Part shown: positions 1 to 29,343 of the stretch, one piece after another
How positions within the stretch are numbered: the stretch's first letter is position 1
How the letters are laid out: every line of letters begins with the position of its first letter
Assembly (NCBI GenBank): GCA_938004815.1
Contig: CALKVR010000172.1
Span: 1-29,343, forward strand
Direction of reading: 5' to 3'
DNA from: an uncultured Polyangiaceae bacterium
GTDB taxonomy: Bacteria > Myxococcota_A > Polyangia > Polyangiales > Polyangiaceae
Length of the DNA: 29,343 nt
Program-made: the position numbers and the translations under genes
Notes under the pieces: model-generated
Seen by the model: only the letters and a program-made list of their open reading frames with translations
What the model was told of the DNA's origin: nothing
The model's database searches: none

Positions 1-1388
<1,388 letters not shown>

Positions 1389-1394
1389 CAGACG

Positions 1395-1400
1395 ATGTTA
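1395..1400 (-). promoter_or_regulatory. Candidate -10 box TAACAT, 6 nt before the kinase GTG (leaderless-type promoter)
   Basis: Minus strand reads TAACAT-cgtctg-GTG, with no Shine-Dalgarno in between. Confidence 0.5.
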
Positions 1401-1421
1401 CCCGTTTAGACTCTCGGGGCT

Positions 1422-4269
<2,848 letters not shown>

Positions 4270-4287
4270 GGCGAGAGCGTCGGCCGC

Positions 4288-5724
4288 TCAGCGGCCCCCG
4301 CCGCCAGAGGCGGCGAGCGTGCCCCGCGCCGCTTCTTTCACGAGCAAGAGCGGCGTGGGCGCCAGGCCGCCGATCAACAGGGCGACGACGAGAGCCAGGC
4401 TCGCCGCGCGCTCACGCGGCAAGACGTCCTCGATCGTGGTCGTGGCGGCGAACGCCGACGGCGAGCCGAGAAAAATGCGCTTGTACGCTCGCACCAGGGT
4501 GATGCCGTTCAGCGCCGTCGACACCAGCAGCACCGCGCTCACGACCGGGTGCTCGGCGAGCAGCCCCTGCACGAGGAGATCGGCAGAGAGGAACGTCGCT
4601 GTCCCGGGGAACGACACGGTCGCGAGCGACAGCACCAAGAACCCCGTCGCGAGCCCGGGCGCCGAGCGCACGAGACCGCCGAGGCACCGCATGTCCTCGG
4701 TTCGGGTCCGACAGGCTACGGCGCGAACGTGGCTCCACAGGCCGGTCATCGCCAGGAGCAGCGCGAGAAACTGGAGCAGCGCTCCCGAGAGAGCGCGCGC
4801 GTCGAGCGCGACGAGCCCGGCGACCACCGCGCCCATCGTCGAGACCCACAAGAGGCCCAGCTGCCGGCCCGCGTGATGTTGGCCGACCGCGAGCAGCGCG
4901 CCGTACGCCGCCGAGACTGCGGCGAGCGGCAGGATCGCGTTCCCCACGGCGGCGGTCGCCTGCGGCGCGAACGCGAGGGCCGCCTTCAACGCCACGAGGG
5001 CGCCGAGCGGCGAAACGATCGTGATCGAGCCGGCCGGCGCACGAACCCGCTCTGCCACCGCCGGCACCCACACGTGAAACGGAAAAACGCCCAGGCGCGC
5101 CATCGCCGCGACCCAGAGGAGCGGGCCAATCCAATGCGTATGCCCGTCGAGCGCCCCCGACGAGACCACATCGGCCGCGCCGAACGGCCACGCGACACCA
5201 GCGCGCGCCGAGAAGAACACGACGGCCGCCACCGCGATCGCAAACGGCAAGAAGCTCGTGAAGACGAGGAACCGAAACGCTCGCCGGAGCACGTCGTCGC
5301 CGCGGCGAGCTTCTCGCCCGAGCGGGACCATCGCGACGAGAGAGAGCGCGAGGAGCGCGGGGAGGCCATCGGCCAGCGTCGCGCCCACCGCGCAGCCCGC
5401 GAGCAAGAGCGCGTCGGAGCTCGTCTCGACCGTCACGACCGCGCGGGGTGCCGAGACGATCGTCGCCAGCGCGCACGCGAGTACGACCGGCAGAATGGCG
5501 GCCGCGAGCGCGTCGGCGTACGAGCCGGTCGCGGGCCAGATGGCCTCGCGCAGCTCGGCGTCACCGACGACCAGCACGCCGAGCATCGCCACGCTCGCCA
5601 TGAGCACCAAGCCCAAGAGGACGCTCGCGGCGAGCCGAGCCGCACGCACGCTGCGCATACGGAGCATGAGCCCCGCGGCGAGCAGGAGCGGGCCCCACAG
5701 CGCAGCGCCGACGCCGTCGATCAC
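4288..5724 (-). CDS. NuoM/MrpD-like proton-conducting membrane protein; putative second membrane subunit of the DAB complex
   Basis: Start corrected to GTG 5724 (GTGA overlap with the dabB stop, GAGG upstream). Very hydrophobic; ARLGVFPFHVWVP, LGGLVRSAPGLATGFLVLSLATVSFPGT and RAYKRIFLG match PF00361-type NuoM segments. Confidence 0.82.
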   Translation of the reverse strand: MIDGVGAALWGPLLLAAGLMLRMRSVRAARLAASVLLGLVLMASVAMLGVLVVGDAELREAIWPATGSYADALAAAILPVVLACALATIVSAPRAVVTVETSSDALLLAGCAVGATLADGLPALLALSLVAMVPLGREARRGDDVLRRAFRFLVFTSFLPFAIAVAAVVFFSARAGVAWPFGAADVVSSGALDGHTHWIGPLLWVAAMARLGVFPFHVWVPAVAERVRAPAGSITIVSPLGALVALKAALAFAPQATAAVGNAILPLAAVSAAYGALLAVGQHHAGRQLGLLWVSTMGAVVAGLVALDARALSGALLQFLALLLAMTGLWSHVRAVACRTRTEDMRCLGGLVRSAPGLATGFLVLSLATVSFPGTATFLSADLLVQGLLAEHPVVSAVLLVSTALNGITLVRAYKRIFLGSPSAFAATTTIEDVLPRERAASLALVVALLIGGLAPTPLLLVKEAARGTLAASGGGGR

Positions 5725-7013
5725 GGCCGCCTCTTGCCTTCGAAGAGCGACCGCTCGAGGGCGTCGAGCCGCTGCGAGAGAAACAGCGCCGGCCGCGCGA
5801 TCCAGCGCTCGAGGGCGGCTTCGACCTCGAACCGTTCGATCGCGAGACGGTAGAGGTATCGGCGGAGCGGCAACCCCAAGAGCTCCCACTGCGCGGCCCG
5901 CTCGTCGGCGCTCGTCGCCCCCAACGCCGCGCGCCGGCGCAGCGCCGATTGCAGCACCGAGGGCGTGAGGAGGAACTGGTAGTAGCGCAGCGTCGCGTGG
6001 GCCACGAGGTGGACGACGGCCAGGGTCGGGAACCCGAGACCGCACTCGACGAACATGATCCCGACCTGGGTGATGGTGGCGTAAGCGAGCGCCGACTTCG
6101 CGTCGGGGCTCACCTGCGCGCTGAGCGTGCCCGCGATCGCCGTCAGCGAACCGATCGCGACGATGAGCAGACGCAGGCCCGGCGAGTCGGCGTAGAGCGG
6201 CTCGATGCGGGCCATGAGGTACACGCCCGCGTGCACCGAGAGCCCGCCGTAGAAGATCGCGCTCGAAGCGGTTGGCCCCTCCATCGCGCGCGGGAGCCAC
6301 CCGCCAACCGGAAACTGCGCCGACTTGCCCATCGCCGCGATCAGAACGCCCAGCGTGACCAGCCCAGCGCCGCCCGCGGCCGGGGCGGCGAGCACACGGA
6401 CGAAGCTGGTCGAGTGGTAGGCCTGGTGCAGCCAGAGGGCGCCGAGCAGCAGCCCGACGTCGCAGAGACGATAGGTGACGAGCACGCGGATGGCGGCACG
6501 GACGGGGCCGCGTCGATCGTGAAAGAACGCGACGAGGAGGACCGACGTCATGCCGACGACCTCCCACCCGGCGAACAGCAGCTCGACGCTCCCGCCCAGC
6601 ACCAGGAGCTGGATGCCGGACGCGAACACGAGCATCAGGCTGAAGAATCGGACGAACCCGGGCTCGCGGTGCAGGTAGTTGGCCGAGAACCGGCACGTCG
6701 CGAGGAGGAGGATCGCGGCCGTCACGGAGACCGGCGCGCTCAGCCGGTCGATCAGGAAGCGGAGCTCGTAGCTCGACTCGCCCGCGCGGTACCAATGGCC
6801 GACGCGCACGTCGACGGGGCCGAAAAGGGCGCCGGCCCACCGGAGCAGGCCGACGCCGACGGACAAGAGCGAGAGCATGAGCACCGCGGTGGCGAGGCGC
6901 ACGATCGCGCGCTCGGAGGGGCGCCAGCCCAGCCCCACCAGCGCGGCGATCGCCAGTGCCCCGAGCGCCGGCCAGCCAGGCGCCATGGCGATGGCGACGT
7001 CAGACCACTCCAC
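5721..7013 (-). CDS. dabB: DAB inorganic carbon transporter membrane subunit (NuoL/ND5-like, C-terminally short)
   Basis: LIDRLS, NYLHREPGFVRFF, LFAGWEVVG, GKSAQFP..WLPRAMEGPTASSA, VHAGVYL; directly downstream of DUF2309; GAGGAG RBS before GTG. Confidence 0.88.
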   Translation of the reverse strand: MEWSDVAIAMAPGWPALGALAIAALVGLGWRPSERAIVRLATAVLMLSLLSVGVGLLRWAGALFGPVDVRVGHWYRAGESSYELRFLIDRLSAPVSVTAAILLLATCRFSANYLHREPGFVRFFSLMLVFASGIQLLVLGGSVELLFAGWEVVGMTSVLLVAFFHDRRGPVRAAIRVLVTYRLCDVGLLLGALWLHQAYHSTSFVRVLAAPAAGGAGLVTLGVLIAAMGKSAQFPVGGWLPRAMEGPTASSAIFYGGLSVHAGVYLMARIEPLYADSPGLRLLIVAIGSLTAIAGTLSAQVSPDAKSALAYATITQVGIMFVECGLGFPTLAVVHLVAHATLRYYQFLLTPSVLQSALRRRAALGATSADERAAQWELLGLPLRRYLYRLAIERFEVEAALERWIARPALFLSQRLDALERSLFEGKRRP

Positions 7014-10000
7014 CGGACTCCTCGAAGGGCGCGATGTCTCGAGCGACGAGCGCCGGTGCCAAGAGGCCGTGGTGACCCCGGTACCAATCCGCCGAGCGCG
7101 CGACCTCGGCGACGCGCGAATGCCGGGGGCTCCAGGGCTCGAACCCGGAGCGGGGTGAGAAGATCGTGACCGCCCCCGTGTCGGGATCGATCGCGATGAG
7201 GTGGACCCACTGGTTGCGGCAGAGCTCGCCGATGGTCGGGGCGCGGTCGAGGACCGCCTCGAGCACGGCGGGGGTCGCCTCGACGACGAGCTGGAGGCGG
7301 ATGGGCTCGTGCACTTCGACCATCTGGCGGGGCAAGCCCGTGCGGAGATCGCTCGACGCGCCGTTCATGACGCCAAAGAGCCCGGTCACGTTGTGAGGCA
7401 GCTTGGTGCCGGCGCCCCAGCGCTCGTCATCGACGGCCGAGAACAAGTACTCGAGGTTTATCCCCGAGCAGACGGGGCCGACCGCGAGCAAGATGCGCTC
7501 GAGGATGCGACCTTCGGGATCGCTGGTCGGATCGTACGAGACCAAAAACGCGCGGCGATCGAGGAAGAGGTCGCGGCTCAGCGCGCGCCGCCCGACGACG
7601 CACGCGGCGTTGGTCGCGTGGCCGAGCTCGGGGCGCGCTTGGCTCAGGTCGAACGAGCGGGCCTCGACGTGTCGCCGCGCCGCCTCGGGCGCGATCGTCG
7701 CCGACGCCGACGCGAACTTTCGACAGCGCTCCTGGCTGTTGTCCGCGAGCGCCCGATCGAGCAGCGTCTGCAGCCGCTCGAGCTCGGCCGCGAGACGCAC
7801 CGGCACCTCGTCGGTGTCGAAGAGGCGAACCGTGTCGGCGCACGTGTCGTGCTCGCCGCCGAGAAACCAGGTCGTGTCGGGGATGTCGATGCCGCGGGCA
7901 CGCAGGGCGGCGCGGACCTCGGGCTTGTTCGCCATGTGCGCGAAGAGACGCGCGTTGGGGCCGCCGCTGCGGCCGCCGCATGCTCCGCAGGAATACGCAG
8001 CGAAGTGCGGGTTATTGGCGCTCGACGCGTCGTGTCCGAGCAGCACCACGAGGCTCGCGAACCCCGATGTGAGCCCGGCGTTCTCGAGCAGAGTCGCGAC
8101 GCGCTCCGCTTTCTCTTCGACCGCGAAGCCGACGGTGATGGTGGCCGTCTCGTCGACCGTCGCGCGGGCACCCGACAAGCGCGTGCGCGGCGCGGGCAAG
8201 ACTAGGCTCGCGACCTTCTTTCGCACCCGCCCCGCCACCCAGGGCGCGAAGACCACGGCGAGTAGCGGCAGCGTGGCGATGAAACCGACGACGGCGGTCA
8301 CGATCGCGCCCCAGACGACCGAGTTCTGGGCGCGCTCGATCTTGATCGATACATTCGTCAGGCTTTGGAGGCGGCGACGGCGCGCCGCCGCTACGGGCGC
8401 GTGCTCCGAGAGCACCTCTTCTGCGACCTTGTGCTGAGGGGTCAACACGACCGGGCAGAGCGGGAAGGTCGAGGGGTCATCGATGCCCTGATAGGCGATG
8501 GCGAGGTTGAAGAAACCGGGCACGCCGTAGGTCACGTGCTCGGGCGCGAGCTCCTCGAAATGGCGTCGCAAGGACTCTTCTCGATCGTCGATGCAGAAAA
8601 AGACCTGAAACCGCGGCGATGCCGGCGGCGCTGGGCTCTTCGCTCGTGCGGCGAGGCCGGTGAGGAGCTGCTCGCGATAGTGCCTCTCGTAGGCCTCGTG
8701 CCAGATCCGCATGCGTGTCGGCCCGTCGAGCGCGTGCAGGAGCTCGACGAGCGCGTCGATCTCGGCGGGCGAGAGCGCGAGCAGCGACGGCGCCGCGACC
8801 CCGGCGTGCTGTGCGACGACGAAGAGCGGCCACGCGCGATCGTGCTCCCCTGAGCGAAGGGCGGCCGCCACCGGCGGCAGCTCGGCCGCGAACGCGCGAA
8901 GCTCGTTGAGCTCGCCGTGGTGACCGAGGCGCGACGCCACCTCGGTGAGCGCGAGCACGTCGAGGCACAGACGAACGGCGACGAAGTCGACGAGGCTCAC
9001 CGACGGTGCCGAGCGCCCCGCGGCGGGAGCCGACGACTCGAGGCGGTGGAACATCCCCGCCCAACCGGGCAGACGCAGGACGGTGCTTCGCAAGAAGCTC
9101 TCACGCTCGTGGGGCTCGATGCCGAGCTCGTCACAAAAGCTCTTGATCGCGCTCTCGGCCGTCTCGCCGCTCGCCTCCCACAAGCGGAGCTGGTCGCCCA
9201 GGTCGCGCAGCCAAGCGGGCCTGAGCGCGTGACCGGCGGCGAGCACCCGCCTGAACGCGACGAAGAAGCCGTGCTCGCGGTCCGGCATCGACCACTGCGA
9301 CTGGCCGCGGTCCAGGAACGCGCCCGCGAGCCCGACTAGGATGGGGTGTACGAGGTCGTCGGGGTCGTCACCGCCGACTCGCAAGACGGCGTCGCGCGGC
9401 AGGATGGGGCAAGGCGGGGCGGCTGGCGCCGCCGGGGCACGCCTGCTGCGCGGCGCGAGGGCCGAGACGCCACGCGACGCCTCCCAGAGCGCGGCGACGG
9501 CGATCGACTCGCGCGGCGCGGCGAGGAGCGCGCGCAGACCCGCGTCGGTCGCGGGGCGACCAAAGCGCTCCTCGAACGTGGTGGCGATCGTCCGCGCATC
9601 GCCCGGGCCGGTGACGAGGGCGAGCGCCTCCTCGAGCGGCCGCGCGTCTGCCGCCGCGCGCAGCCATTGCCACGTCTCGTCGACGACCCGCGCCTTCGAC
9701 GTGGGGGCCACGCCAGCGACGAAGCTCGTCGCCGCGCCGTGCTCGTCGAGCTGCCAGAGCACGCCCGCGGGCGTCTCCGCGTGGACACCGTGGACGAGGA
9801 CGAGCCGGGCCAGATCGTGCGCGGTCGGCAGCGAGTTGGGGAGAGCCGATGGCGTCACCCCGAGCTCGGCTCGAATGGCGGCAATGATATCGTCATCGGT
9901 GATGCGCCCGCCCGCGAACGCGGCCAAGTATTGCCTCTCCTCCAGGTACCCGCGGGCGCCCGTCGCCTCCGAGGCGCGCTGAACCGCCTCGTGGAACGGA

Positions 10001-10140
10001 AGATGCTCGAAGGCGTGCAGGGTGTTGTGGTGGACGAACACCTCGAGAGGCGCCTGCGCGGGGAGCAGGTGCCCGACGCTCGCGAGCGCCGGGCCGAGCC
10101 ACCCCGACTCGGCCCGCGATGGAAGCTCGGGATCGTTCAC
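7000..10140 (-). CDS. dabA: DAB inorganic carbon transporter subunit A (DUF2309/UPF0753, beta-carbonic-anhydrase-like Zn site)
   Basis: Start corrected to GTG 10140 (1046 aa). LPAQAPLEVFVHHNTLHAF, FCIDDREES, GHDASSANNPH, SCGACGG, ARPELGHATNA, INLEYLFS, DLRTGLP.QMVEVHEP. The Cys/Asp/His/Cys Zn-site residues are present. Confidence 0.94.
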   Translation of the reverse strand: MNDPELPSRAESGWLGPALASVGHLLPAQAPLEVFVHHNTLHAFEHLPFHEAVQRASEATGARGYLEERQYLAAFAGGRITDDDIIAAIRAELGVTPSALPNSLPTAHDLARLVLVHGVHAETPAGVLWQLDEHGAATSFVAGVAPTSKARVVDETWQWLRAAADARPLEEALALVTGPGDARTIATTFEERFGRPATDAGLRALLAAPRESIAVAALWEASRGVSALAPRSRRAPAAPAAPPCPILPRDAVLRVGGDDPDDLVHPILVGLAGAFLDRGQSQWSMPDREHGFFVAFRRVLAAGHALRPAWLRDLGDQLRLWEASGETAESAIKSFCDELGIEPHERESFLRSTVLRLPGWAGMFHRLESSAPAAGRSAPSVSLVDFVAVRLCLDVLALTEVASRLGHHGELNELRAFAAELPPVAAALRSGEHDRAWPLFVVAQHAGVAAPSLLALSPAEIDALVELLHALDGPTRMRIWHEAYERHYREQLLTGLAARAKSPAPPASPRFQVFFCIDDREESLRRHFEELAPEHVTYGVPGFFNLAIAYQGIDDPSTFPLCPVVLTPQHKVAEEVLSEHAPVAAARRRRLQSLTNVSIKIERAQNSVVWGAIVTAVVGFIATLPLLAVVFAPWVAGRVRKKVASLVLPAPRTRLSGARATVDETATITVGFAVEEKAERVATLLENAGLTSGFASLVVLLGHDASSANNPHFAAYSCGACGGRSGGPNARLFAHMANKPEVRAALRARGIDIPDTTWFLGGEHDTCADTVRLFDTDEVPVRLAAELERLQTLLDRALADNSQERCRKFASASATIAPEAARRHVEARSFDLSQARPELGHATNAACVVGRRALSRDLFLDRRAFLVSYDPTSDPEGRILERILLAVGPVCSGINLEYLFSAVDDERWGAGTKLPHNVTGLFGVMNGASSDLRTGLPRQMVEVHEPIRLQLVVEATPAVLEAVLDRAPTIGELCRNQWVHLIAIDPDTGAVTIFSPRSGFEPWSPRHSRVAEVARSADWYRGHHGLLAPALVARDIAPFEESGGVV

Positions 10141-10514
10141 TGGGCCGCGACGCACGCGCCGAGGCAATCGGCGCATTTCGAGCAGGAGCTGGTCGCGCAG
10201 CCATCGCAGACGAACGAGGGCGGGCAAGGCGGGATGGCCGGACCGCACCGCTGCGCGCAGTAACCACCGCTGAAGACGCACACGTCCTCGCCGATCGTGT
10301 TGCCGCAATCCGAGTGGTCGTCGCACGCGACCACGCCCGACGAGCTGCTCACGACGCTGCTCGCCTTGGAGCTGGCGCTCGACGACTTGCTCGTGGCGCT
10401 CGACGTGGAGGTGGTCGCCGAGCCTCCGCCCCCCTCGTTCTCGACCACGACCGTCCCGCTGCACGCGACCGCGGCGACGACGGAGGCCGCACCGGCGAGG
10501 AAGAGGAAGCGCAT
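10137..10514 (-). CDS. Small Cys-rich lipoprotein (Ser/Thr/Gly linker plus 12-Cys domain)
   Basis: Signal peptide and lipobox (VAAVAC), low-complexity linker, 12 Cys in the last ~60 aa; its stop overlaps the dabA start (GTGA). Confidence 0.8.
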   Translation of the reverse strand: MRFLFLAGAASVVAAVACSGTVVVENEGGGGSATTSTSSATSKSSSASSKASSVVSSSSGVVACDDHSDCGNTIGEDVCVFSGGYCAQRCGPAIPPCPPSFVCDGCATSSCSKCADCLGACVAAQ

Positions 10515-10520
10515 TGGCGC

Positions 10521-10526
10521 ATTCTA
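10521..10526 (-). promoter_or_regulatory. Candidate -10 box TAGAAT, 6 nt before the lipoprotein ATG (possible internal promoter for lipoprotein-dabAB)
   Basis: Minus strand reads TAGAAT-gcgcca-ATG. Caveat: the TAG is also the cyclase stop codon. Confidence 0.45.
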
Positions 10527-12143
10527 CTCACGCGGCGCGAGCTCGCGATAGCGGAGAGGCTCGGCCACGTTCTTCACTGCCGCCGTGCGCTCCTCGCCAA
10601 AGGCATCGGTGCCGAGGTGGGCGACCACCGAGTCCATGCACAGGATCTGATCGCGGGTGGCGAGGCCCTGCAGCCGAGCCGCGCTGTTCATCACGCTGCC
10701 GAAGGCGGTGTAGTTCTCGTCGGGGCCGACGCGACCGACGAAGACGCGACCGATGTGCACCCCCGTCGCGACGCCGATCGGCGGCGAGAGGCCCGCGAGC
10801 TCCGGAAGCTCACGGCCCTCGCCCAGCTGTCGCGTCAGCTCGCGGATGCGCTCGGCAGCGAGGACGGCCCGCTCGCAGATCTCTCTGGGCGAGTGGTCGA
10901 AGAACGGTGGACCAAAGAGGGCGATGATGCAGTCGCCGACCATCTTGTCGAACACACCGTCCAGAGAGAACACGACCTCGACCGCGCGCTGGCTCCAGGT
11001 GTCGACCAGCTTGGCGATCTTCTCGGGCTCCCGCAGGACCTGCTCGCTGATGCGCGAGAAGCCGGAGATGTCGGCGTAGAGGATCGCGACCTCGCGCTCC
11101 CGAGGAGACAAGAGCGCCTGGTCGTAGCCCTCGGTCGCGAGGAGACGCTCGACCACTCCGCGCGGGAACTCGCGCGCCAGGTGGTTCCACTCGCGCGCGT
11201 GGTCGATCAGGCGCTGCCGCAAGATGTCGCAGAAGCGCTCGAGGACGTCGCGGTCGAACGTCGACAGCTCGCCCCGCCGGCTCGTCACCACGAGCTTGCC
11301 GAGAACGCGTTTGTCGCGCACTCCCTGGATGAGCGACTCTTCGCGGAACCGCGTGATGCCGAGCTTGGCGAGGAGCGCGCGCGAGTCGCCGTGCACCATG
11401 GCCGCGGCGTGCTTCTTGATGAAATCGTCGATCGTCAGCTCGCCCGTGACGTCAGCGACGTGGGTGAGCACACCGCCCTGGATGATGCGGTACGTGAGCC
11501 GCGCGCCGTGGGCCGCGTGCTCGTCGCGCACGACCAGCAGCAGATCGTCGAACTGGACCGAACGCCTGAGCACCTGGAGCGCCGCGTCGATCCCGCGGTC
11601 CAGGACGGGGTCGACGAGCGCGTTGCCGAGCTCCCGCGCCACGAGCGACTTTTGCCGAAAGACGGAGATGAACGCGAGCTGGTTGTCGACCGTCTCGGCG
11701 AACACGTGAACCAGCGCGCGCGCCCGCTCGAGCTCGCCGTCAGAGGCGACCCGCCCGAGGCGCACGGCGATCATGCCGAAGAGCTCGCCCGCGACGTCGA
11801 GGTGCTCGGCGAAGACGGTGTAGCCATCACCCCGCACCGAGAAGTGCTCGCGCCGCTCGGTCGCCTTTGCGGCGGCGCCGACGACGGCGTCGAGGCTCGA
11901 GGGGCCGGCCGGCCACGTGAAGCTCGTCATCTCCAGGTTCTCGTCGAAGGTGCGCAGCACCACCGCTTCGAGCCCCGCCGCCTCGGCGAGGATCTCGAGC
12001 AACCGCCCGACGTAGGCCTCGAGCGGCAAACGCTCGCGGAGCGCTTCCTCGAGGACGTCGTCGACGCGCGCCGTGAGCGCGAGCTCTTGCTCGAGCAGAG
12101 CCAGGCGCCCCGAAGGCGCGTCGGACGAATCGGCGGCCGTCAT
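10524..12143 (-). CDS. Class III adenylyl cyclase with N-terminal tandem GAF-like domains
   Basis: Start corrected to ATG 12143 (ATGA overlap, 539 aa). ILYADISGFS, FDKMVGDCIIALFG, GVHIGRVFVG, NYTAFGSVMNSAARLQ: both metal Asp, substrate Lys/Thr and Asn/Arg are present. No transmembrane segment seen. The GAF call is less certain than the cyclase call. Confidence 0.9.
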   Translation of the reverse strand: MTAADSSDAPSGRLALLEQELALTARVDDVLEEALRERLPLEAYVGRLLEILAEAAGLEAVVLRTFDENLEMTSFTWPAGPSSLDAVVGAAAKATERREHFSVRGDGYTVFAEHLDVAGELFGMIAVRLGRVASDGELERARALVHVFAETVDNQLAFISVFRQKSLVARELGNALVDPVLDRGIDAALQVLRRSVQFDDLLLVVRDEHAAHGARLTYRIIQGGVLTHVADVTGELTIDDFIKKHAAAMVHGDSRALLAKLGITRFREESLIQGVRDKRVLGKLVVTSRRGELSTFDRDVLERFCDILRQRLIDHAREWNHLAREFPRGVVERLLATEGYDQALLSPREREVAILYADISGFSRISEQVLREPEKIAKLVDTWSQRAVEVVFSLDGVFDKMVGDCIIALFGPPFFDHSPREICERAVLAAERIRELTRQLGEGRELPELAGLSPPIGVATGVHIGRVFVGRVGPDENYTAFGSVMNSAARLQGLATRDQILCMDSVVAHLGTDAFGEERTAAVKNVAEPLRYRELAPRE

Positions 12144-13447
12144 TGGACGAAGTAGTCGGCGACCAAGAGGCGATCTCGCCAGATCTCGAGCACGTGGACG
12201 GCGTCGACCTCGAGCTTGTGCACCACGTGCACCTTGGGCGCCGCCGATGGGGTCTTGAGCTCGGCCTTGGTCACGGTGGCGATGAGGGTCACGACGTCGC
12301 CCTTTTGCGCGACGACATCGGGTCGCTCCGGGAGCCGTACCGCGATCGAGACCTCGCGGGTGCGCTCGCCTTTCTTGCACTCTTCGGCGTAGACCGGCTT
12401 CTTGTCCTCGATCTTCTCGATCTTGTCGGTGGCCTTGCAGACGGTGACGTCTTTTTCGGTGCGCTTTCCGTAGAGCTCGAGGACGAGCACGCCGTCCTTG
12501 GCCTCTTTCACCTGCGCGACCGTGAGCGGCGTGCCCAGCACCTCTTTGTCGACGAAGATCTGCGCGCCCTTTTCGGGCGCCTGATCTCCGTGGAGCCCGG
12601 CGATCTTGCGCTCGGCGGCGGGGAGCTTCGCTTCCAGGTCGCGCGCCTTGCGCGCCTGCTCGGTGAGCACGAGGATACGCTCGGCCGAGATCGGGGTGGC
12701 CACGAGCGCGGCAGGCACGCTCTGAGCGTCGCCCCACGCGGGGATGCCCGCGTCGATGCAGAAGAGATCGCGCTCTTCGTCGGTCGTGAAGGCGGGCCGG
12801 ATGAACGCGGCGTCCTCGGCGCGCTGGTGCTGCAGCTCGTAGAGAAAGCCGCGCCCCGACTTGGAGAACCGCTCGAACACGGCGAGCTCCATCGCGTAGC
12901 GAGGGCCGACCGGATCGGTGAACCGCCGCTTCACCTCGCGCCGGTAGGTGACGAGCCGGCCGAGGCGCGCGTACACGTTCTCGAGCTTGTCGATCTCGAC
13001 GAGCTCTCGACGGAGGCGCTCGGCCTCTTCGGCCCGCGCGAGGTCGGCGGCGTCGAAGTCGCGCCGGCAAGCGGTGAAGAAGGAGCGCATGATCGACGCG
13101 TGCGCGAGCGCCGCGAACGCGAGGTGCCGGTGCCCCGGATCGGGCGGGATGCGATCCCAGCCGGGGATCCACTCCGGGTCGGGGTTCTGCATGAAGCTGC
13201 GAGGGTTCTTGGCCCCCAGATCGGAGGGCTCGAAGCCCGCCTGCCGCATGAACGCGTCGGTGCAAGCCGCGAAGTGGACGGCGCAAGCCTGGGGCCGCGG
13301 TGCCGTCTGCCAGTCGTGGTACGTGCGCATGATCCGCACCGCGAGCTCGGCGTCCGTCGGCGGCGGCGGCAGCGCGGGTCTGGGCGTCTCGGCGGGTGCG
13401 CACGCCGCGCCGAGCGAGACGAGGACCGCGAGCCACACACCTCGCAT
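12140..13447 (-). CDS. Hypothetical lipoprotein
   Basis: Signal peptide with lipobox (LVSLGAAC), Pro-rich linker, 435 aa, tightly coupled on both sides; no family recognised. Confidence 0.8.
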   Translation of the reverse strand: MRGVWLAVLVSLGAACAPAETPRPALPPPPTDAELAVRIMRTYHDWQTAPRPQACAVHFAACTDAFMRQAGFEPSDLGAKNPRSFMQNPDPEWIPGWDRIPPDPGHRHLAFAALAHASIMRSFFTACRRDFDAADLARAEEAERLRRELVEIDKLENVYARLGRLVTYRREVKRRFTDPVGPRYAMELAVFERFSKSGRGFLYELQHQRAEDAAFIRPAFTTDEERDLFCIDAGIPAWGDAQSVPAALVATPISAERILVLTEQARKARDLEAKLPAAERKIAGLHGDQAPEKGAQIFVDKEVLGTPLTVAQVKEAKDGVLVLELYGKRTEKDVTVCKATDKIEKIEDKKPVYAEECKKGERTREVSIAVRLPERPDVVAQKGDVVTLIATVTKAELKTPSAAPKVHVVHKLEVDAVHVLEIWRDRLLVADYFVQ

Positions 13448-13449
13448 CG

Positions 13450-13899
13450 TCAGCCGTCCTCTCCGTCGAGCGGCCGCCGATGGCTCGACGAAATCCGCAC
13501 GCCGTCGCCTTTGAGGCGGTCGAGCGCGCGGCGGTCTCGCTTGGTGGGCCGGCCGCGCAGGTAGGGCGCCGAAGCGGCCGCCGCCTTGAGCGCCTCGATC
13601 TGAGCCATCCGGCGCGCCTTGCCGTCGTCCGTCTCGCGGTAGAGACGCTGAGCATCCGCGCCCTTGCCCCGCTTGTCGGAGAGCTCGACGACCTCGACTT
13701 GCCAGGTTACGCCGTCTTTCACGATTTCGATCCGCTCCCCCACCGCGACGGAGTGCCCCGCCTTCAGCCTGTCGCCGTCACCCTTCACGTGCCCGCCGTG
13801 GATCGCGTCCGAGGCTTGGCTCCGCGTCTTGTAGAAGCGGGCCGCCCACAGCCACTTGTCGAGGCGCACCCGCACCGTACCTCTCAGGACTTCATCCAC
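13450..13899 (-). CDS. hslR: Ribosome-associated heat shock protein Hsp15 (S4 domain)
   Basis: VRLDKWLWAARFYKTRSQA, LYRET and GRPTKRDRR are characteristic of HslR. Confidence 0.93.
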   Translation of the reverse strand: MDEVLRGTVRVRLDKWLWAARFYKTRSQASDAIHGGHVKGDGDRLKAGHSVAVGERIEIVKDGVTWQVEVVELSDKRGKGADAQRLYRETDDGKARRMAQIEALKAAAASAPYLRGRPTKRDRRALDRLKGDGVRISSSHRRPLDGEDG

Positions 13900-13929
13900 G
13901 CGTCTGCCTCAGTTTCGCCCCGCCCCGGC

Positions 13930-13938
13930 ATGGTAGCA
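13930..13938 (-). promoter_or_regulatory. Candidate extended -10 promoter (TGcTACCAT) for the hslR-cyclase-dab run
   Basis: Minus strand reads TG-c-TACCAT, 30 nt upstream of the hslR GTG, with GAGG in the leader. Confidence 0.45.
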
Positions 13939-13956
13939 AGCAAACGGCCTGGCCCG

Positions 13957-13962
13957 TAGAAT
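13957..13962 (+). promoter_or_regulatory. Candidate -10 box TAGAAT, 6 nt before the kinase GTG
   Basis: TAGAAT-ccgtcc-GTG; no Shine-Dalgarno. Confidence 0.55.
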
Positions 13963-13968
13963 CCGTCC

Positions 13969-15810
13969 GTGCGCTATTGCGAGCGCTGCGGCGCCGCCTT
14001 TCGCTCGACGAACGTGTGTCCAAGGGACCGGACGCCGACGCGCGCGGACATGTTCGATCCGCTCCTCGGCCGCGTGCTCGGCGACCGGTACCGCATCCTC
14101 GAACGGGTGGGCGCCGGCGCGATGGGGCAGGTCTACCGGGCAGCCCACAACCGCATCGCGTGCATCTTCGCGGTCAAGGTGCTCTACGGCGATCTCGCCT
14201 ACGACGACGAGATGCTCTCGCGCTTCTTGCGAGAGGCCGAGCTCGCGAGCTGCCTCCAGAGCCGGCACATCGTGCGCGTCACCGACTTCGGCAACGAGGG
14301 CGGCGGCCTGCCCTACATGGTCATGGAGTACCTGGACGGGCCGAGCCTGCAAGACGTCATCACCCGGCAGGGGCCCCTCCAGCCCGACCGCGCGGCGACG
14401 ATCGCGCAACGCATCGCGCGCGGCCTGGGGCTCGCCCATGAGCGCGGGGTCATCCACCGCGACCTCAAGCCCGAGAACGTGGCGCTCGTCACCGAGGACG
14501 ACGAGCCCGACGTGGTGAAGCTCCTGGACTTCGGCGTGGCGCGCATGCGCGACGGCGACCGGCTCACCGCTTACGGGGTCGTCATCGGCACGCCGCTCTA
14601 CATGTCGCCCGAGCAGGTCACGGGCCAGGAGCTCGATGCGCGGAGCGACCTCTACTCGCTCGGCGTGTGCTTGTACGAGATGCTGAGCGGCAAGGTGCCG
14701 TTCGATGGGCCGAACGTCCACGAGATCGCGCGCAAGCACGTCACCGAGCAGCCGCCGTCGCTCCGGCCCGTCCTCGACGCCGCCAAGGCTCCGCGCGCCC
14801 TCGACGACGTGGTGCAGCGCCTCCTCGCAAAGAGCCCCGCCGACCGCTACGCGACGAGCCGCGACGTGATCGACGCGATCGCCAAGGCGCTCGCCACCGG
14901 CGTGGCGCTCGTCTCCGTCCCGCCTCCCCCCTCGAGCCTCGATCGCGGCCCCGTCTCCAAGCGCACGCGCTCCGCGATCCAGCAGGCGATCATGCACGGC
15001 GCGCCGCTCTACAACAGCGGCGACCACGCCGGGTGCTACGCGCTCTACGAGCAGACCGCCGAGCAGGTGATCCAAGACGTCACCGAGCCGTGGGCGATCA
15101 AGGCTCGCCTCCAATCTGCGCTGCGCCGCGCGGCCACGCGGGCGAGCGCTACCGAGGCGGCGTGGGACATGCGGTACGGCTTCGACGATCTGCTGATGTG
15201 CGAGTGCGAGATCGACAAGGCCGACCGCCTGCGCGGAGAGCTGTCGATCTACCGAGCGATCGCGAGCCGGCGCGAAGGCGACGGCGCGTTCGACCTGGTG
15301 GGTGACTACGCCCTCGCGCTCGCACGAGAGCTCGCGGCTCACCTGCGCGTCACGCCGGGCCGCGCCGAGGTGGCCGCCACCCTCGACGCCGCCGCCGAGC
15401 AGGCGGAGGCCGCAGGCGGGGCCAGCGCGGCGCTCCCGATCCTGGGCTCGCTCCTCGCCCAGCTCGCGAGCGGCGAGGCGCTCTCGACGCCCGACACCGC
15501 GTCGCTCCGACCCTCGCTCCCGGCCGTCTCGGTGCCGCGCGCCTCGGCCGTCGGTGACGACGCCCGCGAGCGCATCATGCGCGCCATCCGGATCGGCGCC
15601 CCGGCTTACAACGAGGGTCGGCCCGAGGTCTGCGCCCGCGTCTACCGCGACGCCGCCAAAGAGCTCCTCGAGATCACGCGCAATGACGCCCGCGCCGAGG
15701 CCGTCACCCGGTACCTGGAGAAGGCGCTCCGCGACGCGGCCGGCCGCGCGCCGACCGAGGCCGCCTGGACGCTACGTCACGCGTTCGACGCCATCCTCGC
15801 GTCGGGCTGA
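13969..15810 (+). CDS. Cytoplasmic Ser/Thr protein kinase with N-terminal Zn-ribbon and repeated C-terminal helical domain
   Basis: CERC...CPRD; GAGAMG, AVK, HRDLKPEN, DFG, GTPLYMSPE; two C-terminal copies of GAPxYNxG...CxxxY...AWxxRxxFD; no transmembrane helix. Confidence 0.93.
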   Translation: MRYCERCGAAFRSTNVCPRDRTPTRADMFDPLLGRVLGDRYRILERVGAGAMGQVYRAAHNRIACIFAVKVLYGDLAYDDEMLSRFLREAELASCLQSRHIVRVTDFGNEGGGLPYMVMEYLDGPSLQDVITRQGPLQPDRAATIAQRIARGLGLAHERGVIHRDLKPENVALVTEDDEPDVVKLLDFGVARMRDGDRLTAYGVVIGTPLYMSPEQVTGQELDARSDLYSLGVCLYEMLSGKVPFDGPNVHEIARKHVTEQPPSLRPVLDAAKAPRALDDVVQRLLAKSPADRYATSRDVIDAIAKALATGVALVSVPPPPSSLDRGPVSKRTRSAIQQAIMHGAPLYNSGDHAGCYALYEQTAEQVIQDVTEPWAIKARLQSALRRAATRASATEAAWDMRYGFDDLLMCECEIDKADRLRGELSIYRAIASRREGDGAFDLVGDYALALARELAAHLRVTPGRAEVAATLDAAAEQAEAAGGASAALPILGSLLAQLASGEALSTPDTASLRPSLPAVSVPRASAVGDDARERIMRAIRIGAPAYNEGRPEVCARVYRDAAKELLEITRNDARAEAVTRYLEKALRDAAGRAPTEAAWTLRHAFDAILASG

Positions 15811-15833
15811 GCGTCGCGCTAGAGAGGCCCGCG

Positions 15834-16970
15834 ATGGAGATCGAGGTCCGAGAGCTTCGCCCGGGCGAGAACACCGACGATTTTCTGCGCGCGGCGCGCG
15901 TGGTGTTCGCGGACGACCCCGCGTGGGTGCCGCCGCTCGACTTCGAGATCAAGGGCCGGCTCAACCCGAAAAAGAACCCGCTTTTTCTCCGCGCCGACGT
16001 GACCCTGTTCTGCGCCTACAAGAGCGGAGAGCTCGTCGGGCGCTGCTCGGCGACCGTCGACCGCGAGCACCTGAAGCTCTGGAAAGACGACACCGGCTTC
16101 TTCGGCTTCGTCGACACCATCGACGACCAGGCCGTCGCCACCGCCCTCCTCGAGCGCGCCGAAAAGTGGCTGCGCGACAGGGGCATGAAGCGTGCGATCG
16201 GCCCCATGTCGCTCTACGCCAACGACGAGATCGGATGTCTCATCGAGGGCTTCGAGCACCCGCCCGTCATCATGATGGGCCACTCGCGCAAGTACCAGGC
16301 GGGCCTCATCGAGGGCGCGGGCTACACCAAAGAAAAAGACCTCTGGTGCTGGCACTACCACAAGGACACGCCGTTCAACGAGCGCACCACCAAGGCGTGG
16401 CAGGGCATCCACGCCCTGCCCGAGATCAAGCTCCGCAGCGTCGACATGAAAAACTTCGATCGCGACGTGCGGACGATCATCGACATCTACAACGACGCGT
16501 GGGCGGGAAAGTGGGGCTTCGTCCCCGCGACCGAGCCCGAGGTCGAGAAGATGGTCGACGAGCTCAAGCTCGTCCTCGACCCCGACATCGCCTTCATGGC
16601 CGAGCTCAACGGCGTGCCCGTCGGCATGTGCATCATGGTCCCCAACCTCAACGAGGCGATCCGCGATCTCGACGGCAAGCTCTTCCCCATCGGCTGGGCC
16701 AAGCTCCTCTACCGAACCAAGATCAAGGTCCCCAAGTCGACGCGCCTCATCCTCCTCGGCATCCGCGGCGAGGCGCGCAAGAACATCAAGAAGTACGGCG
16801 GGCTCGCGTCGGCGATGTACATGGAGGTCGCCAAGCGCGCCGTGCCCAAGGGCTACGAGTGGAGCGAGCTCTCGTGGACACGCGAGGACGACGCGCCCAT
16901 CAACCTCGGCATCCGCTCGATGGGGGCCAAGGTCTACAAGAAGTACCGCGTCTTCAAGAAGGACCTCTGA
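15834..16970 (+). CDS. GNAT-fold acyltransferase, YghO / bacterial ceramide synthase (bCerS)-like
   Basis: DDPAWVPPL, KNPLF, VGRCSATVD, GFFGFVDTIDD, LIEGFEHPP.IMM.H, WAGKWGFVP, ELSWTREDD; 378 aa, matching my recollection of this family. The specific function is inferred. Confidence 0.72.
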   Translation: MEIEVRELRPGENTDDFLRAARVVFADDPAWVPPLDFEIKGRLNPKKNPLFLRADVTLFCAYKSGELVGRCSATVDREHLKLWKDDTGFFGFVDTIDDQAVATALLERAEKWLRDRGMKRAIGPMSLYANDEIGCLIEGFEHPPVIMMGHSRKYQAGLIEGAGYTKEKDLWCWHYHKDTPFNERTTKAWQGIHALPEIKLRSVDMKNFDRDVRTIIDIYNDAWAGKWGFVPATEPEVEKMVDELKLVLDPDIAFMAELNGVPVGMCIMVPNLNEAIRDLDGKLFPIGWAKLLYRTKIKVPKSTRLILLGIRGEARKNIKKYGGLASAMYMEVAKRAVPKGYEWSELSWTREDDAPINLGIRSMGAKVYKKYRVFKKDL

Positions 16971-17137
16971 CGGGCCCCGAGAACCCGACGCGTCTCTCGA
17001 CCATTCGCCTCAGGTCGTTGGAATCACGCGACTATTCCCGTTCGAGAACCCGGATAGGGAAACGGTGGGCTTAAAGGTAGAAAGGTAGTCAACGGGCGCA
17101 CCCAATCGCCCCTAACCCCTACCCACGAGAGGCTCCC

Positions 17138-17749
17138 ATGAACGCAGGAACGAAGGCACTTGTTGCGGGCGCGACGGCTGGGCTGCTGTTGAGCTTCGAC
17201 TCGTTCGCGAACCTCGCCGCGCTCACCGCGATCGAGGACATCGGCATCTCGCTCCGCGCCGCGTCCGCGGCCGGCGGTCTGCTCGCGGCGGCGGTGGCGA
17301 TCGGGTTGAGCCGCCTGGAGATTCCGCTCGCGCCGTCGAAGAAGAACGGCCTCATCTTGGCCGGAGCGCTGTTCGTGCTCTCGGTGAGCGGGCTGCCGGC
17401 GATGGGGCTCTTGCTCCCCGTGATCGTCGGCTACGGTCTCGGCGTCTACTGCGCGACGCTGCTGCCCGAGGACGCCACGATGGGTCGCCGCCTCGGCGTC
17501 GCCTTCGGAACGCTCGGCGCCTTCTTCGCCGCCTCCGGCGTCACCGGGCTCGGCTTCGGCGTGGTCCTCGGCGACGCTACCGGCATCGCGGGCCGCGCCC
17601 TCATCCTCACGCTCGTCTCGCTCGTCGTCATGAACATCGTGCTCAAGGTCGCCCTCAAGCACCAGGCGCGCGCCGTCACGACGCCCCAGGCGCTGCCGCA
17701 GCAGCCCCAGGCGCAGCAGCCCCCGACGCAGTACTTCCGCGCAGCGTGA
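17138..17749 (+). CDS. Hypothetical multi-pass membrane protein with Gln/Pro-rich tail
   Basis: About 6 hydrophobic segments, GAGG RBS, host-like codon usage, tail PQALPQQPQAQQPPTQ. Confidence 0.75.
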   Translation: MNAGTKALVAGATAGLLLSFDSFANLAALTAIEDIGISLRAASAAGGLLAAAVAIGLSRLEIPLAPSKKNGLILAGALFVLSVSGLPAMGLLLPVIVGYGLGVYCATLLPEDATMGRRLGVAFGTLGAFFAASGVTGLGFGVVLGDATGIAGRALILTLVSLVVMNIVLKVALKHQARAVTTPQALPQQPQAQQPPTQYFRAA

Positions 17750-17765
17750 CCTGCCTCGCGCGCTC

Positions 17766-17839
17766 TGGCTCCGGGACGTGGATTCGAACCACGATTCGAG
17801 GATTCAAAGTCCTCTGTCCTGCCATTGAACGATCCCGGA
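17766..17839 (-). tRNA. tRNA-Gln (anticodon UUG)
   Basis: Minus strand TCCGGGATCGTTCAATGGCAGGACAGAGGACTTTGAATCCTCGAATCGTGGTTCGAATCCACGTCCCGGAGCCA: 7-bp acceptor stem, GAGGA/TCCTC anticodon stem with CTTTGAA loop, GGTTCGAATCC T-arm, encoded CCA; 74 nt. Confidence 0.97.
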
Positions 17840-17850
17840 AACTGCCGCGC

Positions 17851-17880
17851 ACCCTAGCCGGTTTCGGGCTCGAGTTCCAA
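17851..17880 (-). promoter_or_regulatory. Candidate sigma-70 promoter of tRNA-Gln
   Basis: TTGGAA-N18-TAGGGT followed by GC-rich GCGCGGC (discriminator-like), 11 nt before the mature tRNA. Confidence 0.55.
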
Positions 17881-17937
17881 GGGGCTACCGGCCACGGGAC
17901 GGGCGCGCCGCGCGCCTTCTGACCGACCGTGGCCTGG

Positions 17938-18873
17938 TCAGCGGGACGAGACGCGGCTCCGGCGCTTCTGGCCCTTCTTCGAGGGGGCGACCGGCTTCTT
18001 GGGCGGCTTCGGCGCCGGGACGATTTTGGTCATGGTGCCCTCGACGCGAGCCTGAGCTTGGGGGCCGTGCGCCAGGAGGTCGGAGGCGCGCTGCGCGGCG
18101 ACGGCGGCGCGCGCGTCGAGGCCCGCGCGGCTGACCGAGGCGGCGTCCGTCCCGACCGCAGGCGCGGTGAACGCCACCGCGACGATCGCGGCTGCGGCCG
18201 CGAGCCACATACGCGGTCGCTTCCTCGGGCGCGACGGGAGCACGGTCGCGCGCTCGGCGTCGAGCTCGATGTTCGACTCCCGCGGCGGGAGCACCACCGC
18301 CTGCGGCAGCTCGCTCGACGGTGACTCTTGATCGCGCACCTCGACGGAGGCGGCTTCGAACGCGTCTTTCATCGCGACCTGGCGCGCGGCCGCTTCGATC
18401 TGGGAAAGCTCGTCGGGCGAGAAGAACATCTCGGGCAGGCTCGGGCGGAGGCGCGGCGGCGCGTTCGCCTTCAGGTCCTCGTCGCTCTCGAGGCCGAAGC
18501 CGGGCGGCGACGTGATGTAGTTCACCGTGATGCGGGGCGCGTCGTCGTCGTCGGGCTTTACCGGCACCTCGTGGAGCGACACGCGCAGCGCGCACGCGAG
18601 CTCGGGCACCTCGATGGCGGGCGTCCAGCACTCGCGGCCGACGCGCCACACCGACACGCCGTGCGAGAGCTCGCCGGTCGAGAGCGCGCGCCACAGATCG
18701 AACGTGCTCATCGCGCGCACGTCGCTGTCACCGACATCGACGGCCCACGTCAAGCGCGGCTTGTCGAGCGGGATGCTGGGACGATCCTCGTCCACATCGC
18801 GCTTCGGCTCTCCGCTCTCGGGGACCGTCGGCAAAGAGCCGCGGCTCGCCCGGACGTTTTCGACGTCTTGCAT
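17938..18873 (-). CDS. GYF_2 (DUF4339)-like domain single-pass membrane protein
   Basis: WAVDVGDSDVRAMSTFDLWRALSTGEL..VSVWRVGRECWTPAIEVPEL resembles GYF_2; hydrophobic MWLAAAAAIVAVAF; Lys/Arg-rich tail; GGAGG RBS. Confidence 0.72.
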   Translation of the reverse strand: MQDVENVRASRGSLPTVPESGEPKRDVDEDRPSIPLDKPRLTWAVDVGDSDVRAMSTFDLWRALSTGELSHGVSVWRVGRECWTPAIEVPELACALRVSLHEVPVKPDDDDAPRITVNYITSPPGFGLESDEDLKANAPPRLRPSLPEMFFSPDELSQIEAAARQVAMKDAFEAASVEVRDQESPSSELPQAVVLPPRESNIELDAERATVLPSRPRKRPRMWLAAAAAIVAVAFTAPAVGTDAASVSRAGLDARAAVAAQRASDLLAHGPQAQARVEGTMTKIVPAPKPPKKPVAPSKKGQKRRSRVSSR

Positions 18874-19023
18874 CCAGATGCCCTCCGCTGCGTCAGTGGA
18901 CAGCAGCTACACCCGGGCTCTATCGGAGGCGCGGCGGTCGGGCCAACTCTTGGACCGCCGATCGGTGGCAGGGTGTGGCATACCGGGGGTCAGCCACGAG
19001 CAGATCTCTGCTAAAGCCGGGGT

Positions 19024-20196
19024 GTGAAGCTCGATCGCTGCTCGCTTTCCCCCCTCGCCCTCGGGCTCTCGGCGACCCTCACCCTCGCCTGCTCGGCCCC
19101 CACGCAGGAGCCCGCCGGCGTGCCGCCCCCGGGGGCGCCGGCCGATGCGCCCCCGCCCGTGGCGGTCGGCACCGGCGATCCGGCCGCATCGGCGACCCCC
19201 TCGGCCTCGGCGTCGGCCGACCCCGCGGGCAAGCCCCCCGAGGGGCCGACGTCTTGCCCCGAGGGCATGGCCCTCGTCGACGGAGAGTACTGCCCCGAGG
19301 TCGAGCACGACTGCTTGGTCGAGTGGTACGCCGAGCAGAACAAGAAGCGCGTGTGCGAGACGTTCGCCGAGACCGCCGTCTGCAAGGGGACCAAGGTCAA
19401 GAAGCGCTACTGCATCGACAAGTACGAGTGGCCCAATCAAAAGGGCGTGCGGCCCGAGGTGATGAACCGCTTCCACCAAGCCCAGGTCAAGTGCGCGGCG
19501 GTCGGCAAGCGCATGTGCACCGAGAGCGAGTGGAACATGGCCTGCGAGGGCCCCAAGATGAAGCCGTTCCCCTACGGGTGGAAACGCGATCCGCTCATCT
19601 GCAACGGCGACCACCTCTGGGACGGCCCCAACATGAAAAAGGTGGGCAAGCGCGACGCCGACGAGCTCGCGCGCCTCTGGCGCGGCATGCCGTCCGGCAC
19701 GCAAGACAAGTGCGTCAGCGACTACGGGGTCTTCGACATGCCGGCGAACGCCGACGAGGTCGTCGCCAGCGAGCAGAACCCGAACGGCCGACGCGGCGAG
19801 TTCGACAGCGTGCACACCGGCGGGCCCTGGTACAGCGGCGTGCGCAACCAGTGCCGGCCCAAGGTCTACACGCACGGTGAAGACTTCTACTACTACTTCC
19901 TCAGCTTTCGCTGCTGCGCCGAGCCCGACGGCAAGCCCACCGAGCCGCGCACGCCACGCCAGATCAAGCAGGGCTGGTCGATGGCCAAGGTCGAGAACAG
20001 CGCGCAGTTCACGGTCGAGGAGATGAAAGAGAAGCTCGCGCTCAAGGCCGACAAGAAGTGCACGTGCAAGGACACCGACATCCTCTGCAAGACGATGTGC
20101 GGGACGTTGCTCGGCCCCGGCGCCAAAGACGCGACCAAGGACACGCCCCGCGCGCGCTACGCCGGAAAGAAGACGAAGGGCAGCTTCAAGGACTGA
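19024..20196 (+). CDS. Formylglycine-generating-enzyme (SUMF1/FGE-sulfatase) fold lipoprotein
   Basis: Lipobox TLTLAC; CPEGMALV, YCIDKYEWP, GKRMCTESEW..ACEG, FPYG, CVSDYGVFDM, GGPW, SFRCC. Confidence 0.85.
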   Translation: MKLDRCSLSPLALGLSATLTLACSAPTQEPAGVPPPGAPADAPPPVAVGTGDPAASATPSASASADPAGKPPEGPTSCPEGMALVDGEYCPEVEHDCLVEWYAEQNKKRVCETFAETAVCKGTKVKKRYCIDKYEWPNQKGVRPEVMNRFHQAQVKCAAVGKRMCTESEWNMACEGPKMKPFPYGWKRDPLICNGDHLWDGPNMKKVGKRDADELARLWRGMPSGTQDKCVSDYGVFDMPANADEVVASEQNPNGRRGEFDSVHTGGPWYSGVRNQCRPKVYTHGEDFYYYFLSFRCCAEPDGKPTEPRTPRQIKQGWSMAKVENSAQFTVEEMKEKLALKADKKCTCKDTDILCKTMCGTLLGPGAKDATKDTPRARYAGKKTKGSFKD

Positions 20197-20199
20197 GGC

Positions 20200-21090
20200 A
20201 TGCAGCTGCCCGACATCGAGTCGCTCCGCTGCTTCGCAGCCGCCGCGCACCACCGGAACTTCCGGAAAGCCGCGCGCGAGGTCGCGCTCTCGCCGGCCGC
20301 ATTCAGCGATCGCATCAAGCGCCTCGAAGAGCTGCTCGGCGTGCGGCTCTTCCAACGGACAACGCGCACGTGCCACCTCACGCCGGATGGCGAGCGCGCC
20401 CTCGTCCATGCGCGCGAGGCGCTCGACGCGACACGCCGCTGCGCGGTCGCCGCGAGCCGCGAGCCGGTGCCCTTCGATCTCGTCGTCGGCACGCGCTTCG
20501 AGCTCGGTCTGTCGTGGCTCGTCCCCGCGCTCGATGCGCTGTCGAGGTCGCAGGCCGAGCGGCGCCTCCACCTCTACTTTGGCGACACCGACGCTCTGCT
20601 CGTCGCGCTCGAGCGTGGCCTCTGCGATGCGCTCGTCACGAGCGCGCGTCTCTCGCACGCGGGCACCGAGACGGCGAGCCTGCACGAGGAGCGCTACGTC
20701 TTCGTCGCTGCACCGTCGCTCCTCGACGAGCGCCCCATCAAGTCTCACAAGGACGCGGCCGGCCACGTGCTCCTCGATCTGCACGCAGACCTGCCGCTGT
20801 TTCGGTACTTCCTCGACGGGCGGCCGCCGCGTGAATCGTGGCGCTTCGCGCACGTGCAGCGCCTCGGGACGATCGCGGCGGTCGCCGCGCAGGCGCGCCG
20901 CGGCGATGGCGTCGGGGTATTACCGCGCTACTTCGTCGCGAAAGACCTGGCGAAGCGCACGCTGATCGAGCCGTTCCCGAAGGCGAAGCTCTCGGTCGAC
21001 TACTTTCGTCTGGTCTGGCGCACCGGCCACCCTCGCAGCGACGACCTGGTCAAGCTCGCAGCCGAGCTTCGAGACATGCCGCTGAAATGA
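20200..21090 (+). CDS. LysR-family transcriptional regulator
   Basis: HTH region LRCFAAAA...NFRKAAREVALSPAAFSDRIKRLEELLGVRLFQRTTR; 296 aa. Confidence 0.94.
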   Translation: MQLPDIESLRCFAAAAHHRNFRKAAREVALSPAAFSDRIKRLEELLGVRLFQRTTRTCHLTPDGERALVHAREALDATRRCAVAASREPVPFDLVVGTRFELGLSWLVPALDALSRSQAERRLHLYFGDTDALLVALERGLCDALVTSARLSHAGTETASLHEERYVFVAAPSLLDERPIKSHKDAAGHVLLDLHADLPLFRYFLDGRPPRESWRFAHVQRLGTIAAVAAQARRGDGVGVLPRYFVAKDLAKRTLIEPFPKAKLSVDYFRLVWRTGHPRSDDLVKLAAELRDMPLK

Positions 21091-21144
21091 GGCAGGCAAC
21101 ATGACGCGAGACGAGCGACCGGTTCGTGACTTATCGTTTCGCGC

Positions 21145-21597
21145 ATGACCAGGTTCCGAACGTTCGGGGTGCTCTCGCTCGTCGCCGTTCTCTCGCTCGC
21201 GTGCGGGCCCAGCCGCACCGCCGCCGAGGCCAAAGCCGACCTCTCCGCCGACGACTCCGAGGTGCGCCTCAAGGCGGCACGCGACATCGAGACCGAGGGC
21301 AAGAACGCCGGCTCGCTCCCTGCCGACGTCGTCGACAAGCTGCTCGAGATGGCCAAGTCCGAGGGCGACCCCAAGGTCAAGGCGTCGTGCATCATCGCCC
21401 TCGGCTATATCGGTGAAGAGCGCGCCAAGCCGATCATCGAGGAGTACCTCCAGACGAGCGATCCCGATCAGCAGCGCTGGGCGGGGCGCGCGTGGTCCTG
21501 GTACCTGATCCGCACCGGCAAGTACCCCGAGGGTCACAAGTTCCCGCCGAAGTTCCCCTACGGCACAGAGGGTTACCCGGACCCCGCAAAGAAGTAG
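21145..21597 (+). CDS. HEAT-repeat lipoprotein
   Basis: Lipobox VLSLAC; DSEVRLKAARDI, DPKVKASCIIALGYIG and DPDQQRWAGRA resemble HEAT/PBS-lyase repeats; TATCGT-N7-ATG upstream. Confidence 0.78.
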   Translation: MTRFRTFGVLSLVAVLSLACGPSRTAAEAKADLSADDSEVRLKAARDIETEGKNAGSLPADVVDKLLEMAKSEGDPKVKASCIIALGYIGEERAKPIIEEYLQTSDPDQQRWAGRAWSWYLIRTGKYPEGHKFPPKFPYGTEGYPDPAKK

Positions 21598-21602
21598 GCG
21601 CC

Positions 21603-22373
21603 TTGCACGCGGGTCCGCCGCTCGTCGCCATCGTGATCGCGCTCGGCGGTTGCGCGTCCGTCGACCCCGGCGGGCTCCACGCAGACCGTTCCGTGGAGAC
21701 CGCGGCGCCGACCCCGACCGGCGCCGTGACCTCGGCCGTAGCACCCAAGGTGACGGCGGCTCCGAACGTTGCGGCGAGCGCGAGCGCGAGCGCGAGCGGG
21801 GCGCCCGCGACAGCCGCGCCGATCGATCGAGAAAAGGAGCTCGCTCGCGTGATCCGTTGCGCGACCGCCGCGAGCGAGACCCTCGGCTGGATCGGCAACG
21901 GCGCGCACTGGGGCCAGTTCATGACGACGGCGATGCAGCACGGCGGCATGCCCTCCGAGTGCGCCGACTTCGCCGACGAGAACGAGCCGCAGCTGAAGAT
22001 CGCGGGCGAGAGCGTCCTTTGGCGCCAAGAAGAAGCGAAGCTGCCCATCGGCAAGTCGGTGAAGGTGCCGATGCGCTTCTGGATGGGGCCCGACGAGACC
22101 GCCGGCCTCGTCGTGAAGGCCAACCTCGCGCATCAGTGGCACTGCTTTTCGTGGGTGCACTTCGAGGCGCACGGCGACGCGTGCTACCCGACGCGCGCGG
22201 CGTGTGTGGCCGGGTCCAAGCAGCACCACAACGTCATCCCGTGCGACGTCATCGTCGGCTCCGCGTGGTGCAAGCGCGGAACCGACGACTGCTTCGTGGG
22301 TCCGTGGTCGTGCCAGCGGAGAGCAGGCGTTCCGGCGGTGGGCCCCGAGGGCAGTTGCGAAAAGAAACCCTAG
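21603..22373 (+). CDS. Hypothetical lipoprotein with Cys-rich C-terminus (start uncertain)
   Basis: Likely TTG 21603 (HAGPPLVAIVIALGGC lipobox), Ala/Thr/Pro linker, Cys-rich tail. The ORF-track start at 21492 overlaps the previous gene. Confidence 0.65.
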   Translation: MHAGPPLVAIVIALGGCASVDPGGLHADRSVETAAPTPTGAVTSAVAPKVTAAPNVAASASASASGAPATAAPIDREKELARVIRCATAASETLGWIGNGAHWGQFMTTAMQHGGMPSECADFADENEPQLKIAGESVLWRQEEAKLPIGKSVKVPMRFWMGPDETAGLVVKANLAHQWHCFSWVHFEAHGDACYPTRAACVAGSKQHHNVIPCDVIVGSAWCKRGTDDCFVGPWSCQRRAGVPAVGPEGSCEKKP

Positions 22374-22397
22374 CGAGCTCGTGTCGCGTAGGCGCGC

Positions 22398-23465
22398 TCA
22401 GCGTTTCGTCAGCCTCATCACCGCCCGCTCCGGCGTCGCCTCGATCCAGTAGATCGCGACCTCGTCGGCCGCGATCGCGGTCGGCCCGACCAAGCCGTCT
22501 GCGATCGGTAACGTGCCGGTCGCGCGCGTACGACCGATGGCGACGATCGAGCCGTCGGCCGCGCCGCTCCCGGTCACCGTGACATAGAGGAGCTCGTCGT
22601 CGACGGCGAGGTCGCGCGGACCATCGAGGGAGACCAAGAAGAGCCGACCTCCACCGCTCGGGTTTTCGCGCGAGACGGTGCCCGCTTCGACATCGGCGAC
22701 CCACACACCCTCCGGCATCACGAGGAGCGACGCGGGGCGGATCATGCCGCTCATCAGGGTTTCGGGCGCGCTGTCTCCGTCCAGGTACAGGCGCTGAAGG
22801 TGGCCAGGCGTATGACCGCCCACCCAATACAAGCGAGACCAGTCCTTGGCCGCCGGCTGAACGGCCAGATCGGCGGCGAGCGGCGCCGGGTCCACCAGCA
22901 CCTCGGTGGGGCCGCCGTCGGCGCCGACGGAGCCGATCACGCCCGAGGGCGCGTTCGAAGAGAAGAAGACGCTGTACCCATCGGTGGTGATCGCATGGGC
23001 CCCGCCCGGCACGGAGGATAGGAGGACAGACGTGTCATTGTCTTTGTCCGAGCGCCAGACCCCGGTCTCGGCCCCCCACGCGAGCCACGAGCCCATGACG
23101 ACGAGGCTGTGCGCCGGCCCGCCGCCGCCCGTGATCGTCTCGACCGGCCCGCCTGACTTCGAAACGCGACGAACCAGACCGTCGTCGCGCGACGTCACGT
23201 AGACGTGGGTCTCGTCGAGCGCGAGATCGCTCGCCTCGAAGCCGACCGCGATCGGGCACGGGTCCGAGTCGCACACGGGCGCGCCGCCCGCTCCCGAGCT
23301 CGAGCTCGAGCTCGCTGCGCCGTTCGCCGCCACGTTGCTGACCGCGGTCGCAGCCGGCGGTCCGCCGCCCTCGCCACCGTCGTCGTCGTCGTCGGGGATG
23401 ACGAGCACCTCGCTGCAGCCGAAGTGCAAGAGGAGGGTCACGAAGAGGGTCGGACGGACCGCCAT
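22398..23465 (-). CDS. Beta-propeller lipoprotein
   Basis: Start corrected to ATG 23465 (lipobox LLHFGC). About six blade-like repeats: LALDETHVYVT, ITTDGYSVFFS, RLYWV, GVWVA, LAVDDELLYVT, IAADEVAIYWI. Confidence 0.8.
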   Translation of the reverse strand: MAVRPTLFVTLLLHFGCSEVLVIPDDDDDGGEGGGPPAATAVSNVAANGAASSSSSSGAGGAPVCDSDPCPIAVGFEASDLALDETHVYVTSRDDGLVRRVSKSGGPVETITGGGGPAHSLVVMGSWLAWGAETGVWRSDKDNDTSVLLSSVPGGAHAITTDGYSVFFSSNAPSGVIGSVGADGGPTEVLVDPAPLAADLAVQPAAKDWSRLYWVGGHTPGHLQRLYLDGDSAPETLMSGMIRPASLLVMPEGVWVADVEAGTVSRENPSGGGRLFLVSLDGPRDLAVDDELLYVTVTGSGAADGSIVAIGRTRATGTLPIADGLVGPTAIAADEVAIYWIEATPERAVMRLTKR

Positions 23466-23567
23466 CCCCGATGCGTAGCGTCGCGCGCATCGATCGGCCA
23501 CCCGCGACTTTGCGATGGGATTGTTCGGCTTTACCGGACGCCTCACGAGTGCGCTATAGAGCCGGCC

Positions 23568-24377
23568 ATGTCTCCGCGATCTGGTTGGCTCCTCGCCGCT
23601 CTGTCGTTCGGTGCCCTCGCGTGCTCGCCGGCCCGCGGCGGCGTCACCACCGCCGATCGCGAGCCCGCTCTCACCACGAATCCCGAGCCCGCACAGCCGA
23701 CCACGACGGTCGCGGTGCCGGAGCCGCCGGTCAAGGCGTGCACCAAGATGGGGTGCATGAGCACGCTCGGCGTCGTGGTCCAAGACAAGCCCGGACAAAA
23801 GGGCGCCTACGTGATCGAGGTCGAGGCGGGCGATCAGAAGGGTCGCTGTGAGGCGAGGCTGCCGGCCCCGCGCTGCGGCGAGCCGTGGACGCGGTGCGAG
23901 GGCACGCTGCCCCTCATGGCCAAAGAGGGTGAGATCTGCAAGAAGCCGCCGGCCGAGCACACGCTCCCCCCGCTCACGATCGGCGCGGCGCCCGAGAAGG
24001 TCATCGTCCGCGTCCTCCGCGACAAGAAGCAGGTACACGAAGAGACGGTCGCGCCGCCCTACGACGCGCTCCAGCCGAACGGCCCCGGGTGCGAGCCGAC
24101 CTGCAAGCAGGCCGAGATCGGCGTCGCGGTGGGCGGCGCGCCGCCCGTGCGCGTGAAGACCGACGCCGAGGCGGTGGCAGCTGCCACCAAGTGCGCGCGG
24201 GATCGCAAGACGAAGGGCGTGTGGAAGAGCGATCTCGTCTACGAGAGCCCCACCGTCACCAAGGTCGGCGACAAGTGGCTCGTCACGTTCAACGAGCAGA
24301 CGCCCAAGGGCAAGCCGCAAGGCGCCGCGCTGTTCGTCACCGCCGCGGGCGGCTGCGCGTACGCGCCGCAAGAGTAG
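23568..24377 (+). CDS. Hypothetical Cys-containing lipoprotein
   Basis: Start corrected to ATG 23568 (lipobox FGALAC); CTKMGC and NGPGCEPTC motifs; small extra C-terminal domain. Confidence 0.78.
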   Translation: MSPRSGWLLAALSFGALACSPARGGVTTADREPALTTNPEPAQPTTTVAVPEPPVKACTKMGCMSTLGVVVQDKPGQKGAYVIEVEAGDQKGRCEARLPAPRCGEPWTRCEGTLPLMAKEGEICKKPPAEHTLPPLTIGAAPEKVIVRVLRDKKQVHEETVAPPYDALQPNGPGCEPTCKQAEIGVAVGGAPPVRVKTDAEAVAAATKCARDRKTKGVWKSDLVYESPTVTKVGDKWLVTFNEQTPKGKPQGAALFVTAAGGCAYAPQE

Positions 24378-24380
24378 CGC

Positions 24381-24396
24381 TGGCATGTGACCTGCA
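24381..24396 (+). promoter_or_regulatory. Candidate sigma-54 promoter of gpsA
   Basis: TGGCATG-TGAC-CTGCA versus consensus TGGCACG-N4-TTGCW; correct GG-to-GC spacing, two mismatches. Confidence 0.5.
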
Positions 24397-24408
24397 TCGC
24401 TCGCGGGC

Positions 24409-25434
24409 GTGGATCCGCAGCGCGCGCCCGTCGCCGTCCTCGGTGCAGGAAACTGGGGAACGGTCGTCGCCGACCGCGTAGCGAGAAACGGCCGCGAGGT
24501 GCGGCTCTGGACCCGCAGCGCGGCCGCGCGCGACGAAATCAACCTGGATCGCCAGAACGCACGCGCCGTTCCCGGGCTTCGGCTCCATCCGCGCGTGCGC
24601 GCCGTCACCGATCCGCGCGACGCCCTCGAGCCTGCGGCGCTCGTATTCGTCATGGTGCCCGCGCAAGCCATGCGCGACGTGTGCAAAACCGTCGGCGACC
24701 ACCTTCGGCCCTACCACTTCGTCGTGCACGGCACGAAGGGCCTCGAGATCGGCACCCGCGCGCGGATGAGTGAGATCATCCACGACGAGACGTGCGTCAG
24801 GCAGCTCGGGATGCTCTCCGGCCCCAACATCGCCGCCGAGATCGCGCGAGGCGAGCCGGCCGGGACGGTCGTCGTCAGCCACTACCCGGCGGTGATCGAC
24901 GCGGCCAAGGCCGCGCTCGCGTGCGACTCGCTCATGGTCTTCTACGGGGAGGATCTCATCGGGGCCGAGATCGCCAGCGCGCTCAAGAACGTGATCGCGC
25001 TCGCGGCCGGCATGGCGGCCGAGATGGGCTTCGGCGAGAACGCCAAGGCGTTCCTCGTGACCCGGGGCCTCGCCGAGACGACGCGGGTCGCCGTCACGCT
25101 CGGCGCCCAACCCGCCACGTTCTCGGGCCTCGCCACCCTCGGCGATCTCGTCGTCACCTGCGCGAGCGAGCACTCGCGCAACCATCGGATCGGTCGCGCC
25201 CTCGCACGCGGGACGCCGCTGGCCCAAGCGCTCGAAGAGCTCGGCATGGTGGCCGAGGGCGTCTCCACCAGCATCGTCGCCCACGACCTCGCGCGAGACA
25301 TCGGCGTCGAGGCGCCGCTCATCGAAGCCGTCTACCGCATCGTCCACGAAGGCCTCGCCCCGAAAGACGCGCTCACCGAGCTCATGCGAACACCGTCGGG
25401 CCGCGACGTCGCGTTGTTCAGCTCGGCGAGCTGA
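24409..25434 (+). CDS. gpsA: NAD(P)H-dependent glycerol-3-phosphate dehydrogenase
   Basis: VAVLGAGNWGT, TKGLE, LSGPNIAAE, ALKNVIALAAG, LGDLVVTC.SEHSRN, VAEG. Confidence 0.95.
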   Translation: MDPQRAPVAVLGAGNWGTVVADRVARNGREVRLWTRSAAARDEINLDRQNARAVPGLRLHPRVRAVTDPRDALEPAALVFVMVPAQAMRDVCKTVGDHLRPYHFVVHGTKGLEIGTRARMSEIIHDETCVRQLGMLSGPNIAAEIARGEPAGTVVVSHYPAVIDAAKAALACDSLMVFYGEDLIGAEIASALKNVIALAAGMAAEMGFGENAKAFLVTRGLAETTRVAVTLGAQPATFSGLATLGDLVVTCASEHSRNHRIGRALARGTPLAQALEELGMVAEGVSTSIVAHDLARDIGVEAPLIEAVYRIVHEGLAPKDALTELMRTPSGRDVALFSSAS

Positions 25435-25457
25435 GCTCGGTTGTAAGCTGGTCCGCG

Positions 25458-26090
25458 GTGGACCCCTACCGGAAGCAGGAGATCAGCGGCGCGCCATTCT
25501 CGCTGCTTCGTGACGAGAGCACGATCGGCTCCTCGTGCGCGATCGTCCGGGTGCCGTGCGACGGCGCCGCGTTCGTCGCCGCCCTCCTCGGCGCGTGGCC
25601 CGAGCTCGAGGTCATCGAAGATCGATCGGGCGCCGATATCGAGGCCCTCCGTCGCGCCTTCGTCGAAGCCCCCGTCACTGGCCTCGTCCTCACCGTCGTC
25701 GGCCTCGTCGCGTGGCGCGGCGAGACCCTCTGCATCGACCCGAGCCGCAGCTGGTGGAGCGAGACCGCCACCATGGCTCGCCTCAGCGCCCCCCTCGGTC
25801 GCGTCGTCTGCGCCATCGTCGACGTCCCGTTCGCCGCCTTCGGCGTCCGCTGGTTCGAGCGCGGCGCTGCCCTCCGCAAGGTCCTCGTCGCCAACGGCCA
25901 CCTCGAGCTCGACGGCCCCACCGTCCAAGACGAAGTCGGCTTCGACATCGGCAAGCTCGACGCCCCGACCGCGCGCGCCGTCGCCCGCCTCCCCGACGAG
26001 CTCGCGCTCGAGCACATCGAGCCCGTGCGCGTGATCACCCTGCGTGACCACGCGGCCGAGTCGCTGCTCGGCGCGGCGTCGAGCAGGTAG
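25458..26090 (+). CDS. Hypothetical protein
   Basis: C-terminal part of track ORF 24792..26090. Start inferred at GTG 25458 (after the gpsA stop; TAAGCT-N8-GTG). Codon usage is host-like. Confidence 0.65.
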   Translation: MDPYRKQEISGAPFSLLRDESTIGSSCAIVRVPCDGAAFVAALLGAWPELEVIEDRSGADIEALRRAFVEAPVTGLVLTVVGLVAWRGETLCIDPSRSWWSETATMARLSAPLGRVVCAIVDVPFAAFGVRWFERGAALRKVLVANGHLELDGPTVQDEVGFDIGKLDAPTARAVARLPDELALEHIEPVRVITLRDHAAESLLGAASSR

Positions 26091-26111
26091 AACCGGCGCC
26101 GAACCCTCGCC

Positions 26112-27068
26112 TCACGCGCGCGTGACTTCCAGATACGCGACGTTGCTCTCGCGGTCAGTGAAGGTCCGCAGGTCCCCGATCGCGCGACCGTCGAGCCGAA
26201 CGGCAAGCGCCGCGAGCGCCTGCTCGTGGCGCAAGTTCAGCCGCCAGTCCATGAAGCACGCCATGTAGGCCCGCCCGTGGTGTCCGGGAACGAAGTTCGC
26301 CACCAGCAACCGCCCGCCCGATCGAAGCGCCCGGAAGAGCCGCTCGATCAGCAGCGAGGCGAACGTGTCGTCGAGGTAGTCGAGAAGCCCGGCCGCATAC
26401 GCCAGGTCGACGCCGTCGAACGTGCTGCGGCCCTTCAAGAGCCCGCCCACCGACTCGCGCACCGGTTCGATGGACGTTCCGCGCAGAGAGCGCGCGACGA
26501 CCGCGAGGCTCTCGACATCCTGGTCGATCGCGATCAGGCGTCTCAGGCGTCCGTCCGTCACCGCTGGCGAGCAGGTCGCCTCGCGAAGGTGCCCGCAGGC
26601 GACCGCGACCACGGTAGCGGCTTCAGCCTCGGCGGCGGCTTGGTCGATCGCTTCCGCAAGCAAGCCGCGTCGATACCGTACGCTCCGGGCCGCCGAGCAG
26701 CCCGTGGTTGCGCGAAATACGGCGGCGCCGACATCCGTGGTCCCTGCGGGAGGGCGCCCGTCATAGATGAAATCGAGCATCACCGCGTCGCCCGCGTAGC
26801 CGCGCGGCTTGCGGTACGCCCTCGCGGTGTAGGGGTCCTGCTGCAGTACCGCGTGTATCTGGTGTGCGCGACAAGCCGCGATCAACTCCGGCTCCAGCCC
26901 GGGCAGCTCGCGCATGACCGTATCGAGCGAGACGATGAGCTCGCTGACAGCATCGAAGCCGTCGCCAGCAAGGACGCGCTCGAGCGTTGCGTCCAGAGCG
27001 CGGTCCAATCGACCGCGAACGCGCGCGGTCGAGCTCGTCGTGATGGTGATGCAGTTGGTCTGAGTCAT
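26112..27068 (-). CDS. Class I SAM-dependent methyltransferase, PhcB-like
   Basis: RAYRKPRGYAGDAVMLDFIY, VVAVACG (motif I), AYAAGLLDYL, GGRLLVANF, MDWRLNLR; AAGGGGA RBS. Confidence 0.82.
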   Translation of the reverse strand: MTQTNCITITTSSTARVRGRLDRALDATLERVLAGDGFDAVSELIVSLDTVMRELPGLEPELIAACRAHQIHAVLQQDPYTARAYRKPRGYAGDAVMLDFIYDGRPPAGTTDVGAAVFRATTGCSAARSVRYRRGLLAEAIDQAAAEAEAATVVAVACGHLREATCSPAVTDGRLRRLIAIDQDVESLAVVARSLRGTSIEPVRESVGGLLKGRSTFDGVDLAYAAGLLDYLDDTFASLLIERLFRALRSGGRLLVANFVPGHHGRAYMACFMDWRLNLRHEQALAALAVRLDGRAIGDLRTFTDRESNVAYLEVTRA

Positions 27069-27095
27069 GAGAGTCCCCTTCCGTGTGTGTCGCTC

Positions 27096-27111
27096 AGCAA
27101 CCGTCGTGCCC
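27096..27111 (-). promoter_or_regulatory. Sigma-54 (-24/-12) promoter of the PhcB-like methyltransferase
   Basis: Minus strand GGGCACG-ACGG-TTGCT: one mismatch to TGGCACG-N4-TTGCW, 27 nt upstream of the ATG, with an RBS in the leader. Confidence 0.72.
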
Positions 27112-27399
27112 GGCGCACCTCCGAGTCGCTCCCGGGGTCATGCCGCGGCATCGCAGCCGCCGCCGCGCCCGCATGGAGCGGCCTTGCGCATTCCTTGAGC
27201 GAACGCTGCGCGATTCGCGCACCGCCTGAGACATGTCTCGGACGGGCAGCGTCTGGTGCTCGACCACGCCATCCCGATTCGGCTCGGAGGCGCGCTCGAT
27301 CCGACGCGCGCGGGTGAGTCAAAAGAAATAGCGCGACCTGAGGCGCTGACCCTCGTCGGTACGGTATCGCAGCGAATTTTCGCTCAAGGAGCCCGTACC

Positions 27400-27744
27400 A
27401 TGCGCTACGTCAAATTCTCGATCCTCGGCATCAGCCTGCTCTCGGCCGTTCTCTCCCTCTCCTACGGGGCCCTCGGCTTCGGGGGGCAAGGGATCTTCCT
27501 CCTGGTGTCCTGCCTGACCCCGGCGCTCCTCTGCGCCTTCGGCACCTTCGTCAAGCCGAGCATGCCTCGGTGGGCGGGCGCTCTCAGCATCCTCGCCTTC
27601 CTCATCGTCGGCATGAAGACCTCGGGCGGCAGCTCGGATCTTCAGAACGTCATGCTGCTCGCGTTCGTCGGGCTCATCCTGAGCATCGTGATCACCATCC
27701 GTCCCGATCGCGTCGCGGCCGCTGGTGTTGCCAGGGTTGCTTGA
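27400..27744 (+). CDS. Small 4-TM membrane protein
   Basis: Start corrected to ATG 27400 (AAGGAG RBS, 8 nt spacing); 114 aa, four hydrophobic segments. Confidence 0.78.
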   Translation: MRYVKFSILGISLLSAVLSLSYGALGFGGQGIFLLVSCLTPALLCAFGTFVKPSMPRWAGALSILAFLIVGMKTSGGSSDLQNVMLLAFVGLILSIVITIRPDRVAAAGVARVA

Positions 27745-27840
27745 GCGTCAGTCGGGTGGGGGGAGACGACGCGGAGGCAAGGGCGGTGAACCCGCGTGAG
27801 AGCCCGCACATCCAGCGGTGCAGGCATCGCGTCCCGAGGG

Positions 27841-29343
27841 TCATGGGCGTCGAGCAGCCGACACGCGGCAAAATGGCGGGCCGCCATCGAAACCGACCGC
27901 CACGGCGTACGGCTCCTGCTGCGCATCCCGCCAGATCCGCACCCACGTACCGGCATCGTCGGAGGTGCACGCACCATCGAGCGGCTCTTCGCACACCATG
28001 AAGTTGTCGGCGCAGTAGCCGATGTCACTCCCGGTACCCAACGCTAGCGACTGGGTCTCGCCCCCGACCTCGACCGTCGCAGCAAGCTCGGTACGTGCCG
28101 TGGGATCGTACGTCAGGGTCAAGGTGCGGGCCACGCCGTCACCGTTGAGACCGATGGGATCGACGTAAGTCCCCGCGACCGACGCCACGAGCGTCGGATC
28201 CCCCACACAACTCGTTTCGAAGAAATCAACACCGCTCAACGTCGGGTCGAAGAGCGGGGGGAGGCCGAGGATGAGGTCACTTGGGCTCCCGTAAACCGCA
28301 TTCAGGACCACCACGATCGCGAGTCGCCGCTCTTTGAAGAACCAGAAGCCGGTCGAGAAGCCGAAACCGGATTGGAACCCGTAGAGGATATCGTCGTTGA
28401 TCGCTTCCACGCGCCACCCGTCGAGCCCGAAGGCAGCGTAATCCGTGGTCCAGAAGTGCGGCCCTTGCGGCGCGAGCATCCCGTCGGGAGCTGTCAGCGC
28501 GGTCTGAAGAATGTCGCCGGGGCCACCCGTGAGGTACCCGAACAACTTCGCCAAATCGAGTGGGCTCCCGTAGTAACCGATCGACGGATCGTCGGCGGCA
28601 CACTCGGTCGGCGGCGTCGAGTCGACGAACAGGTTGTCGTGCCCGAACGAAAAGTCCCCTGACGCGAACGCCGACTCGCCGTACCCCCCCGCCATCGCGA
28701 GGGGGTCGAGCACCCGAGCTCGCGCGGCGTCTTCGTAGGGGATGCCGTCCGCGCGCTCGAGCGCGAGGCCGGCGATCTGCGCGTTGGACCGGTGATACAT
28801 GTGATACATCGCGCCGGGCGGCGAGTAGAGAAGCGGTACCTCGGCGTTCTGAACCGAGTCTTCGAGCGAGACGCACGGGCCGGGCGACCACCACTGATCG
28901 ACGAGGGCGCGGTAGCCGCTCGTGCGATTCAGGAGGTTGCGGAGCGTGATGTCGCTCGCAGCACCATGTTCGCTGGGCTCGACCCACACACTGTCTACCG
29001 CCGTTGTGATCGGGGCATCGAGGTCGAGCTTGCCCTCCTCGACCGCGTCGAGGACGCCGATGGTCGAGATGAGCCCACTCATGACGCCCGCGTTGAACAG
29101 GGTGTCGGGCGTGATGGGATCGCAGCTCGCGCCACGCTTTGAGCCAGCAACGCCCAACCCTGCCAGCTGGCCGCCCTCGACGACCACGAACGCGCCCCCG
29201 GGCACGCCTTGCGACTCCAGCGTGTACTTCAGGATAGCCATCCCCACTTTGATGCGCGGGTCGTCGCTTTGCGTTCCCGAGCAATCCGCTCCGCCTCCAG
29301 CTCCCTGACCACCGAGCCCATCCCCTCCCGCCCCCCCCGTGTC
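27841..29343 (-). CDS. Beta-lactamase/serine-hydrolase-fold protein with degenerate catalytic motifs; 5' end runs off the window
   Basis: GVPGGAFVVV, ITPDTLF, VEEGKLDLDAPI, ITLRNLLNRTSG, PPG and LDPLAM are family-typical. The frame stays open to 29343 through a Gly-rich linker (DTGGAGGDGLGGQGAGGG). Confidence 0.85.
   Translation of the reverse strand, partial: DTGGAGGDGLGGQGAGGGADCSGTQSDDPRIKVGMAILKYTLESQGVPGGAFVVVEGGQLAGLGVAGSKRGASCDPITPDTLFNAGVMSGLISTIGVLDAVEEGKLDLDAPITTAVDSVWVEPSEHGAASDITLRNLLNRTSGYRALVDQWWSPGPCVSLEDSVQNAEVPLLYSPPGAMYHMYHRSNAQIAGLALERADGIPYEDAARARVLDPLAMAGGYGESAFASGDFSFGHDNLFVDSTPPTECAADDPSIGYYGSPLDLAKLFGYLTGGPGDILQTALTAPDGMLAPQGPHFWTTDYAAFGLDGWRVEAINDDILYGFQSGFGFSTGFWFFKERRLAIVVVLNAVYGSPSDLILGLPPLFDPTLSGVDFFETSCVGDPTLVASVAGTYVDPIGLNGDGVARTLTLTYDPTARTELAATVEVGGETQSLALGTGSDIGYCADNFMVCEEPLDGACTSDDAGTWVRIWRDAQQEPYAVAVGFDGGPPFCRVSAARRP

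Follow-up and report, generated by a model that had tools for sequence, protein, structure and literature searches.

The locus considered here raises the question of what a stand-alone methyltransferase gene of a Polyangiaceae bacterium makes and what switches it on. The gene lies near the right-hand end of the stretch of DNA that was analysed (29,343 nt, the window), and a first-pass annotation made from the sequence alone had read it as a sigma-54-controlled, PhcB-like synthase of a volatile signal with candidate enhancer palindromes upstream. The explanation that we favour, with a probability of roughly 0.6, is that the gene encodes a stand-alone methyltransferase of a short PhcB-related clade, which would be driven by a sigma-54 promoter and would act, with SAM as the methyl donor, on a fatty-acid-derived substrate (features in Table 1).

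Table 1. Features of the methyltransferase gene and its upstream region (window coordinates)
Feature	Position	Strand	Basis or remark
CDS, class I SAM-dependent methyltransferase of 318 aa, short-form KPRGYAGD clade (PhcB-related)	26112..27068	-	ORF, motifs, homologs, AF2 model
Shine-Dalgarno-like GGAAGGGGA	27073..27081	-	read from sequence; ends 4 nt 5´ of ATG
Sigma-54 -24/-12 element GGCACGACGGTTGCT	27096..27110	-	exact consensus match, non-coding, 27 nt 5´ of ATG
Perfect 12-bp palindrome ATGCCGCGGCAT	27140..27151		centre ~60 bp upstream of predicted +1; unique in genome
24-bp imperfect inverted repeat with perfect core GAGACATGTCTC at 27228-27239	27222..27245		centre ~148 bp upstream of +1

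The 318-aa ORF begins with an ATG that has no in-frame start codon 5´ of it, and its translation contains every motif that had been quoted for it (KPRGYAGD, beginning at residue 87, VACGH, YAAGLLDYL, GGRLLVANF and DWRL). Searches against Pfam and NCBIfam returned methyltransferase matches below the curated cut-offs only. About 300 metagenome proteins match the window protein at 40-54% identity, and in a 30-sequence alignment (the window protein and 29 homologs), 32 columns are invariant, G159 and D182 among them; the window protein keeps all 32. An AlphaFold2 model built on this alignment (pLDDT 94, pTM 0.90) has a helical N-terminal cap over a Rossmann methyltransferase core in which strands and helices alternate. 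With Foldseek, the model matched at least 500 methyltransferase structures in the PDB, and after the best match, 3ocj, the next were the small-molecule methyltransferases SibL, SgvM and BchU. The ESM Atlas matches were unnamed methyltransferase clusters only, some with a cNMP-binding or PilZ fusion. The Rossmann-type fold expected of a class I methyltransferase, with the motif I glycine and an acidic residue ending strand 2, is present in the model, and assignment of the protein to the class I SAM-dependent methyltransferases is well supported. Its own genome (80.8% complete) contains one copy of the gene. To our knowledge, PhcB is the only characterised enzyme of the superfamily, and we know of no characterised member of the short KPRGYAGD clade; a literature search on PF12147, PhcB in Myxococcus and PilZ with PhcB returned nothing on the short-clade family.

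The neighbours of the gene in the window are a small membrane protein gene (divergent), a hypothetical gene (convergent), gpsA and the gene for a beta-lactamase-fold protein; none is a lipid or signalling gene, and none recurs beside the homologs at the 80 loci described below. Because the gene downstream is convergent, the methyltransferase transcript should be monocistronic. The contig carries neither an enhancer-binding protein (EBP) nor a histidine kinase (HATPase_c), so that the absence of an EBP and of a phcSR-type sensor remarked on in the first-pass annotation holds for the whole contig. No ortholog was detected in the 10 same-genus genomes searched. We also noted that gpsA, a 208-aa hypothetical protein and a 114-aa membrane protein do have same-genus homologs, on different contigs (window 23200-29343; L123-L126). 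Local gene order is not conserved within the genus, and no clean insertion is demonstrable. A metagenome scan returned one locus, without upstream sequence.

Species-representative genomes were then scanned for short-form homologs. At least 585 turned up, spread over many phyla; 80 loci (L014-L093) were kept, and an unbiased Pfam tally was made over the 129 nearest neighbours at these loci. The families at the head of the tally were FadL/TodX proteins (13), FA_desaturase (11), histidine kinases (9, with a further 10 giant AAA16-TPR-GAF kinases excluded because of their length), receiver domains (6), HD-GYP-type HD_5 (4), cNMP-binding (3) and GGDEF domains (2). Counted by locus, FadL channels are found beside the short-form homologs at 17 of the 80, mostly in Planctomycetota, and fatty-acid desaturases at 15 of the 80, in at least five phyla. 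The desaturase gene overlaps the methyltransferase stop codon at loci in Acidobacteriota and Betaproteobacteria and lies close to the homolog at loci in Planctomycetota, Myxococcota and Cyanobacteriota; in some Acidobacteriota, the methyltransferase, a desaturase and a FadL-like gene stand in a row. Other homologs have divergent regulators of ~370-465 aa that combine a GerE/LuxR HTH with an N-terminal part left unassigned (L016:613-2007, L033:888-2048 and L039:2559-3674) or a divergent GGDEF cyclase (L035:2319-3503), and on Rhizobium plasmids the divergent neighbours are GGDEF-EAL proteins (L012 and L013).

This guilt by association, which concerns other loci and not this one, supports a link of the short-clade family to signalling and to a fatty-acid-like substrate, and such recurrent lipid and signalling genes suggest a function that can be tested. 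A lipid-like substrate is plausible for the window protein as well. Because 28 residues are common with PhcB and family members have desaturase, FadL and signalling neighbours, we infer SAM-dependent methylation of a hydrophobic, fatty-acid-derived substrate. The proposal of a fatty-acid-derived product in the first-pass annotation thereby gains support that is indirect and at family level only, from the FadL and desaturase neighbours, while the volatile 3-hydroxy-fatty-acid methyl ester that it specified does not. Taken further, the same observations would make the short KPRGYAGD methyltransferases synthases of a novel class of fatty-acid-derived methylated signal, produced in many phyla and gated here by sigma-54 and an EBP, a proposal that we regard as tentative and rather unlikely. 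If it were true, the signal class would span Acidobacteriota, Planctomycetota, Myxococcota, Betaproteobacteria and Cyanobacteriota, partnered in those phyla by a cognate regulator as well as a desaturase and a FadL channel, and here a sigma-54 EBP would gate production instead.

The desaturases are also open to a reading in which they supply the substrate for a membrane-lipid or acyl-chain modification and not for a signal, for example methylation of an unsaturated chain or of a head group. The translational coupling of desaturase genes to homologs in Acidobacteriota, Betaproteobacteria and others fits such a role, as does the occurrence of phosphatidylethanolamine N-methyltransferase among the fold matches. 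No desaturase adjoins the window gene, however, the family is unrelated to the cyclopropane/mycolic-acid synthase type, and the frequent pairing with kinases and with LuxR-type, GGDEF and HD-GYP-type (Pfam HD_5) proteins fits signalling better, and we consider lipid modification an unlikely role.

The proposal in the first-pass annotation was more specific, namely a true PhcB-type synthase making a 3-hydroxy-fatty-acid methyl ester quorum signal. The phcBSRQ genes form the quorum-sensing system of Ralstonia and Cupriavidus, in which the PhcB methyltransferase makes 3-OH-PAME or 3-OH-MAME, and the gene order phcB-phcS-phcR-phcQ has been described for Ralstonia (PMC7694676). No Ralstonia phcB was present in the plasmid collection, and PhcBs were recognised by operon structure in Burkholderiales genomes. 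A profile search of 401 such genomes gave ~10 matches, whose open frames (467-511 aa) have the length that PhcB should have. Six Burkholderiales loci were examined, and in these genes of ~448, 365 and 335 aa come after a methyltransferase of 462-479 aa; Pfam identified the three downstream genes of one locus (L116) as a histidine kinase, a receiver-kinase hybrid and a receiver protein, an order matching that of Ralstonia phcB-phcS-phcR-phcQ (PMC7694676). The operon-defined PhcBs carry KPLGYAGD (at about residue 218) and YCAGLFDYL, which bears out the motifs KPLGYAGD and CAGLFDYL that the first-pass annotation gave for PhcB.

When compared by BLASTP with the methyltransferase of the L116 phcBSRQ operon (L116:4021-5415), the window protein showed 29% identity over 243 aa (E 4e-19), and 28 positions are conserved in both the short and the PhcB clades; homology to the PhcB methyltransferase domain is therefore real. 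Phylogeny nevertheless placed the window protein outside the PhcB clade, the outcome that the first-pass annotation had named as one that would refute its reading. A maximum-likelihood tree of 73 sequences (quick search) contains a short-type group of 54, made up of 51 short homologs, two Rhizobium plasmid proteins and the window protein, and this clade and the PhcB clade (support 98) are divided by a branch of 1.18 (SH-aLRT 100); one long myxobacterial form joins the PhcB clade. Within the short clade (SH-aLRT 100), the sequences closest to the window protein are P0002, P0003, P0007 and P0010, and a grouping of the window protein with the PhcB clade was rejected by the AU test (delta lnL 171, p 0.0001). 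Judged by these comparisons, the window protein is a distant cousin and not an ortholog of PhcB. At conserved positions that are candidates for the substrate pocket, the short clade and PhcB differ (R89/L, R134/I, H160/P and D184/S, short clade vs PhcB). These differences argue for a substrate other than that of PhcB and suggest that the two clades differ in this respect.

The PhcB-type reading does have the homology and the common motifs in its favour, together with the FadL channels and kinases among the family neighbours and the name "EF 3-hydroxypalmitic acid methyl ester biosynthesis protein", which JGI pipelines have given to many of the homologs. These names are automatic transfers, however, and the position outside the PhcB clade (AU p 1e-4), the absence of the ~130-aa N-terminal part, conserved residues unlike those of PhcB, and a contig with neither phcS/R/Q nor any histidine kinase all stand against a quorum signal synthase of this type, which we judge to be quite improbable. 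Automatic pipelines have carried the PhcB name to hundreds of distant proteins. Since the short forms make up a clade of their own, with a distinct set of conserved residues, the annotation is not to be trusted there.

We now turn to the control of the gene. The -24/-12 box, described in the first-pass annotation as near-perfect, fits GGCACG-N4-TTGCW exactly, and as a GG-N10-GC element it also answers to the fuller form TGGCACG-N4-TTGCW; it is correctly oriented with respect to the gene. It is the sole such site in the window, where 0.04 would be expected from shuffles. The predicted +1 falls near 27084-27086, giving a leader of ~16-18 nt, and the Shine-Dalgarno-like sequence lies between the box and the ATG. 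The genome has one match to rpoN and ~65 strong matches to Sigma54_activat (enhancer-binding proteins). Genome-wide, the 13 exact GGCACG-N4-TTGCW sites are not above chance as a raw count (shuffle-based expectation ~11), and 12 of the 13 are non-coding (without codon periodicity), mostly just 5´ of start codons. For the relaxed motif GGCAC-N5-TTGC, 70 of the 78 sites fall in non-coding sequence, and 54 have a GC3-rich ORF start within 60 nt downstream, compared to 23% non-coding and 7% near an ORF start for random control positions and 36 of 153 non-coding for scrambled motifs; coding status was called from codon-position GC and not by a gene caller. Because this genome-wide placement is far from random, a site of this type is very likely a working promoter. 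The statistics thus back the sigma-54 promoter that had been claimed for the methyltransferase gene, which very probably has one and is likely to belong to this genome's very large sigma-54 regulon. Given a sigma-54 promoter, expression should depend on an enhancer-binding protein encoded elsewhere.

Searches for other elements and for conservation of the box gave negative results. No sigma-70-like promoter was found between 25900 and 27500, and an Rfam search of the spacer region returned no element. Upstream of the 80 homologs, none has a sigma-54 box matching at 10 or more of 12 positions, a result that is uninformative if the promoter is lineage-specific, and 9 of 12 positions are reached by six of the 80, with ~7 expected. 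It is very unlikely that the -24/-12 match is fortuitous and that an unrecognised sigma-70-type promoter drives the gene: the number of exact sites close to the shuffle expectation and the lack of conservation upstream of homologs would be in keeping with this, but the non-coding placement of nearly all exact sites, mostly before start codons, against 23% in controls, and a spacer free of sigma-70-like sites are not.

We also observed that, among 61 GGCAC-N5-TTGC sites with a nearby ORF start, 28 have an ATG or GTG 11-14 nt after TTGCN, at the expected +1 (for example C409:15341, C688:1546, C931:618 and C1383:439), and many sigma-54 transcripts in this genome may be leaderless. The methyltransferase gene, with 27 nt from box to ATG, falls in the smaller class with short leaders.

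Both of the 12-bp palindromes reported upstream of the promoter are present as claimed, though the role of enhancers proposed for them had no backing beyond their position. The window contains 33 perfect 12-bp palindromes and the genome 0.97 per kb, and the Poisson probability of two in the 331-bp spacer is ~0.05. This density is compatible with chance, and each palindrome, GAGACATGTCTC as well as ATGCCGCGGCAT, has a single copy in the genome. A reading of the palindromes as demonstrated enhancers was rejected. ATGCCGCGGCAT is a possible candidate for a protein-binding site, and the longer repeat around GAGACATGTCTC, which lies at a distance plausible for an enhancer, is the best candidate for an EBP site by position only. 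The spacer also contains a perfect 12-nt inverted repeat, TTCGCTCAAGGA, at 27192-27203 and 27379-27390, the only two copies in the genome. One of these overlies the Shine-Dalgarno region of the divergent membrane-protein gene, and a GCAGCG run precedes both. The two copies may form a shared operator or may have arisen by a small duplication.

Collectively, the preferred reading of a sigma-54-driven, short-clade methyltransferase would work as follows. An EBP encoded elsewhere, one of the ~65, would recognise an upstream site, for which the inverted repeat near -148 is one possibility, and activate sigma-54 RNA polymerase at the -24/-12 box, and a short-leader mRNA would be made from the gene alone. 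The predicted product is a class I SAM-dependent methyltransferase for small molecules, cytoplasmic and stand-alone, from a widespread, uncharacterised clade of short proteins (~300-345 aa, KPRGYAGD) that is related to but clearly separate from PhcB. This enzyme would use SAM to methylate a small hydrophobic substrate, possibly at a carboxyl group as in PhcB.

Three known relatives put the protein in context. The best structural match to the AlphaFold2 model, and the sole PDB sequence match to the window protein, is 3ocj from Bordetella parapertussis (BPP1064; Foldseek E 7e-13, 19% identity, TM ~0.53-0.56), an uncharacterised structural-genomics entry that says nothing on substrate. PhcB has in common with the window protein the motifs KPxGYAGD, Y-x-AGL-x-DYL, GG-x-L-x-x-N and W-x-L-x-x-R. 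The window protein is the shorter of the two, as the first-pass annotation had remarked (318 aa vs 462-479 aa), and lacks the N-terminal extension of ~130 aa; in addition, PhcB is adjoined by phcS/R/Q, whereas the window gene has none of these and has a promoter of the sigma-54 type.

The third comparison is with PhcB-like paralogs in related myxobacterial genomes (L002-L011), which are ~480-590 aa long, 27-35% identical and carry PilZ(-like) or cNMP-binding domains. No such long PilZ/cNMP-fused form was seen in the window's own genome (80.8% complete). The fusions belong to the same methyltransferase domain family as the window protein, and the themes of their neighbourhoods (FadL, desaturase and kinases) resemble those of the short clade. 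They differ in having KPLGYAGD and a receptor domain for a second messenger, and the tree places them apart from the short clade, one of them with the PhcB clade. The window protein, unlike these fusions, has no regulatory domain of its own, and its control appears to be transcriptional.
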